Shown here in pieces: positions 1-64,000 of a stretch of 64,000 nt of DNA. This DNA comes from an uncultured bacterium. Lineage in GTDB: Bacteria > AUK180. Each line of letters begins with the position of its first letter. Positions within the stretch are counted from its first letter, which is position 1. Both the position numbers and the translations under genes were made by a program. The DNA is taken from positions 3,431 to 67,430 of the forward strand of contig CALMGJ010000010.1 in assembly GCA_937863565.1 (NCBI GenBank). The letters are read 5' to 3'. The notes below the pieces were generated by a model. The model was not told the origin of the DNA. It saw nothing but the letters and a program-made list of their open reading frames with translations, and did no database searches.

Positions 1-631
1 GGCATATCCGTTCCTCGTGAAGAAAAGATACGGACTTCCAGCCCTTATATCGATACTGATCGCAGGTCTTTTCCTCACACGGTCCTTCTCGGCCGTCCTG
101 GCATTCCTTTTCCTGGCCGGATCATTTCCCATGAACAGGAAACGGCTCCTCGCGGCCGCGCTTACCGTTGCGGCGATCACCGTTATTCTTCTTTTAACAA
201 GGAAGGCCGATCTGAGGATCTCCGATCCGCATAATCCGGTCGTTATGAGAGTGAAAAATTTCTCGACGGGAATGAACATATTCTTTAAAAGTCCGATCAT
301 CGGGCACGGTATCGGTTCTTTTACCGATCTTCATCAGAAATACAAGGACCCGGATTCAAACGATATCCGTTTCGCGCATAATATCGTCATACAGCATCTT
401 ACTGACGGAGGAATAGTGTTCTTGGGATGCTTTATCTATCTGGCCGTATTTCTTTATCTGAACACTTCTCCGCCAGGCCGCGCCGTCCTGCTTGCCGTCA
501 TCGCTCATAATATGGTGGAATTCTCCTTCTACAGCTCCTCCGTTATGGTCTTCCTGTTCTTTTTATGCGGCGCCTACGGCCAAAAACATCTGTCCTTTAG
601 TGATGAAACGGTGGCACCACGGCAAAGGTGA
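1..631 (+). CDS. O-antigen ligase family (WaaL/Wzy_C-like) membrane protein, 5'-truncated by the window edge
   Basis: Frame is open back to position 2. Hydrophobic segments plus PIIGHGIGSF and FAHNIVIQHLTDGG (HN motif). Confidence 0.75.
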   Translation, partial: AYPFLVKKRYGLPALISILIAGLFLTRSFSAVLAFLFLAGSFPMNRKRLLAAALTVAAITVILLLTRKADLRISDPHNPVVMRVKNFSTGMNIFFKSPIIGHGIGSFTDLHQKYKDPDSNDIRFAHNIVIQHLTDGGIVFLGCFIYLAVFLYLNTSPPGRAVLLAVIAHNMVEFSFYSSSVMVFLFFLCGAYGQKHLSFSDETVAPRQR

Positions 632-717
632 ACCCGCAGCGGTAAAAAGGCCCCGGGCATTTTTTACGCGTAATGACCGTATCTCCTTTCCTGAACGGGA
701 AAAAATAAGCGGGCATA

Positions 718-735
718 ATGTGAATAATTTCACAA
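718..735. promoter_or_regulatory. Rex (NADH/NAD+ sensor)-type operator
   Basis: ATGTGAATAATTTCACAA matches TTGTGAAWWWWTTCACAA at 17/18 positions and lies upstream of an NAD-linked FDH operon. Confidence 0.65.
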
Positions 736-792
736 AATACAACCGGGGTTTTCCTAAATAGTAGAAAATAGTGATTTAATTTCGGAAAAGTA

Positions 793-821
793 TTGACATT
801 GATTAGATTATTTCATATAAT
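793..821 (+). promoter_or_regulatory. sigma70 promoter of the FDH operon
   Basis: Perfect TTGACA(793-798)-N17-TATAAT(816-821). Confidence 0.85.
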
Positions 822-852
822 AAAAAAATCATTGACCGTACGTACTTTTTTG

Positions 853-868
853 TGACCGATGTCGGTCA
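853..868. promoter_or_regulatory. Palindromic operator (TetR-like) or RNA hairpin in the FDH leader
   Basis: TGACCGA-TG-TCGGTCA perfect 7-2-7 inverted repeat, with extra TGACCG half-sites at ~674 and 833. Confidence 0.45.
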
Positions 869-916
869 AGAAGAGGTCTTTAAAAAAAACTACTTGAATA
901 TTCCCAGGGAGGTTTT

Positions 917-1372
917 ATGATAAGCGAGATCCTAAAAAAGTATGAACCGAAGAAAGAGAATCTTTTGAGCATTCTTCACGATGTTCAGGAGTCGAGCGGG
1001 AAAAATTATGTCAGCACCGAATCCGTTTTAGAGATCGGCAAATTCCTCGGTATGACACGTTCGGAGATAAACGGCGTTATGACCTTCTATACCATGCTGT
1101 CAGAAGAACCGAGAGGGAAGTACATAATCAGGATATGCGTATCCGCGCCATGTCATGTGGCCGGCTCCGTTTCCGTGAAGGAAGAACTGAAAAAGGTACT
1201 CGGCATCGACGTGGGCGAAACGACCGGAGACGGTCTTTTCACGCTTGAAGAATCGGCTTGCCTGGGCGTATGCGATATCGCTCCCGCAATGATGGTGGGG
1301 AAAGATGTATACGGCGGTCTCGACGGACATAAAATCAAGAAGATCATTTCCGAATACAGGAGCAGAAAATGA
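917..1372 (+). CDS. NuoE/HydC-like [2Fe-2S] subunit of NAD-dependent formate dehydrogenase
   Basis: TFYTML; CVSAPC...CLGVCDIAP thioredoxin-like 2Fe-2S motif; SD GGAGG. Confidence 0.9.
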   Translation: MISEILKKYEPKKENLLSILHDVQESSGKNYVSTESVLEIGKFLGMTRSEINGVMTFYTMLSEEPRGKYIIRICVSAPCHVAGSVSVKEELKKVLGIDVGETTGDGLFTLEESACLGVCDIAPAMMVGKDVYGGLDGHKIKKIISEYRSRK

Positions 1373-2619
1373 ACACTTCAGATAAAAAGGCGAGGATCGT
1401 GCTTGAGAATGCCGGACGGATAGATCCTCTGAGCATTAAGGAATACATGAACAGCGGAGGGTATGAAGCATTGAAAAAAGCGCTTTCGATGCAGTCTTCC
1501 GCGGTCGTGGACGAAGTGAAAAGATCCGGTCTCAGGGGCCGCGGCGGCGCCGGTTTCCCCACAGGTCTGAAATGGTCGTTCACGGCGCCTCTTCAGGGAC
1601 AGAAATATATCTTATGCAATGCCGATGAGGGCGAACCCGGAACCTTCAAGGACAGACTTGTCATGGAAGGCGATCCTCATAAGCTCATTGAAGGGATGAT
1701 CATTGCGGGTTATGCAATAGGCGCTTCGGAAGGTTTCATCTATATTAGGGGCGAATATTACGCGTCTATAGAAAAGATCGAGAAAGCGATCGCGGCCGCG
1801 GAGGCCGAAGGCCTGCTCTGCGAAAAGGTCCTGGGGAAAGAATTCGCATTCAAACTTTCCGTAAGAAAGGGAGCCGGAGCCTATGTCTGCGGCGAAGAAA
1901 CGGCCCTTATCGAATCGATGGAAGGCAAAAGAGGCAATCCCAGGGTCAAACCTCCGTTCCCGGGAGTCTCGGGTCTGTGGGGAAGGCCCACCGTAGTGAA
2001 CAATGTCGAAACACTGGCAAATATCCCGTATATAATCAAGAACGGCGCTGATGCGTTCAGGAAGATCGGAACGGAGAAATCCCCCGGAACGAAGGTCTTC
2101 CTGCTCAGCGGAAAGGTCAAAGAACCGAAGGCAATTGAAGCGCCGATGGGAACAACGCTCAGGCAGCTTATTTACGATCTCGGCGGCGGCCTGGCCGGAG
2201 GGATAAAATTCAAATGCGCACTTGTCGGAGGCGCTGCAGGAGCATTTCTGGGAGAAGATATGCTCGACGTCCCGATGGATTATGACAATCTTTTGGCAAA
2301 GGGTGCGGTCCTCGGTTCCGGCGTTGTCATGGTCCTCTCTGAGAAAGAGGAGGTAATGCCGGTTCTGAAGAACCTCATGGAGTTCTTCGTGCATGAATCA
2401 TGCGGCCAGTGCGCACCTTGCAGAACGGGGAACAAGATGATACTTGATCTTCTCGGAAGGATCGAAGCGGGTAAGATAGCCGCGGAAAAAGGTTTCGAGA
2501 TGATATTGAAGGCGGCATCAACGATGAAGGAAACATCGCTCTGCGCTTTGGGGCAATCCCCCATTCTGCCGATCTCGAGCGCTTTGAAATATTACAGCAG
2601 GGAATTAACGATAAAATAA
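1369..2619 (+). CDS. NuoF-like FMN/NADH-binding subunit (short, non-bifurcating type)
   Basis: SGLRGRGGAGFPTGLKW, CNADEGEPGTFKDR, GAGAYVCGEET, ESCGQCAPCR. No C-terminal ferredoxin domain. Confidence 0.9.
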   Translation: MNTSDKKARIVLENAGRIDPLSIKEYMNSGGYEALKKALSMQSSAVVDEVKRSGLRGRGGAGFPTGLKWSFTAPLQGQKYILCNADEGEPGTFKDRLVMEGDPHKLIEGMIIAGYAIGASEGFIYIRGEYYASIEKIEKAIAAAEAEGLLCEKVLGKEFAFKLSVRKGAGAYVCGEETALIESMEGKRGNPRVKPPFPGVSGLWGRPTVVNNVETLANIPYIIKNGADAFRKIGTEKSPGTKVFLLSGKVKEPKAIEAPMGTTLRQLIYDLGGGLAGGIKFKCALVGGAAGAFLGEDMLDVPMDYDNLLAKGAVLGSGVVMVLSEKEEVMPVLKNLMEFFVHESCGQCAPCRTGNKMILDLLGRIEAGKIAAEKGFEMILKAASTMKETSLCALGQSPILPISSALKYYSRELTIK

Positions 2620-2629
2620 GGAGATGAAG

Positions 2630-5320
2630 ATGAGCGAAAGAATAAAGGTGATAGTCGACGGAAAGGAAGTGATGCTCGAGAAGGACGCGAACCTTCTTTC
2701 GGAGCTCAGAAAGGCCGGTTATGATGTTCCGGGCCTTTGCTATTATGAAAAAGTAAGCCATACGGGATCCTGCAGACTTTGCGTTTTCAGAAGAAAGGGT
2801 TCTGCTAAACTGGAAACCTCCTGCACGGTTGCCGTATGCGAGAATATGGACATCGAGCTTTTCACCGCGGATATTGAGGAGCACAGGAAGAACCTGCTGC
2901 AGCTGATACTCGCTTCTCATAAGCACGACTGCATGACCTGCGAGAAGAGCGGTGCCTGTGAACTTGAAGCCCTCGCTTACAGATACGGCCTTGACCTCGA
3001 TTCTGAGATCTTTCCCAGCATCGTGGATAAAACCCTGAAAAAAGATAAAAGCTCTCCCGTCCTCTGCTATGACCCGCAGAAATGCATAGCCTGCTACAGA
3101 TGCGTAAAAGCCTGCGATGAGATACAGGAAAAACACATCATCGATATGGATGGACGGAGTTTTCACACTGTCGTTTCCGCAGGTTATAACGAATGGGGCG
3201 GTTCCGACTGCGACGGCTGCGGAGAATGTCTTCAGGCATGCCCCGTAGGAGCGATCACTTCGAAAACCGCCGCGGGAAAAGGCAGACATTGGGAACTTGG
3301 CTCCGTGATCACTACTTGCGAATACTGCGGCGTGGGCTGTCAGTTGAAGATATACACAAAAGGAGATGAGATTATAAAGGTGGAGGGCGTGGATGCGCCC
3401 GCCAATCGCGGCCGCCTTTGTGTGAAAGGAAGGTTCGGGCATGATTATATTCGTTCACCGGAAAGGATCACCAAACCGCTCATAAAAGAGAATGGGGCCT
3501 TCAGGGAAGCTTCCTGGGATGAGGCTCTTGACCTTGCCGCCAAAAAATTCATGGACATAAAGGAAAAAAACGGTGCGAATGCCTTGGGCGGCCTTGCTTC
3601 GGCAAGATGCACAAATGAGGAGAACTATATTTTCCAGAAGTTCATAAGATCAGTATTCGGCACAAATAATGTGGACCATTGCGCGAGACTCTGTCACGCC
3701 TCCACGGTCGCCGGTCTGGCGATCACTTTCGGTTCGGGGGCCATGACGAACACCAATACCGGTTTCGAGGACAGCGACTGCATCTTCATCATCGGGTCCA
3801 ATACCACGGAAACCCATCCTGTGATCTCCACATTCGTCAAGAACGCCGTGAGGAAAGGCGCGGTCCTTATCGTCGCTGATCCGAGAAGGATCGATCTTGC
3901 CAGAAGGGCGAAGGTCCACCTTCAGCAGAGGAACGGCAGTGATGTGGCGCTCGTGAACGGACTCATGCATATCATTTACAAGGAGAATCTTCACAATAAG
4001 GAATTCATTGAGGCGCATACGGAAGGGTTCAAGGAGTTCGCCGAGGTCATCGAAAAATATACGCCTGAAAAGGTCTCCAAACTCACAGGTATTTCTGAAG
4101 AGAAACTCTATTTTGCCGCACGGGCATATGCCAAGGCCAAGAACGCTTCCATAATATTCTCGATGGGCATAACGCAGCACACTACCGGAGTAGACAATGT
4201 CATGTCCCTTGCAAACCTTGCGATGATAGCCGGGCAGATAGGCAGACATGCCACGGGCGTCAACCCCCTGAGGGGTCAGAACAATGTGCAGGGCGCTTGC
4301 GATATGGGTGCCCTTCCCAATGTGTACAGCGGATATCAGAAAGTGGTCGATGCGCCCGTCAAAGAAAAGTTCGAGAAAGCCTGGAACGCGAAAATGGATG
4401 ATAAAGTCGGACTGACGGTTGTCGAGATGATGAACGCCGCCGGCGAGGGCAAGCTCAAGGGCCTGTATATAATGGGCGAGAACCCGATGGTATCGGATCC
4501 GAACCTGCATCATGTAGAAGAATCCCTGAAAAAACTCGAGCTTCTCGTCGTGCAGGATATCTTCCTTACGGAAACCGCGAAGCTTGCCCATATCGTGCTG
4601 CCAGTAACGGCAACGCTGGAAAAGGACGGAACGTTCACAAATACCGAAAGAAGGGTGCAGGTTATAAGAAAGGTATTGGAGCCTCTCGATGGCACGAGGA
4701 ACGATTGGGAGATCGTTGCCGATCTTGCGGGAAGGATGGGTTACAAGATGGGATACGGGAACGTATGGGATATTTTAAAGGAGATCAATGCGCTTACGCC
4801 TATCTATGGCGGCATGACGCCGGAGAGGGTGCCCTCGGGCCTTCATTGGCCCTGCCCAAATGCGGAACATCCCGGTACGCCTTTCCTTCACAAGGACGGC
4901 AATTTCTCCAAAGGAAAGGGCACATTCAAACCGATAGAGTTCAAAGAGCCGGCCGAGCTGCCCGACGGGAAATATCCTTATACACTTTCTACGGGAAGGA
5001 TACTGTGCCATTATCATACCGGCACCATGTCGAGAAAGGTCGATGCGCTCAATGCCTACGTTAAAGAAGGATATGTGGAGATATCTGCTTCGGATGCCGC
5101 TAAATTGGGCATCCAGAACGGTGCAAAGGTGAAGGTCGCTTCCAGAAGGGGAGAGATAATAATAACCGCGAAGATCACGGACAGGGTTGTCCCCGGTTCC
5201 GTGTTCATTCCCTTCCACTTTGTGGAGACCGCTGCCAACAGGCTGACCAATGATGCTCTTGATCCTATTGCCAAGATCCCCGAATTCAAAGTCGCCGCAT
5301 GCAATATCGAAAAGGTATAG
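2630..5320 (+). CDS. fdhF: Formate dehydrogenase alpha subunit (Mo/W-bisPGD, Cys ligand) with N-terminal FeS domains
   Basis: N-terminal 2Fe-2S and 4Fe-4S motifs; CEYCGVGC; NNVDHCARLCH (TGT Cys, not Sec); PLRGQNNVQGACDMG. SD AGGAG at 2619-2623 favours ATG 2630 over 2624. Confidence 0.93.
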   Translation: MSERIKVIVDGKEVMLEKDANLLSELRKAGYDVPGLCYYEKVSHTGSCRLCVFRRKGSAKLETSCTVAVCENMDIELFTADIEEHRKNLLQLILASHKHDCMTCEKSGACELEALAYRYGLDLDSEIFPSIVDKTLKKDKSSPVLCYDPQKCIACYRCVKACDEIQEKHIIDMDGRSFHTVVSAGYNEWGGSDCDGCGECLQACPVGAITSKTAAGKGRHWELGSVITTCEYCGVGCQLKIYTKGDEIIKVEGVDAPANRGRLCVKGRFGHDYIRSPERITKPLIKENGAFREASWDEALDLAAKKFMDIKEKNGANALGGLASARCTNEENYIFQKFIRSVFGTNNVDHCARLCHASTVAGLAITFGSGAMTNTNTGFEDSDCIFIIGSNTTETHPVISTFVKNAVRKGAVLIVADPRRIDLARRAKVHLQQRNGSDVALVNGLMHIIYKENLHNKEFIEAHTEGFKEFAEVIEKYTPEKVSKLTGISEEKLYFAARAYAKAKNASIIFSMGITQHTTGVDNVMSLANLAMIAGQIGRHATGVNPLRGQNNVQGACDMGALPNVYSGYQKVVDAPVKEKFEKAWNAKMDDKVGLTVVEMMNAAGEGKLKGLYIMGENPMVSDPNLHHVEESLKKLELLVVQDIFLTETAKLAHIVLPVTATLEKDGTFTNTERRVQVIRKVLEPLDGTRNDWEIVADLAGRMGYKMGYGNVWDILKEINALTPIYGGMTPERVPSGLHWPCPNAEHPGTPFLHKDGNFSKGKGTFKPIEFKEPAELPDGKYPYTLSTGRILCHYHTGTMSRKVDALNAYVKEGYVEISASDAAKLGIQNGAKVKVASRRGEIIITAKITDRVVPGSVFIPFHFVETAANRLTNDALDPIAKIPEFKVAACNIEKV

Positions 5321-5329
5321 GAGGAAATT

Positions 5330-6160
5330 ATGTCTAACGGATGCAAAGCACCCGGAGCGATCGCCGAAGTACTTTCTTCGGAGGTCTGTGTAAAAAAGGC
5401 CACTAATGATTGGTGGCGTATTGCCATTTTGGGTTTCCTTGCGGGAGCGTTCATCGCTTTCGGGGGCGAACTGGCTACAATGGCGGGATTGGGCGTTGCC
5501 GATAAACTCGGTGTTGGAATTCAGAAGTTCCTTATGGGTTCGGTCTTCTCCGTCGGCCTCATGCTCGTTGTCATAGCGGGCGCGGAACTGTTCACGGGGA
5601 ACAATCTCATGATCATAGGGACCATAGAGAAGAGGATCACCGTGGGCAAGCTCCTTGAAAGATGGCTTCTTGTATATATAACCAATTTCATAGGGGCCAT
5701 TTTCATCGCCTGGCTGATGTACAAGTCCGAATTGTGGAAGACCGGCGGCAATGCGTGGGGGGAATTTGCCATAAATATAGCCAAAGGCAAGGCCACTCTC
5801 GCTTTCTGGCCTGCGTTCTGGAGAGCCATCGGTTGTAACTGGCTGGTGTGTCTTGCCGTATGGATGGCCTTCGCTTCAAGCGACGTTGTCGGCAAGATAT
5901 TCGGCATTTACTTCCCGATCATGGCATTCGTAGCCTCGGGCTTCGAACACATAATCGCCAATATGTATTTCATTCCCATGGGCCTTTTCCTCAAAGGAAA
6001 CGAGGCATTTGCCGCAATGACGGGACTGGAAGGGTTGACCTGGGGCAATATGCTCGTCAAGAATTTCATTCCGGTGACCTTGGGCAATATGGTCGGCGGC
6101 GTGTTCTTCGTAGGTACCCTTTATTTTTGGGCATATCTGAAAAAAGGTAAAGGACAGTAA
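5330..6160 (+). CDS. focA: Formate/nitrite transporter (FocA/FdhC)
   Basis: GAELFTGN, AIGCNWLVCLAVW and GFEHIIANM FNT motifs; FDH operon context. Confidence 0.9.
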   Translation: MSNGCKAPGAIAEVLSSEVCVKKATNDWWRIAILGFLAGAFIAFGGELATMAGLGVADKLGVGIQKFLMGSVFSVGLMLVVIAGAELFTGNNLMIIGTIEKRITVGKLLERWLLVYITNFIGAIFIAWLMYKSELWKTGGNAWGEFAINIAKGKATLAFWPAFWRAIGCNWLVCLAVWMAFASSDVVGKIFGIYFPIMAFVASGFEHIIANMYFIPMGLFLKGNEAFAAMTGLEGLTWGNMLVKNFIPVTLGNMVGGVFFVGTLYFWAYLKKGKGQ

Positions 6161-6756
6161 GTAAAATAAGTTACGCCGTACTTACCGGCGGAAAAAGCTC
6201 CCGCTTCGGCGGGGATAAACTGCTTTTCACATTCGGTAAAGGCAGTATCCTCGATGCCGTAGCGGGAGCCGTCCCTCCGGGAAGGGATATCTATTTCATC
6301 GGCCGCCGTTATGAGGGTTTCCCGGGAACGGGATATTTTCCCGACGTGATGCCCGATGCGGGCCCTATCGGCGGTATATATACGGCCATTCTGAACATTC
6401 CTTCCGAAAATATATACGTTATGGCGGGGGACCTCCCGAGGATCTCCCCCGGACTTCTCCTTTATACGGAAGGATTAGTCGACGAAAATCCAGGTTATGA
6501 CGCTTACGTGCCTGTGAACAAAGGATTCTATGAACCTCTACTCGCGGTCTATTCGAAAAGGATCATGCCCTTTCTTGCCGGCCGGATAGATAACGGGGAA
6601 TTCCGTATCACGGGGATGTTCGAGAATGCCCGCATAATGAGGATCGAAGAGGATAAATGGCGCAGATACGATCCCGAAGGCCTTTCATTTCTGAACATCA
6701 ACCGCAAAGAGGATGTAAAAAAGATAGATGAACTTCATAAAGAAAGTACCGTGTAG
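6157..6756 (+). CDS. mobA: Molybdenum cofactor guanylyltransferase, start codon non-canonical or mutated
   Basis: Extending ORF 6346 upstream in frame gives VSKISYAVLTGGKSSRFGGDK (MobA motif), then GPIGGI, AGDLP, EPLLAVY, FLNIN. No ATG/GTG/TTG between the in-frame TAA at 6148 and the motif. Confidence 0.8.
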   Translation, partial: VSKISYAVLTGGKSSRFGGDKLLFTFGKGSILDAVAGAVPPGRDIYFIGRRYEGFPGTGYFPDVMPDAGPIGGIYTAILNIPSENIYVMAGDLPRISPGLLLYTEGLVDENPGYDAYVPVNKGFYEPLLAVYSKRIMPFLAGRIDNGEFRITGMFENARIMRIEEDKWRRYDPEGLSFLNINRKEDVKKIDELHKESTV

Positions 6757-7465
6757 AAAATACCGACACGGGATATTCGAGGACGCGGAAGATCTGATGA
6801 TCGAAGAAAGGAACTATCCGGCGGAGATCGGCGGCCGGAAGATAAATTTCAAGATATTGCCTGAATACATAGAGCAATTCCTTTACGGATATATGTTCGT
6901 GAATTTCATGATCGAAGGCAGGGAGGATGTGCTCTCCCTGGATATATGCGCAGACAGGGCTGTTGCCGTCCTGAAGAACACCCCGGAATTACCCGGGGAC
7001 ATTGATATGGTTTCCGCCTGTTTCGGTTCGCCGGAATTCCCCGGCGCTCTGGAACCTCTGAACGATGTGTTCCGCATAATCCCTTCCGAGATCACGGAGA
7101 ACACCACCTCTTTTTTAAATAAAGGCGTTTATTTTCCGGAAACAGGCGGCACTCATCTCGCCGCTTTGTTCGAAAAGAACCAAATGTTCGCTTTCTACGA
7201 GGATATCGGACGCCACAATGCCGTCGACAAGATCATCGGCCATATGCTGCTCAATGATATAAACCCGGAAGGAAAATCGCTCTACACGACAGGGCGCATA
7301 TCTTCCGAGATCGTCAAAAAAGCGGTGCGTGCCCGCATCCCCGCCGTGATCTCACGCTCCGCGGTGACCTGCGCGGCATTGAACGCCGCGATAAAATACG
7401 GCCTGACACTTATAGGTTTTTCCCGCGGTCAAAGATTCAATATCTACACCGAAGGCCGTCCCTGA
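6728..7465 (+). CDS. fdhD: Formate dehydrogenase accessory sulfurtransferase
   Basis: TGGTHLAAL, EDIGRHNAVDKIIG, TGRISSEIVKKA. Confidence 0.9.
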   Translation: MNFIKKVPCRKYRHGIFEDAEDLMIEERNYPAEIGGRKINFKILPEYIEQFLYGYMFVNFMIEGREDVLSLDICADRAVAVLKNTPELPGDIDMVSACFGSPEFPGALEPLNDVFRIIPSEITENTTSFLNKGVYFPETGGTHLAALFEKNQMFAFYEDIGRHNAVDKIIGHMLLNDINPEGKSLYTTGRISSEIVKKAVRARIPAVISRSAVTCAALNAAIKYGLTLIGFSRGQRFNIYTEGRP

Positions 7466-7498
7466 ATGATGTTCCCGGTCCCGCCCGGCGAAATATGA

Positions 7499-7528
7499 TT
7501 GAAAATCTGACCTCAATTGTGGTATAAT
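7499..7528 (+). promoter_or_regulatory. sigma70 promoter, probably giving a leaderless mRNA for 7534
   Basis: TTGAAA-N18-(TGG)TATAAT, then 5 nt, then ATG; no SD. Confidence 0.6.
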
Positions 7529-7533
7529 GAAAT

Positions 7534-8400
7534 ATGAGAAAGATATACACCGTTACTTTGCTTGTTTCCCTTGTTATTATCGGCGGGATCATGTACCTCA
7601 TCTTCGCGCCTCTTCTTTTTGACGAAAGGCGTGATGTAGATGTGCGCGGATTCACTCTCTCGGTCCCTGAGCGGCTTCTCGAGGAACTTGACACGGGCAG
7701 ATCCGGTCCGCCTCTTTCCGTGAAAAAGGGATATGTTCTCTGGGTGCACACGCTTCCCGCCTCTTCTTTCAAAGAGGGGAATTTCTTTAAAAATTATCAG
7801 AGAGTGAATGAGTACCGCCGGGGCAAGATCTACTTCTACTCGAGGAATAAGGCGCTTTTTTTAGGTTTTTACATGATCAAGGATGAAAACGTTCTTGTCA
7901 TGAAATTCAATACGCGTTCTTCGGTATCGGACTGGCTGCCGTGGTTCTTCAAGATCGCCTGGCCGGAGCTCACGGACGAAGAAAGAAAGGCAATAGAAGA
8001 CTATGAAGATAATTTCGTAGGCTCGGCCCGGATGATATCCTCATACGGCCTGGGGCTGCTTCTTACGGGGATCATAGCTTTCTCGGTACTTCTCAATTTG
8101 TTCATAATGGGAAAGGTCGTACGCAAGCCGAAAAATTACGACGAGATATCCGTCGAAGGGATCATTTTCGAGAAAAACGATGTCCCGGTATCGGTCTCAA
8201 GCGCGATGAGCCACGGCTCCTCGTTCGTTTTTGTCGTGATCACAAGTTATTATTTCAGGGCATATGTGTTCGGCAGGGAGCTCTTCAAGATAAAAAGACA
8301 GGACCTGAGCAAGTATGTGACCGCCAACAGGCTCATCTACACGGTGAAGAACACCCGGTACTCGATCAATATGAAGTACTTTCAGGACGCGGGGTTATAA
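7534..8400 (+). CDS. Hypothetical membrane protein (two predicted TM segments)
   Basis: 288-aa ORF with N-terminal and central hydrophobic helices; promoter directly upstream. Confidence 0.65.
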   Translation: MRKIYTVTLLVSLVIIGGIMYLIFAPLLFDERRDVDVRGFTLSVPERLLEELDTGRSGPPLSVKKGYVLWVHTLPASSFKEGNFFKNYQRVNEYRRGKIYFYSRNKALFLGFYMIKDENVLVMKFNTRSSVSDWLPWFFKIAWPELTDEERKAIEDYEDNFVGSARMISSYGLGLLLTGIIAFSVLLNLFIMGKVVRKPKNYDEISVEGIIFEKNDVPVSVSSAMSHGSSFVFVVITSYYFRAYVFGRELFKIKRQDLSKYVTANRLIYTVKNTRYSINMKYFQDAGL

Positions 8401-8405
8401 GAGCT

Positions 8406-9872
8406 ATGATCGATAAGGTCATTAAAAAACACGACGATTACCGCCTTGAATTCAAATTCGGATACAAGATGACGCCGGATGAACCGATCACGGGTTACAA
8501 GATAGAGATGTTCTTCTTCATACCCAATAATCTGGGCATGAACAGGATGACATACGGAAAAGACGCGTTCTTTACGGATATGCAGAGCCATATCCGGTTC
8601 ATTACGCCTGTTTTCCTTCTGGAGAACATGACCGGCAAGTCCGACTGTCCACTTGACAAGCTTGAAAAAAGCATTGCCGATCTTCTGAACAGAAAGGGCA
8701 TGTCCCAGTTTCTAAATTACAAGAACCAGATCAAGATCTTTTCCTCGATATACAGGAGCGCTCTGCGTGATACCGTTAATTATGTAAGGATACATGATCT
8801 CAAGGAGGAGGACCTTGCCACGGTCGTGAGAGGGTTCATAGAAAATTCACGAAGAACCCTTGCGGAATTCAGGAAACTCAGGGACAGGACGAATGTCCCT
8901 CTTTTCTCGGGGTCTGTTTTCGAGCATTTCCTGCTTGCAGACGAATATATGTCTCTTATGACCGAGAGGTATTCCTTTGAACTCCTTTCCGCCAATGAAC
9001 CGAAGAACTCGGGGAATAAAGAAAAGATAAAGGAAATAGTGAAAGAGCACATAGCCACCGAGATAAACTACAGGAAGGAAAGGGGGTACCCTTCTATTGT
9101 AAAAGCAGATTCAAATAATGAGAACCTTATCCACAGGATAGGAGTTCTGAAAAAATATATGGCGAGCGTTCTGTTCCTTAATGCCGAGATCAGATCGGCA
9201 TCATATTTCCTTGAGCAGGTGATCTTCTTCGTCGCCGCCGGGATCGCCATGCTGTTCGCCACTTCGATCGCCTTCTTTTCGCAGGTCAAATACGGTACAC
9301 TGACGACACCGCTTTTCGTGATACTGATAATAAGCTATATGTTCAAAGACAGGATCAAGGAGGTCACAAGGACATTCTTGAGCAAGAAGATACTTACAAA
9401 TGTATACGACCATTCTTTAAAGATAAGAACGAGCAATGAAAAGCATATCGGGCAATGCAAAGAGGGTTTCGATTTCATGGAAGAGAAAAAGGTGCCTGCC
9501 GAAATCATGCAGCTTCGGAATGCCGAACGCATAGAAGTTCTCGATAATTACAGGGGCGGGGAAAAGGTGTTCCTTTACCGGAAAAAGATCAGGATTTTCT
9601 CTAAAAGGCTGACCGGCCAGTACTTCAATTACGGAGTGGAAGGGCTTAACGACATACTCCGTTACAATGTGAAGCGCCTTCTTGAAAAGATGGACGATCC
9701 CGAGAAAAAAATGACGGTCATAGAAAACGGGAAATTCCAGACCGTTACCGGGGAAAGGGTATACCAGTTCTATATCATCTGCAAATTCATCGATAAAAAG
9801 GGAGAGGATGCTTACAACAGGTACAGGATAGTCCTCAACCGGAACGGGATCCAGCGGGTAGAGGCCGTATAG
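8406..9872 (+). CDS. Hypothetical protein with a central TM hairpin
   Basis: 488-aa ORF 5 nt after the previous stop; two hydrophobic helices near aa 270-315; no family motif recognised. Confidence 0.75.
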   Translation: MIDKVIKKHDDYRLEFKFGYKMTPDEPITGYKIEMFFFIPNNLGMNRMTYGKDAFFTDMQSHIRFITPVFLLENMTGKSDCPLDKLEKSIADLLNRKGMSQFLNYKNQIKIFSSIYRSALRDTVNYVRIHDLKEEDLATVVRGFIENSRRTLAEFRKLRDRTNVPLFSGSVFEHFLLADEYMSLMTERYSFELLSANEPKNSGNKEKIKEIVKEHIATEINYRKERGYPSIVKADSNNENLIHRIGVLKKYMASVLFLNAEIRSASYFLEQVIFFVAAGIAMLFATSIAFFSQVKYGTLTTPLFVILIISYMFKDRIKEVTRTFLSKKILTNVYDHSLKIRTSNEKHIGQCKEGFDFMEEKKVPAEIMQLRNAERIEVLDNYRGGEKVFLYRKKIRIFSKRLTGQYFNYGVEGLNDILRYNVKRLLEKMDDPEKKMTVIENGKFQTVTGERVYQFYIICKFIDKKGEDAYNRYRIVLNRNGIQRVEAV

Positions 9873-9935
9873 AACTTTCCTTTGCGGATTTATTAAAAAA
9901 CGTCTTTTTTGGTATAATAAATAATTGGAGTATTT

Positions 9936-12515
9936 ATGCGAAGTCAAGAAGTTAGAGAAGCCTTTCTGAACCTGCTGAAAAAGGACGGGCACACCGTTAT
10001 ACCCTCGGATTCTCTTGTTCCTCCTAAAGAACTGGGCCTTCTGTTCACAAATGCCGGGATGAACCAGTTCGCTAAATATTTCTCGGGCGGAACCGTGCCT
10101 CCTTTCCCAAGGCTCGGAAGCGTTCAAAGATGTCTCCGTGTTTCTGGAAAACATAATGATTTCGAAACGGTGGGCTATTCTCCTCATCATCATACATTTT
10201 TCGAGATGCTGGGATATTTCTCTTTAGGCGATTACTTCAAGGAGCATGCGATCGAACTGGGATGGACATATTTCACGGAAACCCTCAAGATCCCGCCTTC
10301 CAAACTTTATGTAACGATCCATGAGAACGATGACGAATCCTTTAATATATGGACCGTGAAAATGGGTCTTTCGCCGGACCGCATCTACCGTTTGACGAAA
10401 AGCAATTTCTGGGAGATGGGGGATACGGGTCCCTGCGGCCCCTCTACCGAGATCATATGCGATCTTAAGGGCGGGGGAAAACCTTTGAAGGAAGAACTGG
10501 AGAATTCCTACGATTATCTTGAATTGGGCAATATCGTATTCACCCAGTATTTCAAAGAGAAGGACGGCAGCATGACGCCGCTCCCGAAGAAGAATGTGGA
10601 TACAGGTCTGGGCCTGGAGCGGATAGTCCGCGTCGTTCAGGGAGCCCGGACAAATTTCGAAACCGACCTTTTCCTGCCGATCATCAAGAAGGTCGAGGAA
10701 GAATCCGGCGTGAAATATGATCCGGATAATGAACCTGCCGCTTTCAGGATCGTTGCGGACCATATCAAGGCCGTGGTATTTCTGATCTCGGACGGGATCA
10801 ATCCCTCCAATCTCGGAAGAGGATATGTGGCCAGGAAACTTCTGCGGCGACTTTCTGTCAGTCTCAGAAAACTGGGCATCAACGGCCCGTTCGCCTATAA
10901 GCTCGTGGCGCCGGTCCGGGATATCATGTCGGGTTTCTACCCGTCCGTGGCCGAGAAGGCCAGATTTGTGGAGAGCGTGATATACGAAGAGGAGGAGCGT
11001 TTTCTGTCTCTTCTCGAAAAAGGTTATAAGAAATACCTGGATATGAAGGAAAGGACCCTGTCCAGAAATGAAAGAACGATCCGCGCGAACGATATTTTTG
11101 AATTATACGATACTTACGGATTCCCTGTGGATATAATCAAGGAAATGGCCGCGGCGGATTCTCTTGCGATCGACAGGGATGGCTTTGAATCCAGGATGGC
11201 GGAACAAAGGGAAATAGCCCGAGGCGGCAGAAAGAAAGAGGATGCTGCCTTTCTGAAAGATATCCCCGAGACTGTCTTTACGGGCTATGAAGAGAAGAAC
11301 TCGGAATCCTCCATAATACTTACGGCTGATCAGGGAAGAAAGATCAAGGATGAACTTCGGACCGGAGAAGAAGGGATCATAATTTCGGCATCGACGCCGT
11401 TCTATGCGGAATCCGGCGGTCAGACCGGCGACCGCGGAATGATAAGGACCTCCGGCGGCCTGTTCTCTGTTGCAGATACGAAAAAAGAAAAAGGGATCGT
11501 CCTCCATTACGGAACGGTTGAGGAAGGTTCAATAAAAAAGGGCGAGCCGGCCGCGCTTAAGATCGATGTGGAGTGCAGGCGAAAGACGGCAGTGCATCAT
11601 ACGCTTACTCATCTTCTCCATTCCGCTTTGCGGGAAGTGCTGGGAGAACATGTTCATCAGGCGGGATCGCTTGTCTCCCCAGACACGCTCCGTTTCGATT
11701 TTACGCATTTCAGGAAGATGACGCCGGGAGAGATAAAAACCGCCGAAGAAGCCGTGAACCTGGCTATTATGAAAGGTATCGAGGTCGCGGTCACGGAAAC
11801 GAGTTTCAAGGAAGCTGAAGAAAAAGGAGCGCAGGCTCTTTTTGAAGCGAAATACGGGGAGAGGGTGCGTCTTGTCGAGATAGAAGGAGAATCACTGGAA
11901 TTATGCGGCGGTACGCATATCCTCAACACGAAGGAAGCGATGATGTTCAAGATCGTATCCGAATCCGCCGTTGCGGCCGGAATAAGAAGAATAGAAGCTC
12001 TTGGCGGTTCTGCAGCGCTTGCGTTCTTCAATGGGATATTCGAAAAATATGAATCGGTGAGAATGGTGCTTAAGACGAATGAACCGTTGGAAGAGATCGA
12101 AAAACTTCAAAAGGAACTCTCCGAAACACACTTATTAAAAAAGGAATTCGAAAGAAAACTGTTGGGCATAGAGATAAAAAATAACGCTTCGGAACCGGGA
12201 AATTTCACGGCGGTCAGGATACACGAGCATTACTCCTTCGACCGCGTAAGGGAAATTTTGGACGAATGCCGGAATGAGTTCCCGGGCAAACTGCTTGTCT
12301 GCTATCAGATCAAAGACGGGAAAACAGTGCTTGCAGCCTCCAGAGGGAATGCTCTGACCGACATCAATATCAGCGAAATGCTGAAGCCGAAATTGTCCCT
12401 TATTAAAGGCGGCGGTGGCGGACGGCCTGATTTTATGCAGTGCGGGGGTTCTGATCCTTCCGGCATTCCGGCTCTCATTGAAGCTCTGAAAGGAGATATG
12501 CATGAGAAAAAGTAA
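9936..12515 (+). CDS. alaS: Alanine--tRNA ligase
   Basis: LLFTNAGMNQF, HHTFFEMLG, GPCGP, DTGLGLER; editing HTLTH...ELCGGTH; C-terminal GGGGRPDF. Confidence 0.97.
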   Translation: MRSQEVREAFLNLLKKDGHTVIPSDSLVPPKELGLLFTNAGMNQFAKYFSGGTVPPFPRLGSVQRCLRVSGKHNDFETVGYSPHHHTFFEMLGYFSLGDYFKEHAIELGWTYFTETLKIPPSKLYVTIHENDDESFNIWTVKMGLSPDRIYRLTKSNFWEMGDTGPCGPSTEIICDLKGGGKPLKEELENSYDYLELGNIVFTQYFKEKDGSMTPLPKKNVDTGLGLERIVRVVQGARTNFETDLFLPIIKKVEEESGVKYDPDNEPAAFRIVADHIKAVVFLISDGINPSNLGRGYVARKLLRRLSVSLRKLGINGPFAYKLVAPVRDIMSGFYPSVAEKARFVESVIYEEEERFLSLLEKGYKKYLDMKERTLSRNERTIRANDIFELYDTYGFPVDIIKEMAAADSLAIDRDGFESRMAEQREIARGGRKKEDAAFLKDIPETVFTGYEEKNSESSIILTADQGRKIKDELRTGEEGIIISASTPFYAESGGQTGDRGMIRTSGGLFSVADTKKEKGIVLHYGTVEEGSIKKGEPAALKIDVECRRKTAVHHTLTHLLHSALREVLGEHVHQAGSLVSPDTLRFDFTHFRKMTPGEIKTAEEAVNLAIMKGIEVAVTETSFKEAEEKGAQALFEAKYGERVRLVEIEGESLELCGGTHILNTKEAMMFKIVSESAVAAGIRRIEALGGSAALAFFNGIFEKYESVRMVLKTNEPLEEIEKLQKELSETHLLKKEFERKLLGIEIKNNASEPGNFTAVRIHEHYSFDRVREILDECRNEFPGKLLVCYQIKDGKTVLAASRGNALTDINISEMLKPKLSLIKGGGGGRPDFMQCGGSDPSGIPALIEALKGDMHEKK

Positions 12516-13866
12516 GATCACCGCGGTTTTCCTCGCCGTATTTTTTGTGCTTGCGGTATCGTGTAAGGAGGAGCCTCCTTGGCAGAAAGGAGTTGAGCTG
12601 TTCAAAAGGGGACAGTATAAAAGATCGATCAGATATTTCCGGAAAGCCATGGAAACGAACCCTCTCCACGCCGATGCCGCATATTACATGATCGGGAGCG
12701 CTTATATAAAAACAGGAGAGTATGAAAAAGCTACGGAAGCGTTCTCCAATATCATCGAACAGAAAGATACGGAAGAGCTGGTGAAGAAGTATGTTGACGG
12801 GATGTGGTATTTCAACGGCGGTGATTTTAAGTCCGCAATGCCCATCTTCGAGATCATCGTGCACGAATCGCCCACTTATAAGAACGGCAATGCCTTTTTC
12901 TACCTAATCCGCTCGATCAAGGAAGTGTACGGTGCCGGGAAGGCCGCCGAGGAATGCTTTACCGGAATCAGGATGTTCGCCGATCATATAGATGAGACGG
13001 GAAGGTGCAACCTTTACAACCTCTACGGGAGCCTTCTTCTCGAATTGAAGGATTATGCCGTCGCCGCCGAATATTTTAAAAAATCGCTCGCTATCAGGGA
13101 AGATACGCTCGTTCTGTACAATCTCGGCATAGCGTACGAGAATCTCGGTGATTACACGTCGGCTCGTCAGCAGTTCTTCAGTTCCTATTTTGCGGACAGA
13201 AAGAACGATCTTGCCAAGTGGAAGTTCTTCGGGCTTCTTACGCTTGAGGAGATCGAAGCAAATAACGATATCTTCAAATTCGGCGCTCAGGCGCTTAACG
13301 AATTCAAACGGGCAACGGAATTTTTCAAAAAAGGATACTTCGAATTTTTCAGGGATTCGGTGGAACGGGCTCTGAGAATGGATTTCCAGATCGAGCGGCT
13401 TTTCTACCAGTACGGCCAGTATGCCCTGAAATTCTCGGATGATATGCTGTTCAAAGCCAATGTGGAGCATTATTTTTTCGGGAATGCCGAAAAAGCCGAG
13501 GCGGCCTACAGGAACCTTCCTTCGGGGTATGCCCGTGATCTGGATTACGGCATCCTGCTCATTAAAGCCGGCCGTTTCGATGAAGCGGAAGCCATTCTGA
13601 GGCAAATGGGCAGTGGCGATCTCGATTTCCGGAAGCATTTCTACACCGGGCTCATGTGGTACAATCGCGCTGCTCCGGAAAAAGCACTGGAGGAATTCGG
13701 CAAGGCCGCCGATCTGAATGCCGATGTAATATCGCTTCCGTATTTTGCCTCTTTGGTGAAGGATGCGTCCGGAACGGAAAATTACATGATGCTTTCCGAT
13801 TTTCTGCTGCAGAGAACGAAGGATGGAGAATTAAAGAAATGGATAGCAGTTCATTTAAAAAAATAG
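12502..13866 (+). CDS. TPR-repeat lipoprotein
   Basis: Lipobox LAVSC; several TPR helices (YYMIGSAYIKTGEYEKA, LYNLGIAYENLGDYTSA). Confidence 0.8.
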   Translation: MRKSKITAVFLAVFFVLAVSCKEEPPWQKGVELFKRGQYKRSIRYFRKAMETNPLHADAAYYMIGSAYIKTGEYEKATEAFSNIIEQKDTEELVKKYVDGMWYFNGGDFKSAMPIFEIIVHESPTYKNGNAFFYLIRSIKEVYGAGKAAEECFTGIRMFADHIDETGRCNLYNLYGSLLLELKDYAVAAEYFKKSLAIREDTLVLYNLGIAYENLGDYTSARQQFFSSYFADRKNDLAKWKFFGLLTLEEIEANNDIFKFGAQALNEFKRATEFFKKGYFEFFRDSVERALRMDFQIERLFYQYGQYALKFSDDMLFKANVEHYFFGNAEKAEAAYRNLPSGYARDLDYGILLIKAGRFDEAEAILRQMGSGDLDFRKHFYTGLMWYNRAAPEKALEEFGKAADLNADVISLPYFASLVKDASGTENYMMLSDFLLQRTKDGELKKWIAVHLKK

Positions 13867-14282
13867 ATTTTCATAATGTGCTTTCCTTTGATAATGACGA
13901 GCATTATATCGTGCTCAAACTCAACGGAGAGAAAAAAGTGATGCGGCCTATCGAGATCACATCCACTCAGATGCGCATTCTCCGCGAGATACGCGGCAAA
14001 ATTAAAAAAAGAGAGGACGTATATTTTATCCTTAAAGAGCAGAATTTTCTCCGAAATGCAAAGGCTCTTCTTATCCTTAATGAAAAGAGGTCCGTTCTGA
14101 TGGACCATCTGGGAAACACCCTCCGCCCTCTTAACATCATCGACGGCGTCATCTTGGCAATAGACAACCGCATCCCGATGTATGCTGATAAAAAGATCGC
14201 GTTCAACGAAGATGTGAACGATTTCTTCTATGAATTCCCTGATGACCCCGAACCCGGCCCAGGCGAGGACATGCTGATGTGA
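13839..14282 (+). CDS. Small protein resembling a divergent bifunctional nuclease (DUF151/BFN)
   Basis: Likely start ATG 13839 (147 aa). IVLK...PIEI and IIDGVILAIDNRIPMY recall the DUF151 'LPIWI' and 'RPSDAIALA...PIY' motifs. Confidence 0.45.
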   Translation: MDSSSFKKIDFHNVLSFDNDEHYIVLKLNGEKKVMRPIEITSTQMRILREIRGKIKKREDVYFILKEQNFLRNAKALLILNEKRSVLMDHLGNTLRPLNIIDGVILAIDNRIPMYADKKIAFNEDVNDFFYEFPDDPEPGPGEDMLM

Positions 14283-16345
14283 TGCAGGATGACGGACTTG
14301 ACATCGACATCCAGTATATAAAGGGCATTGGCCCTTACAATAAAAAACTTCTCAATAAGAAAGGAATTCATACCGCGGTTGACCTTCTTGAGAATTTCCC
14401 CCGTGATTACGAGGACAGACGGAGGATACTGAAGATCTCGCAGGTCAATCTCGGCACCTGCACGGTGGCGGGCCGTGTTTTCGACATTAATGAATTCAGA
14501 CATCAGCGCCCAACGCGCGTCGAAGTGATCCTTGAGGATGATTCGGGGAGGATCCCCCTCGTGTTTTTCAATCAGAATTATATTGCGAAGGTCATCTCGA
14601 AAGGCGATCCTATCGTGGCCACCGGCAATGCCGAATTCAATTACGGCCGGCTTTTCTTCAATAACCCGGACTGGGAAAAACTGGACGATGCAGGCAAGGT
14701 CAATCTTAATCATGGAAGGATAGTCCCGGTATACGGACTTACCGAGGGCCTTTCCCAGAGCAAGATGCGGACCTTTATCTACAATGCTCTCACACATTTC
14801 AAGGACAAGATAGAAGATCCCATACCGAAAGAAGCGCTAGAGCCTTTCGACCTCCCCGAGAGGGAGATCGCGCTCATCAGGACTCATTTCCCGAAGCCCG
14901 AGGAGGACCTCCGCGCCGTACGGGAGTATGCTACACAGTATCAGAAACGCATGGTCTTCGAGGAGATCTTCTATCTTCAATATTTCTGGAAAAGAAGGAA
15001 ACAGGAAATAAAGAGCCAGCACGGCATATCATTCGCCTTGAAGAGCGAAGGGATCGAGTCATTCCTTGCGGCCTTGCCGTTCGAGCTGACGGCATCTCAG
15101 AAGAGGGTCCTTGAAGAGATATTCGCCGATATGAAAAGCGATATGCCCATGAACAGGCTGCTGCAAGGGGACGTCGGCAGCGGGAAAACGGTCGTGGCTT
15201 TCACGGCTGCCGTAAATGCCGTTCTGAACGGATATCAGGCCGCCGTAATGGCGCCGACCGAAGTACTGGCGCACCAGCATTACGTGAAAGCGTGTTCCAT
15301 GCTCCAGCACCTGGACTTCAGAGTGGAATACCTTTTCGGAAAACAGAAGAAAAGCGATAAGGAACGCATCACGGAAAAACTGGGGAACGGAGAGATAAAC
15401 GTCATAGTGGGCACTCACGCACTTTTCCAGGAGAACGTGAACTTCCGCCGCCTCGGGCTTGTCGTGATAGACGAACAGCACAGGTTCGGTGTTGAACAGA
15501 GGATGGAGTTGATGGGGAAAGGAAACCGTCCGGATACTCTCGTCATGAGCGCAACCCCAATACCCAGATCCGTGGCGATGACGATTTACGGGGATATGGA
15601 TTATTCGGTGATCGATGAAATGCCGAAAGGACGGAAGGAGATATTCACTGAGATCGCCTCCGGAGATGAAGAATACCTGTATTCGAAAATAAAGGAGACC
15701 CTGGAGCGCGGAGAAAGCGCTTATGTCGTTTATCCGCTCATAGAAGAAACGGAGAAATCGGACCTTAAAGCTGCCGAGAGCGGTTACGAACATCTTAGGA
15801 AGAGATTCGGGGACAGCACCGGACTTCTGCACGGAAGGATGAAAAGCGCCGAAAAGATAGAAGCGATGAAGAAGTTCTTTGATAAACGGACCCGGATCCT
15901 TGTTTCCACCACGGTCATCGAAGTTGGGATCGATTCTCCCGATGCCACCCTTATGATTATTGTCAATGCCGAAAGGTTCGGCCTTTCTCAGCTTCACCAG
16001 TTGAGGGGGCGCATCGGAAGAGGCGATAAGCTTTCGCACTGTATTCTGTATACGGATAATCCTAAAAACGAGAGACTGCATGTGATCAAAAGGCACACCG
16101 ACGGATTCAAGATATCCATTGAGGATTTCCGCATAAGAGGGCCGGGAGAGATCATGGGTACTGCGCAATCCGGCCTTCCCCCTTTTAAACTCTTCGATAT
16201 GTTCAGGGACAGGGAAATGCCCGAACTGTCAGAGAAGGTCATGGGAGTGATAGCGAAGCTCGAGGACCGCTCTACCGTCGACAAGCTCGACAGTACGGTC
16301 GAGGAGCGTTACGGGAAAAAATTCCGGTTCAAGGAGGTCCTGTGA
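14279..16345 (+). CDS. recG: ATP-dependent DNA helicase RecG
   Basis: LLQGDVGSGKT, APTEVLA, IDEQHRFG, SATPIPR, QLHQLRGRIGRG, RGPGE. Confidence 0.97.
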   Translation: MMQDDGLDIDIQYIKGIGPYNKKLLNKKGIHTAVDLLENFPRDYEDRRRILKISQVNLGTCTVAGRVFDINEFRHQRPTRVEVILEDDSGRIPLVFFNQNYIAKVISKGDPIVATGNAEFNYGRLFFNNPDWEKLDDAGKVNLNHGRIVPVYGLTEGLSQSKMRTFIYNALTHFKDKIEDPIPKEALEPFDLPEREIALIRTHFPKPEEDLRAVREYATQYQKRMVFEEIFYLQYFWKRRKQEIKSQHGISFALKSEGIESFLAALPFELTASQKRVLEEIFADMKSDMPMNRLLQGDVGSGKTVVAFTAAVNAVLNGYQAAVMAPTEVLAHQHYVKACSMLQHLDFRVEYLFGKQKKSDKERITEKLGNGEINVIVGTHALFQENVNFRRLGLVVIDEQHRFGVEQRMELMGKGNRPDTLVMSATPIPRSVAMTIYGDMDYSVIDEMPKGRKEIFTEIASGDEEYLYSKIKETLERGESAYVVYPLIEETEKSDLKAAESGYEHLRKRFGDSTGLLHGRMKSAEKIEAMKKFFDKRTRILVSTTVIEVGIDSPDATLMIIVNAERFGLSQLHQLRGRIGRGDKLSHCILYTDNPKNERLHVIKRHTDGFKISIEDFRIRGPGEIMGTAQSGLPPFKLFDMFRDREMPELSEKVMGVIAKLEDRSTVDKLDSTVEERYGKKFRFKEVL

Positions 16346-16863
16346 GAATAAGCGCCGGTATCTACAAAGGCAGGAATATAAAAGTGCCGTCCGAAGGCAC
16401 CAGGCCGACTCTGTGTAAAATAAGGCAGGCCGTGTTCAATATGCTGGGAGGCGACCTCAGCGGCTGCGTCTTTTACGATGTGTTCGCCGGCAGCGGGATC
16501 ATGGGCATCGAAGCGCTCTCGAGAGGTGCGGTGACCGTGTTCAACGATATTAAAAGAGAACATATGAATTCCATCAGGAAAAACCTCGATCTCATCGGCG
16601 CAGCGGAAGGAAGCTATGAAATATCGTGCCGTGATGCGATCGATCTTGTCACAGTGACGGCGGATAAGAACGGGATATTCTATTTCGATCCTCCCTTCGG
16701 GGAGGACGGACTCATCCGCAGGCTCATTTCCGTTTTTGAAGGAACTCGGGGCCGATTAGGGATTTTCGAACTTCCGGTTGACAAAAAATTCGTTTTATCA
16801 TATATTAAGAAAGAAAAAAGATACGGAAGTATCAGGATCGTTGTGGAAGACCTTTATGAATAA
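16342..16863 (+). CDS. rsmD: 16S rRNA m2G966 methyltransferase
   Basis: MRISAG..KGR, TRPT, DVFAGSGIMGIEALSRGA, FDPPF; recG-rsmD-coaD synteny. Confidence 0.88.
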   Translation: MRISAGIYKGRNIKVPSEGTRPTLCKIRQAVFNMLGGDLSGCVFYDVFAGSGIMGIEALSRGAVTVFNDIKREHMNSIRKNLDLIGAAEGSYEISCRDAIDLVTVTADKNGIFYFDPPFGEDGLIRRLISVFEGTRGRLGIFELPVDKKFVLSYIKKEKRYGSIRIVVEDLYE

Positions 16864-17335
16864 AAAGATCGTTGTTTATCCAGGCAGTTTCGACCCGTTC
16901 ACAATCGGGCACAAGGATCTCGTCCTGAGGGCGAAAAAGATCTTCAAGCACGTCGTGATCGCTGTCTTGAAGAATCCTAAAAAGCATACCATGTTCACCG
17001 CAGAGGAACGCATGGACATCATTAAAAGTTATGTTGACGACATCGAGGGCATTACAATCGATTCCTTCGAGGGACTGCTTGTCGACTACCTCAAGCAGAA
17101 GGAATTGAACCTCATCATGCGGGGAATGAGGATGCTGTCCGATTTCGAATATGAATTCCAGATGTCGCTCACCAACCGGAAGCTCTATTCGGACTTCGAG
17201 GCGATATATCTCGTTCCTTCCATAGAATATTCCTTTATTTCATCATCGATAGTGAAAGAGATTGCTCAATTTAAAGGCGATTTGGACCTTCTTGTGAACG
17301 AGTACACGAAAAAGAAGCTCTATGAGAAGATATAG
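16856..17335 (+). CDS. coaD: Pantetheine-phosphate adenylyltransferase
   Basis: YPGSFDPFTIGH, RGMR..SDFEYE, ISSSIVKEIA; start at ATG 16856. Confidence 0.95.
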   Translation: MNKKIVVYPGSFDPFTIGHKDLVLRAKKIFKHVVIAVLKNPKKHTMFTAEERMDIIKSYVDDIEGITIDSFEGLLVDYLKQKELNLIMRGMRMLSDFEYEFQMSLTNRKLYSDFEAIYLVPSIEYSFISSSIVKEIAQFKGDLDLLVNEYTKKKLYEKI

Positions 17336-17933
17336 CGCGTTTCTTCTCGCTTTCCTTCTTTTCATTTCCTGCGCCAGGAAAGAATATGAGGAAGACAGGC
17401 GCACTATCAATATGATCAAAGCAGAGAAGGACAATTTTTCGCGGCTTCTCGAAAAAGGAAATGCTTATCTGATGATGAAAAAATACGGCCTTGCAAAACT
17501 ATACTACGAAGAAGCGGAAAAAGTGAACGGCACTGATCCCGTCGTCCATTTCAACCTCGGTCTCGTATGGGATGAGATGGGCAAACTTGATAAAGCGGCG
17601 GAATCCTATACGCGCGCTATCGAACTGGACAGAACATATGTGAAGGCACTTCTGAACCTCGGGCTCGTATTCCTGAAGAAGAAAGACTACGTCTCTGCAC
17701 TCAAGTATTTCAATGATACGCTCCTTTACAGTCCTGATAATAAGCTTGCCCTGTTCAATAAGGCGCTCGTTCTTCATAAAACTTCTCCGGAGCGCGCTCT
17801 TGACGCATGGTACGACTTCTATGAAGCGGCCAAGAACGATCCTTCCCAGTATCAAAACGTGAACCGGGCGATAGGGTATATTGAAGCGCTAGAGAAAAAA
17901 TACGGATCAGATCAAAGCGATCTTCAGGACTAG
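17322..17933 (+). CDS. TPR-repeat lipoprotein
   Basis: Lipobox LFISC; TPRs HFNLGLVWDEMG and LLNLGLVFLKKKDY. Confidence 0.8.
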   Translation: MRRYSAFLLAFLLFISCARKEYEEDRRTINMIKAEKDNFSRLLEKGNAYLMMKKYGLAKLYYEEAEKVNGTDPVVHFNLGLVWDEMGKLDKAAESYTRAIELDRTYVKALLNLGLVFLKKKDYVSALKYFNDTLLYSPDNKLALFNKALVLHKTSPERALDAWYDFYEAAKNDPSQYQNVNRAIGYIEALEKKYGSDQSDLQD

Positions 17934-19688
17934 GGAATCCCCGGAAATACTCTTCAAATGCAGGAAATAGATGCCGGGCCCTAGAAGGACCGGGTCAATG
18001 TACACTTTATTGTATGTAATGATGAAGTGCTCCCCGTCCAGAACGATACGCCTGCCGTCAACCGAGAAGAGATCGGCACTTGAGATCTCGAAGGAGGTAA
18101 CGGCTGTGAGCGTTTCATGTTCTGCGAACAGGAACGGATTGGGATAAACAGTTGCCGTTTTCTCATCGCTCCCGGTAACGACTTCGGACAGTTCCACCGT
18201 ATTCGCATCCTCGTTCCCGTATGAATCCTCGGCCCTTACTACGTAATAATACCTCGTTCCCGGAATGATATCCGCGTCCTTGTAGTTACGTTCTTCAGTA
18301 CTTGAAAGAGGAGTTCCGAAATCGTAACCCATGGAAAAAGTGGAGCGGTAGATATTATATGAAACCGGCAGGAAGTCGGATGCTGCATTCCAAACGAGGA
18401 TCAGTTCATTATAGGAAGAAGTGAATATATCCTGCAGTCCGGCGAAGGAGGGCGGAAAAGTATCCGATGAAATGTACACAGAACCTATGATGTTGTTGGT
18501 CTCCTCGTTCCCGTTGCTGTCGACCGCCCTTACTACGAAATAATAAGTGGCGCCGTATGAAAGCCCGCTTACCGTGAAATCAAGGTCTTTTGTGGAGTAC
18601 TTCGGGTTGTAGAACTTGAAACCTGTCGGCGTGGATGCCTGATATATCCTGTATGAAATAGGTGTGGAAGGATCGCTCGCGGCATCCCAGGAAAGGATCA
18701 CTTCCCCGCCTTTTCCCGTTTCAGAAATATCCTGCAGTCCTCCGAAAACAGGCGGAGTAAAATCATCGGAGCAGGGCTCATCGACATCGTATTCATCGTA
18801 AGTGCCTGTGAAGGATATAGTATAAGTGCATCCGTTAGTCCTGCAAAGAATGTTCTCGCCGGCCACTTTTCCGCATCCGGCCGTCAATGTTCCTCCGGCG
18901 CCGGTTTCGGTCTGATAAGTGAACGCGAAAGCATTGCACAGTTTGTTCAGTGTGTTCTGGGTGGGATGTCCGTATGTATTGAAATCGCCCACCGGGATCC
19001 AGGCCACCTCAGGCGTTATCTCCGAGAGGAATTCTTCCGATGTTGAAGTATTGGACCCGTGATGGCTGACCTTCATCACGTCGATGTCACCGAGCACATT
19101 GCCAAGGAGATCCTCTTGTGCAGTCACAAGATCCCCTCCTGTCCAGTAATGGAATTTGCGGTACTTTATAAGGAGGGATACGCTTGCCGCGTTCTCGTCC
19201 GCGGGATCGGCGGACCCGCCGTCATTGTAGATGTCTCCGTTGGCCGTCGTAACCTGGATGGTCACGTCATCCCCGAGCTCGAATATCTCTCCCACGGTTA
19301 CCGTCTTCCTTTTCCCCGTAGTGCTGTTCGCGGCATTGTTCCAGCTTGAGATACCGGTCCCGCCCCTGTCATAGCAGCCTACTTTAACATCCATACCTTC
19401 ATATCCGCCCGTTCCGTATATGATATCGTCCAGTCCGCCGTAATGATCGCTGTGGTAATGAGTAAGGAACATGTATTCGATCTCCGTGATCGAATTAATG
19501 GCGAGGATTTCAAGGATCGTGGCGCCATATCCCGTATTGCAGTCTATGACCACCGCTTTACCCGAAGGCGTTATTATCACCTGACCGTCACCCTGACCGG
19601 TGTCGGCGAAGTAGATCTTAAGATCCCCAGAATGAATTACGGTTAAAAATAGAAAAATAAGGAAGAATACGGCACATATTCTTTTCAA
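17907..19688 (-). CDS. Secreted ComEC/Rec2-like metallo-beta-lactamase-fold hydrolase with two FN3-like domains and a C-terminal sorting-type domain
   Basis: Signal peptide; DTGQGD, THYHSDH, KVSHHGS, YGHP; two ~100-aa repeats; C-terminal VYPNPF...GIYFL...KIALI. TTG start. Confidence 0.8.
   Translation of the reverse strand: MKRICAVFFLIFLFLTVIHSGDLKIYFADTGQGDGQVIITPSGKAVVIDCNTGYGATILEILAINSITEIEYMFLTHYHSDHYGGLDDIIYGTGGYEGMDVKVGCYDRGGTGISSWNNAANSTTGKRKTVTVGEIFELGDDVTIQVTTANGDIYNDGGSADPADENAASVSLLIKYRKFHYWTGGDLVTAQEDLLGNVLGDIDVMKVSHHGSNTSTSEEFLSEITPEVAWIPVGDFNTYGHPTQNTLNKLCNAFAFTYQTETGAGGTLTAGCGKVAGENILCRTNGCTYTISFTGTYDEYDVDEPCSDDFTPPVFGGLQDISETGKGGEVILSWDAASDPSTPISYRIYQASTPTGFKFYNPKYSTKDLDFTVSGLSYGATYYFVVRAVDSNGNEETNNIIGSVYISSDTFPPSFAGLQDIFTSSYNELILVWNAASDFLPVSYNIYRSTFSMGYDFGTPLSSTEERNYKDADIIPGTRYYYVVRAEDSYGNEDANTVELSEVVTGSDEKTATVYPNPFLFAEHETLTAVTSFEISSADLFSVDGRRIVLDGEHFIITYNKVYIDPVLLGPGIYFLHLKSISGDSLVLKIALI
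18170..18770 (-). repeat. Two intragenic FN3-like repeats (~300 bp period)
   Basis: PPVFGGLQDI...YYFVVRAVDSNGNE versus PPSFAGLQDI...YYYVVRAEDSYGNE; ATATCCTGCAGTCC recurs at ~18427 and ~18727. Boundaries approximate. Confidence 0.75.
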
Positions 19689-19858
19689 ATTGAATTATAA
19701 CACAATTTTCTTTATTTTAAAAATACATACGCCGTTTTCATGACCGCACGCTTCTTTCCGGATTTTAGGCTTATCCTCAATATGAAAGGATTTAAAGCGA
19801 AGAAAAATGCCTTTTTATCCGTATGACAGATGACCCTTGAAAAATAACCCCCTTTTAT

Positions 19859-19887
19859 TTGAAAAAAATGCGTGTTTCTGGTAAAAT
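19859..19887 (+). promoter_or_regulatory. sigma70 promoter
   Basis: TTGAAA-N17-TAAAAT followed by SD AAGGAG and ATG 19906. Confidence 0.65.
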
Positions 19888-19905
19888 AACTAAAAAGGAG
19901 TGTAT

Positions 19906-21291
19906 ATGAAGGGTAAAGTCTTCTTCTTGTTCCTCGTGCTCTTATTTGGCATCAGCGTGTTCGCGTATGCCGAAATTAAATATTCCGTAGCAATAATGGA
20001 ATTCGAACCCAAGGGAGTCGAGAAGTCCGATGCGAGCATAATAAGCGATTTTTTCAGGGACTATCTTTTTTCTTCCGGGCATTTCATAGTGATCGACAGG
20101 GCTTCTATGGAGACCATCATGAAGGAGCAGAATCTACAGCAATCCGTCGGCTGCACTTCGGATGAATGTGCGGTCCAGATAGGTAAGATGCTCGGCGTGA
20201 ACTACACTATCATCGGGACCCTGGGCAAGCTTGGCGATGTCTACGTGATCTCCGCGAGGATGGTGAGCATCGAAACGGCCAAGATCGAATGGTCAAAATC
20301 CGAAAAAGTACTCGGCTTCGGCGAGATAGATAACCTTATCCAGAGGCTCGTCAATGATCTCGTCAAGACCCTTTTTAAAGATGCAACCGTGATAGAACCC
20401 GCTCCGAAACCGAAACCCGTTCCTCAACCGGAACCAAAACCCGCACCTAAAACTGACGAATACGGACAGGTGATAAAAAAAGACGATGCCCCTAAACCGG
20501 CCCCTGTCCCGAAAGTGAATTACAAGTACCCCGACATGGGGATAGATATCTCATACTCATTCTGGCCGAGGCAGAACTATTTCTATTCCACTTCGAGTAC
20601 ATACGGCGCATCTGACGAATGGTATGATTGCATCGGCCATCCGAGATACGGGGATTTTAAACTCGGATTGTACTGGGAATTACTGTATTTCGGCATTGAG
20701 ACGAAAAGATTCACTTTCAAAGAGGACGATATCCTGGAATGTGAGGATGAAACGGGCGGATATGAAGCTTATTATTATACGGACGACTGGAGCGATTTCT
20801 TCGAGATCAGTTTGGGAACGAGATTCGCGGGCCAGAACTCATCCCGCGTTCTTATGATATTCTGGAAGACCTACCAGCACAGTTATGACGGCATGAGCGG
20901 AGATCCCACCGTTTTCAAAGGGCCGGGACTCGGGCTTTTCTCACAGGTGGGAGTGCCGTTGATGGCCACGGGCAATGTTTCCCCCGTTGGGTTCTATTCG
21001 GAATTCACGCTTAAAGCCTCCTATCTTAACATGGACCCTCCCGATTGGGCTGATTCCTATGACTGGTACCAGAACGCAATATGCGTTGATACAGCGATCG
21101 GATTTGGAGCCATTATGAAGAAATACGGGGCATATATACTCGTATCCTATAATCTGACCACCCTTCTTAACTGGTACGGCTGGTACGATTCATATTCCTA
21201 TACGAATTACGATTCGGCCGAACTCGTTATTTGGCACGGTATAAGCGTGAAACTGGGGATCAATTTCAATCTCCGCGCTTTCAAGGAATAA
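19906..21291 (+). CDS. Exported protein: CsgG/TolB-N-like domain, Pro-rich linker, probable C-terminal beta-barrel
   Basis: Signal peptide; VAIMEF...VIDRASMETIMKEQ...GCTSDECAVQIGKMLG; PAPKPKPVPQPEPKPAP; aromatic-rich amphipathic strands. Confidence 0.65.
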   Translation: MKGKVFFLFLVLLFGISVFAYAEIKYSVAIMEFEPKGVEKSDASIISDFFRDYLFSSGHFIVIDRASMETIMKEQNLQQSVGCTSDECAVQIGKMLGVNYTIIGTLGKLGDVYVISARMVSIETAKIEWSKSEKVLGFGEIDNLIQRLVNDLVKTLFKDATVIEPAPKPKPVPQPEPKPAPKTDEYGQVIKKDDAPKPAPVPKVNYKYPDMGIDISYSFWPRQNYFYSTSSTYGASDEWYDCIGHPRYGDFKLGLYWELLYFGIETKRFTFKEDDILECEDETGGYEAYYYTDDWSDFFEISLGTRFAGQNSSRVLMIFWKTYQHSYDGMSGDPTVFKGPGLGLFSQVGVPLMATGNVSPVGFYSEFTLKASYLNMDPPDWADSYDWYQNAICVDTAIGFGAIMKKYGAYILVSYNLTTLLNWYGWYDSYSYTNYDSAELVIWHGISVKLGINFNLRAFKE

Positions 21292-21333
21292 GGAAGGGCC
21301 GGAACTCCACCGTTCGACAGCGAATAAAGGGTT

Positions 21334-22554
21334 ATGAAAAAAATATTCTTCGCATTAAGCATCACGCTGTCCGTTTTCTCCTTTTGTCAGGAGAAGGACA
21401 CTATCGCGGTCTTCGATTTTGCGGAAGTGAACGTTGAACAGGGCGTAGGCGTTATTCCGGCGGACTTCTGCCGCACATATATCTTCAAGTCCGAGAAATA
21501 CGAACTTATATCCCGCGAGAACATGGAACTTATCTTCAATGAGCTTAAACTTCAGGAAACGGGATGCACCTCGGAAGAATGTTATGTTGAACTCGGGAAA
21601 ATGCTTTTAGCAAAGAAGATCCTTGCCGGAAAGATATTTAAAATAGAGAATGTGTATTTCGTCTCGATCACGCTCATGGACGTAGGTACGGCAAAGATCG
21701 ATTATTCGGATAAAATGAAAGTGGATAATATCGAAGAACTCGATATAACCTGCAGGAATCTGATAGAACATATGCTGAATGCCGTCTTCAGCGGCGAACA
21801 TACTCTATTCGACAGCGAAGGCCCCTCAGGCGCCGAAAAAAGAGAAGGAAGGATAAAGGAGATCATCTCGGGAAGCAGTGTTCTCATAGATAAAGGCATA
21901 AGATACGGCCTTGAGGAGAAGAACCTTGTTTATTTTTTTTCGGGAGACAGGAAGATCGCCGCCGGCCTTATTTCACAGATAAACAAGGACTCTTCAAGGG
22001 TGCGTATCCTGTACAAGCTTTCGAGCGGCAAACTCGATACTCAAAGCAGATATTTCATTCCTTTCAAATATAAGACCGGGGAATTATTACGGAACAATGC
22101 CCTCTGGTTCACATCCGACTCATCCGCATTCATTCATTTCACGTATGAGAAACGCCGTTTCTTATTCAAGTTCCCTCCCGTTTTCCTTTCGCTTTCGGGG
22201 AGCATCTGCGCGGAGAAAACGGTAAAGGCGTCGTATATGTCGCTTGATCTCAACCTCATGCTTTTCGGGGCATTCTATGCCAAGCTCGGCCCCGGCATCT
22301 TCATAAACGATATGCTTGTGACCGATGCGGTAACCCAGGAGGGATCGAGGGAACTCGTTGCATATTTTCTTCCCAATATGAGCTTTTATTTTTATGTTTT
22401 CCCTACGCTCCCCGTCAATCTCCGGGTGGGGATACAATTCTATCTGGGGAATGTAAGGAAGAGCAAGACCGTATTTAGCGATGCACCGGAGTATCCGGAA
22501 TACGAGGATTTCTCGTCAATCAGGACCATTGTATCACTGGGTTTCCAATACTGA
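21334..22554 (+). CDS. Paralogous exported CsgG/TolB-N-like domain protein with probable barrel C-terminus
   Basis: IAVFDF...LISRENMELIFNELKLQETGCTSEECYVELGKML; ends TIVSLGFQY (beta-signal-like). Confidence 0.65.
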   Translation: MKKIFFALSITLSVFSFCQEKDTIAVFDFAEVNVEQGVGVIPADFCRTYIFKSEKYELISRENMELIFNELKLQETGCTSEECYVELGKMLLAKKILAGKIFKIENVYFVSITLMDVGTAKIDYSDKMKVDNIEELDITCRNLIEHMLNAVFSGEHTLFDSEGPSGAEKREGRIKEIISGSSVLIDKGIRYGLEEKNLVYFFSGDRKIAAGLISQINKDSSRVRILYKLSSGKLDTQSRYFIPFKYKTGELLRNNALWFTSDSSAFIHFTYEKRRFLFKFPPVFLSLSGSICAEKTVKASYMSLDLNLMLFGAFYAKLGPGIFINDMLVTDAVTQEGSRELVAYFLPNMSFYFYVFPTLPVNLRVGIQFYLGNVRKSKTVFSDAPEYPEYEDFSSIRTIVSLGFQY

Positions 22555-22631
22555 TCTTCCGCTTCCGGTAAGTTCAAGTTCATGTTGTGCCGGCTGCAAA
22601 GGCCGCTTCCCGGCGCGTACCTTCCCGCCTC

Positions 22632-22660
22632 TTGTAAAATTCCTCGAAACAAAGTAAAAT
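22632..22660 (+). promoter_or_regulatory. sigma70 promoter
   Basis: TTGTAA-N17-TAAAAT. Confidence 0.6.
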
Positions 22661-22676
22661 ACTTTATGGGAGTAAT

Positions 22677-25600
22677 ATGATATTCCTGTTCACAGACATT
22701 GAGGGTTCAACCCGGAAATGGGAAGTATACGGGGAAGAGATGAATATCGCCCTTCAATCCCATGACGGGATCGCCAAGGACCTTATTAAGGCTCATCGCG
22801 GAATCCTGATTAAACATACCGGCGACGGCCTTTTCGCGTATTTCAGGGATAAAAGGGATTCGCTGATCTGCGCGCTTTCAATGCAGAAGGGCATGCAGAA
22901 TAATAAATGGGGCGCCGTTGGCGAAGTAAGGATAAGGATCGCCCTGCACGAAGGTGACGCCGTAGAGAAGGAAGGGGATTTTTTCGGGCCCGTTATCAAT
23001 AAACTTGCCAGGATGCTTTCCTGTGCACACGGCGGACAGATCATAGCTTCAGAAGAGATCATTAACGGTCTACCCGATGTGGACGGATTGAAGACCTTGG
23101 ACCTGGGATTCCACAAATTAAAGGATTTTGAAGAACCCGTTAAGATTTATCAGCTTGACCGCGAAGATCTGAAATATCACGAATTCCCGAAGCTCAATTC
23201 TCTTTCAGCGAAACTTACCAATGCCGTTGTCAGCGATACGGCATTTTTAGGCAGGGAAAAGGAGCTTGCTGAGGTAAAGAACCTGCTCATTTCAGATACG
23301 CGCCGAGAGATCACTCTTACGGGCCCGGGCGGAACGGGAAAGACCAGGTTCTCACTTGAACTGGGCTTCTCAATGCTTGACGATCTCGAATACGGTTTCT
23401 ATTTTGTTCAACTTGAGAAAGCATTGAACAGCGATGACATGATCAGGGAGATCGCCGCATCCCTTTCTTTCAATTTCTACGCTGCATCCGATATTAAAGT
23501 GCAGCTTTTTAATTTCATAAAAGCCAAGAAGATGCTTCTCATTCTCGATAATTTCGAACACCTTGAGAGCGCTTCGGGATTCGTATCAGAATTGCTTGCC
23601 AAGACCGATCACGCCAGGATCATCGTTACGTCGCGCCATGCACTCAATATAAAAGGGGAATCAGTTTATCCGTTATCGGGCCTCCCGTTCGCTTCCGGCG
23701 GAAACGCCGCTGCCGCTCTTTTTGGGGAACACTTGAAAATAAAGGGGAGGAATACTCCGCTTTCCCCCGATGAGAATGCTGCCGTTGCCGATCTGTGCGC
23801 GCTTGTACACGGCAATCCGCTTGCCATAGAATTGTCCGCCTCTTTAGCCGCAGGTGTTCCCGTCACGGACCTTCTCGCTGCAATAAAGAAGAACATGGAC
23901 ACGCTTTCAGACGCTATCAGCGGCCTTCCAGAAAGACATAGGGGACCCCGTCATATCTTCGAATATTCATGGGGGCTTCTCGGGGAGGGCGAAAGGAAGA
24001 AACTCGCCAAGATGTCGCTGCTCCGCGACCCGTTCTCCGTTGCATCGGCCGAAGCGGTAGCCGGATGCTCACTGGGCGATACGGCAGCCTTTATTAAAAA
24101 AAGCCTTCTGTTCGATAACGGGGAAGGCAGATTCTCGATACACGGCATCCTGAAGCAGTATGCAGGCGAGAAATTCAGGGAATTCTTGAGTTCAGATGAA
24201 AAAGAGTCGGCGCTTTACGCATATAAGGAGCATTTCATAATGCTTCTCAAGAATTTTTCCGGTTCGATCAGTTCTGCAGGTCAGTACGCTTCATTGAATA
24301 AGATCAGAGCATCGCTTTCGGATATTAAGGCCGCCAGCGCACATCTGACGGAGAGTGACCTGAAGGAGAAAAGGGAAAGTATTGAGACGCTTTTCAGATA
24401 CTACGATATAACGGGATTGTTCAGCGACGGCATCGCGCTAGGGAAAAAACTGCTCGGACTTTCACCGGACGAAGAGGCGGGCGCTTTCATCTATCTTATG
24501 CTGGCGAAACTGGAATTGAAGAACGGGAGGTACGATAATGCCGTTAACACGGCAAGAACGGCCCAGAAATACTATGAGATGCAGAAGGATGAAAAGCGCA
24601 TTGCCGAGATCGGGAATATTACAGGAGTAATATTCGAGCGAACGGGCGATGAAAAAAAAGCTATAGAAGCCTTTGAGAAAAGCAGGAAGTATTTTGAATC
24701 CGTGAATGACGGGGAGGGTCTTTCCGAAGTTCTAAATAATCTCGGGAACGTATATATCGACGCGGGTGACCGTATGCGTGCCAGAAGCCTCTTCGAACGC
24801 AGTCTTGAGATCAAAAGAAGCGGCGGTTTCGCTCCCGGATTGAACGCCGCCATACTGAATAATCTCGGCAATATCGAATTTTTCGCCGGCAATGAGATCG
24901 GAGCTCGCGAATACTACAGGAAAAGTTTTGAGATAAAGAAAAGTATCGGTGACGATTACGGATGCGCCGGCATCCTCGTCAATCTTGCGAACCTCGATTT
25001 CAATCAAAACGATCTCCCCGGAGCTGAAAGAAAATACCGGGAAGCCCTGATGATATATACGCATCTCGGCAATAGGACGCATATATCGAAGATATACTAC
25101 AATCTTGGAAATATCTACTACAAGCTCGGTGACCATACGAAAGCCGGAGTGAATTATGATGCAAGCTTAAAACTCCGGTATGAACAGAACGATATTAAAG
25201 GCGCCGCCCTTGTGCTTAATAGTATTGGCCTGCTTCATGCCGATCTGCATGACATAAAGGCAGCATCCGGATATTTCATTTCCGCATTAAGGATCTTTCT
25301 GAAACACCGCAATGATTGGGCGGCAGGGCATGTCCATAATAATCTGGCGGAACTCTTTATCAAAACGGGTGCATATGCCAAAGCCCTATCGCATAACAGA
25401 AAAGCGCTTAGAATATTCGTGAAAAAATCCGATGTGGGCGGGATCATTACCGCGCACAGGAATTATCTTCTTGTATATGAGAAACTCAATAAACCTCGGT
25501 TGAGGCGTGCACATCGTGCAGCGCTTCTGAGGACCGCGCTCGGGTCGGAGGCGTGGAAAGAGGAACAGGAAGCCTTCCTTGAATTCATAAGGGACGAGGG

Positions 25601-25751
25601 CGTGAATAAGAAAGAGAGAGAACTTGTAGCCTCATGGATGCTCACCGCCTTTTCCGGCGTTCCCTCGATCCCGGAAATACTGAATAAAGAATTTCCGGGC
25701 CTTGAAGCAGGACTTTCCACAGAAAAAACCCTTAGAGATCTTCTCTTTTAG
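22677..25751 (+). CDS. Class III nucleotidyl (adenylate) cyclase - STAND/NB-ARC-like ATPase - TPR protein
   Basis: FLFTDIEGST, IKHTGDG, GDFFGPVINKLAR (cyclase); LTGPGGTGKTR, LLILDNFEH, GNPLAIEL (STAND); long TPR array (LNNLGNVY). Confidence 0.88.
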   Translation: MIFLFTDIEGSTRKWEVYGEEMNIALQSHDGIAKDLIKAHRGILIKHTGDGLFAYFRDKRDSLICALSMQKGMQNNKWGAVGEVRIRIALHEGDAVEKEGDFFGPVINKLARMLSCAHGGQIIASEEIINGLPDVDGLKTLDLGFHKLKDFEEPVKIYQLDREDLKYHEFPKLNSLSAKLTNAVVSDTAFLGREKELAEVKNLLISDTRREITLTGPGGTGKTRFSLELGFSMLDDLEYGFYFVQLEKALNSDDMIREIAASLSFNFYAASDIKVQLFNFIKAKKMLLILDNFEHLESASGFVSELLAKTDHARIIVTSRHALNIKGESVYPLSGLPFASGGNAAAALFGEHLKIKGRNTPLSPDENAAVADLCALVHGNPLAIELSASLAAGVPVTDLLAAIKKNMDTLSDAISGLPERHRGPRHIFEYSWGLLGEGERKKLAKMSLLRDPFSVASAEAVAGCSLGDTAAFIKKSLLFDNGEGRFSIHGILKQYAGEKFREFLSSDEKESALYAYKEHFIMLLKNFSGSISSAGQYASLNKIRASLSDIKAASAHLTESDLKEKRESIETLFRYYDITGLFSDGIALGKKLLGLSPDEEAGAFIYLMLAKLELKNGRYDNAVNTARTAQKYYEMQKDEKRIAEIGNITGVIFERTGDEKKAIEAFEKSRKYFESVNDGEGLSEVLNNLGNVYIDAGDRMRARSLFERSLEIKRSGGFAPGLNAAILNNLGNIEFFAGNEIGAREYYRKSFEIKKSIGDDYGCAGILVNLANLDFNQNDLPGAERKYREALMIYTHLGNRTHISKIYYNLGNIYYKLGDHTKAGVNYDASLKLRYEQNDIKGAALVLNSIGLLHADLHDIKAASGYFISALRIFLKHRNDWAAGHVHNNLAELFIKTGAYAKALSHNRKALRIFVKKSDVGGIITAHRNYLLVYEKLNKPRLRRAHRAALLRTALGSEAWKEEQEAFLEFIRDEGVNKKERELVASWMLTAFSGVPSIPEILNKEFPGLEAGLSTEKTLRDLLF

Positions 25752-26139
25752 AACTCCTGTATCTTTGATAGATATTATATTCCGCGGTCAATGAAACAAG
25801 AAGAGAAAGGATAAAGAATTGCCAGTTCCGGGCAAAAATAAAGTGGATGAGGCCAAACACGGCCGCAAGGTCCGCGATTGCCAGTTTGATGAAGAGGAAA
25901 ATATTCTCTCTTCCATCCCCGGATGCTTCTGCGAAACTGAACGCTCGGGTTGCCGCAAAATACGATATGGCGATAATGATGAAAAAAGCGATGGCCATCA
26001 TGCTCTTCATGTGCCCGTCCATGAAGACGCGCACAAGGTCGGTACGGGAGATCAAATATGCAACGCCGATGTAAACGGCCTTTGTCACGGCAAATGCCCA
26101 GAAGAATCCCGGAGCAGCGTTCCTCTTATTCTCTTCCAT
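25732..26139 (-). CDS. Small multi-pass membrane protein
   Basis: 135 aa with about four hydrophobic helices; TATAAT-N5-ATG directly upstream. Confidence 0.6.
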   Translation of the reverse strand: MEENKRNAAPGFFWAFAVTKAVYIGVAYLISRTDLVRVFMDGHMKSMMAIAFFIIIAISYFAATRAFSFAEASGDGRENIFLFIKLAIADLAAVFGLIHFIFARNWQFFILSLLVSLTAEYNIYQRYRSSKREDL

Positions 26140-26193
26140 AGTTAATTATACAAAAAATTTCGGAAAAAGGGAATTTATTTTGTATAATGTTCT

Positions 26194-27963
26194 ATGGCAT
26201 TTTTAAAGATACACGGCTTAACCTTTGAGATAGCCGGGAGGATCCTTATAAAGAACGCCGATCTGGCGTTCGCCGCCGGCGACAGGATCGCACTTGTAGG
26301 GAAAAACGGATCCGGGAAAACGACTTTCCTCAAGATCCTTGCATCGCTTGCAGGAGAATATGAAGGGAAGATTGACGGCCTCCGCCGTTTAAGGATAGGC
26401 TATCTTCCTCAGGAACCGCCGGAGTTCGCCGGGAATAAGAGCGTTTTCGATACTGCGCATGGATATTTGGAAAGGGCTGCTCCGGTCTATGACCTCTATG
26501 AAAAAGACCTCAAAAAGAACCTTTCCATGCTTGGCTTCGACACGGACGATCACTGGAGGATGCTATCGGAATTTTCCGCGGGGTTCAAGATGAAAGCGGC
26601 ATTGGCCGGTATAATGACTTCAGAACCGGACCTGCTTCTTCTTGACGAACCGGAGAACCACCTTGATGAATCATCCATCCGGAGTCTTGCCTCTGCCCTG
26701 AATGATTTCAAAGGCATCCTGATATTCGTATCCCACGATCCTTCATTCGTAAACGACTGCGCTAATGCCGTCCTCGAACTCCATGATGCCGTCATGCATC
26801 TGTATCCGGGAGATTACGGAAAATACAGTGCGCTTTCTGCCGAGTATGCTGCGCTTCTTGAAAAAGAGAACCGCGAAAAGATAGAAAGGATAAGGAAGTT
26901 GAGGAATTTCATTCAGAAGAACATCGCGGATAAAAGTACGGCAGGCGCTGCACATGCAAGGGAGAAGGAACTCAAAAAGATCATTGTTCCCGAAATGAAA
27001 AAGGAAGGAAGGAATATCGTATTCGAATTCCCTCCCTCTCAACCGGAACCGGCCATGCACGTTAAACTGTCCGGTTTAAAACTCTACTACGGGAATATGA
27101 ACGTTATCAAGGACGGGGATATCTGCGTGGAAAGAGGGGATAGAATAGCATTCTATTCGCCGAACGGGTCGGGTAAGACCACTGTACTCGATTTTATCGG
27201 GGGTACCGGCTCGGCACTATGCGAGACGCTTGTGCGGAAGATATCCGAAAAAACGGTCATGACTTCCTTTTCAGCCTGCGATGACATCTCCTCTATGAGC
27301 GACCTTTCTCTGGAAGATTACGTCAGGAGGGTCTTCTCTGCGGATTACAGGGAAGTTTTAGGGAAATTCCTTTTTACCGAGGATCTGCACAGGAAGATCG
27401 AGGTCCTCTCCGGCGGAGAAAAAGCCCGTCTTATACTTATAAACCTTATCAGCAGAAGCGCTAACCTGATCCTTTTGGACGAGCCTACAAGCAACCTCGA
27501 CAAACAAACGAGGGATGTTTTCAGGGACGTATTGAAGCGCTTTCCGGGAGCTGTCATCCTGGCGTCGCATGATGAAGCGCTTTTCGACGGTTTAACCAAC
27601 AAGGTATGGACGGTGAAGAACAAGGTTTTGAAAGAGTACTACGGCGAATTCAGCTATATAAAAACGAAATTTCTTGACGGCCAAAAAGAAGCAGCTGCCT
27701 ATGTTTTCAAAAGCGATAACAACCCGAAGACGATCAGGAAGAAAAGGCAGCTCTACAGAGAAGAGCTCGAAAAAGTAATGTCCGACATCGAAAGGGCTGA
27801 GGAAGAGATCTTCGGGCAGGAGATCCTCCTTGTTGAAGAGCGCAACCCCGAGAGCGCGGAAAGGATAAGGAACAGGATCATCAAGGCCAAAAAGAAACTT
27901 CAGGGCAGAATGGAACTGAAAAACGCCCTTTTTAATAAATTAAATCTATTTGATGACAGCTAG
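26194..27963 (+). CDS. ABC-F family ATP-binding protein (two NBDs, no TMD)
   Basis: GKNGSGKTT, FSAG, LLLLDEPENHLD, VSHD; second NBD SPNGSGKTT, LSGGEKARL, LDEPTSNLD, ASHD; C-terminal coiled coil. Confidence 0.88.
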   Translation: MAFLKIHGLTFEIAGRILIKNADLAFAAGDRIALVGKNGSGKTTFLKILASLAGEYEGKIDGLRRLRIGYLPQEPPEFAGNKSVFDTAHGYLERAAPVYDLYEKDLKKNLSMLGFDTDDHWRMLSEFSAGFKMKAALAGIMTSEPDLLLLDEPENHLDESSIRSLASALNDFKGILIFVSHDPSFVNDCANAVLELHDAVMHLYPGDYGKYSALSAEYAALLEKENREKIERIRKLRNFIQKNIADKSTAGAAHAREKELKKIIVPEMKKEGRNIVFEFPPSQPEPAMHVKLSGLKLYYGNMNVIKDGDICVERGDRIAFYSPNGSGKTTVLDFIGGTGSALCETLVRKISEKTVMTSFSACDDISSMSDLSLEDYVRRVFSADYREVLGKFLFTEDLHRKIEVLSGGEKARLILINLISRSANLILLDEPTSNLDKQTRDVFRDVLKRFPGAVILASHDEALFDGLTNKVWTVKNKVLKEYYGEFSYIKTKFLDGQKEAAAYVFKSDNNPKTIRKKRQLYREELEKVMSDIERAEEEIFGQEILLVEERNPESAERIRNRIIKAKKKLQGRMELKNALFNKLNLFDDS

Positions 27964-29847
27964 TTTCTCGATTCTTGAAGAACCGTATATATCCGTTATT
28001 GAAATGAAATATACGCCTGCAGCCACATTCTTTCCGTCGGGATTTTTAAGATCCCAGCAGAAATAATACAGATCGGTCAATTCATCATAATCGGGATCCG
28101 GAATAAAAGAGATAACAAGGGTTCCGTCCGATGAAAATACTTTTACTTCCGAAGCGGTGAAGGAAGCTCCGATGCTCACACCTCCGGGTCCCGGCCGGAC
28201 GGGATTCGGAAAAAGACGGGAAACGGCGATATCGGCCACGGAGCTGTGGAATGGCGAACGATTGCCGCAGTCATCGACCGCAAAGGCGTACAGGCGATCG
28301 AAGTAGAAGGTATCGGTCTGAAAATATCCTTCGGCAGAATCTGCGATGAAAACACCTTCACTGAACACAGAACCGGAGTCGGGCAGGGGATCGATGCTGC
28401 CGTATAGAAGATATCCCTCGGCCTCGCCCGTATCGCCGTCATCCCCGCTCCCGGAAAAATATATTCGGAAGTCGGAGCCCTCCCGTTCGACTCTTTTTAT
28501 TACAGGAGAAGACGGCGGATAAAAATCTGCCGCCCCGATCAGTCCTCCGAGAGAATGCGTCACCATGCCTTCATATACCAGAATAGTACCGAAATAGATA
28601 TTAGAGGTCTGAGGACTGGCTGTAATCGCGTTAATGATCGCAGGGTTGTAGTAGAAGTCCGTGATCCTGTAATCGGGGACACAGGTGTTCTCCAATAAAG
28701 ACCCCCCGCTGTCGGGGAGGGTTATCTTGAAAATCTTCCCGTGGCCGAAACGGTCATATGAAGACGTGTTCTTGGGATCGACCACTGCATTCGTCGAGCC
28801 GTAGATCTCGCCGTTCAAAATCACAAGGTCGGTTACGGAATAAGCTGTTGTATCGCCGTTGGCAGGTCCCAGAAGAGAGGACATCTCAGGCCAGTTCGAA
28901 TCATAGTAAAAGATCTGCCCTCCGAACTGCGTGGATGAGGAAAGTGTCCCGCATACGATGACTCCGGGATAACTGGAGTGGAACGAACACATTGCCGAAA
29001 TGCCGGTGAAAGCCCCGTCGTCCCCTGCGAAGAAAAAGGAGGATGGTTGAAATTCTTCCGTAAGAACGCCGTTCTGATCGAGTTTCATGATTCTTGCGAA
29101 GTTCCCGGTGCCTTTTATCGTTAAAGTCCCGAAGAACATATCGATGCCGTTGTTCGTCCCGGAAATGAACCGGTAGTCCCTGCTCCCGGTTGCGGTGTCT
29201 ACGCTTATTGTCATCGTGTCTATGAAAGACATCGTATCCGGATCGAATACTTCCACTTTCCCGTATCCGGAATAATTTGAAGTGAGAATGAAAATGAGCG
29301 GATTCTTTCCGCTTCTCGGAGGGCCCTCGATGAATCCGTCGACATATTTCATGGCATTAGGACTATCCGCGACCTTCCAGAAGTCGGGATAATATTCGGC
29401 CATCTCGGAATACTTCGTATAGAAGATCCCGTAAGAAAGGGTACTGTCAGCCGCTACCGGACCGTCCGCGGCAAAGACTACAGTATCCGGCACGGTGCCG
29501 TTTTTTAAGATACTGATACCCTTGACATTCTTGAACCCTGAATACTTTGTCGGTACTTCCGCCATCAGCCGGGGATAACCGTCTAGGGACGAGCTCGGAT
29601 TATAAGCACTCCATCCGACAGGGTTGAAATAGAACAGGATGCCTCTTCCTTCGGTGCCGATACCGCCGGTGCCGCCGAAGATCTTCCCGTCCGAGGAAGT
29701 TACAAGACAGTGTATGGAATATTCGTTGAAAAAGGGGTACAAGGGCTGATCGTATCCGTTGTAGTATGTCAGGTAGCGCGCACTCGCGGCGAATCCCGGA
29801 ACGAATGCGGCGCAAAGAACTGCAATGAGGCAGAGCCTAATCTTCAT
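27946..29847 (-). CDS. Secreted beta-rich (propeller-like) protein with FlgD-Ig/T9SS-like C-terminal domain
   Basis: Signal peptide; repeated I(F/Y)xGT blades; C-terminal FPNPVRP...WDLKNPDGKNVAAGVYF...KLAVIK. Confidence 0.7.
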   Translation of the reverse strand: MKIRLCLIAVLCAAFVPGFAASARYLTYYNGYDQPLYPFFNEYSIHCLVTSSDGKIFGGTGGIGTEGRGILFYFNPVGWSAYNPSSSLDGYPRLMAEVPTKYSGFKNVKGISILKNGTVPDTVVFAADGPVAADSTLSYGIFYTKYSEMAEYYPDFWKVADSPNAMKYVDGFIEGPPRSGKNPLIFILTSNYSGYGKVEVFDPDTMSFIDTMTISVDTATGSRDYRFISGTNNGIDMFFGTLTIKGTGNFARIMKLDQNGVLTEEFQPSSFFFAGDDGAFTGISAMCSFHSSYPGVIVCGTLSSSTQFGGQIFYYDSNWPEMSSLLGPANGDTTAYSVTDLVILNGEIYGSTNAVVDPKNTSSYDRFGHGKIFKITLPDSGGSLLENTCVPDYRITDFYYNPAIINAITASPQTSNIYFGTILVYEGMVTHSLGGLIGAADFYPPSSPVIKRVEREGSDFRIYFSGSGDDGDTGEAEGYLLYGSIDPLPDSGSVFSEGVFIADSAEGYFQTDTFYFDRLYAFAVDDCGNRSPFHSSVADIAVSRLFPNPVRPGPGGVSIGASFTASEVKVFSSDGTLVISFIPDPDYDELTDLYYFCWDLKNPDGKNVAAGVYFISITDIYGSSRIEKLAVIK

Positions 29848-31831
29848 ATAACGAGGAGATCCTATCTATGAAGACGGTCCAGTTGTCAAGGAGTATTTCA
29901 ATAAAAGTCGGATCATAATGCTTTCCCATCCCTGCTGACAGTTCGCGTCTCAGTTTTTCCGTATCCCCTTTATCCTTATAGTGCCTTTCCGCCATAATGC
30001 CGTCGATGCTGTCGGCGATGGCAAGGATGCGCACGTGAACGGGAATGCTTTCACCAGCTAATCCGTTCGGATAACCGCTGCCGTCCCATCGTTCATGATG
30101 GAGATGCACTCCCTCTTTAATTATGTCAGAGAAATGATAGTTCCTGATAAGCTCGTATCCGATCGTCGAATGCTTCTTCATCATGTCGTGCTCGGTCTGT
30201 GTGAATATCTTCTTGCTCTTCACAAGTTCGTCTGCGATACCTACTTTACCCAAGTCGTGAAGGAGTGCGGAGATCTTTATCTCGAGAGGATCGATCCTCA
30301 GGGAGAACAGCTCAGAAAGGACATTGGCTATATCGGCTACGCGTTTGGAGTGTTCGATGATATCCATATCCTTATAGCTCAGAAGGGTCATCAGAAGTTT
30401 AAGCGTTTCGTCGATCACATTGTGAAGATTATCAAGAAGGACAACGGTGGTCTCCTTGGCGATGATCTCCTTTTTTAAAAGGTCTATGAAATTGAAGAAG
30501 TTAAGTTCGGGGGAGAAAAGTTCATTCCAGCGGAAGACCATGATAAATTTCAATACGCCTTCATAGGAGATCCCGGTGGAGAACAGTGAAACGGTCTCTT
30601 CCTTAACGTCGGAAAGGAATTTATATTCCGAAGCGGAAAATGATGAAGCCATATCAAGAACGAAAAAATCCTGAGTCATAAGAAGCTGAACGGCGGAAGC
30701 GGATCCGGATACTGCTACATTTTCTTTCTTGTAAAGCCCTTCGGCCACCTCTTTCACAAAATCGCCTTTTTCGTTCACCTTATAGAATTCGAAAGAACTG
30801 AGCTTGTATGTTTCATATATCTCATTGCTGAACGCCCTTAGAAGATCGAGCGTTTTCTTTTCGGAATCCAGGGATTCAAGGCTGATCCTGTATAGAAGAT
30901 CGAGCTGCATGTTCTTCATCCGTACGGATTTCTGCGTGATATACTGAAATATTAGCCTCTTCAGGACTTCAAGGAAAATATTCTTCCTCGCAAAATCGAT
31001 CAGGCTGTTGAAATCGCGGCTGTCCTCGAGCATAATGTATGCATGATAATTCTCGACCTCAACGGAGATGATCGTCTCTCTGTCGTCTATGGACAGTGTA
31101 ATGTTCCGGTCAGGATAATTCGGAGGGTCATTGAATTCCTTCCCAAGTTTGAGAAAACTTATACCGCCCTTTCTTATATGCATGGACACGGGGGTCCTGA
31201 ACGATCTTTTCAAGACCTCGGCAAGCGTTTCGAATAATTGCCTGTCGCTTTCCATACCGATATTCAGCATTGAAAGGAGATCTATCACGATCGAATAGAA
31301 CCTATAGTTATCTATATGTTCTCTGTCCTGCTCGCGGATATGGAAGAAAAGGGAAGTGATCATCGAAATGAGAAGGAGTTTATTGAAGTCGGCATCATCG
31401 AATGTCCCGTTCTTTTTATTGGAAACATCAAAGATACCTATAGGTGCCCCGCCTCTGGTTATCGGGCACATAAGAAGGTCCCTGATCCTGTTCTCAAGAG
31501 GGCTCTTGCTCACGAAATAGGGGCTGGATTTCAGGTCGTTCTCCTTGACGGGAACATTGTTCTTGAAAGAAAACCCGATGACGCCCTCTCCCGAATTATA
31601 AGCTTCGGGCTTCATCTCGTCAGAAGTGAAGCCCCAGTATTTGAAGGGCTTCAGGACCTCATCCCTCTCATTCCAAAGCCATATTATTATATTCTCGCAG
31701 TCGATATTGGAATAAGTGAAATTCCCGATCTCATAAAAGATCTTGTCCATATCGGTGAAAAGAAGGGCTTTCTTGAATAGTTCAAGAAGGTCCTTAAGGA
31801 AGATCTCGTAATCTCGTTCTTTTCCGGACAA
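29837..31831 (-). CDS. GAF + HD-GYP cyclic-dinucleotide phosphodiesterase
   Basis: N-terminal GAF (GEGVIG, NKKNGTFDDAD); HSKRVA, LLHDLGK, HHERWDGSGYPNGL, IADSID. Confidence 0.88.
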   Translation of the reverse strand: MSGKERDYEIFLKDLLELFKKALLFTDMDKIFYEIGNFTYSNIDCENIIIWLWNERDEVLKPFKYWGFTSDEMKPEAYNSGEGVIGFSFKNNVPVKENDLKSSPYFVSKSPLENRIRDLLMCPITRGGAPIGIFDVSNKKNGTFDDADFNKLLLISMITSLFFHIREQDREHIDNYRFYSIVIDLLSMLNIGMESDRQLFETLAEVLKRSFRTPVSMHIRKGGISFLKLGKEFNDPPNYPDRNITLSIDDRETIISVEVENYHAYIMLEDSRDFNSLIDFARKNIFLEVLKRLIFQYITQKSVRMKNMQLDLLYRISLESLDSEKKTLDLLRAFSNEIYETYKLSSFEFYKVNEKGDFVKEVAEGLYKKENVAVSGSASAVQLLMTQDFFVLDMASSFSASEYKFLSDVKEETVSLFSTGISYEGVLKFIMVFRWNELFSPELNFFNFIDLLKKEIIAKETTVVLLDNLHNVIDETLKLLMTLLSYKDMDIIEHSKRVADIANVLSELFSLRIDPLEIKISALLHDLGKVGIADELVKSKKIFTQTEHDMMKKHSTIGYELIRNYHFSDIIKEGVHLHHERWDGSGYPNGLAGESIPVHVRILAIADSIDGIMAERHYKDKGDTEKLRRELSAGMGKHYDPTFIEILLDNWTVFIDRISSLYED

Positions 31832-31836
31832 TCTTT

Positions 31837-32664
31837 TTACCTCTGTTTTGCCGCCTCGATCACTTTATCGATCCTGTCTGCCATTCCGGGAAGGTCCTTT
31901 TTAAGGGCAGTTAATTTTTCCACGCAGTCCTTCTGTCCTGCCTTCTCGAGAAGGTTAAGTACCGAAACGATATAACGGGGATCCGAACTGCTCAGCGTGC
32001 CGAGTTCAGCTTTTGTAATCTCGTAGCCGCGAAGGGGCTCGATCTCAAAGATCGTGTTTATAAGATTGATCTTCAGTGTATAAGAGGAGATATCCTTGGA
32101 TAGCATTTCCTCAAGGGCCGGCACCGCGGAAGGCTCCTTTATTTTTCCGAGAGCGAGAAGCGCGATCGGGAGCCGCGGGTCATTTATCTTGTCGGCGCTG
32201 ACTATTTTTATGATCTCACCCACGCTCTTCTTCGAACCGAGAATTCCCAGGCCGTTCAATGCTTCAAATCCTACTTCGAGCCTTTCGTCATTGATATGCG
32301 ATATAAGGATATCTTCAGCATTCTCTCCGCCGATGGCAGCAAGAGCGCGCACGGAATTGCGGGCCTCTTTGATATTTATCGTCTCGTCCATGGCTTTCTG
32401 TATCATCTCCACGACACCTTTGTCCTTCCACGCCTTCATGATCTCGATAGCGCCGTTAGCCGTATCGTCGTCATGTGAACCGAGAACACTGTACACCCTT
32501 GAAAAGGTCTTTGCGGGTTCGGTCTTGGAAAGCGCGGTCACCGCGGCCGGCCTTTTATCTTTTGAGTATAGATCGGAGATCAGCATATCGATATTGCTGC
32601 CGCAATTCTGCAGGAAGAACACTGCCGTAAGGACGATGGCAAAGAACGTAATGCGTTTTGTCAT
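31837..32664 (-). CDS. HEAT-repeat lipoprotein
   Basis: Lipobox LQNC; HEAT-like helices (ALAAIGG, ALGKIKEPSAVPALEEML). Confidence 0.75.
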   Translation of the reverse strand: MTKRITFFAIVLTAVFFLQNCGSNIDMLISDLYSKDKRPAAVTALSKTEPAKTFSRVYSVLGSHDDDTANGAIEIMKAWKDKGVVEMIQKAMDETINIKEARNSVRALAAIGGENAEDILISHINDERLEVGFEALNGLGILGSKKSVGEIIKIVSADKINDPRLPIALLALGKIKEPSAVPALEEMLSKDISSYTLKINLINTIFEIEPLRGYEITKAELGTLSSSDPRYIVSVLNLLEKAGQKDCVEKLTALKKDLPGMADRIDKVIEAAKQR

Positions 32665-32673
32665 TATCTACTC

Positions 32674-34062
32674 CTATAAAATGATATCGAATGAGAATTT
32701 AAAACCGCCGGTCTCGGTGGCTGCAATATTATTGATGTTCATTCTGTCCTCGACTTCGGTCGAATTATTCACAAGGTCAGGCATACCGTTGAAAGAGATC
32801 TCAAAGGAGATGTTCCTGAACAACCTGATCCCTAATCCGAGAGAATACGCCCAAGAGCAGGAGGATGTTTCCGTAAGCGAACTTTCAATTGTAGTTCCCG
32901 TTTCGTCTTTCAGCGTATAGTCCAGGCCGGCGTATCCTAAAAAACTCCACCGGAGCCCCGCCCGCAGTTTCAGAAATCCGAAAAAGATCCTTTCAAAAGC
33001 GGCGAAAAGGTCGAGATCGCCCGAATGGAGGGCAATGACCGTATTTTCATATGCCGCATTTGAAGTATCATTGTCATAAAAATATTCAAGCCCGTATGAG
33101 GAGAACGAACCGCGGCTACCGATGACGAGCATCCCGTCCGTCACAGGTAATGTGGCCGTGATGAAATACGATGTTCCCGAGATGCCGTTCTCGTAGTCCC
33201 ATGTGCTCTCCGTGGTGGAATATAAGTATTCCCTGGAAATGCCCGCAAAGCTCATCAGTAAACCTGCCCGCCACAATACGGTTCCGGTTTCCGTATAAAC
33301 AGAGAATCCCGGCCCGAATCCGGTCCCGGAGCCTTCCCAGGAATTATTGAAAACGGTCCCGTTCCAACCAAGATCCTCTTTGCCCGAGTATAGATCTATC
33401 GCGCATCTGAGAAGGAGATCGAAACTTCCGATCGACAGGGCCAGCGACGGAATGAAATAAAGTTCTGAGGCCGAATTCTCGGTTCGTTCCTCAGTATCAT
33501 TGCCGGAATCGAGTACGTCTTTATAGATTTCTCCCGTCTTTCCTGTTGAAGAATGAAATCCACATGTCAGGCCGAACGCGATATTCTTAAGGTCGAGCGC
33601 GATCTCAAGCGATGCATTGAGTTCGCTCAGGTCGGCTGTTTTCGTTGTATTGGACATGCTTATGTAATCCGTCAGCAGATCCGAGTAGGAACTTTCCGCA
33701 CTGTAATCGTCCGAAGAGACGAAAAAGGATGAGAAAGCCGCCCCGAAAGTCCATGATCTGAGTTTTTTAGCAAGGATAAAAGAAGGGATGATCTCTGAGG
33801 AAGAGTTGTCCGTTTTCTCGTAGTAAAGGATGCCTCCAAATGCATTTGAATGCCATTTAGCCTCTGATGCTTCGGATGCGAGAATAAAACCGCTCCCAAG
33901 GCTTATAAAAATGTCCCTGTCCAGCAGGATCGGGGAAAGAGTGAAATCGCCTAGAGTGTCCCTGATCTCTCCCGGCTGCAGAAGCATCGAATCGAGCCTT
34001 TCGTTTGAAAATGCGCCAGCCGAAAAAAGTATAATAAGAAAATAGGCAGCGATACTTTTCAT
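32674..34062 (-). CDS. Probable outer-membrane beta-barrel protein
   Basis: Start revised to ATG 34062 (MKSIAAYF), which has SD GAGG and a promoter upstream. Signal peptide, alternating amphipathic strands, C-terminal GGFKFSFDIIL. Confidence 0.65.
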   Translation of the reverse strand: MKSIAAYFLIILFSAGAFSNERLDSMLLQPGEIRDTLGDFTLSPILLDRDIFISLGSGFILASEASEAKWHSNAFGGILYYEKTDNSSSEIIPSFILAKKLRSWTFGAAFSSFFVSSDDYSAESSYSDLLTDYISMSNTTKTADLSELNASLEIALDLKNIAFGLTCGFHSSTGKTGEIYKDVLDSGNDTEERTENSASELYFIPSLALSIGSFDLLLRCAIDLYSGKEDLGWNGTVFNNSWEGSGTGFGPGFSVYTETGTVLWRAGLLMSFAGISREYLYSTTESTWDYENGISGTSYFITATLPVTDGMLVIGSRGSFSSYGLEYFYDNDTSNAAYENTVIALHSGDLDLFAAFERIFFGFLKLRAGLRWSFLGYAGLDYTLKDETGTTIESSLTETSSCSWAYSLGLGIRLFRNISFEISFNGMPDLVNNSTEVEDRMNINNIAATETGGFKFSFDIIL

Positions 34063-34080
34063 ATTGACCTCAATAAATGA

Positions 34081-34109
34081 ATTATAGTGATTTTTCATCT
34101 TTTTTTCAA
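34081..34109 (-). promoter_or_regulatory. sigma70 promoter of the barrel/HEAT/HD-GYP operon
   Basis: Minus strand TTGAAA-N17-TATAAT. Confidence 0.7.
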
Positions 34110-34162
34110 GGATATTCGTTATTCGCCCTTAAAACGAAAGAGCGCTCTAAATGCCCCGCAGT

Positions 34163-37100
34163 TCAGAAAATTCCATTTTCCCGAAGTATTCCTATTTCCT
34201 TGGCAGGGATATGAGCCCCGGAAATCGCAGACGGCCGGATGTCTGCTCTCTGATCGATCACTTTCTCGAATGATGAAGGCTCGGAGACAGGGACCCTACG
34301 CATATCGAAATTGAACACATGTCCCTGTTTCAGTTCAAGAGGAATATCCCGGATATTGTTCCCGTCATTCTCGCCGATGTCCGGAGAGATCCTGAGCAAT
34401 TTTGCATTCTTTTTCAACTTGCTTGTTCCGGCATTGAAATCTATGATGATGTCCGCTTTGGAGATCATTTCCTTAAAAGGCTTCCTTTTAATATAACCGT
34501 CAAAAACAAGATCCCTGCCGTTCTCATTCGCGAAGCTCTTCAGAATAATACAGTTCTTTCCTTTCATCTCCGCCGCCGTTCTTTTATCAATATCCTTTTC
34601 ACAGGTAATGATAAGATCATCAGGTCCGCATGCGGGCAGTTTGTCGGCTTTCCCGAACATGCCCAGGTTTTTTTGTTCCTTGAGCCCTGTGAAGAACACC
34701 TGAGCCCCGCTCCTCTTGGCCGCGGTAAGATGATATCTCATTACGCCGTGCAGAGTGCCGAGATCTTCCTTATAAACGAATATCCTTTTAAAAGACGGTA
34801 TTTTCTCGGCTGTAATGTTCGAGTATCCGGAGATCTCGTCTTTATCCGCGAATGCAATGAAAGCGCTGTTCTCTTCGGCAATGGAGAGCATCTGTTCATA
34901 TTCCTCGAGTGTGAAATTAGGCCCCGGTACGATCAGTTTCACGCCTTCTTCCTTCCAGAAAAATTCGGCGGCTTTCTTGAACACATTAGGGGATTTAATG
35001 CCTTTTTCCATACCCTTCAGATGGTCCGTGCCGAACTTCCCGAGAGCGCAGAGCACTCCCTTAGAATGCAGGGAGTTCTGAAAACCGCGGACAGAATTGA
35101 ATTTACCCTCGGCGAACAGGAGCTCTATCTCGCAGGCCATATCGCAGTTCGCGCAAATACTCTTTTGTGCAATTTTCTCAAAGGGTCCCGGCTGAGCGAG
35201 ATCGGGGATGGAAATGATCGCGCCGACAGGGCAGTATTCTTCGCATTGTCCGCAGGAAACACATTCAGGAGAATCTTTGAATGCCGTTTCAAGGCGCGGC
35301 CCGAGCTGCGTGATAAAACCTCTCTCTATGAATCCGAGAGCATTGACGCCGACTATCTCATCGCACACTCGTACGCATTTCCCGCACAGGATGCATTTAT
35401 TGAAATTGAGTTTGATACGGGGATGGCTTTTATCTTCCGGAAGTTCGGTATGCTCTCCTGCGAATCTCTTTTTATCCACATCATAGAGCGCGGAATACTC
35501 TTTCAACCTGCACTCGAAAACATCCTGGCATCCGCACTGCATGCAGCGCTTCGCTTCCAGAACGGCATCTTTCTCAGAAAGCGTGAATTCGAAATCCTCG
35601 AAATTGCTCTTGCGTGTTGCCGCAGGCAGCAATTTTATTGCGGGAGGCGATTTCTTTTCCACATCCTTGAAATCATCTTCTCCGATCTTTTTAAAATCCT
35701 TTTTCTCGATAAAGAATTCCCTGTCCGCTTTGAGTTCTCTTCCTTTTAAAAGGTCATCGATCTTCTCTGCTGCCGATCTGCCCTGAGCTATCGATTCTAC
35801 GACAGTGGAAGGTCCAAGAACGCAGTCACCTCCTGCGAAGATACCGGTTATGTTCGTTGCCATGACGCCTTCGGCGACCAAGATCCTTCCCTTCCGGTCA
35901 ATGTTCACCCCACAAGAAGCGAAACAGCCGCCGTCGATCTTCTGCCCAATCGCAGTGACAACGGTATCGAAATCGACATCATGCTCGGAACCCTCCTTGG
36001 GCACCGGCGACCTTCTTCCGGATGCATCCGGTTCCCCGAGCTCCATATTGATGATCTTAAGTCCCTTGAGCTGCCCTTCAGAGCTCCGGAGTATCTCGAC
36101 GGGATGACTGAGAAAATCGAAAACGATGCCTTCTTCCTTCGCCTCTTCGATCTCTATTTTATTGGCGGGCATTTCCTCCTCGGTCCTTCTGTAAACGAGG
36201 TGCACTTCTGCGGTGCCGAGTCGGATCAGGGTCCTGGCCACGTCCATAGCCGTATTGCCGCCTCCCACCACGGCGCACTTCTTCCCGATCACAGGTATCT
36301 TTCCCGAAGCTACTGAGCGGAGGAATTCGATGCCCTTGTAATATCCGGTCGCATCCTCACCGGGAATACCCATCAGCATATCGTTCTGAGCGCCTATTCC
36401 TATGAAGAACGCCGAAAAACCTTCACTTTTCAATTTGCCGATATCCGTATCCTTGCCGAAATCGACTCCTGTTATGATCCTTATCCCCATCGATTCAAGT
36501 ATGCCGATCTCCTTTGCAAGAAGATCCTTGGGAAGGCGGTAGGCCGGAATGCCGTATCTAAGCATGCCTCCCGGCTCAGGGAGCTTCTCGAAAACGGTTA
36601 CCTGATAACCTTTCATCCTTAGATAATATGCTGCGGATAATCCCGCCGGTCCGGACCCTATCACCGCGACCTTCTCCTTTCTTTCCTCGGCGATCTCGGG
36701 CGTGTAAATATCCCCGGAATTGATATCGAGTTCCGCGACGAATCTTTTCAGAGGATTTATCAGTATGTTCTTCTCCGTGAAATTGCGGTAGCATTTCTCC
36801 GTGCAGAATTGAGGACAAACGCGGCCCAAGGACACGGGCAGAGCGACTTTCTCCTTGATGAGCTTCAGCGCGTCGCGGAAATTCCCATTGGCTATATGCG
36901 CCATATAACCCTGTATATCTATATGCGCGGGACATGCTCTGTTGCAGGGGGCGAAGCAATCCGCGAAATGGTTCGAGAGCATCAGTTCCAAGGCCATCTT
37001 TCTTGATTCCAGTATTTCGGGGGAGTTCTCCGTTATCTCCATCCCTTCGGCCACTACAGTTGAGCAAGCCGGCATGAATGCCTTGGCGTTCTTGACCGAA

Positions 37101-37255
37101 ACGAGGCAGATCCTGCATGAAGCGAAATGTTCGAGATGTTCGTTCTCGCAAAGAGTGGGGATGAATATCCCGTTCTCCCCGGCAACCTCGAGTATCGTTC
37201 TTCCCTTCTTGACCGTCAGGTCCCTACCATTGAATTTGATGTTGACAGTATCCAT
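34163..37255 (-). CDS. StnC/NfnA-like large subunit: NuoG-type FeS + GltD-type FAD/NADPH domain + eroded molybdopterin-enzyme scaffold
   Basis: IPTLC..SCRICLV..PAC; APCNRACP, GRVCPQFC; IGSGPAG, GGMLRYGIP, VGGGNTAMD, YRRT (NADPH); CILCGKC, CVSCGQC; CANCDMAC...LC. Confidence 0.8.
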   Translation of the reverse strand: MDTVNIKFNGRDLTVKKGRTILEVAGENGIFIPTLCENEHLEHFASCRICLVSVKNAKAFMPACSTVVAEGMEITENSPEILESRKMALELMLSNHFADCFAPCNRACPAHIDIQGYMAHIANGNFRDALKLIKEKVALPVSLGRVCPQFCTEKCYRNFTEKNILINPLKRFVAELDINSGDIYTPEIAEERKEKVAVIGSGPAGLSAAYYLRMKGYQVTVFEKLPEPGGMLRYGIPAYRLPKDLLAKEIGILESMGIRIITGVDFGKDTDIGKLKSEGFSAFFIGIGAQNDMLMGIPGEDATGYYKGIEFLRSVASGKIPVIGKKCAVVGGGNTAMDVARTLIRLGTAEVHLVYRRTEEEMPANKIEIEEAKEEGIVFDFLSHPVEILRSSEGQLKGLKIINMELGEPDASGRRSPVPKEGSEHDVDFDTVVTAIGQKIDGGCFASCGVNIDRKGRILVAEGVMATNITGIFAGGDCVLGPSTVVESIAQGRSAAEKIDDLLKGRELKADREFFIEKKDFKKIGEDDFKDVEKKSPPAIKLLPAATRKSNFEDFEFTLSEKDAVLEAKRCMQCGCQDVFECRLKEYSALYDVDKKRFAGEHTELPEDKSHPRIKLNFNKCILCGKCVRVCDEIVGVNALGFIERGFITQLGPRLETAFKDSPECVSCGQCEEYCPVGAIISIPDLAQPGPFEKIAQKSICANCDMACEIELLFAEGKFNSVRGFQNSLHSKGVLCALGKFGTDHLKGMEKGIKSPNVFKKAAEFFWKEEGVKLIVPGPNFTLEEYEQMLSIAEENSAFIAFADKDEISGYSNITAEKIPSFKRIFVYKEDLGTLHGVMRYHLTAAKRSGAQVFFTGLKEQKNLGMFGKADKLPACGPDDLIITCEKDIDKRTAAEMKGKNCIILKSFANENGRDLVFDGYIKRKPFKEMISKADIIIDFNAGTSKLKKNAKLLRISPDIGENDGNNIRDIPLELKQGHVFNFDMRRVPVSEPSSFEKVIDQRADIRPSAISGAHIPAKEIGILRENGIF

Positions 37256-37257
37256 TT

Positions 37258-39015
37258 CTAATCCTTGATGACCGCGTCAAAGCGGCAGACATCGTAACAT
37301 TTCCCGCATTTGATGCACTTTGCCTGTTCTATTAAATGCGGTTTCTTCACTTCCCCTTCGACCGCTTTCACAGGACAATTGCGCGCACAGAGCGTGCAAC
37401 CCGTACATTTTCCGGCATCGATCGTGAAAGAAAGGAGGGATTTGCATACATGCGAAGGGCATTTCTTCTCTTTAATATGGGCAATGTACTCGTCCCTGAA
37501 ATACTTTATGCTTGTGAGAACGGGGTTCGGAGCTGTTTGCCCAAGGCCGCACAAAGAACCGTTCCTTACCTGACCGGCAAGCTTCTCCAGTTCCTCTATG
37601 TCGCTTTCTTTCCCTTTGCCTTCAGTGATCCTCGTCAGTATCTCGAGCATCCTCTTATTGCCTAACCTGCAGAATGTGCATTTCCCGCAGGATTCCTCTA
37701 CGACGAAGTTGAGAAAAAAACGGGCCACATCGACCATGCACGTATTTTCATCCATTACGACCATGCCCCCCGAACCCATGATGGCCCCCGTCCGGTTCAA
37801 GGAATCATAATCCACCGGGACATCGAGAAGCGATGCAGGGATACATCCTCCCGAAGGGCCTCCGATCTGGACAGCTTTGAATTTTTTATCGTTCCTGATC
37901 CCTCCTCCGATGTCGAATATCACTTCCCTGAGGGTGATCCCCATAGGTACTTCCACCGTTCCCGTGTTCTTGATCTTTCCGGTCAAGGCGAACACTTTAG
38001 TGCCTTTGCTTTTCTCCGTTCCGATCGCCGCGTATTTTTCCCAGCCGTTCAGTACGATCCACGGCACATTTGCAAATGTCTCAACATTATTTATATTAGT
38101 GGGTTTTCTCCAAAGTCCGCTCTGTGCAGGAAAGGGCGGCTTAAGCGTGGGCATGCCCCGGTTCCCTTCGATCGACCGCATAAGAGCTGTCTCTTCACCG
38201 CAGACGAAAGCGCCCGCCCCCTTTTTCAATTCAATATTAAAATCGAAACCCTTCCCGAAGATGTTCTTCCCGAGATAGCCTGCATTCCTTGCCTGTGAAA
38301 CCGCTATCTCGAGTCTTTTGATCGCAAGCGGATATTCGGCCCTCACATAAATGAACCCCGTATCCGAGCCGATCGCGAAACCGGCGATGGCCATCCCCTC
38401 GAGAACGGAATGTGGATCTCCCTCAAGAACGCTTCTGTCCATGAAGGCGCCGGGATCACCCTCATCGGCATTACAGATGAGGTATTTCTTGTCCGAATCC
38501 GAAGCTCTTGCGAACTTCCATTTGAGGCCTGTGGGAAAACCCGCGCCGCCCCTTCCACGAAGGCCCGATCTGATCATGTCCTCTATCAGATTCTCGGGTG
38601 TTCCCGCAAGGGTTTTTTTCAGCGCTTCCCATCCCCCTGCTGCGATATACTCGTCAAGCGATTCCGGATTGATGCGCCCGAGATTCCGCATGACGATCTT
38701 AACTTGTTTACTATTGTAAAGGCTCTGTTCGAATTCCGGGGCACCCTTTATGAAAACGGCCCATTCCTTCCGGACCTCTTCATTCTCGATGATCGCGATC
38801 AACTCAGCCGTTCTCTTCTCATTGATATCCCCGTAAATAACGGATGAACCGTCATCTCCGAGAACTTCAACAATGGGTTCACGATAACACATCCCGATAC
38901 ATCCGGTCTTTTCGACTTTCCCGCCGAATTTGTCCGAAAGCGCTTTGAAGACCGGTGCTGCTCCGGCTGCGATCCCGCAAGACGCCATCCCCACCTTTAT
39001 CTTTGTTACGTTCAT
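37258..39015 (-). CDS. HydB/StnB-type (bifurcating) NuoF-like subunit
   Basis: N-terminal thioredoxin-like segment; ADEGDPGAFMDR, GAGAFVCGEET, GGPSGG, ESCGKCTFCR; C-terminal 2x[4Fe-4S] (CTGCTLC, CIKCGKC). Confidence 0.9.
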   Translation of the reverse strand: MNVTKIKVGMASCGIAAGAAPVFKALSDKFGGKVEKTGCIGMCYREPIVEVLGDDGSSVIYGDINEKRTAELIAIIENEEVRKEWAVFIKGAPEFEQSLYNSKQVKIVMRNLGRINPESLDEYIAAGGWEALKKTLAGTPENLIEDMIRSGLRGRGGAGFPTGLKWKFARASDSDKKYLICNADEGDPGAFMDRSVLEGDPHSVLEGMAIAGFAIGSDTGFIYVRAEYPLAIKRLEIAVSQARNAGYLGKNIFGKGFDFNIELKKGAGAFVCGEETALMRSIEGNRGMPTLKPPFPAQSGLWRKPTNINNVETFANVPWIVLNGWEKYAAIGTEKSKGTKVFALTGKIKNTGTVEVPMGITLREVIFDIGGGIRNDKKFKAVQIGGPSGGCIPASLLDVPVDYDSLNRTGAIMGSGGMVVMDENTCMVDVARFFLNFVVEESCGKCTFCRLGNKRMLEILTRITEGKGKESDIEELEKLAGQVRNGSLCGLGQTAPNPVLTSIKYFRDEYIAHIKEKKCPSHVCKSLLSFTIDAGKCTGCTLCARNCPVKAVEGEVKKPHLIEQAKCIKCGKCYDVCRFDAVIKD

Positions 39016-39503
39016 TTGGATTCCCTCTTTTTAAAATTCTCGATAACGGTTTTGATCTTCTGAGGTGTAAGATTACCGAAAACCTCATCATTTATCATTA
39101 CCACAGGCGCGAGGGAACAGCATCCGAGGCAGGCCACTTTTTCCAGAGTGAAAAGTCCGTCCCCTGTAGTTGCTCCGATCTCCACGTTCAGGGCTTCCCG
39201 GATCGCATCTAGGATATTTTCGCCGCCGTTCACAAAACAGGCCGTACCCATGCATGTCCGTATGATGTATTTTCCCACCGGTTCGGTCCGGAACTGGGCA
39301 TAGAAAGTGATCACGCCGGTGATCTTCGTGTAGGGGATATGGAATTTTTCCGAAATGAGCTCTACGGCTTCCCTCGGAATATAGTTGAATTTCTCCTGTA
39401 TATCCTGCAGAAGGGGTATCAGAATCCCTGTTTTCCCTGAATACGCGTCCAGAATCGAATTAATGGCCTTTATGTCAGCAGCCGGGGTCTTTACATCCGT
39501 CAT
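39012..39503 (-). CDS. NuoE/HydC/StnA-like [2Fe-2S] subunit
   Basis: TFYAQF, CMGTAC, CLGCCSLAP; SD GGAGG. Confidence 0.9.
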   Translation of the reverse strand: MTDVKTPAADIKAINSILDAYSGKTGILIPLLQDIQEKFNYIPREAVELISEKFHIPYTKITGVITFYAQFRTEPVGKYIIRTCMGTACFVNGGENILDAIREALNVEIGATTGDGLFTLEKVACLGCCSLAPVVMINDEVFGNLTPQKIKTVIENFKKRESK

Positions 39504-39583
39504 GTCCTTCCTCCATGATCATTATTAAATATAATTACGCTTCATGTCTTCCTTTTTACCGGAAAGCCCATACCGAATAAGGG

Positions 39584-39612
39584 ATTATACTGGTTTTGGT
39601 CCTTTATGTCAA
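39584..39612 (-). promoter_or_regulatory. sigma70 promoter of the bifurcating-enzyme operon
   Basis: Minus strand perfect TTGACA-N17-TATAAT. Confidence 0.85.
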
Positions 39613-39802
39613 TATTCTCCGCTGATTTTCGCAAATTGCCGAAGCATTCCGGGACCTCGGCCGCTCTTTCAGAATTAATCCATGAATATAATAATTAGAT
39701 CAGGAGCAGTGGCACGCATCCGGGATCAACGGTATGGAACGCCCTCCTGTTCGACCCCTATAAATGATGTTATATACGGGGAATTGGGGAAATCGGGATT
39801 TT

Positions 39803-39819
39803 CGGGGGAAATTACCCCG
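39803..39819. promoter_or_regulatory. Putative activator binding site (GGGG-N7-CCCC)
   Basis: CGGGGGAAATTACCCCG; its reverse complement matches 44462-44478 at 13/17 positions. Confidence 0.45.
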
Positions 39820-39846
39820 CCGATGGGGAGGTATTCATCGATTCTA

Positions 39847-39874
39847 TTGACTTTAAATGAAAAAATTGTATAAT
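39847..39874 (+). promoter_or_regulatory. sigma70 promoter of gdhA
   Basis: TTGACT-N16-TATAAT. Confidence 0.7.
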
Positions 39875-39886
39875 CATTTCCAATGA

Positions 39887-41272
<1,386 letters not shown>

Positions 41273-41293
41273 TCCATTTTCACTAACGGTTCC

Positions 41294-41317
41294 CGGGGGG
41301 CGGTTCGCCGCCCCCCG
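41294..41317 (+). terminator. GC-rich hairpin after gdhA
   Basis: CGGGGGGCGG-TTCG-CCGCCCCCCG perfect 10-bp stem; the U-tract is weak. Confidence 0.6.
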
Positions 41318-41365
41318 TTCATCCGCATTTTTCCAAACGCTCATTCAGGTCTAATTGTTCGGTAC

Positions 41366-41394
41366 TTGCTTTTTTCCCCTCCATTATATATAAT
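41366..41394 (+). promoter_or_regulatory. sigma70 promoter, probably leaderless, for the two-component genes
   Basis: TTGCTT-N17-TATAAT-N5-ATG(41400); no SD. Confidence 0.65.
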
Positions 41395-41399
41395 CGTAT

Positions 41400-43103
41400 A
41401 TGAATATAACTGACGGACCCGATCATCCGCTCGAAAAAAGGCTCGGTTACGATCTCTTTCCGATACATAAAGGGAAGATATTCAAGGAAATAAGCGCAAA
41501 ACTCTTTGAAACGGACATTAATAAACCTAAAGTCCGATTCATCTATGAGATAATGAACATCCTTCAGTATTATTCAGGCTGTGAAAGAGTATGTTTGTGC
41601 ATGAAAGACAATGATCATTTCCAGCATGCCGATATCAGAAGGGAAAAGGACAACAGATCGGTATTCTCATTCAATAAAAAGGGATTGTCTCCCGATTCAA
41701 ACTCCGATATCATCACCGGAATGATATTCGGGAGATCGGTGTTCAGCAGCTCATATCAGGAAAATAGCAGGACATTTTATTATCTGGACAATAACAGAGA
41801 TATCGAAGTGAATGTTACCGAGAAAGGCAGGTCCGCAATAAAGAAGATAACTCCTGAAAGGACCTACCGTTCAGCGCTTTTCATCCCCGTATGCGCAGGA
41901 GATGATGTGCTTGGCGTTTTTAGTTTAAAAAGCAGGAAGAGCTTCTTTTTTACAGAGATCGAGATCGAGTTCTATGAAGGTCTGGTCCTGATCATAGGGA
42001 TCATGCTGTTCGGTTTCAACACGAACTATAACCTCAATGAAAGGATCAAGGAACTCACAACTCTTTATGAGATGTCGCGTATCTTTGAAAGGAATACATC
42101 ACCGGAAGAATATTTGGGCGAAATATTAAAAATAGTCCCCCTCTCGATGCAGTTCCCCGATATCTGTTTTTGCAGGATCGTTCTGGACGGGAAAGAATAC
42201 TCCAATCTCAATAAAAGGAACATATCAAAATCCATCAGGGAAAAGATACGCATTAAGGGGGCGGAACGAGGCGAGATCGAAGTGCTCTATTCGGAGGGTG
42301 AGCAGCTCACGGAAACGGACCCATTCCTCTCGGATGAAAAAGAACTGTTGAAAGCCGTATCCAGGAATATAGGGATGTTCATTGAAACCGTTGAGAGCAA
42401 TATGGAACAGGAAAAGCTCCAGGAGCAGCTGCGGCATGCGGACAGGCTTGCCACTCTGGGCATCCTGACATCCGGCGTAGCACATGAATTAAACGAGCCG
42501 CTCGGCAACATACTCGGATTTTCTCAGCTTCTTCTTGCAGAAGGCCGGATGAATGACCGCGACCGCGGGGATATCGAGAAGATCGTGGAGTCTACCCTGT
42601 TCGCGAGGGAGATCATAAAGAAACTCATGTTCTTTTCAAGGCAGACCCCGCCTAAGAAGGCCCGGATCGACCTAAATGAGATCGTAAAAGAAGGGCTTTA
42701 TTTTCTTTCTTCAAGATGCCGTAAGGCCGGCATCAAACTTAAAAGAATGCTGCAGAAAGACCTTCCTCTGATCACCGCCGATCCCTCTCAACTTCACCAA
42801 GTGCTCGTCAATCTCGTAGTGAATTCGATACAAGCGATGCCGGAAGGAGGAACCCTTCTGATAAGGACCAAACAGGAAGAGGGATTTGTTGCGCTGACCG
42901 TTAAGGACAGCGGGATCGGCATGTCCGAAGAAGTGATGAAGAAGATCTTCATACCGTTTTTTACAACGAAAGATGTGAACCAGGGAACAGGTCTGGGACT
43001 TTCCGTTGTTCATGGCATCATCACTGCGCATAAAGGAATGATAAAAGTATCCAGCATTCCCGGCAAAGGCTCTTCTTTCTCGGTAAGGCTGCCGGTAAAA
43101 TAG
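41400..43103 (+). CDS. Cytoplasmic GAF-domain sensor histidine kinase (NtrB-like)
   Basis: GAF-like N-terminus with no TM; GVAHELNEPL (H box), QVLVNLVVNS (N), DSGIG (G1), FIPFFTTK (F), GTGLGL (G2). Confidence 0.9.
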   Translation: MNITDGPDHPLEKRLGYDLFPIHKGKIFKEISAKLFETDINKPKVRFIYEIMNILQYYSGCERVCLCMKDNDHFQHADIRREKDNRSVFSFNKKGLSPDSNSDIITGMIFGRSVFSSSYQENSRTFYYLDNNRDIEVNVTEKGRSAIKKITPERTYRSALFIPVCAGDDVLGVFSLKSRKSFFFTEIEIEFYEGLVLIIGIMLFGFNTNYNLNERIKELTTLYEMSRIFERNTSPEEYLGEILKIVPLSMQFPDICFCRIVLDGKEYSNLNKRNISKSIREKIRIKGAERGEIEVLYSEGEQLTETDPFLSDEKELLKAVSRNIGMFIETVESNMEQEKLQEQLRHADRLATLGILTSGVAHELNEPLGNILGFSQLLLAEGRMNDRDRGDIEKIVESTLFAREIIKKLMFFSRQTPPKKARIDLNEIVKEGLYFLSSRCRKAGIKLKRMLQKDLPLITADPSQLHQVLVNLVVNSIQAMPEGGTLLIRTKQEEGFVALTVKDSGIGMSEEVMKKIFIPFFTTKDVNQGTGLGLSVVHGIITAHKGMIKVSSIPGKGSSFSVRLPVK

Positions 43104-43112
43104 AGGACGCAT

Positions 43113-44453
43113 ATGAAACCAAAGGTCAAAGAAGCAATTCTTGTCGTCGACGACTCCCGGAACACGGTAGAGATCCTTACGCGGAATTTGAACAAGCAGG
43201 GATACAGGACATTTTCTGCCTTAAATGTGGATGACGCGATAAAGATTCTTGGCGAAATGGAGCTGGATCTTGTTATTACCGACCTGAAAATGCCCGGGAA
43301 AAGCGGACTTGAACTCGTGAAACATGTCCGGGATAATTATCCGAACATTGAAGTGATCATGATCACCGGTTACCCCTCGATACAGGACGCGGTTAAAGCG
43401 GTTAAAACGGGAGCGGACAGTTATCTTCCCAAACCGTTCACGGAAGAGGAACTTCTGAAGGCTATCGGTATCGCTGTGGAAAAACTAAGGAAGAAAAAAA
43501 AGTTGAACGATGCGGTCACTGAGCGATATTACGGTATGATCGGCGAATCGAAACCGATGCAAAAGGTCTACAGGATGATCTCGAAAGCTTCTGCCACAAG
43601 GGCCAATGTACTTATCCTAGGAGAGAGCGGCACAGGGAAGGAGTTGGTGGCCCGAGCCATTCATTATGCCAGCTCCGCTAAGTCCGCGCCTTTCGTTCCG
43701 GTCAACTGCGGCGGAATTCCCGGAGAGCTTCTTGAAAGCGAACTGTTCGGTTATGTGAAAGGTGCTTTTACCGGGGCCAATGAATCGCGTGCAGGTTTTT
43801 TCCAAACAGCGGACGGAGGAACGATCTTTCTTGACGAGATCAGTGAAACGACGCTTGCCATGCAAGTGAAACTTCTTCGCGTACTCCAGGATAAAATGGT
43901 TTATCTGCTAGGGTCCCGAAAACCTCAAAGGGTAGATGTCCGGATCATTTCCGCTTCCAACAGGGATATTTCTTCCCTTGTCAAGCAGGGCATATTCAGG
44001 GAAGACCTGTATTTCAGGCTGAACGTAATTTCTTTGGAACTGCCTCCTCTCAGGGAAAGGGAAGGGGATATCATCCTTTTGCTTAAATACTTATTGAATA
44101 AATTCTCGAAAGAGATGAACAGTAAAGAAAAAACTCTGTCCGATGAAGCTCTGCAGATATTTCTCAATTACTACTGGCCGGGAAATATCAGAGAGCTCGA
44201 GAACATGATTCACCGACTTGTGATAATGACCGAAAGCGCCGTTATAAATGTTACCGACCTTCCCGCATTCATGAGATATTCCACTGCACAGAAGACTTTC
44301 GACAAGACCCTGGAGCAGGTCGAGCATGAGCATATCGTAAATGTTCTCACTTCCGTTCATCATAATAAGACGAAAGCCGCACAGGTTCTCGGCATCGACA
44401 GGAAAACGCTTCGTGAAAAATTAAAGAAACACCGTCTCGAAAACGGGGAATAA
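43113..44453 (+). CDS. sigma54-dependent response regulator (NtrC/AtoC family)
   Basis: Receiver VVDD/TDLKMP; GESGTGKE, ESELFG, GAFTGA, FLDEI, FREDLYFRL, WPGNIREL; Fis-type HTH. Confidence 0.95.
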   Translation: MKPKVKEAILVVDDSRNTVEILTRNLNKQGYRTFSALNVDDAIKILGEMELDLVITDLKMPGKSGLELVKHVRDNYPNIEVIMITGYPSIQDAVKAVKTGADSYLPKPFTEEELLKAIGIAVEKLRKKKKLNDAVTERYYGMIGESKPMQKVYRMISKASATRANVLILGESGTGKELVARAIHYASSAKSAPFVPVNCGGIPGELLESELFGYVKGAFTGANESRAGFFQTADGGTIFLDEISETTLAMQVKLLRVLQDKMVYLLGSRKPQRVDVRIISASNRDISSLVKQGIFREDLYFRLNVISLELPPLREREGDIILLLKYLLNKFSKEMNSKEKTLSDEALQIFLNYYWPGNIRELENMIHRLVIMTESAVINVTDLPAFMRYSTAQKTFDKTLEQVEHEHIVNVLTSVHHNKTKAAQVLGIDRKTLREKLKKHRLENGE

Positions 44454-44461
44454 TTACTTAC

Positions 44462-44478
44462 CGGGGTGTTTCTCCCCG
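44462..44478. promoter_or_regulatory. Putative upstream activating sequence for the sigma54 promoter
   Basis: CGGGGTGTTTCTCCCCG palindrome ~100 bp upstream of the -24 element; IHF-like AATAAAACAGTTA at 44537-44549 lies between them. Confidence 0.5.
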
Positions 44479-44576
44479 CCGCAGACTGCCTCTTTATAAA
44501 ATGATAAAAACTTTTCCCCTGCTATAAAAAACCAACAATAAAACAGTTATATTAAAAATGATCTCTTCGTACTTTC

Positions 44577-44592
44577 TGGCATGTTCCTTGAT
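44577..44592 (+). promoter_or_regulatory. sigma54 (-24/-12) promoter
   Basis: TGGCAT-GTTCC-TTGAT versus consensus TGGCAC-N5-TTGCW (GA at -12); immediately downstream of a sigma54 activator gene. Confidence 0.65.
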
Positions 44593-44625
44593 TTAATAAT
44601 ATTATGCAAAAACCGGAGGTTGATC

Positions 44626-44913
44626 ATGTTGGAAAAAGTCAAAGTTGCAAGGAGGGTGTCTGCGGATACCTCCTCTGTATGTATGAACTGCGTTCATGCC
44701 GGCGATTGTGTTCTCAGGGAACACGCGACAGGGCCGATCCTTCAATGCGAGGAATACTATCTAAAGCCCGAAACGAACGCGGCTTCAAGCTCTACGGCCG
44801 CCGAAGCCGAGATCATCGAATACAAAGGTCTGTGCAGCGATTGCAAACACAGGTCGGAATGCCATCTTTCCGGAACGGAAAGCGGTGTCTGGCATTGCGA
44901 ACATTACAGTTGA
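44626..44913 (+). CDS. Small Cys-rich protein with two CX2CXHX3CX11-12CExY repeats (metal-binding, unnamed)
   Basis: SD GGAGG then ATG 44626; 95 aa; CMNCVHAGDC...CEEY and CSDCKHRSEC...CEHY joined by an Ala/Ser/Glu linker. Confidence 0.75.
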   Translation: MLEKVKVARRVSADTSSVCMNCVHAGDCVLREHATGPILQCEEYYLKPETNAASSSTAAEAEIIEYKGLCSDCKHRSECHLSGTESGVWHCEHYS

Positions 44914-44929
44914 TGTCATAGGAGGATAA

Positions 44930-46210
44930 ATGAACGTTCAAACTGCGAAAAAATTGAAAGGAAGTGTTTATGAAAATGTTCTGAGGCAATTCGATCGCGC
45001 TGCCGATCTGATCAAACTCGATGACGGAGTACGGAAGATCCTGCGCACGACGAAGAACGAGATAATAGTCCATTTCCCCGTAAGGATGGATGACGGGCGT
45101 GTGGAAGTGTTCACCGGATACCGTGTTCAGCACAACGATATTCTCGGACCTTTTAAGGGCGGTCTCAGATTTCATCCCGCCGTAGATATCGACGAAGTAA
45201 GGTCCCTGGCGACCTGGATGACGTGGAAATCGGCCATCGTTAATATTCCCTTCGGCGGTGCCAAAGGCGGGATCCAGATGGATCCTTCCAAATATTCCAT
45301 AAAAGAGATCGAACGGATAACGAGGCGGTTCACGTTTGCTTTAGGATTCAATATCGGTCCGGAATACGATATCCCCGCTCCCGATGTAAATACCAATCCT
45401 CAAATAATGGCATGGATCCTTGACACCTACCTGTCCACCGTTGCTCCCGGTGACCGGCAGAGAAGCACTCATGTTGTAACGGGGAAACCGCTCGAATCCG
45501 GCGGCAGCATAGGAAGGGACAAGGCCACGGGTCAGGGAGTGGTGTTCTGCATCGAGGAATGGGCAAAAGAAAAAAACTTCGACCTTTCAAAGGCTACATA
45601 CATCGTTCAAGGTTTCGGCAATGTCGGTTCCTGGACTGCAAAGCTCCTTAAAAGATTGGGAGCTAAGCTCCTTGCCGTGGAAGATGTGACGGGGATAATC
45701 CATGACCCTAAAGGGATCGATCCCGAAGTCCTTGCCGAATTCGTTGCCGAGAAGAAGGGCATCCGGGGTTTTCCCGGAGCGAAAGAAATCGATCACGATA
45801 CGTTCCTGCAAACGGAGGCGGATATTTTCATCCCGGCCGCCCTTGAGAACCAGATCACGGCAGAGACCGCTCCGAAGCTTAAAGTAAAGCTCGTCGCAGA
45901 AGGCGCTAATGGCCCCACTGATACCGATGGGGATGCTGTTCTTCAGGAGAAGAAGATCGATGTAATTCCCGATGTGCTCTGCAATTCGGGAGGCGTTATA
46001 GTCAGTTACTTCGAATGGCTTCAGAATAAAAGAAGCGAATTCTGGGAGCTTGAAGAGGTGGATTATAAACTCAGGAAGAAGATCACCACAGCATATCAAA
46101 AGGTCGCCGATGTGCGGAACACTCTTAAAACGGATCCGCGAACAGCAGCCCTTATGGTAGGATTGCTGAACCTCGATAAATCGTATAAACTCAGGGGAAT
46201 ATACCCCTGA
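44930..46210 (+). CDS. Glu/Leu/Phe/Val dehydrogenase (glutamate dehydrogenase, GudB/Thermotoga-like class)
   Basis: GPFKGGLRFH, MTWK, GGAKGG, DIPAPDVNT, QGFGNVG, EGANGP, SYFEW; SD AGGAGG. Confidence 0.92.
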   Translation: MNVQTAKKLKGSVYENVLRQFDRAADLIKLDDGVRKILRTTKNEIIVHFPVRMDDGRVEVFTGYRVQHNDILGPFKGGLRFHPAVDIDEVRSLATWMTWKSAIVNIPFGGAKGGIQMDPSKYSIKEIERITRRFTFALGFNIGPEYDIPAPDVNTNPQIMAWILDTYLSTVAPGDRQRSTHVVTGKPLESGGSIGRDKATGQGVVFCIEEWAKEKNFDLSKATYIVQGFGNVGSWTAKLLKRLGAKLLAVEDVTGIIHDPKGIDPEVLAEFVAEKKGIRGFPGAKEIDHDTFLQTEADIFIPAALENQITAETAPKLKVKLVAEGANGPTDTDGDAVLQEKKIDVIPDVLCNSGGVIVSYFEWLQNKRSEFWELEEVDYKLRKKITTAYQKVADVRNTLKTDPRTAALMVGLLNLDKSYKLRGIYP

Positions 46211-46237
46211 GCGGATGATCTGAAAAATTCAAAGAAA

Positions 46238-46264
46238 GGAAGGGGGAGCTCGGTTCCCCCTTCC
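46238..46264. terminator. Hairpin between convergent GDH genes (probable terminator)
   Basis: GGAAGGGGGAGC-TCG-GTTCCCCCTTCC; T-rich run follows on the minus strand. Confidence 0.65.
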
Positions 46265-46325
46265 CGGTTTGTTATGATGTCCGGTCTGATCCGGAACCTT
46301 CCGTCTTCCATCCGAGGAAGTTCAA

Positions 46326-47579
46326 TTACGCATATACTCCGCGTACTTTTATCACATCGATCACTCTTTTGATCGCCAGAATATAAGCAGCGACTCTCAG
46401 ATTGACCTTGTATTCCAGACCTACATTCCAGACGCTGTCGAAACTTTCAACCATGATGCGTTCTAGTTTTTCGTTCACTTCGTTCTCGGGCCAGTAATAG
46501 GATTGTTTGTTTTGCACCCATTCAAAATAAGAGACAGTAACACCGCCGGCATTTGCCAGGATATCCGGCACGATCATCACGCCGTTCTTCGAGAGTATTT
46601 CATCGGCATCCGGTGTTGTCGGACCGTTGGCGCCTTCTACGATGATCTTGGCTTTGATCTTGCCGGCATTGTCGGCCGTTATCTGATTTTCCAGCGCCGC
46701 GGGAACGAGAACATCGCAATCGAGAGTCAGAAGGTCTTCAGCCGGTATCTTCTTTCCCCCTTCGAATCCCTTGAGCGTTTTATTTTTAATGATGCATTCA
46801 TTAGCCTTGGCCATATCAATACCGTCAGGATTGTGGTAAGCGCCCGAAATATCCGATATACCTACGATCTTTGCACCCTGTTCGGCCATCAGAGTTGCAC
46901 CGATCCCTCCGACATTGCCGAATCCCTGGACAACGATCCTTACGCCTTTGAGGTCTTTGCCCGTTTTCTTCAGAGCTTCCCGGACACAGAACATCACACC
47001 CCGACCTGTCGCTTCCTTCCTTCCGAGTGAACCGCCGAGTTCAATGGGTTTTCCGGTTACTACGGCCGTTTCGGTATGTCTTTTATGCATGGAGAAAGTG
47101 TCCATGACCCATGCCATTACCTGCGGATTCGTGTTGACATCGGGCGCGGGGACATCACTATCCGGCCCGAATATTTCAACGAGATCTGCAGTATAGCGGC
47201 GGGTCAATCTTTCAATCTCGCCGGGGGAAAGTTTGGTGGGATCACAATTGATGCCGCCTTTTGCCCCGCCGAAGGGGATATTGACAACCGCGCATTTCCA
47301 GGTCATCCAGAATGCCAGGGCCTTGACCTCGTCAAGAGTGACGTTCTGATGGTACCGGATACCGCCTTTCCCCGGTCCGCGCACTATGCTGTGGAGCACG
47401 CGGTAACCTTCGAAAACTTTGAAACTGCCGTTATCCATTTTGATCGGCAAACTGACGATCACGGCCCTTCTCGGTCTTTTAATGATCTCAAGAAAGCCCG
47501 GATCAAGATTCATCTTCGATGCGGCTTTTTCAAACTGCCGCATTGCATTCTCAAAAGGATTGTCACTATGTTCGTTCAT
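46326..47579 (-). CDS. Glu/Leu/Phe/Val dehydrogenase (third glutamate dehydrogenase)
   Basis: GPGKGGIRYH, MTWKCA, GGAKGG, DVPAPDVNT, QGFGNVG, EGANGP, SYFEW; SD GGAGG. Confidence 0.92.
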   Translation of the reverse strand: MNEHSDNPFENAMRQFEKAASKMNLDPGFLEIIKRPRRAVIVSLPIKMDNGSFKVFEGYRVLHSIVRGPGKGGIRYHQNVTLDEVKALAFWMTWKCAVVNIPFGGAKGGINCDPTKLSPGEIERLTRRYTADLVEIFGPDSDVPAPDVNTNPQVMAWVMDTFSMHKRHTETAVVTGKPIELGGSLGRKEATGRGVMFCVREALKKTGKDLKGVRIVVQGFGNVGGIGATLMAEQGAKIVGISDISGAYHNPDGIDMAKANECIIKNKTLKGFEGGKKIPAEDLLTLDCDVLVPAALENQITADNAGKIKAKIIVEGANGPTTPDADEILSKNGVMIVPDILANAGGVTVSYFEWVQNKQSYYWPENEVNEKLERIMVESFDSVWNVGLEYKVNLRVAAYILAIKRVIDVIKVRGVYA

Positions 47580-47744
47580 ATAAACCTCCGCGGGTCTTAT
47601 CGAGCTTTTCTCGAACCCGCATTTACATTCATTTAAACCGGTTTTTAAATAAAGTCGGGATGCTCCTCGGACCTTATCTTTTACCGGTGACTGTATCGAA
47701 AAAAAATGATAAAAAAACCGTTCTCTAAAAAGGGATGTTCAATT

Positions 47745-49238
47745 TTATTTTTTCTTGCCTTTTTTCAAAGTGTTCTTCGCGGCAGGCTTCTTAGCCGTTT
47801 TGCCCGGCGCCTTTTTTACAGGCACTTTGGCCGGTTTTCTTGTCGGCACCTGTTTCTTTACAGGTTTCTTAGCCGCTTTGACAGGAGTCTTTTTTACAGG
47901 CACTTTTACCGATTTTTTAGTCGCCGTCTGTTTCTTAACAGGCTTCTTGCCAACCTCTCCCGCTGCTTTTTCCGGAGCCTTAGAAGCTCTATCTGTTTTT
48001 TTCGTTTTTACCGGAACGGGTTTCACTTCTTTGATTTGAGGAGTCGTCCTTTTAACCAGGGAGATCGCCTCAACGGGACAGACGCCTACGCAGAATCCGC
48101 AACCGACACATTTTTCTTCATCTATCACTATCTTCCCGTCCTTGAGGGTGATCGCTCGATGGCCTCCGTCATGACAGGCGATATAACATTTATTGCAGAG
48201 TATGCACTTTGTTTCGTCCACCGAAGATACCGGCGCCTGACCGATCTTATACGGGATTCTGTCATGGTCTACTATATAAGGCAGAGCTTTGCCTATGACC
48301 GCTTTCACATTAGGGAGTTTTTTTGATTCAAGGTATTCGGCCAGGCCGTCCGTCAGGGAATCGATGATCCGGAATCCGTTATGCATGGCCTCTGTGCCGA
48401 TCTGAACTCCGCTTGCCCCTGCAAGCATGAATTCGATGGCATCGCGGTAGTCCGATACTCCGCCGACACCGAAAACGGGGATCTTCACGTTCTTTGCTAT
48501 GCTTGAGATATTCTTTAAAGTGATCGGTTTTACGGAAGGGCCTGTTATACCGGCATAACACCCGTATCCGTTCACGGTAGGAACAGGCCTCTGAGAAGCG
48601 ATATCGATGCCCAAAAGACCTATTACGGAGTTGGTAATGACAACCGCATCGCCGCCGCCGTCCTTTACCGCCTGTGCGATCTCGAGTATATCGGTTACAT
48701 GCGGCGTGAGTTTGATGAGAACGGGAATGTCCTTAGCGCCTTCTTTGACCCATGCTGTTACTTTCTTCGTAGCTTCTTTGGATTGAGCGAGGGTCTTTCC
48801 GGGGTCTTCACCCATATTGCCCTGGGGGCAGGAGAAAGAGCATTCGATCATATCTGCCCCTGCTTTCATAAGGTCTCTTGCCAGGGTTGTCCAGTCCTTC
48901 CTGTTCTCCGCCATAATGCTGGGGATGATGACCTTATTTGGGAATTTATCCTTGATCTTGCTTACGGTTTTCTCTACGGTAGAGAACGGAACTTCCGATA
49001 TGAGGTCGATATTCCCGAGCGTGACCATCCTTCTGTTGCCGAACGCGATCGCCTGCATCATCGGATATTTCAAGGCCACTATCTTACCGTCCACGGCGGT
49101 CGTTTTCAATGCGGCTCCCGCCCATCCCAGCCTCAAAGCATCAACGACCATTTCAATCTCGTCCGTACATGGAGTAGCCGCTAGTACGAAGGGATTCTCG
49201 AATTTTACGCCTAATATTTCAAGGGATAGATTTTCCAT
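47745..49238 (-). CDS. preA: Dihydropyrimidine dehydrogenase PreA-like subunit with a Lys-rich C-terminal tail
   Basis: ENPFVLA, NIDLIS, FSCPQ, KLTPHVTDI, ITNS; 2x[4Fe-4S] (CILCNKCYIACHDGGH, CVGCGFCVGVCP); ~100-aa K/P/A/V tail. Confidence 0.8.
   Translation of the reverse strand: MENLSLEILGVKFENPFVLAATPCTDEIEMVVDALRLGWAGAALKTTAVDGKIVALKYPMMQAIAFGNRRMVTLGNIDLISEVPFSTVEKTVSKIKDKFPNKVIIPSIMAENRKDWTTLARDLMKAGADMIECSFSCPQGNMGEDPGKTLAQSKEATKKVTAWVKEGAKDIPVLIKLTPHVTDILEIAQAVKDGGGDAVVITNSVIGLLGIDIASQRPVPTVNGYGCYAGITGPSVKPITLKNISSIAKNVKIPVFGVGGVSDYRDAIEFMLAGASGVQIGTEAMHNGFRIIDSLTDGLAEYLESKKLPNVKAVIGKALPYIVDHDRIPYKIGQAPVSSVDETKCILCNKCYIACHDGGHRAITLKDGKIVIDEEKCVGCGFCVGVCPVEAISLVKRTTPQIKEVKPVPVKTKKTDRASKAPEKAAGEVGKKPVKKQTATKKSVKVPVKKTPVKAAKKPVKKQVPTRKPAKVPVKKAPGKTAKKPAAKNTLKKGKKK
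47780..47950 (-). repeat. Tandem 78-bp (26-aa) repeat in the PreA basic tail
   Basis: KKPVKKQTATKKSVKVPVKKTPVKAA / KKPVKKQVPTRKPAKVPVKKAPGKTA / KKP. Boundaries approximate. Confidence 0.75.
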
Positions 49239-49249
49239 AAAGGTCTCCT

Positions 49250-50512
49250 TTAGAACTCTTCCGAGATGATCTGGGCGATCTCTTTTGCGATCTTAACGCA
49301 CTCGACCACGGACCCGCCTCCGGTCACCATGTCACCGGCCAGAAAAACATTGTCCAGAGAGGTCTGATAGTCGTCCCCGATCTGCACTATACTTCTATTT
49401 TTATCCATTGCGATGTTCGTTTTCTTGAAGATGGCCAGATTCTGTTCATAACCGATAGCGAAAACGACGGCATTGCATTTAACCTTGAATTGTGTTCCGC
49501 TCATCGGCTGGGCGACGAGTTTGCCGGTTTTTCCGGGAACGACCGTATTCTCGATGAAGTCAATGAAAAGCTCGCCGTCATTATTGCGGTTGACTTTTAA
49601 AGGAGACGAAAGGTAGTTGAACGAAATGCCTTTTTTATGAGCGAAATCCATCTCGCTCGGCGAAGCCGGCATTTCATGGATGCTCCTTCTGTAATATATG
49701 CTGACCTTCTTGGCAACATCAAGGGCGGCTACTGCACAATCCATGGCGACATCGCCGCCTCCTATTATCACCACATGGTTTCCCAGAGGCTTCATCGCCT
49801 TCTTGCGGGTATGCTTCAAAAAGTCGTCGGCGGTGAAAACGTTCTGATGTCTGCTGCCTTCTATTCCTCCCTGTTTGGACATGAGGCCGCCTGCGATTAT
49901 TACGGCATAGTATTCCCTGAGGAGTTTCTTCAGTTCCAGGTCCTTTCCGAAAACGGAATTGTACGAGATAGTGATGCCGTGGGAAAGGATCCTCGAAAAG
50001 TCCAGTTCTTTGGCTTCATTGCTGAGCCTCCAGAGCGGAAGAGTGGAGTTTAAAACGCCGCCGATGTGTTTCTCTTTCTCGAAGATCTTTACCTTGACGC
50101 CTTTCTGGGCAAGGAATTCTGCAGCTGCCAAACCCGCAGGCCCCGCCCCGATCACCGCAACTTTCTTCTTCGTATTATTTCCCGACTTCAGTTTTGCCAG
50201 GTCCTTTGCGTATGCGCAGGCATATCTTTGGATCATCGGAATATTCACGGGCTTCCCGATCTTGCTCTGGACGCATTTTCCCATGCAGAGCGTTTCAGCA
50301 GGGCAGATCTCGCCGCAGATAGCGCCGAGCGGATTGTCTCGATATATGATCCTGGCCGCCCTTGTATTATTCTTTTCCCGGACGGCTTTAATGAATTCCG
50401 GAATATCTATACCCGCAGGACATCCTTTAATGCAGGGGGCATCATAGCAATAAAGGCATCGGTTGGCTTCTAATGAAACATTAACGAACTCTTTTTCAGC
50501 TAAACTCAGCAT
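49250..50512 (-). CDS. preT: Dihydropyrimidine dehydrogenase PreT-like (GltD-family) subunit
   Basis: EANRCLYCYDAPCIKGCP, CGEICPAETLC, IGAGPAG, IGGGDVAMDC, YRRS, AGD; directly upstream of preA. Confidence 0.8.
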   Translation of the reverse strand: MLSLAEKEFVNVSLEANRCLYCYDAPCIKGCPAGIDIPEFIKAVREKNNTRAARIIYRDNPLGAICGEICPAETLCMGKCVQSKIGKPVNIPMIQRYACAYAKDLAKLKSGNNTKKKVAVIGAGPAGLAAAEFLAQKGVKVKIFEKEKHIGGVLNSTLPLWRLSNEAKELDFSRILSHGITISYNSVFGKDLELKKLLREYYAVIIAGGLMSKQGGIEGSRHQNVFTADDFLKHTRKKAMKPLGNHVVIIGGGDVAMDCAVAALDVAKKVSIYYRRSIHEMPASPSEMDFAHKKGISFNYLSSPLKVNRNNDGELFIDFIENTVVPGKTGKLVAQPMSGTQFKVKCNAVVFAIGYEQNLAIFKKTNIAMDKNRSIVQIGDDYQTSLDNVFLAGDMVTGGGSVVECVKIAKEIAQIISEEF

Positions 50513-50589
50513 TTTTGACTCCTTTTAAGGACCGTCGTTTTCATTTTTTTATAATTTATTGTAAAATAAGAAAAAAATCAAGAGAAAAA

Positions 50590-52011
50590 ATGAAAATTCT
50601 CGAGGAACGGAAGAACTTATACCGGATCGAACGCTCCGGGGGCATGAGAACGGATGCCTATTTCGTTGCTAATGAGCGTATCTACGAGAAGATCTTTTCC
50701 GATGATGCCCTGAAGCAGCTCGTGAATGTAGCGCACCTTCCTTCCCTTGCCGCTCCGCCTGCCGCAATGCCGGACATACATTTCGGATACGGATTCCCGA
50801 TCGGAGGCGTTGCCGCATTCGATGCGGAGGAAGGTCTCATCTCTCCCGGCGGGGTCGGTTATGACATCAACTGCGGAGTAAGGCTTATCCTTACCGATAT
50901 TGAGGCCGGCGATGCGATCCCCGGAATGCAGAAGATCATAAATGACATCTTTAAAGCCGTTCCGTGCGGTGTGGGGAGCAGAGGGAAAATAAAAGCAGGA
51001 CAAAAGGAATTCGAACACCTGCTGAGAAACGGCGTAAAATGGGCTCTTGACAACGGATATGCGGAGCAGAGCGATCCGGAAAAGATCGAGGACGGAGGCT
51101 GTCTGGAAACGGATATAGACACCGAGTATTCGAAAAGATCGTATGAGAGGGGATTTGACGAAATAGGTACTCTGGGCGCAGGAAATCACTTCATTGAATT
51201 GCAAAAGGTCTGCGAGATTTACGATTCCGTGCATGCGGGGGAGTTCGGATTGAAAACCGGTCTTTTAGCTTTCATGATACACTCGGGATCCCGCGGATTC
51301 GGATACCAGATCTGCGAAGAGACGATCAAAGAATTGAACAGGGTTTCAGGAAAATTCGGCATTGATTATCCTGACCGGCAGCTCATAGCAGCTCCCATAA
51401 AAAGCCCTGAAGGAAGGAAATACCTTTCTCTCATGAACATGGCCGCAAATTACGCTTACGTAAACAGGCAGGTTATAGACCATTTGACGCGCCGGGTCAT
51501 CCGGGAATATTTTCCTTCCGCAGGGATCAGTCTCTTCTGTGATATCTGCCATAATATCGCTAAATTCGAAAACCTGGATATTAAAGGAGAAAAAAGGGCG
51601 GTTCTTATCCACAGGAAGGGAGCTACAAGAGCTTTGGGACCGGGGAACGAACTTCTAAAAGGCATTTATTCAAAAACGGGACAACCCGTCCTGATCCCGG
51701 GCGATTTTGCGGCAGGGTCCTTCGTAATGCTCGGGACTAAAGAGGCGGAAGAGCTCACGTACTCATCCTCCTGCCATGGCGCGGGCAGGCTCTATTCGAG
51801 GAAAGAGGCTCTTCGGACGGGAGACCTGAACAAGCTTCTCGCCGAACTTGCCGGAAAGAATATTGCCGCTGTTGCCAGATCGAAACGCACTCTTCTTGAG
51901 GAAAGGCCGGGGATGTACAAGAACATCGACGATATAGCGGATTCAGTGGAGGGTTGCGGGATATGCACGCCGCTCGCCAGACTGAGACCGCTGGGGGTGG
52001 TAAAGGGATGA
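50590..52011 (+). CDS. rtcB: RNA-splicing/repair ligase RtcB
   Basis: MPDIHFGYGFPIG, GYDINCG, GTLGAGNHF, HSGSRG, HNIAK, HRKGATRA, SSCHGAGR, KG C-terminus; start at ATG 50590. Confidence 0.95.
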   Translation: MKILEERKNLYRIERSGGMRTDAYFVANERIYEKIFSDDALKQLVNVAHLPSLAAPPAAMPDIHFGYGFPIGGVAAFDAEEGLISPGGVGYDINCGVRLILTDIEAGDAIPGMQKIINDIFKAVPCGVGSRGKIKAGQKEFEHLLRNGVKWALDNGYAEQSDPEKIEDGGCLETDIDTEYSKRSYERGFDEIGTLGAGNHFIELQKVCEIYDSVHAGEFGLKTGLLAFMIHSGSRGFGYQICEETIKELNRVSGKFGIDYPDRQLIAAPIKSPEGRKYLSLMNMAANYAYVNRQVIDHLTRRVIREYFPSAGISLFCDICHNIAKFENLDIKGEKRAVLIHRKGATRALGPGNELLKGIYSKTGQPVLIPGDFAAGSFVMLGTKEAEELTYSSSCHGAGRLYSRKEALRTGDLNKLLAELAGKNIAAVARSKRTLLEERPGMYKNIDDIADSVEGCGICTPLARLRPLGVVKG

Positions 52012-54362
52012 TCCTTATCGTGACCCATGATAATGCCGATTTCGATGCCATAGCCTCGAGTTTTCTTTTATCCAAAATCTTCAAGAATGCTAAAATACTG
52101 AGACCCTCCGGAATGGAATACGAAGTTGAGGTCTTCCTGAAAAGAAGTTCTCTCAACATACCTTTTACAGACATGCCTGGGGGGCCGGTCAGGGAAGTGA
52201 TATTCTCCGATTGCGGAAGGAACGAGCATCTGCTCCGTTCAATGAAAGAGGGAAAACCTCATATTACAGTGCTTGATCATCATGCCGCGCCCGCGTACGG
52301 CAGCAATGTTTCATTAGTTTATCATAAATATGCCGAGAGGATAGGCCGCATCAACTGCGAAGAAGCCCTTCTTTTTCTTTTAGGTATCTACCAGGATACG
52401 GGAGGCCTTACATATCATTCCACTAAGGAAGCCGATTTCAAAGCAAGCAGTTTCTTCATCAAGTTCGAACCGCGGATCGAGCAGATCCCGCAATATATCA
52501 AATACTTCGATATAACGGATAAAAATCTCGCCATTCTATCCGATATCATTGAAAGAGGCGTCATGCTCGGCCCTCCGGCCTGCCCTATTATGGTCTCGGC
52601 ATATCCGGCCGTAAAATATTACAGCGGATATTCGGCGCTTCTCAATCACATTCTCAATATTAAAAACATCAAGGCTCTTTTCACGCTTTTCATTTTCAGA
52701 AAGAAGATCATCTTAAGTGCGCGCAGTTCCACGGAAAAGATAAATGTGAATGCGATCCTGAACGAGCTTAAAAAGGGCAAAGGGCACATATTGGCCAGTT
52801 CCAGGGCATTTAAAGGCATCAGTCCTCATGAATTGGAAAGAAAACTCAAGAAAACGCTCACCGAATATATTTTCCGCAATAAAGTGAAGTTCTTTCTCGA
52901 TCTTAGCGGGAAGAACAGGAAGGAATATGCGTCCGTATCCGGGATGACGCTCTGGGATTTCTTTGAGGAAACGATCAAAAATGGAGAAAAATCCGAAGAA
53001 AAATACGGGTCTTTGGCGGAATATCTCATTCCCGAGGGATTCCGGAGATCACCGCTTCTTCCCGCTAATGAGCTGAAAAAATACCGGGATGCCCTTCATC
53101 TGAAAAAGCATCTGTTCCGCGCCCTTCCCCAGAATGTGAAACGCATCCTCTTCGAGATCAAGAAACTTTCAGGGAAAAGGCCAGAACGCCTGTACATAGT
53201 AGGCGGTGTCGTGAGGGATATAGTCCTGGCCTTTTTCGCAAAGGAAAGATGCCCGGAATTTCATGAAATAGACATCCTTGTAGAACACGGGAATGCCATC
53301 TCTTTCGCTTCCGCTCTGAAGAAGGTCTTTCCCGCGGCGAAGTTCCATATCTATGAAAGTTTCAATACGGCAACCTTGAAATTCCCGGATTTTTCCCTTG
53401 ATTTCGCTACGGCAAGAAAGGAATTTTATAGTGCCGGCGGGGCGCTTCCCAAAGTGGAGAAAGCGGATCTGGGCAGCGACCTTTCAAGAAGGGATTTCAC
53501 CGTTAGCGCAATGGCTATCGGGCTCAATCGCGACGACTACGGCTCTCTTTATGATTATTTCGGCGGCCAGAGGGATATCCGCTTAAGGAAGCTCCGCATA
53601 CTCCACGCCAAATCGTTCTTTGACGATCCTACACGGATGCTCCGTTTGATAAGGTTCAAGAATACGCTCGATTTCACTGTGGAAAAGAACACGCAACACC
53701 TGCTTGATGCCACGATGAATTTCGGCATTACGGAATTCATAAAGGGTTTCCGGCTTACCAGGGAACTGAGGCTTCTTCTGAACTGCAAAGACCCCATCCG
53801 CGCCGTGAACGATCTTTTCGCGTTCAATATGATGAGGGAACTCTTCGGAATTGATGAGATAGACTCAGACCTTATCAGGAACATAAATACGAATATAAAC
53901 TGGTTCTCAATACTCCATCCCGGCCTTTTAATAAGGAAAGACCTGATATTTCTAGGTTATTTCCTTAAGATCTCGCCTTTCTCGGATTTCAAGGATATCC
54001 TGCATTTCAATAAAAAGGACGGCGCGGTCATCGATGAGATCCTGAAAGTGAGGATACCGAAAAGTTTCACCGCGCGGACCAAATTCTCCACATACGAGAG
54101 GCATTTCGCGAAAGCTTTTCCTGAAACGCTCATCTTTCTGATGAGCATATTCGCAGAGGAACAGAGGGAGCGTTTCATAAAATACGTATTAAGAACGATA
54201 GAGTACAAACCGATCCTGGGAGGCGATGCGCTTTTGAGAGAAGGCGTGCAGGATATCCGCATCGGCGCAGTCATGGATGCGGTTAAGGGCGCATTTCTGG
54301 ACGGGACAGTGAAAAATGAGAAAGAGGCTCTTCTTTTCGTCAGAAAACTAAGGGAACGATGA
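52008..54362 (+). CDS. DHH phosphoesterase fused to a class II tRNA nucleotidyltransferase (CCA/A-adding family)
   Basis: THDNADFD, VLDHH, QDTGG (DHH); VGGVVRD, EIDILV, ARKEFY, RRDFT, DDPTRMLR (NTase). ATG overlaps the rtcB TGA (ATGA). Confidence 0.85.
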   Translation: MILIVTHDNADFDAIASSFLLSKIFKNAKILRPSGMEYEVEVFLKRSSLNIPFTDMPGGPVREVIFSDCGRNEHLLRSMKEGKPHITVLDHHAAPAYGSNVSLVYHKYAERIGRINCEEALLFLLGIYQDTGGLTYHSTKEADFKASSFFIKFEPRIEQIPQYIKYFDITDKNLAILSDIIERGVMLGPPACPIMVSAYPAVKYYSGYSALLNHILNIKNIKALFTLFIFRKKIILSARSSTEKINVNAILNELKKGKGHILASSRAFKGISPHELERKLKKTLTEYIFRNKVKFFLDLSGKNRKEYASVSGMTLWDFFEETIKNGEKSEEKYGSLAEYLIPEGFRRSPLLPANELKKYRDALHLKKHLFRALPQNVKRILFEIKKLSGKRPERLYIVGGVVRDIVLAFFAKERCPEFHEIDILVEHGNAISFASALKKVFPAAKFHIYESFNTATLKFPDFSLDFATARKEFYSAGGALPKVEKADLGSDLSRRDFTVSAMAIGLNRDDYGSLYDYFGGQRDIRLRKLRILHAKSFFDDPTRMLRLIRFKNTLDFTVEKNTQHLLDATMNFGITEFIKGFRLTRELRLLLNCKDPIRAVNDLFAFNMMRELFGIDEIDSDLIRNINTNINWFSILHPGLLIRKDLIFLGYFLKISPFSDFKDILHFNKKDGAVIDEILKVRIPKSFTARTKFSTYERHFAKAFPETLIFLMSIFAEEQRERFIKYVLRTIEYKPILGGDALLREGVQDIRIGAVMDAVKGAFLDGTVKNEKEALLFVRKLRER

Positions 54363-55428
54363 GCTCCTGCCCGGGTTTTATCTTCCTGGGGTTCTGGATC
54401 GAGTTCACGCTGAGAAGTTTCTTGAAGTTCACGTTATAACGCCTGGCGATGCCGTAAACGGTATCGCCTTTTTGTATCTTCACCTTAAGGATCTTGCTGC
54501 TTTTCCCGTTCCTTTTCTTGAGAAGAGGCAGTCTTGATGCCGCCGCGGCGGGGATCCTCAGATAGTGGCATCCCTTCATGACCATGCCGGCGCGGTATTC
54601 CGGGTTGAGGTCCTGCAATACTTTCTTCTTTATCTTGAGACCCTCTGCGATATCCTCGAAAAGCCAAAGATCATAAAAAGGATGAAGAACGGTATCCTCC
54701 TCTTCTGCCTCGATGAATTCGTAATCGCCGAAAAGCTGGACCAGAGCTTTTATCTTCAGAAGGAAATCCCTCGTTTCACGGGGAAGATGAGCGTACATCT
54801 CTTCCGTTCCGAACATCTCAAGTGCCCTTTGAACGCCGTTCTCTCCGTAATTGTATGCAAGGACAACGAGTTGCCAGTCATTGAAGATAGCATAAAGCTT
54901 CTTTAGATAATTGATGGCGGCGAGAGTGGATTTTTCCAGATTGAAGCGTTCATCGCACCACCAGCTCACATAAAGGCCGCTCCTGCTCGCAGTGTGTTTC
55001 ATGAACTGCCATGTTCCCGAAGCGCCCTTCCTCGAGACGGCCCTGTCATTGAGGTAGCTTTCTATAAAAGCGAGAAAAGCGAATTCTTCGGGAATATCGT
55101 TCTCGCGGAGATGACGCATTAATTTACGCATTCTGCCCTGCCGCTCGAAAAGGAGCGAAACGATCTCGCGTCCGTATGCATTGTTGAGAAAATAATCCTT
55201 CCATTTTTTTACGCCCTCGGTCTCGAAATAGAACACGTAGAGTTCGGCATTGTCCAGGAAGAGTTTTAACGGCCTTTCGAATTCGAGGGATAATTCCTTT
55301 GGAGGGAGCATGAAACGGAATTCCGGATTAATAACGAACGCTTTCCTTGCAGAACAAGAGAGAAGAAAGCTACAAAGAAGGACCGATGGTATCCAGAGCG
55401 TTCTGTATCTTCTTGAGAAAATCTTCAT
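54340..55428 (-). CDS. MltD-like lytic transglycosylase lipoprotein with C-terminal LysM
   Basis: Lipobox LLSC; FIESY, AVSRKGASGTWQFM, LAYNYGE, LPRETR; LysM GDTVYGIARRY...IKPGQEL. Start uncertain (55428 or 55449). Confidence 0.85.
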   Translation of the reverse strand: MKIFSRRYRTLWIPSVLLCSFLLSCSARKAFVINPEFRFMLPPKELSLEFERPLKLFLDNAELYVFYFETEGVKKWKDYFLNNAYGREIVSLLFERQGRMRKLMRHLRENDIPEEFAFLAFIESYLNDRAVSRKGASGTWQFMKHTASRSGLYVSWWCDERFNLEKSTLAAINYLKKLYAIFNDWQLVVLAYNYGENGVQRALEMFGTEEMYAHLPRETRDFLLKIKALVQLFGDYEFIEAEEEDTVLHPFYDLWLFEDIAEGLKIKKKVLQDLNPEYRAGMVMKGCHYLRIPAAAASRLPLLKKRNGKSSKILKVKIQKGDTVYGIARRYNVNFKKLLSVNSIQNPRKIKPGQELIVPLVF

Positions 55429-56191
55429 TCCGCGTATACCTTTTCGCAATCTCGAGCTCTTCCTTTGCTTTTTTTACGTCAGCGCGATTAAGATTGTACA
55501 GGGATAATCCCGCTATATAATGCGCGAGCGCGAAAAGAGATGAGTTCCGGTCCTCCTTAGGGATGAGCTCGAGAGCGATCCTCTCATTGTAGATGGCCTC
55601 TTCGAATTTCCCTAGTTTCGACTGGGCCATGCCGAGGTTAACATAGAGATTGTATTTATTCTTGATCTTGTCGCTGTCAAGAAGCCTGTTCAGGATGCGC
55701 TCGGCTTCTTCAAGATCGGCGCCGTCATAGGGTCTTTTGGCAGTGTCGGCCGCTTCGATATACAAAGAGGCCACATTGAATTCGATGAAATCCCCGTTGT
55801 CCGGGTATTTTTTCATCGTCTCCTCGTATATCTTCTGTGCGGCTTCATAATCGCCTTTCAGATAATGTGTATATCCCCACAGAAGATACGAGTTCATCGT
55901 GTTCTTTTTCCTTCTCTCCGTCTTTTTAAAAAGTTCTATCGCCTTATCGTATTTGCCCGAAGCAAGAATGATATGGATCAATGCCACGAAAGCTGATTCG
56001 CTGAAACGGTCTTCCAAATGCCGCTCAAGGACGTTCTCGGCCCTGTCGGGGGTGCCTTCGCTCTGCAATTTTGCCGCTTCCTTGAAAACGGTTTCCCGGC
56101 TCTTGGACATATATGTACGGCGCGCATAATAAACGAATGCCGCACAGAGAGCGGCAAGAAGGAAAATGATTATCACTGTTCCTATGTTCAT
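55370..56191 (-). CDS. Membrane-anchored TPR protein
   Basis: N-terminal TM helix; TPRs (LWGYTHYLKGDYEAA, VNLGMAQSKLGKFEEA). Confidence 0.8.
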   Translation of the reverse strand: MNIGTVIIIFLLAALCAAFVYYARRTYMSKSRETVFKEAAKLQSEGTPDRAENVLERHLEDRFSESAFVALIHIILASGKYDKAIELFKKTERRKKNTMNSYLLWGYTHYLKGDYEAAQKIYEETMKKYPDNGDFIEFNVASLYIEAADTAKRPYDGADLEEAERILNRLLDSDKIKNKYNLYVNLGMAQSKLGKFEEAIYNERIALELIPKEDRNSSLFALAHYIAGLSLYNLNRADVKKAKEELEIAKRYTRNEDFLKKIQNALDTIGPSL

Positions 56192-56283
56192 AGGGGTATT
56201 CTATCAAAATAACACGATAAATACAAATTTCATTTCACGAAAAGGGAACATTGCAATCCCGGCAAAAAACAGTATAGTCATAC

Positions 56284-57008
56284 ATGCCCGTAAGAAGGAA
56301 AGCTCCGGGTGTAAAAAGACCGGATATCATAAACTCGACCAGCTGCCTGAACCTTCTTCTGCGCGCATTGTACGGCAGAGCGGAGGTGTATCAGCATATC
56401 GGCAGGAACTCGCGGAAAATATGCACGAAGATGCGGTGGAACTGGCGAGGATAATAGGCAATCCAAGAGGAGAATCTTCTGCACTGATAAATCTCGCATC
56501 ACTATATAAAAAGGCGGGGAAGCTTAAAGAATCATCGAAGAAAGTCCTTTCGGCCCTTGCTATCTGCAGGCAATTCGGGTTCAGGGACACCGAATCCGCA
56601 TGCCTCATCAATACCGGGAACATTTATATGCATTCGGCTCGCGTAAAGGATGCCGTTTCTTACATGTGCGCAGCCCTGAGTATTAAGATCAAGCTCGGAG
56701 ACAGAAAAGGCCAGGCTCAATGCCTGAAGAACATTGCGATCTTCGAAGGGGGGTTGAACGATCATGAGGCCTGCCGCGAGCATTTCCTGGAAACCGTAAA
56801 GATCAGGAGTGAATTAAACGACCACAAGGGCCGTGCCGACTGCCTGATCGCTGCTGCCGAGAATGAATTGAACCGGAGCAGGATGCACGATGCCGAGGCT
56901 CTGATCGGAGAAGCCGAAACGGTCAATCCTCTGATCCCCGACGGGAATATCCGCGATAATAATGCTGCGCTCATGGCCGCCCTGAGGAAAAAAATCAGAG
57001 GGGATTGA
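56284..57008 (+). pseudogene. TPR (MalT-like) gene, apparently frameshifted near 56400-56410
   Basis: ATG 56284 frame gives ...RALYGRAEVYQHIG; the TPR continues in another frame as ELAENMHEDAVELARIIGNPRGESSALINLASLY. Promoter TTGCAA-N16-TATAGT-N5-ATG. Confidence 0.55.
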
Positions 57009-57026
57009 ACCGCGCGCCCGCCCCTC

Positions 57027-57054
57027 TTGAAAAAAAGCGAAAAAAACTTATAAT
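57027..57054 (+). promoter_or_regulatory. sigma70 promoter
   Basis: TTGAAA-N16-TATAAT. Confidence 0.65.
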
Positions 57055-57077
57055 AAAAAAATGATTAGGAGCGCAAG

Positions 57078-57788
57078 ATGAGTCTTGACAACAATATCCC
57101 CAAACCGTTTTTCGCGGTGATCAAAGAGAAATGGCAGGATGAGAACTTTAGAAAAAAAGCCGATAATTATTTATTCTTCGGTCTTTTAGGCGTCCTTGTT
57201 ATAGTAGGTATCTTTTCAACGTTCACGATCCGGAACAAACAAAGCATTATCCAGTTGAACGAGTCGATAGCTACTCTTTCGGAAGTCACGAAAGAGGACA
57301 ATCCCAATGCCGCCGAGGCGATATTCAATACCAATGAGGAAAAATATATCGCAGCATTGGAAAAATTAGACAAGTTGATCACGGGAAAAAAGGGCACCGA
57401 CGGCGAAAAGATGGCCATGGTGGTGAAAGGCGTCATGCTGGTAAAGGTAAAAAGGTACGAGGAGGCCGTGACCCTTTACAGGGACTTCACGGAAAAGCAC
57501 CGCAAACACAGTTTTTACCCTATCGCGCTTCTGAATCTCGGCGTTGCGCTTGAATATATGAAGGATTTCACCGGTGCCGAGGAAGTATACGAGAAGGCTT
57601 TGAGCGAATTCGCAGGCACCGTATACGAACCTTATTTCGCTTACTATCTTTCTTCGGTCTATGAAGTGAACGGCAAAACGGAGAAACTGACCGCTCTCGC
57701 CGACAAATACAGGAACTTTGAGAATAAGGCCAATATAAAGGACGAGTTAAAGAAAAAAACACTGTTCATCCTAAGCAATAGAGAATGA
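57078..57788 (+). CDS. Membrane-anchored TPR protein (YfgM-like)
   Basis: Single TM at aa ~31-49 then TPR helices; SD AGGAG. Confidence 0.7.
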   Translation: MSLDNNIPKPFFAVIKEKWQDENFRKKADNYLFFGLLGVLVIVGIFSTFTIRNKQSIIQLNESIATLSEVTKEDNPNAAEAIFNTNEEKYIAALEKLDKLITGKKGTDGEKMAMVVKGVMLVKVKRYEEAVTLYRDFTEKHRKHSFYPIALLNLGVALEYMKDFTGAEEVYEKALSEFAGTVYEPYFAYYLSSVYEVNGKTEKLTALADKYRNFENKANIKDELKKKTLFILSNRE

Positions 57789-59791
57789 ATAAACTCATAT
57801 TCTGGTGGCATTTCCACCAACCTCTTTATAAGGATTATAAAGAGGAAAAGTACAGTATGCCATGGGTGTTCCTGCACCTCATCAAGGATTATCATTTCTT
57901 TCTTAAACTATGCCTCCGTCATCCCGGAGTAAAACAGAACTTTAATTTTTCTCCCGTGCTTCTGGAACAGATAGAGGACTATGTGGAGAAAAGAGGCGCG
58001 ATAAAGGACAGGTTCGTCAGACTTTTTCTTAAGGAGCCCAAAGACCTCGACCAGAAGGAAAAGGAGTTCGTCCTCGAGCATTTTTTCTCGATCAGCCTGG
58101 ACAAGATCATCCTGAGGAATGAACGGTACGCCGAACTCTATCATAAAAAGTACAGAAAGGATGCGTTCTCCGAAAATGACGTTCTTGACCTGCAGTTCCT
58201 CTTTTTCTACAGCTGGCTTTCACCGATAGAAAAGGCCGAGGATCCCGCTCTTTCAGGCGCCGCGGGACGGAAGAGCTTTACCGCGGATGATAAAAAGGCC
58301 TTATGGGCAAGGATCGAGATCATGCTGGGGGAATTCTTCGGGATCTTCAAAAACGTCTGCGGCAATCCCTCTTTCGAAGTAACCATTTCTCCGTACTATC
58401 ATCCCATACTTCCTCTTCTCATCGATACCAATACAGTGAAATCCATGAACATTCCGATGCCGTCACTCCGGTTCGCTTTTCCTCAGGACGCCAATGAACA
58501 GATAAAGATGGCCAAAGAGTACGCGGCCAGATTCGGTCTTGATCCTAAGGGCATGTGGCCTTCCGAAGGTTCTCTTGACGAGAATACTTTCGACCTTCTC
58601 TCGAAGAACGGTATCAGGTATGTCGGATCCGACGACAATATACTCAGGAGGATCACGAACGGCAATATCCCCGATGCGGAATTGTTCACGTTCAAAGGGG
58701 TGGATATATTTTTCAGGGACCGCAGGATATCGGACCGCATCGCGTTCCAGTACCAATACATGGATCACGGCCAGGCGGCCGCCGATCTTATCCATGAGGT
58801 CAAAAGCAGGAAGAACGCAACGATAGTGATAATGGACGGCGAGAACGCATGGGAGTATTTCGCCGAAAACGGCCTGCCCTTCCTCGGTGAAGTGTTCGGG
58901 AAGGTCATGTCCGAAGGCATACGCACATATACGCTCGGCGAAGCCAGCACGGAGCTCTCAAAGGCAGAACTCAATTCCTTCATCCCGGGCAGCTGGATCG
59001 ATGTGGGGTTCCCGCTGTGGATAGGCAGTTATTCCAAGAACAGATCGTGGGAGATCCTTTCTCTGATCCGCTCTTCACTGAACGAGGATTTCATTTTCAA
59101 TGAACAGTTGAAGAAAGAGGTGTTCGCCGCTGAAGGTTCCGACTGGAACTGGTGGTACGATACATACTATAATGCCAGCGGTTTGAACTTCGACCGTTTG
59201 TACAAGGAACATCTTTCCCGGATAGTCGAAGTGGCGAAACTGCCTCTCGGAGACAAAGTGGACAGTTTCCTCGGTCCCGTTAAAGAAAGCGTGTTCTACA
59301 GGGATCCCGTTAAGTTCATCTCTCCCTTCATCAATGGAAAGGAGGATAATTTCTTCGAATGGATCTATGCCGGATTCCTTGATACGAAGAATATCTCCGG
59401 TACAATGAAACAGACCGATCTTAAGGTAAGAAAGATACTTTTCGGATACGATTTCTACAATCTTTATTTAAGGCTTGATTACGATCATTTCGATTTCGAT
59501 TCGATCTCCGTGAACATATTAAGGGATGATCTCAAGGTCTTCGACCTGAACGTGAGAACAGGGGAATGCCGGTTCAATTCGGAAAGAAGGGAGGATATTG
59601 AGATCGCGGCAGGCGAGATCGTCGAGATCAAGATACCGTTCTATATCCTGAGCCTGGAGAAGAACACCGACTTCATGTTCAATCTCCAGATCAAGAACAA
59701 AAATAACCTTATAGAGATGCACCCCCCGTTCTCGTATATCAAGATGACCCGCCCCGGCGAGGATTTCAATTCAAAAAACTGGAGAGTGTGA
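57785..59791 (+). CDS. Glycoside hydrolase family 57 (amylopullulanase-like)
   Basis: WHFHQP, SPYYHPILPLL, WPSEGS (nucleophile E), MDGENAWE (acid/base D), AEGSDWNWW. Confidence 0.9.
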   Translation: MNKLIFWWHFHQPLYKDYKEEKYSMPWVFLHLIKDYHFFLKLCLRHPGVKQNFNFSPVLLEQIEDYVEKRGAIKDRFVRLFLKEPKDLDQKEKEFVLEHFFSISLDKIILRNERYAELYHKKYRKDAFSENDVLDLQFLFFYSWLSPIEKAEDPALSGAAGRKSFTADDKKALWARIEIMLGEFFGIFKNVCGNPSFEVTISPYYHPILPLLIDTNTVKSMNIPMPSLRFAFPQDANEQIKMAKEYAARFGLDPKGMWPSEGSLDENTFDLLSKNGIRYVGSDDNILRRITNGNIPDAELFTFKGVDIFFRDRRISDRIAFQYQYMDHGQAAADLIHEVKSRKNATIVIMDGENAWEYFAENGLPFLGEVFGKVMSEGIRTYTLGEASTELSKAELNSFIPGSWIDVGFPLWIGSYSKNRSWEILSLIRSSLNEDFIFNEQLKKEVFAAEGSDWNWWYDTYYNASGLNFDRLYKEHLSRIVEVAKLPLGDKVDSFLGPVKESVFYRDPVKFISPFINGKEDNFFEWIYAGFLDTKNISGTMKQTDLKVRKILFGYDFYNLYLRLDYDHFDFDSISVNILRDDLKVFDLNVRTGECRFNSERREDIEIAAGEIVEIKIPFYILSLEKNTDFMFNLQIKNKNNLIEMHPPFSYIKMTRPGEDFNSKNWRV

Positions 59792-60822
59792 TGGGAACCG
59801 CCGTAAGGATCCTTGATGCCAATCTCAACCGCCTGATGGAAGGAATGCGGGTCGTTGAGGAGATCCTTCGTTTCCATTTCGAGAACAGGCAGCTCTCTGC
59901 CGAGATGAAAGACCTGCGTCACCGGCTTTCCTTACTTATCAGGGAAGCGGAGAAAATGATTAAACTCTTTTCGCGGAGAAACGCTACAGGCGATATAGGA
60001 AGGCATTTGCCGTCCGAGCCCGAAGAGGTAAGAATAGGGATCAGGGATATTTTCGCATCGAACGCTTCAAGAATAAAGGAATCCTTAAGAGTGCTGGAGG
60101 AGTTCTTCAAATTGATCTCGAAGGACCTGTCTAAAAAAGCCAAAGAACTCAGATATGATTTCTACGACATAGAAAAAAGGATATCCCGCATTTTCGATCA
60201 TAACCGGCTTCGTGAGGCCGGCCCGCTTTATCCCGTGATTTCGACTGACCGGGCCGATAGGAAGTTCAGAGAATGGCTGGCTATCCTTGCCGACAGCAAC
60301 GTGGGTATAGTTCAGCTCAGGATGAAAAACGCGGAATTCAGGGAGTTCATTAAAGCTGCGCGACTGGCAAGAAAGGCCCTTGAAAGCAAGCTTCTCATCA
60401 TAAATGACAGGATCGATGTCGCGATATTAAGCGGCGCGGACGGGATACACGCAGGCCAAGAGGATATTACGCCGTCACAGGCGGAAACCATCTTCGGAGG
60501 AGGGCTGATATTCGGCGCTTCGGCGCGCAATGCCGCGGAAGCTGATAAACTACAGACCTCAGGCGCCGACTATATCGGACTCGGCCCGATTTTCCGAACA
60601 TCCACGAAAAAGGACGCAGCTGCTCCTCTCGGAGCTTCGGCGGCCTGCGCTATTGCGAAAAAGTCGGGGCATTACTGGGCGGCCATCGGAGGGATAACGT
60701 CTGAAAATATCTCCTCCATAAAGAACGGGTTCGACCTTTTCGCTGTAAGCGCAGGGATATTCACGGGTGACGTAAAGAAGAACCTTGAGGAATTCTCACG
60801 CCTTCTGACCGGAAAGGAGTAA
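59788..60822 (+). CDS. thiE: Thiamine-phosphate synthase with cyanobacterial-type N-terminal helical domain
   Basis: RILDANLNR..EG.RV.EE N-domain; QLRMK, INDRIDVA, GIHAGQED, DYIGLGPIF.T.TK, AIGGI. Confidence 0.88.
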   Translation: MMGTAVRILDANLNRLMEGMRVVEEILRFHFENRQLSAEMKDLRHRLSLLIREAEKMIKLFSRRNATGDIGRHLPSEPEEVRIGIRDIFASNASRIKESLRVLEEFFKLISKDLSKKAKELRYDFYDIEKRISRIFDHNRLREAGPLYPVISTDRADRKFREWLAILADSNVGIVQLRMKNAEFREFIKAARLARKALESKLLIINDRIDVAILSGADGIHAGQEDITPSQAETIFGGGLIFGASARNAAEADKLQTSGADYIGLGPIFRTSTKKDAAAPLGASAACAIAKKSGHYWAAIGGITSENISSIKNGFDLFAVSAGIFTGDVKKNLEEFSRLLTGKE

Positions 60823-60826
60823 GTAC

Positions 60827-62134
60827 ATGACACAAAGAGAGAAAGCATTGAAGGGGACCATCACTCCGGAAATGAGGTATACGGCAAAATACGAGAGAAT
60901 GGAACCCGTAACGATCATGAAAGATATAGCGGCTGGCGCAACAGCCATTCCCGCGAACAGGAATCACAAGAGGGAAAAATATACGGGTGTGGGCAGAGGT
61001 CTTTTCACAAAGGTCAATGCCAATATCGGTACTTCATCGGACAACGCCGACCTTAAAACGGAGCTCAGGAAACTCAAAGCGGCGGTGGCAGCAGGCGCGG
61101 ATGCGGTCATGGACCTTTCTACGGGAGGCGATATAGACCGTATAAGAAGGGCGATCATCGAACATTCCCCCGTCGCTGTCGGCAGCGTTCCGATATATCA
61201 GGCCGCCGTCACCGCCGTGAATGCCGGTAAATCCGTTCCCGAAATGACGGAAAAGGAGATCCTTGACGGCATCTACAAACATATTAAAGACGGTGTGGAT
61301 TTCATAACGATACATGCGGGGGTCACCAGAAGCGTGATCAAGCAGCTCGTTCTTTCCGAGAGGCTCAATAAGATCGTCTCCCGCGGCGGATGGTTCCTTG
61401 CCGGATGGATCATAAAGAACAAACGGGAAAATCCGATATACTCCAGATTCGACGAGATACTCGATATGGCAAGGGAATACGATGTAACGCTGTCGCTCGG
61501 CGACGGACTGCGGCCGGGTTGTCTGGCCGATGCCACGGACCGTCCTCAGATACAGGAACTCGTTGTTCTGGGGGAACTCACTTCCCGCGCCTGGAAAAAG
61601 GGGGTTCAGGTAATGATCGAAGGACCCGGGCATGTGCCGCTGCATGAGATAGCGGCGAATATCCAACTCGAGAAAAAATTATGCAATAATGCCCCTTTCT
61701 ACGTGCTTGGTCCGGTAGTCACCGATATCGCACCGGGTTACGATCACATAACATCTGCGATCGGCGGCGCTCTGGCAGCCTCATACGGCGCTGATTTCCT
61801 TTGTTATGTCACGCCGGCGGAACATATCGGCCTTCCCAGTGTTGATGATGTGCGCGAAGGCGTTATTACTACGCGGATCGCGGCTCATGCGGCGGATATA
61901 GTGAAAAGGCCGGATGCCGCGGAATGGGACGAAAACATGGCCCGGGCGAGAATAGCGCTGGACTGGAAAAAAATGGAGGGCCTTGCCCTTGATCCCGTTA
62001 AATTCAAAAGGATGCGAAAAGCGTCAAGGCCGAAGGATAGCGATGTCTGCACGATGTGCGGCAAATTCTGCTCGATGAAAGGCCTCAAACCGTATCTTGA
62101 AGGCGATCCTGAAAAACTGATCGGAGAACTCTGA
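60827..62134 (+). CDS. thiC: Phosphomethylpyrimidine synthase
   Basis: TKVNANIGTS, MDLSTGG, VSRGG, SLGDGLRPG, MIEGPGH, GYDHIT, YVTPAEH, CTMCGKFC; next to thiE. Confidence 0.93.
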   Translation: MTQREKALKGTITPEMRYTAKYERMEPVTIMKDIAAGATAIPANRNHKREKYTGVGRGLFTKVNANIGTSSDNADLKTELRKLKAAVAAGADAVMDLSTGGDIDRIRRAIIEHSPVAVGSVPIYQAAVTAVNAGKSVPEMTEKEILDGIYKHIKDGVDFITIHAGVTRSVIKQLVLSERLNKIVSRGGWFLAGWIIKNKRENPIYSRFDEILDMAREYDVTLSLGDGLRPGCLADATDRPQIQELVVLGELTSRAWKKGVQVMIEGPGHVPLHEIAANIQLEKKLCNNAPFYVLGPVVTDIAPGYDHITSAIGGALAASYGADFLCYVTPAEHIGLPSVDDVREGVITTRIAAHAADIVKRPDAAEWDENMARARIALDWKKMEGLALDPVKFKRMRKASRPKDSDVCTMCGKFCSMKGLKPYLEGDPEKLIGEL

Positions 62135-64000
62135 ATGAAGCATTATTCCAGTGTTGGGAAAAACGTTAAAAGGTACGATGCCGAAGAGAAAGTGAAAGGG
62201 ACTTCCGTGTTCACGGACGATCTGAACTTTCCCGGGACTTTGTATGCCGGTGTATACAGGAGCCCGGAATCTTGCGGACGTATTAAAAAGATAAATACGG
62301 TCAAGGCCGCGAAGATCCCCGGAGTCCGCGCCGTGATGACGGCAAAAGACATACCCGGCAGGAATATCGTGCCTGTTGTTTTCGATGATCAACCGCTTTT
62401 GGCCGAGAAATATGTGCGGTATCACAGGGAACCGCTCGCAATCGTCGCTGCCGATGACCGCAACACATTGAAAAAAGCCTTAAAGGCGATAGAGTGCGAT
62501 ATCGAGGAAACGGAGGGTGTTTTCACTATCCGGGAGAGCCTGAAAAAGAAAAGGATCGTGAACGGCCTTTACAAGGACAATATCTTCCAGCAATATGTAG
62601 TAGAGAAGGGTGATGTTAAAAAGGCTTTCGCCGGCGCCTTCCTTACGGTAAAGAACAGCTACAGTACAAATTACCAGGAACATGCTTATCTGGAACCGCA
62701 ATCGATGCTGGTGAAGCCTGAACTCAACGGGATATTCTCCGTTTTCGGCTCCATGCAGTGTCCTTTCTATGTCCAGGACGCCGTGTCCGCCGTACTCGGC
62801 ATCGGCCTGGCCAATGTCTCGGTGCATCTCATGTCGACGGGTGGCGGTTTCGGCGGGAAAGAGGATGTACCCAGCATTGTCGCGGCTGTTGCCGCGCTCC
62901 TGTCCCACAGGACCGGCCGTCCTGTTAAATATATCCTGGACAGAGACGAGGATATCTCCGTTATGAGTAAAAGGCATCCGTCATATATCGAATATGAATC
63001 GGCATTCTCAAAGAATGGGAAACTCTTGGGAGTGAGAACGGATTATTACCTGGATGCCGGAGCATATTCAACGCTTTCACCGATAGTCCTGTGGCGCGGA
63101 GTGATACATGCCGTCGGACCTTACGAGTGCCCTGCGGTCTCGATCAAGGGTTACGCCGTTGCCACGAACAAAGTACCCTGCGGCGCATACAGGGGTTTCG
63201 GGACACCCCAGATAATATTCGCTTCGGAGACGCAAATGGACATCGCAGCGGAAAAACTCGGCATAGATCCCGTGAGGATAAGAGAACTCAACGCTTTTAA
63301 AAAGGGTTCTGAAACGGCCACGGGTCAGGTCCTTAAGGAGAGTATCGGCATAAGAAAGACCATCGATGCGGCCGTTTCAAGATGCGATATCGGGAAGACG
63401 AGGAGCGAGATCGCCTCTTTCAATAAGAAACAGAGATATAAAAAACGCGGCTTGGGGATCTCGTGCCTGTTTTACGGCGTAGGGCTTGGTGCCCGTGGCG
63501 GTCCGCTGCAGAAGGGCGGCGCTTTCGTAAGCGTTTTCAAGGACGGTACGGTGCAGTTCTCCGTAGGAACGGCCGAAATGGGACAGGGGATGTACACCGT
63601 TCTCGGACAGATCGTTTCCGAATCTTTCGGCATAAACCCTTCTGCCGTACTCCCTCAAAGAGTATCCACGGAGAAAGTAGGGGATTCCGGCCCGACGGTC
63701 GCTTCCCGTGCCACCTTCATTTCAGGCAATGCCCTGCTCATCGCTTGTGATAAGATCAAATCGTCTCTTCTTTCATTCATGCTTTCGGAGAAGATGATCA
63801 GGAAAGCCTCCGATGTTAAATTCGAGAAAGGATACGTATATACCGGAGGAAAGAAGAAGATCCCCTTCACGGAACTCAGCTCCAAGGCCTGGGCCGGCCG
63901 CGTCAAGATGGCCGAATACGGGTGGTATCTCCCGCAGGGCACAAGTTTCGATATAAGGACGGGAAGAGGCGATGCGTACGTAGTGTATTCTTATGCCACG
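62135..64000 (+). CDS. Xanthine dehydrogenase family molybdopterin-binding subunit, 3'-truncated by the window edge (absent from the ORF track)
   Basis: ATG 62135 MKHYSSVGKNVKRYDAEEKVKG; QEHAYLEP, GGGFGGKE, GAYRGFGTPQ, AEMGQG, PTVASRA; the same frame still reads open at 64000. Confidence 0.9.
   Translation, partial: MKHYSSVGKNVKRYDAEEKVKGTSVFTDDLNFPGTLYAGVYRSPESCGRIKKINTVKAAKIPGVRAVMTAKDIPGRNIVPVVFDDQPLLAEKYVRYHREPLAIVAADDRNTLKKALKAIECDIEETEGVFTIRESLKKKRIVNGLYKDNIFQQYVVEKGDVKKAFAGAFLTVKNSYSTNYQEHAYLEPQSMLVKPELNGIFSVFGSMQCPFYVQDAVSAVLGIGLANVSVHLMSTGGGFGGKEDVPSIVAAVAALLSHRTGRPVKYILDRDEDISVMSKRHPSYIEYESAFSKNGKLLGVRTDYYLDAGAYSTLSPIVLWRGVIHAVGPYECPAVSIKGYAVATNKVPCGAYRGFGTPQIIFASETQMDIAAEKLGIDPVRIRELNAFKKGSETATGQVLKESIGIRKTIDAAVSRCDIGKTRSEIASFNKKQRYKKRGLGISCLFYGVGLGARGGPLQKGGAFVSVFKDGTVQFSVGTAEMGQGMYTVLGQIVSESFGINPSAVLPQRVSTEKVGDSGPTVASRATFISGNALLIACDKIKSSLLSFMLSEKMIRKASDVKFEKGYVYTGGKKKIPFTELSSKAWAGRVKMAEYGWYLPQGTSFDIRTGRGDAYVVYSYAT

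Follow-up and report, generated by a model that had tools for sequence, protein, structure and literature searches.

The 95-aa open reading frame that precedes a glutamate dehydrogenase (GDH) gene in the window (i.e., the whole 64,000-nt stretch of DNA analysed) is a true gene. It belongs to a large protein family that has no annotation so far, and this new family lies within a widespread, undescribed regulatory module. The module, comprising a histidine kinase, an activator, an enhancer, a promoter, and the mini-gene, is conserved across many phyla. As cargo it carries either GDHs of a distinct and highly conserved clade or the Nfn-Bfu NADPH:NAD/ferredoxin transhydrogenase, both of which are NAD(P)H enzymes that act in amino-acid catabolism. 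The mini-protein probably serves the redox metabolism of amino acids as a new metal-binding helper. In the window, the mini-gene is promoter-proximal in a predicted sigma54-dependent operon behind its cognate GAF-kinase/NtrC-type pair, and the GDH gene, whose ATG at 44930 follows the mini-gene end at 44913 after a 16-nt gap, is predicted to be co-transcribed with it. The kinase, the GAFTGA activator, the palindrome, the −24/−12 site, the mini-ORF with its Shine-Dalgarno sequence, the gap, and the GDH were all found where the first-pass annotation had placed them (Table 1).

Table 1 Positions of the locus features and of the NfnABC/Bfu-type operon in the window
Feature	Position	Strand	Basis
GAF histidine kinase gene	41400..43103	+	GAF, HisKA, and HATPase_c (Pfam)
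NtrC-type sigma54 enhancer-binding response regulator	43113..44453	+	REC, Sigma54_activat (AAA+, GAFTGA), and HTH_8 (Fis-type HTH) (Pfam)
Palindromic enhancer (UAS) GGGGTGTTTCTCCCC, GGGG-N7-CCCC	44463..44477	.	Palindrome and conservation in other genomes
AT-rich stretch AATAAAACAGTTA, "IHF-like" site of the first-pass annotation	44537..44549	+	One-mismatch match only
Sigma54 −24/−12 promoter-like element TGGCAT-N5-TTGAT	44577..44592	+	Consensus match
Shine-Dalgarno GGAGG of the mini-gene	44615..44619	+	6 nt upstream of ATG 44626
Twin-Cys4 mini-protein gene, 95 aa	44626..44913	+	ORF and family profile
Glutamate dehydrogenase, 426 aa, "GDH2 type"	44930..46210	+	Pfam and NCBIfam
Terminator-like GC-rich hairpin, between convergent gdh genes, after the GDH	46238..46264	.	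Terminator scan
NfnABC/Bfu-type operon	34163..39503	-	Pfam, NCBIfam, synteny elsewhere
NuoE-like subunit of this operon	39012..39503	-	Pfam, NCBIfam
NuoF-like subunit of this operon	37258..39015	-	Pfam, NCBIfam
Fer2 + GltD-like + NuoG-like subunit of this operon	34163..37255	-	Pfam, NCBIfam

Profile searches with the mini-protein retrieved 1704 cluster representatives at E ≤ 1e-3 (846 at E ≤ 1e-10). None of them bears a name or belongs to a Pfam or NCBIfam family, in agreement with the first-pass annotation, which recognised no family with the motif. Members consist of two, sometimes three, Cys4 modules of ~30 residues (consensuses GLCxTCxHxxxC-x8-PVxxCEEF and GLCxNCExRxTC-x3-KPExGVWHCEEY) with a long, variable, low-complexity linker between them. 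Both copies of C-x2-C-x-H-x3-C-x11/12-C-E-x-Y were present in the window protein (C19/22/28/41 and C70/73/79/91), and all 139 aligned homologues retained the eight Cys without variation. The motif His was not a conserved ligand: it predominates in the first repeat and shows no conservation in the second. Purifying selection on the mini-gene was indicated by dN/dS values of 0.04–0.38 in 11 of the 12 computable close pairs, and the mini-gene was the sole family member in the window genome. The motif suggests metal binding: the [4Fe-4S] sites of WhiB, endonuclease III, and SPASM are likewise spaced as CX2CX5C with a further, distal Cys, and because of this spacing a [4Fe-4S] cluster would be the most likely metal centre of each module. 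Sporadic weak matches of some family members to WhiB, SPASM, and NADH_4Fe-4S models were recorded. The AlphaFold models were mediocre (pLDDT 70.9 and 68.6), and no solved fold resembling them was found.

At least 587 loci, spread over more than a dozen phyla, were found, and genomic neighbourhoods were compared for the best 80. Activator orthologues (52–62% identity) were located upstream of the mini-gene on the same strand in 65/72 loci, and kinase orthologues (36–49% identity) in 56 of the 64 loci with enough upstream DNA. Directly downstream, a GDH was encoded in 30/73 loci and NuoE/NuoF/GltD-type Nfn-Bfu genes in 34/73, i.e., one or the other in 64/73 and neither in 9/73. The position between sigma54 two-component genes and gdh, as anticipated by the first-pass annotation, was recovered; GDH shares its place with Nfn-Bfu. 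At least four loci (L035, L081, L053, and L088) had no GDH-like or Nfn-type gene downstream, the mini-gene being alone behind the promoter in L035 and L081; in L040, it precedes indolepyruvate/2-oxoacid:ferredoxin oxidoreductase genes. From the GDHs directly downstream of mini-genes, 23 enzymes with at least 60% tblastn identity were selected, and these aligned at 62–73% identity. Several loci carried tandem GDH paralogues. Mini-protein sequences were not sorted by downstream enzyme (18–20 label changes in a poorly resolved quick tree). Among nine genomes of the same phylum, activator orthologues of >54% identity and the GDH2-type enzyme were each confined to the four that possess the mini-gene, so that all three were present together in four and absent together in five. 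The kinase is predicted to be a cytoplasmic-type sensor; it has a second sensor domain (approximately residues 205–340) with a conserved motif and without a Pfam family, and NCBIfam returned AtoS/ZraS-type matches below cutoff only.

Within the 64 kb, no sequence other than TGGCAT-N5-TTGAT at 44577 fits TGGCAY-N5-TTGMW without a mismatch (8 matches with up to one mismatch vs. 6.5 expected). Its −12 element is GA instead of the canonical GC, and the corresponding position reads TGGCAT-N5-TTGCT in L002 and TGGCAC-N5-TTGAA in L003. Sigma54 consensus scores of at least 9 of 11 within 350 nt upstream were obtained in 49/77 loci vs. 30/400 control windows, and rpoN is present in the window genome; the proposed promoter is conserved across loci. 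The palindrome, which lies ~130 nt before the expected transcription start, is by itself not beyond chance (two GGGG-N7-CCCC in the window vs. 1.02 expected) and draws its significance from conservation in other genomes. Sites of the form GGG-N9-CCC (consensus GGGGAATTTCTCCCC) were detected in 39/65 intergenic regions between activator and mini-gene (density 2.13 per kb vs. 0.33 per kb over the loci) and also precede the mini-gene in 6/7 loci without an upstream activator. The IHF-like site proposed at 44537 is a one-mismatch match to WATCAANNNNTTR; with 28 such matches in the window vs. 65 expected by chance, it was given no weight as evidence of an IHF site.

A search for longer family members yielded nine proteins. 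In P0273–P0277 (n = 5; P0275 from the search table only) the Cys module is N-terminal to a NuoE-like domain, and in P0278, a 29-member cluster, one repeat lies at the C-terminal side of a NuoE-like protein. P0279 and P0280, two independent natural fusions, carry one repeat N-terminal to a GDH. In P0272, two repeats are fused to a domain like the second sensor domain of the kinase (BLASTP E 1e-4 against kinase residues 212–330, with the motif in common); P0020 and the kinase were not similar by BLASTP (E 3.0). Co-folding of GDH, the NuoE-like protein, and the mini-protein scored 0.41 (median of 0.29, 0.44, and 0.41; best of three controls 0.00), a pass in the weak class; such passes, the tool itself warns, are wrong in more cases than they are right if there was no good prior. 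The score fell to 0.00 when GDH alone was replaced; at least 69% of contacts agreed between runs, and partner pLDDT was at least 53. The pass mark had been reached by 58/80 solved complexes and 2/110 mismatched pairs in a calibration that this run, with own alignments and three chains, does not resemble, and passes at ≤0.60 comprised 7 of the 80 solved complexes and both passing mismatched pairs. The model lends weak support to binding of GDH by the mini-protein. Together with the two GDH fusions, this weak, GDH-dependent signal favours the GDH partner put forward in the first-pass annotation, but GDH is not the universal partner.

The explanation we favour, tentatively and at somewhat less than an even chance, is that the mini-protein is a metal-binding accessory subunit docking on co-made NAD(P)H enzymes under a sigma54 switch. 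Stimulation of the kinase would lead to phosphorylation of the activator, which would bind the palindrome and open the sigma54 promoter, so that mini-protein and GDH would be produced together. Carrying a metal centre in each Cys4 module, most likely a [4Fe-4S] cluster, the mini-protein would dock on its co-made enzyme (GDH here, the NuoE-like NfnC subunit elsewhere) and may either adjust enzyme activity to the state of redox or metals, or couple the NADPH-producing GDH to the NADPH-consuming Nfn-Bfu. Against this explanation, one small protein would need to dock on two unrelated enzymes, and adjacent operon genes may fuse without interacting when unfused. The sequences unsorted by enzyme type, the four or more loci without either enzyme, the weak co-fold pass, the mediocre models without a fold match, and the GA of the window −12 likewise count against it.

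An unlikely but still sizeable alternative is a free, dedicated low-potential carrier, i.e., an atypical di-cluster "mini-ferredoxin", which would be reduced by Nfn-Bfu or by 2-oxoacid:ferredoxin oxidoreductases acting after GDH; co-induction with the NADPH-generating GDH would then make the whole glutamate-oxidation redox chain together. Like 2×[4Fe-4S] bacterial ferredoxins, the mini-protein is small, acidic, and encoded with ferredoxin-dependent oxidoreductases, its eight invariant Cys are divided between two modules and spaced as in [4Fe-4S] sites, and the three-repeat forms resemble polyferredoxins. It directly precedes the NuoE-like gene in the 34 Nfn-Bfu loci, adjoins the oxidoreductase genes in L040, and is fused to NuoE-like subunits at either end; the NfnC-like subunit to which the module is fused forms part of the ferredoxin site of Nfn-Bfu (NfnABC/Stn) (PMC12018979). 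However, CX2CX2CX3CP motifs are lacking, no ferredoxin family, Fer4 included, was matched in Pfam by the window protein or family members, the linker is flexible, and the module also occurs in fusions with GDH, an enzyme that lacks a redox centre for electron exchange. A search with the NuoF-like protein of 10 mini-GDH genomes, which may be incomplete, found GltD-containing Nfn-Bfu in four, NuoEF without GltD in three, and no NuoF-like gene in three. In two of these genomes, Nfn-Bfu operons elsewhere had no adjoining mini-gene.

Rather unlikely, too, is a feedback or co-sensor role in the two-component system, in which the mini-protein, as first product of the regulon, would bind the kinase sensor domain or the activator, report redox or Fe-S status, and close the loop. 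In PspA-PspF, ZraP-ZraSR, and CpxP-CpxAR, a small accessory protein is encoded beside its regulator and is its first or strongest target, and the Psp and Zra promoters are sigma54-dependent. That arrangement is shared, with feedback putative here, whereas sequence or fold relation is absent and the mini-protein is Cys-rich, presumably cytoplasmic, and followed by metabolic enzymes. Synteny is tightest for the kinase/activator pair, the enhancer still accompanies the mini-gene where the pair lies elsewhere, and the solitary mini-genes of L035 and L081, the co-occurrence with the activator orthologue (4/4 vs. 0/5 within the phylum), and P0272 point the same way. Yet any first target gene is equally expected to be syntenic with its regulator, and the sensor-domain fusion is a single sequence, outnumbered by the enzyme fusions and not joined by P0020.

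Improbable is a WhiB-like or zinc-finger factor, a small Fe-S or Zn protein whose N-terminal tail, basic in many members, would bind RNA polymerase/sigma54 or nucleic acid. The small size, the CX2CX5C followed by G-V-W, and the Arg three residues past the second Cys resemble Wbl [4Fe-4S] proteins (PF02467), and Lys/Arg-rich N-termini are found in many members. Pfam WhiB was matched by 6/60 members at E ≤ 0.1 and 3/124 at E ≤ 0.005 (best match 24.8 bits vs. a cut-off of 23.6), but not by the window protein or most members. The fourth Cys comes after instead of before the motif, there are two copies of the module, the family occurs outside Actinobacteria, and no fold match emerged. A 60-member profile matched none of the PDB chains, not even those of WhiB, at E ≤ 10, and a single-member search returned spurious RecA rows only. 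It is very improbable that the ORF encodes a precursor of a ribosomal peptide of the ranthipeptide or sactipeptide kind, or that it is a leader without function, since Cys richness and weak freyrasin-type and SPASM matches in few members are set against whole-length conservation under purifying selection, fusions to enzymes, and no radical-SAM maturase seen in the window or examined loci.

Protein regulators of GDH include Thermus GdhA/APRTh, GudB-GltAB, and GarA/OdhI, which share with the accessory subunit the idea of a small GDH-modulating partner but have no sequence relation and no Cys4 modules, and here the same module also accompanies Nfn-Bfu. GDH is under sigma54 control in RocR-rocG of Bacillus subtilis. 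The sections consulted of PMC12316311 and PMC2725144 mention sigma54-dependent GDH genes (Bacillota, Geobacter) and make no mention of a Cys-rich mini-gene before GDH. Sigma54 control, predicted here, is common to these systems, whereas the present locus has a two-component pair with a GAF kinase, its own conserved enhancer, and a Cys-rich mini-gene before the GDH. The mini-gdh operon likely ends at the hairpin after the GDH. The NfnABC/Bfu-type operon of the window, which lies outside the coordinates of the first-pass annotation, yielded no sigma54 promoter; the same enzyme type follows the mini-gene in other genomes.

The order of genes and regulatory elements that the first-pass annotation had proposed for 41400-46210 was found in the window as described (see table). 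It is very probable that the mini-gene, whose product carries two Cys4 repeats, is a real gene of a large unnamed family, stands first in a sigma54-dependent unit run by the adjacent two-component pair via a conserved enhancer, and precedes a cargo (i.e., the enzyme genes behind it) that alternates between a clade of glutamate dehydrogenases (GDH) and the transhydrogenase Nfn-Bfu. This is a new protein family in a circuit of the sigma54 two-component type with a small first-target protein. A reading of the mini-gene as a 110-aa ORF from the ATG at 44581 was rejected, as this ORF would run over the promoter and the Met at 44626 is where the alignment with homologues begins.

Features of the window around the mini-gene
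Feature	Position	Strand	Remarks
NfnABC/Bfu-type operon, complete	34163-39503	-	Assigned by domain content; 5 kb from mini-gene
Palindrome GGGGGAAATTACCCC	39804-39818		Between NuoE-like gene and gdh1
Sigma70 promoter-like	39847-39874		Identified by eye; TTGACT, 16-nt spacer, TATAAT
gdh1	39923-41272		NADP-specific by NCBIfam
Sensor kinase, 567 aa	41400-43103		GAF, HisKA, HATPase_c
Second sensor domain of kinase	42010-42420		Residues about 205-340
Response regulator (activator), 446 aa	43113-44453		REC, Sigma54_activat including GAFTGA, Fis-type HTH
Palindrome GGGGTGTTTCTCCCC	44463-44477		3' of activator stop codon; followed by AT-rich stretch
Sigma54 promoter-like	44577-44592		TGGCAT-N5-TTGAT; pattern match
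GGAGG			6 nt ahead of ATG 44626
Mini-gene, 95 aa	44626-44913	+
gdh2 (GDH2), 426 aa	44930-46210		Starts 16 nt after mini-gene
Strong hairpin	46238-46264
gdh3	46326-47579
Fe-S flavoprotein gene	47745-49238	-	Dihydroorotate/dihydropyrimidine-dehydrogenase-like
GltD/PreT-like partner gene	49250-50512		Adjoins flavoprotein gene

The activator was identified with Pfam as an NtrC-family enhancer-binding protein (E-values of 1.2e-28 for REC, 1.5e-68 for Sigma54_activat, and 9e-14 for HTH) with GAFTGA present in its translation, and the kinase carries the domains that define it. No NCBIfam equivalog reached its cut-off for the activator, and no equivalog name suited the two-component pair. A sigma54-dependent promoter is defined by GG at -24 and GC at -12 with 10 nt spacing. 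The proposed -24/-12 promoter was the sole zero-mismatch pattern match in the window, but it pairs the GG with a -12 element reading GA instead of GC; the sequence there is the canonical TTGC at the orthologous locus L002 and TTGA at the related locus L003. rpoN is present in the window's genome. The IHF-like site of the first-pass annotation was dropped, since the window holds fewer one-mismatch matches of this kind than expected by chance (28 found vs 65 expected).

Scanning of species-representative genomes yielded at least 587 confirmed loci with mini-gene homologues, the best 80 of which were analysed by tblastn of the window proteins. By title, these best 80 comprised Planctomycetota, Myxococcota, Marinimicrobia, Zixibacteria, WOR-3, Sumerlaeota, Spirochaetota, Bacteroidota, Ignavibacteria, Fibrobacterota, Chloroflexota, Lentisphaerota, Bdellovibrionota, and Mcinerneyibacteriota. 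Among the 72 loci whose upstream DNA spans 1600 nt or more, 65 have an activator orthologue with 52-62% identity 5' on the same strand (within 800 nt in 61); the kinase was present in 56 of the 64 whose upstream DNA spans 3300 nt or more. The expectation that homologues sit between sigma54 two-component genes and gdh thus held for the upstream side and, with GDH as the next gene in 30 of the 73 loci having at least 900 nt downstream, for part of the downstream side, but a NuoE-like gene came next in 34/73, followed by NuoF-like and then GltD-like/NuoG-like genes. Neither enzyme was next in the remaining 9/73, where only opposite-strand genes (L035, L081), MORN and TerC genes (two Bacteroidota), an indolepyruvate-type oxidoreductase with a CoA ligase (L040), a divergent ELFV-like protein (L030), a GDH located further on (L023, L028), or a protein of no known kind (L043) were found. 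In two of the seven loci without an upstream activator, the kinase/activator pair sits after the GDH. Two mini-genes occur in tandem at L067, and L022 and L060 are two complete modules (kinase, activator, palindrome, promoter, and mini-gene) of one genome.

Promoter-like sites (at least 9/11 positions, up to 350 nt upstream) were detected in 49/77 loci, three of the 80 being left out for too little upstream DNA, compared with 30/400 control windows. Additionally, GGG-N9-CCC palindromes with the consensus GGGGAATTTCTCCCC were present in 39/65 activator-to-mini spacers, often 20-70 nt past the activator stop and sometimes in tandem 18 bp apart, at a density of 2.13 per kb in these spacers vs 0.33 per kb over the loci. 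Where no activator lies upstream, the palindrome was still found 5' of the mini-gene (6 of 7 loci), and the layout of the two closest loci was the same as in the window. Within the small phylum of the window's genome, four genomes share the activator orthologue (>54% identity), the GDH2-type enzyme (67-72%), and the mini-gene, and the other five have none of them, an all-or-nothing pattern in a small sample of nine related genomes. A scan of the window's own genome for enhancer and promoter pairs was too noisy for defining a regulon. Besides the palindrome at 44463-44477, GGGG-N7-CCCC occurs just once more in the 64 kb, at 39804-39818 (2 found vs 1.02 expected), and no sigma54-like promoter was found beside this second site by the scan criteria used. 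With the conserved enhancer and promoter, a system for testing an orphan two-component pair is already at hand.

GDH2 belongs to the Glu/Leu/Phe/Val dehydrogenases (Pfam ELFV_dehydrog_N 6.3e-55, ELFV_dehydrog 8.7e-70) and scored 450 bits against NCBIfam GdhA_Arch, below the 750-bit cut-off. Three GDH paralogues lie inside 8 kb, gdh2 and gdh3 being convergent and 48% identical, and tandem GDH pairs are also found behind the mini-gene at L025, L038, L070, L074, L087, and L091. Given the near-consensus sigma70 promoter 5' of gdh1, expression of this paralogue may not depend on the sigma54 module. Nfn-Bfu was defined by a NuoE-like [2Fe-2S] protein (NfnC), a NuoF-like FMN protein, and a GltD-like FAD/NADPH module with NuoG-like Fe-S domains; the operon of the window encodes these as proteins of 163 aa (NuoE-like), 585 aa (NuoF-like), and 1030 aa (Fer2, GltD-like, and NuoG-like). 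With three GDH genes and this operon nearby, both cargo types of the family lie near the mini-gene here. GDH generates NAD(P)H from glutamate, Nfn-Bfu passes electrons between NADPH, NAD, and ferredoxin, and the two enzymes may be functionally linked. The NfnABC/Bfu architecture is known from Thermococcus and Caldicellulosiruptor (PMC12018979, PMC11829005). Elsewhere in ten possibly incomplete genomes with a mini-gene followed by GDH, Nfn-Bfu with GltD was found in four and NuoEF without GltD in three, and three, of about 1.8-1.9 Mb, had no NuoF-like gene at E ≤ 1e-30. At L029, NuoF and GltD are fused. Across loci L020-L095, fusion of NuoF to the GltD-like module was frequent (about 1050-1170 aa), and the NuoE-like protein after the mini-gene measured, by alignment, about 280-300 aa in most other phyla, including about 125 C-terminal residues that form a conserved, Cys-rich extension with no Pfam family.

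The mini-protein family surfaced only via genome searches and a profile. Single-sequence scans of the mini-protein against Pfam and NCBIfam returned no family, in agreement with the first-pass annotation, and a word-indexed homologue search with the single query recovered only itself. Searching related genomes yielded three homologues (G006, G007, and G008, of the same small phylum of nine genomes), and a four-sequence profile run against 1.84 billion representatives retrieved 1704 proteins at E ≤ 1e-3, of which 846 also passed E ≤ 1e-10. Exactly one member is present in the window's genome. The two copies of C-x2-C-x-H-x3-C-x11/12-C-E-x-Y noted earlier are indeed present in the mini-protein, but the His is the majority residue in repeat 1 only when 139 members are aligned (consensus GLCxTCxHxxxC-x8-PVxxCEEF ... 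GLCxNCExRxTC-x3-KPExGVWHCEEY); the eight Cys are invariant throughout this alignment. dN/dS was 0.04-0.38 for 11 of the 12 computable close pairs. The 120 close-length relatives listed had no name or that of 'hypothetical protein' and no precomputed Pfam domain, and scans of 60 members gave no consistent family, with single matches to the SPASM, NirJ2, and NADH_4Fe-4S models. The best-scoring relatives (P0004, P0016, P0026, and the 15 top entries among the relatives listed) were three-repeat forms of 164 aa and 205-228 aa. In the literature consulted, including the sigma54-regulon papers PMC12316311 and PMC2725144, no such gene is mentioned. If this holds, the more than 1700 clusters (50% identity) of the family are nameless in Pfam, NCBIfam, and the relatives listed.

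AlphaFold predicted no more than short helices, which follow Cys 1 and Cys 3 of each module; pLDDT was 81-88 in repeat 1 and about 60-75 in repeat 2. Neither of two AlphaFold models had a fold match with Foldseek in the PDB or VIA-wide; sequence searches of the PDB gave no match with the family profile and spurious RecA rows only with member P0027, and the ESM Atlas returned unnamed clusters only and nothing among the named ones. The CX2CX5C spacing is that of the WhiB, endonuclease III, and SPASM [4Fe-4S] sites. From its eight invariant Cys, the mini-protein is predicted to bind metal, probably as Fe-S.

Natural fusions were found to both cargo enzymes. The Cys module is N-terminal to a NuoE-like domain in five clusters (P0273-P0277, P0275 from the table only), with two repeats in each of the four fetched sequences; P0278, a 29-member cluster, is a NuoE-like protein ending in one C-type repeat; and in P0279 and P0280 a GDH is preceded N-terminally by one such repeat. 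The GDH as a partner had also been proposed in the first pass. A co-fold of GDH2, the NuoE-like protein, and the mini-protein, using custom alignments and three chains unlike the calibration set, returned the verdict 'weak support' at a score of 0.41 (median of 0.29, 0.44, and 0.41; best of three controls 0.00), on a mark passed by 58/80 solved complexes and 2/110 mismatched pairs but with only 7 of those 80, plus both passing mismatches, at ≤0.60. The runs shared at least 69% of contacts, with partner pLDDT of at least 53. When the GDH alone was swapped and the mini-protein and NuoE-like protein were kept, the score was 0.00, so the modelled signal depends on the GDH; binding between mini-protein and NuoE-like protein is unsupported in that setting, nor is this counted against it. 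Because both enzymes occur fused to the module and the co-fold gave a weak signal that depends on the GDH, we tentatively favour a role as accessory subunit, in which the mini-protein would be metal-binding, probably Fe-S, and dock on the co-expressed NAD(P)H enzyme. If the overall reading holds, the family would contribute either an Fe-S motif or fold not described before or a novel kind of accessory subunit for enzymes. In a quick and poorly resolved tree of 81 sequences, the mini-proteins did not sort by cargo type.

A ferredoxin-like carrier, which would suit the Nfn and oxidoreductase contexts as well as the NfnC fusions, is at odds with the GDH fusions and with genomes lacking NuoF-like genes and is considered rather doubtful. 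Dicluster ferredoxins were defined by CX2CX2CX3CP motifs together with a Fer4-type Pfam match, and no Fer4 match was obtained for the mini-protein or any of 60 members (E ≤ 0.1). Unlikely as well is a feedback co-sensor of the kinase, with which the tight synteny, the loci having the mini-gene alone behind the promoter, and a sensor-domain fusion are compatible. In this fusion (P0272), a domain like the second sensor domain of the kinase is followed by two repeats (BLASTP E 1e-4, motif in common); P0020 had no such similarity to the kinase (BLASTP E 3.0). The second sensor domain itself has no Pfam family and contains a motif (ER-KEL-CLY ... PFL-EE) strongly conserved in 27 orthologues, the conserved Cys of which is Thr in the window's kinase. 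More speculatively, and with a low probability, the mini-protein could be the third part of a novel, 'enzyme-coupled' type of sigma54 signalling system, in which the twin Fe-S module docks on the GDH or NfnC of its regulon and, via the other repeat, on the second sensor domain, so that transcription responds to the redox state or flux of glutamate oxidation as read directly at the enzyme; the fusions to GDH, NuoE-like, and kinase-type sensor domains would then be fossil records of these contacts.

A WhiB-like or zinc-finger factor is very improbable. The mini-protein had no match to the WhiB model (PF02467) at E ≤ 1; this model matched 6/60 members at E ≤ 0.1 and 3/124 relatives at E ≤ 0.005, the best relative reaching 24.8 bits (gathering score 23.6 bits) with no single stretch passing alone. 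In WhiB-like proteins, the Cys are arranged as C-Xn-C-X2-C-X5-C, with G[VI]WGG behind them. The family alignment instead has C-X2-C-X5-C-X9-12-C, with G-V-W-H before the last Cys and in the second repeat only. That the gene encodes a peptide precursor is scarcely credible.

If the module is as described, a cross-phylum unit of kinase, activator, 15-bp enhancer, sigma54 promoter, and mini-gene governs GDH and the electron-bifurcating Nfn-Bfu in mostly uncultured anaerobes and would help to explain how amino-acid catabolism and the pools of NADPH, NADH, and ferredoxin are kept in step. Further genes were observed nearby. The C-terminal tail of the window's Fe-S flavoprotein, about 100 residues long, abounds in Lys, Pro, Ala, and Val and consists of histone-H1-like repeats. 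At L023, L028, L031, and L097 (Marinimicrobia, Myxococcota), a 981-982-aa PPDK_N (PEP-utilising, ATP-binding) protein is encoded beside the mini-gene on the opposite strand, with a receiver-like N-terminus as well at L023 and L028.
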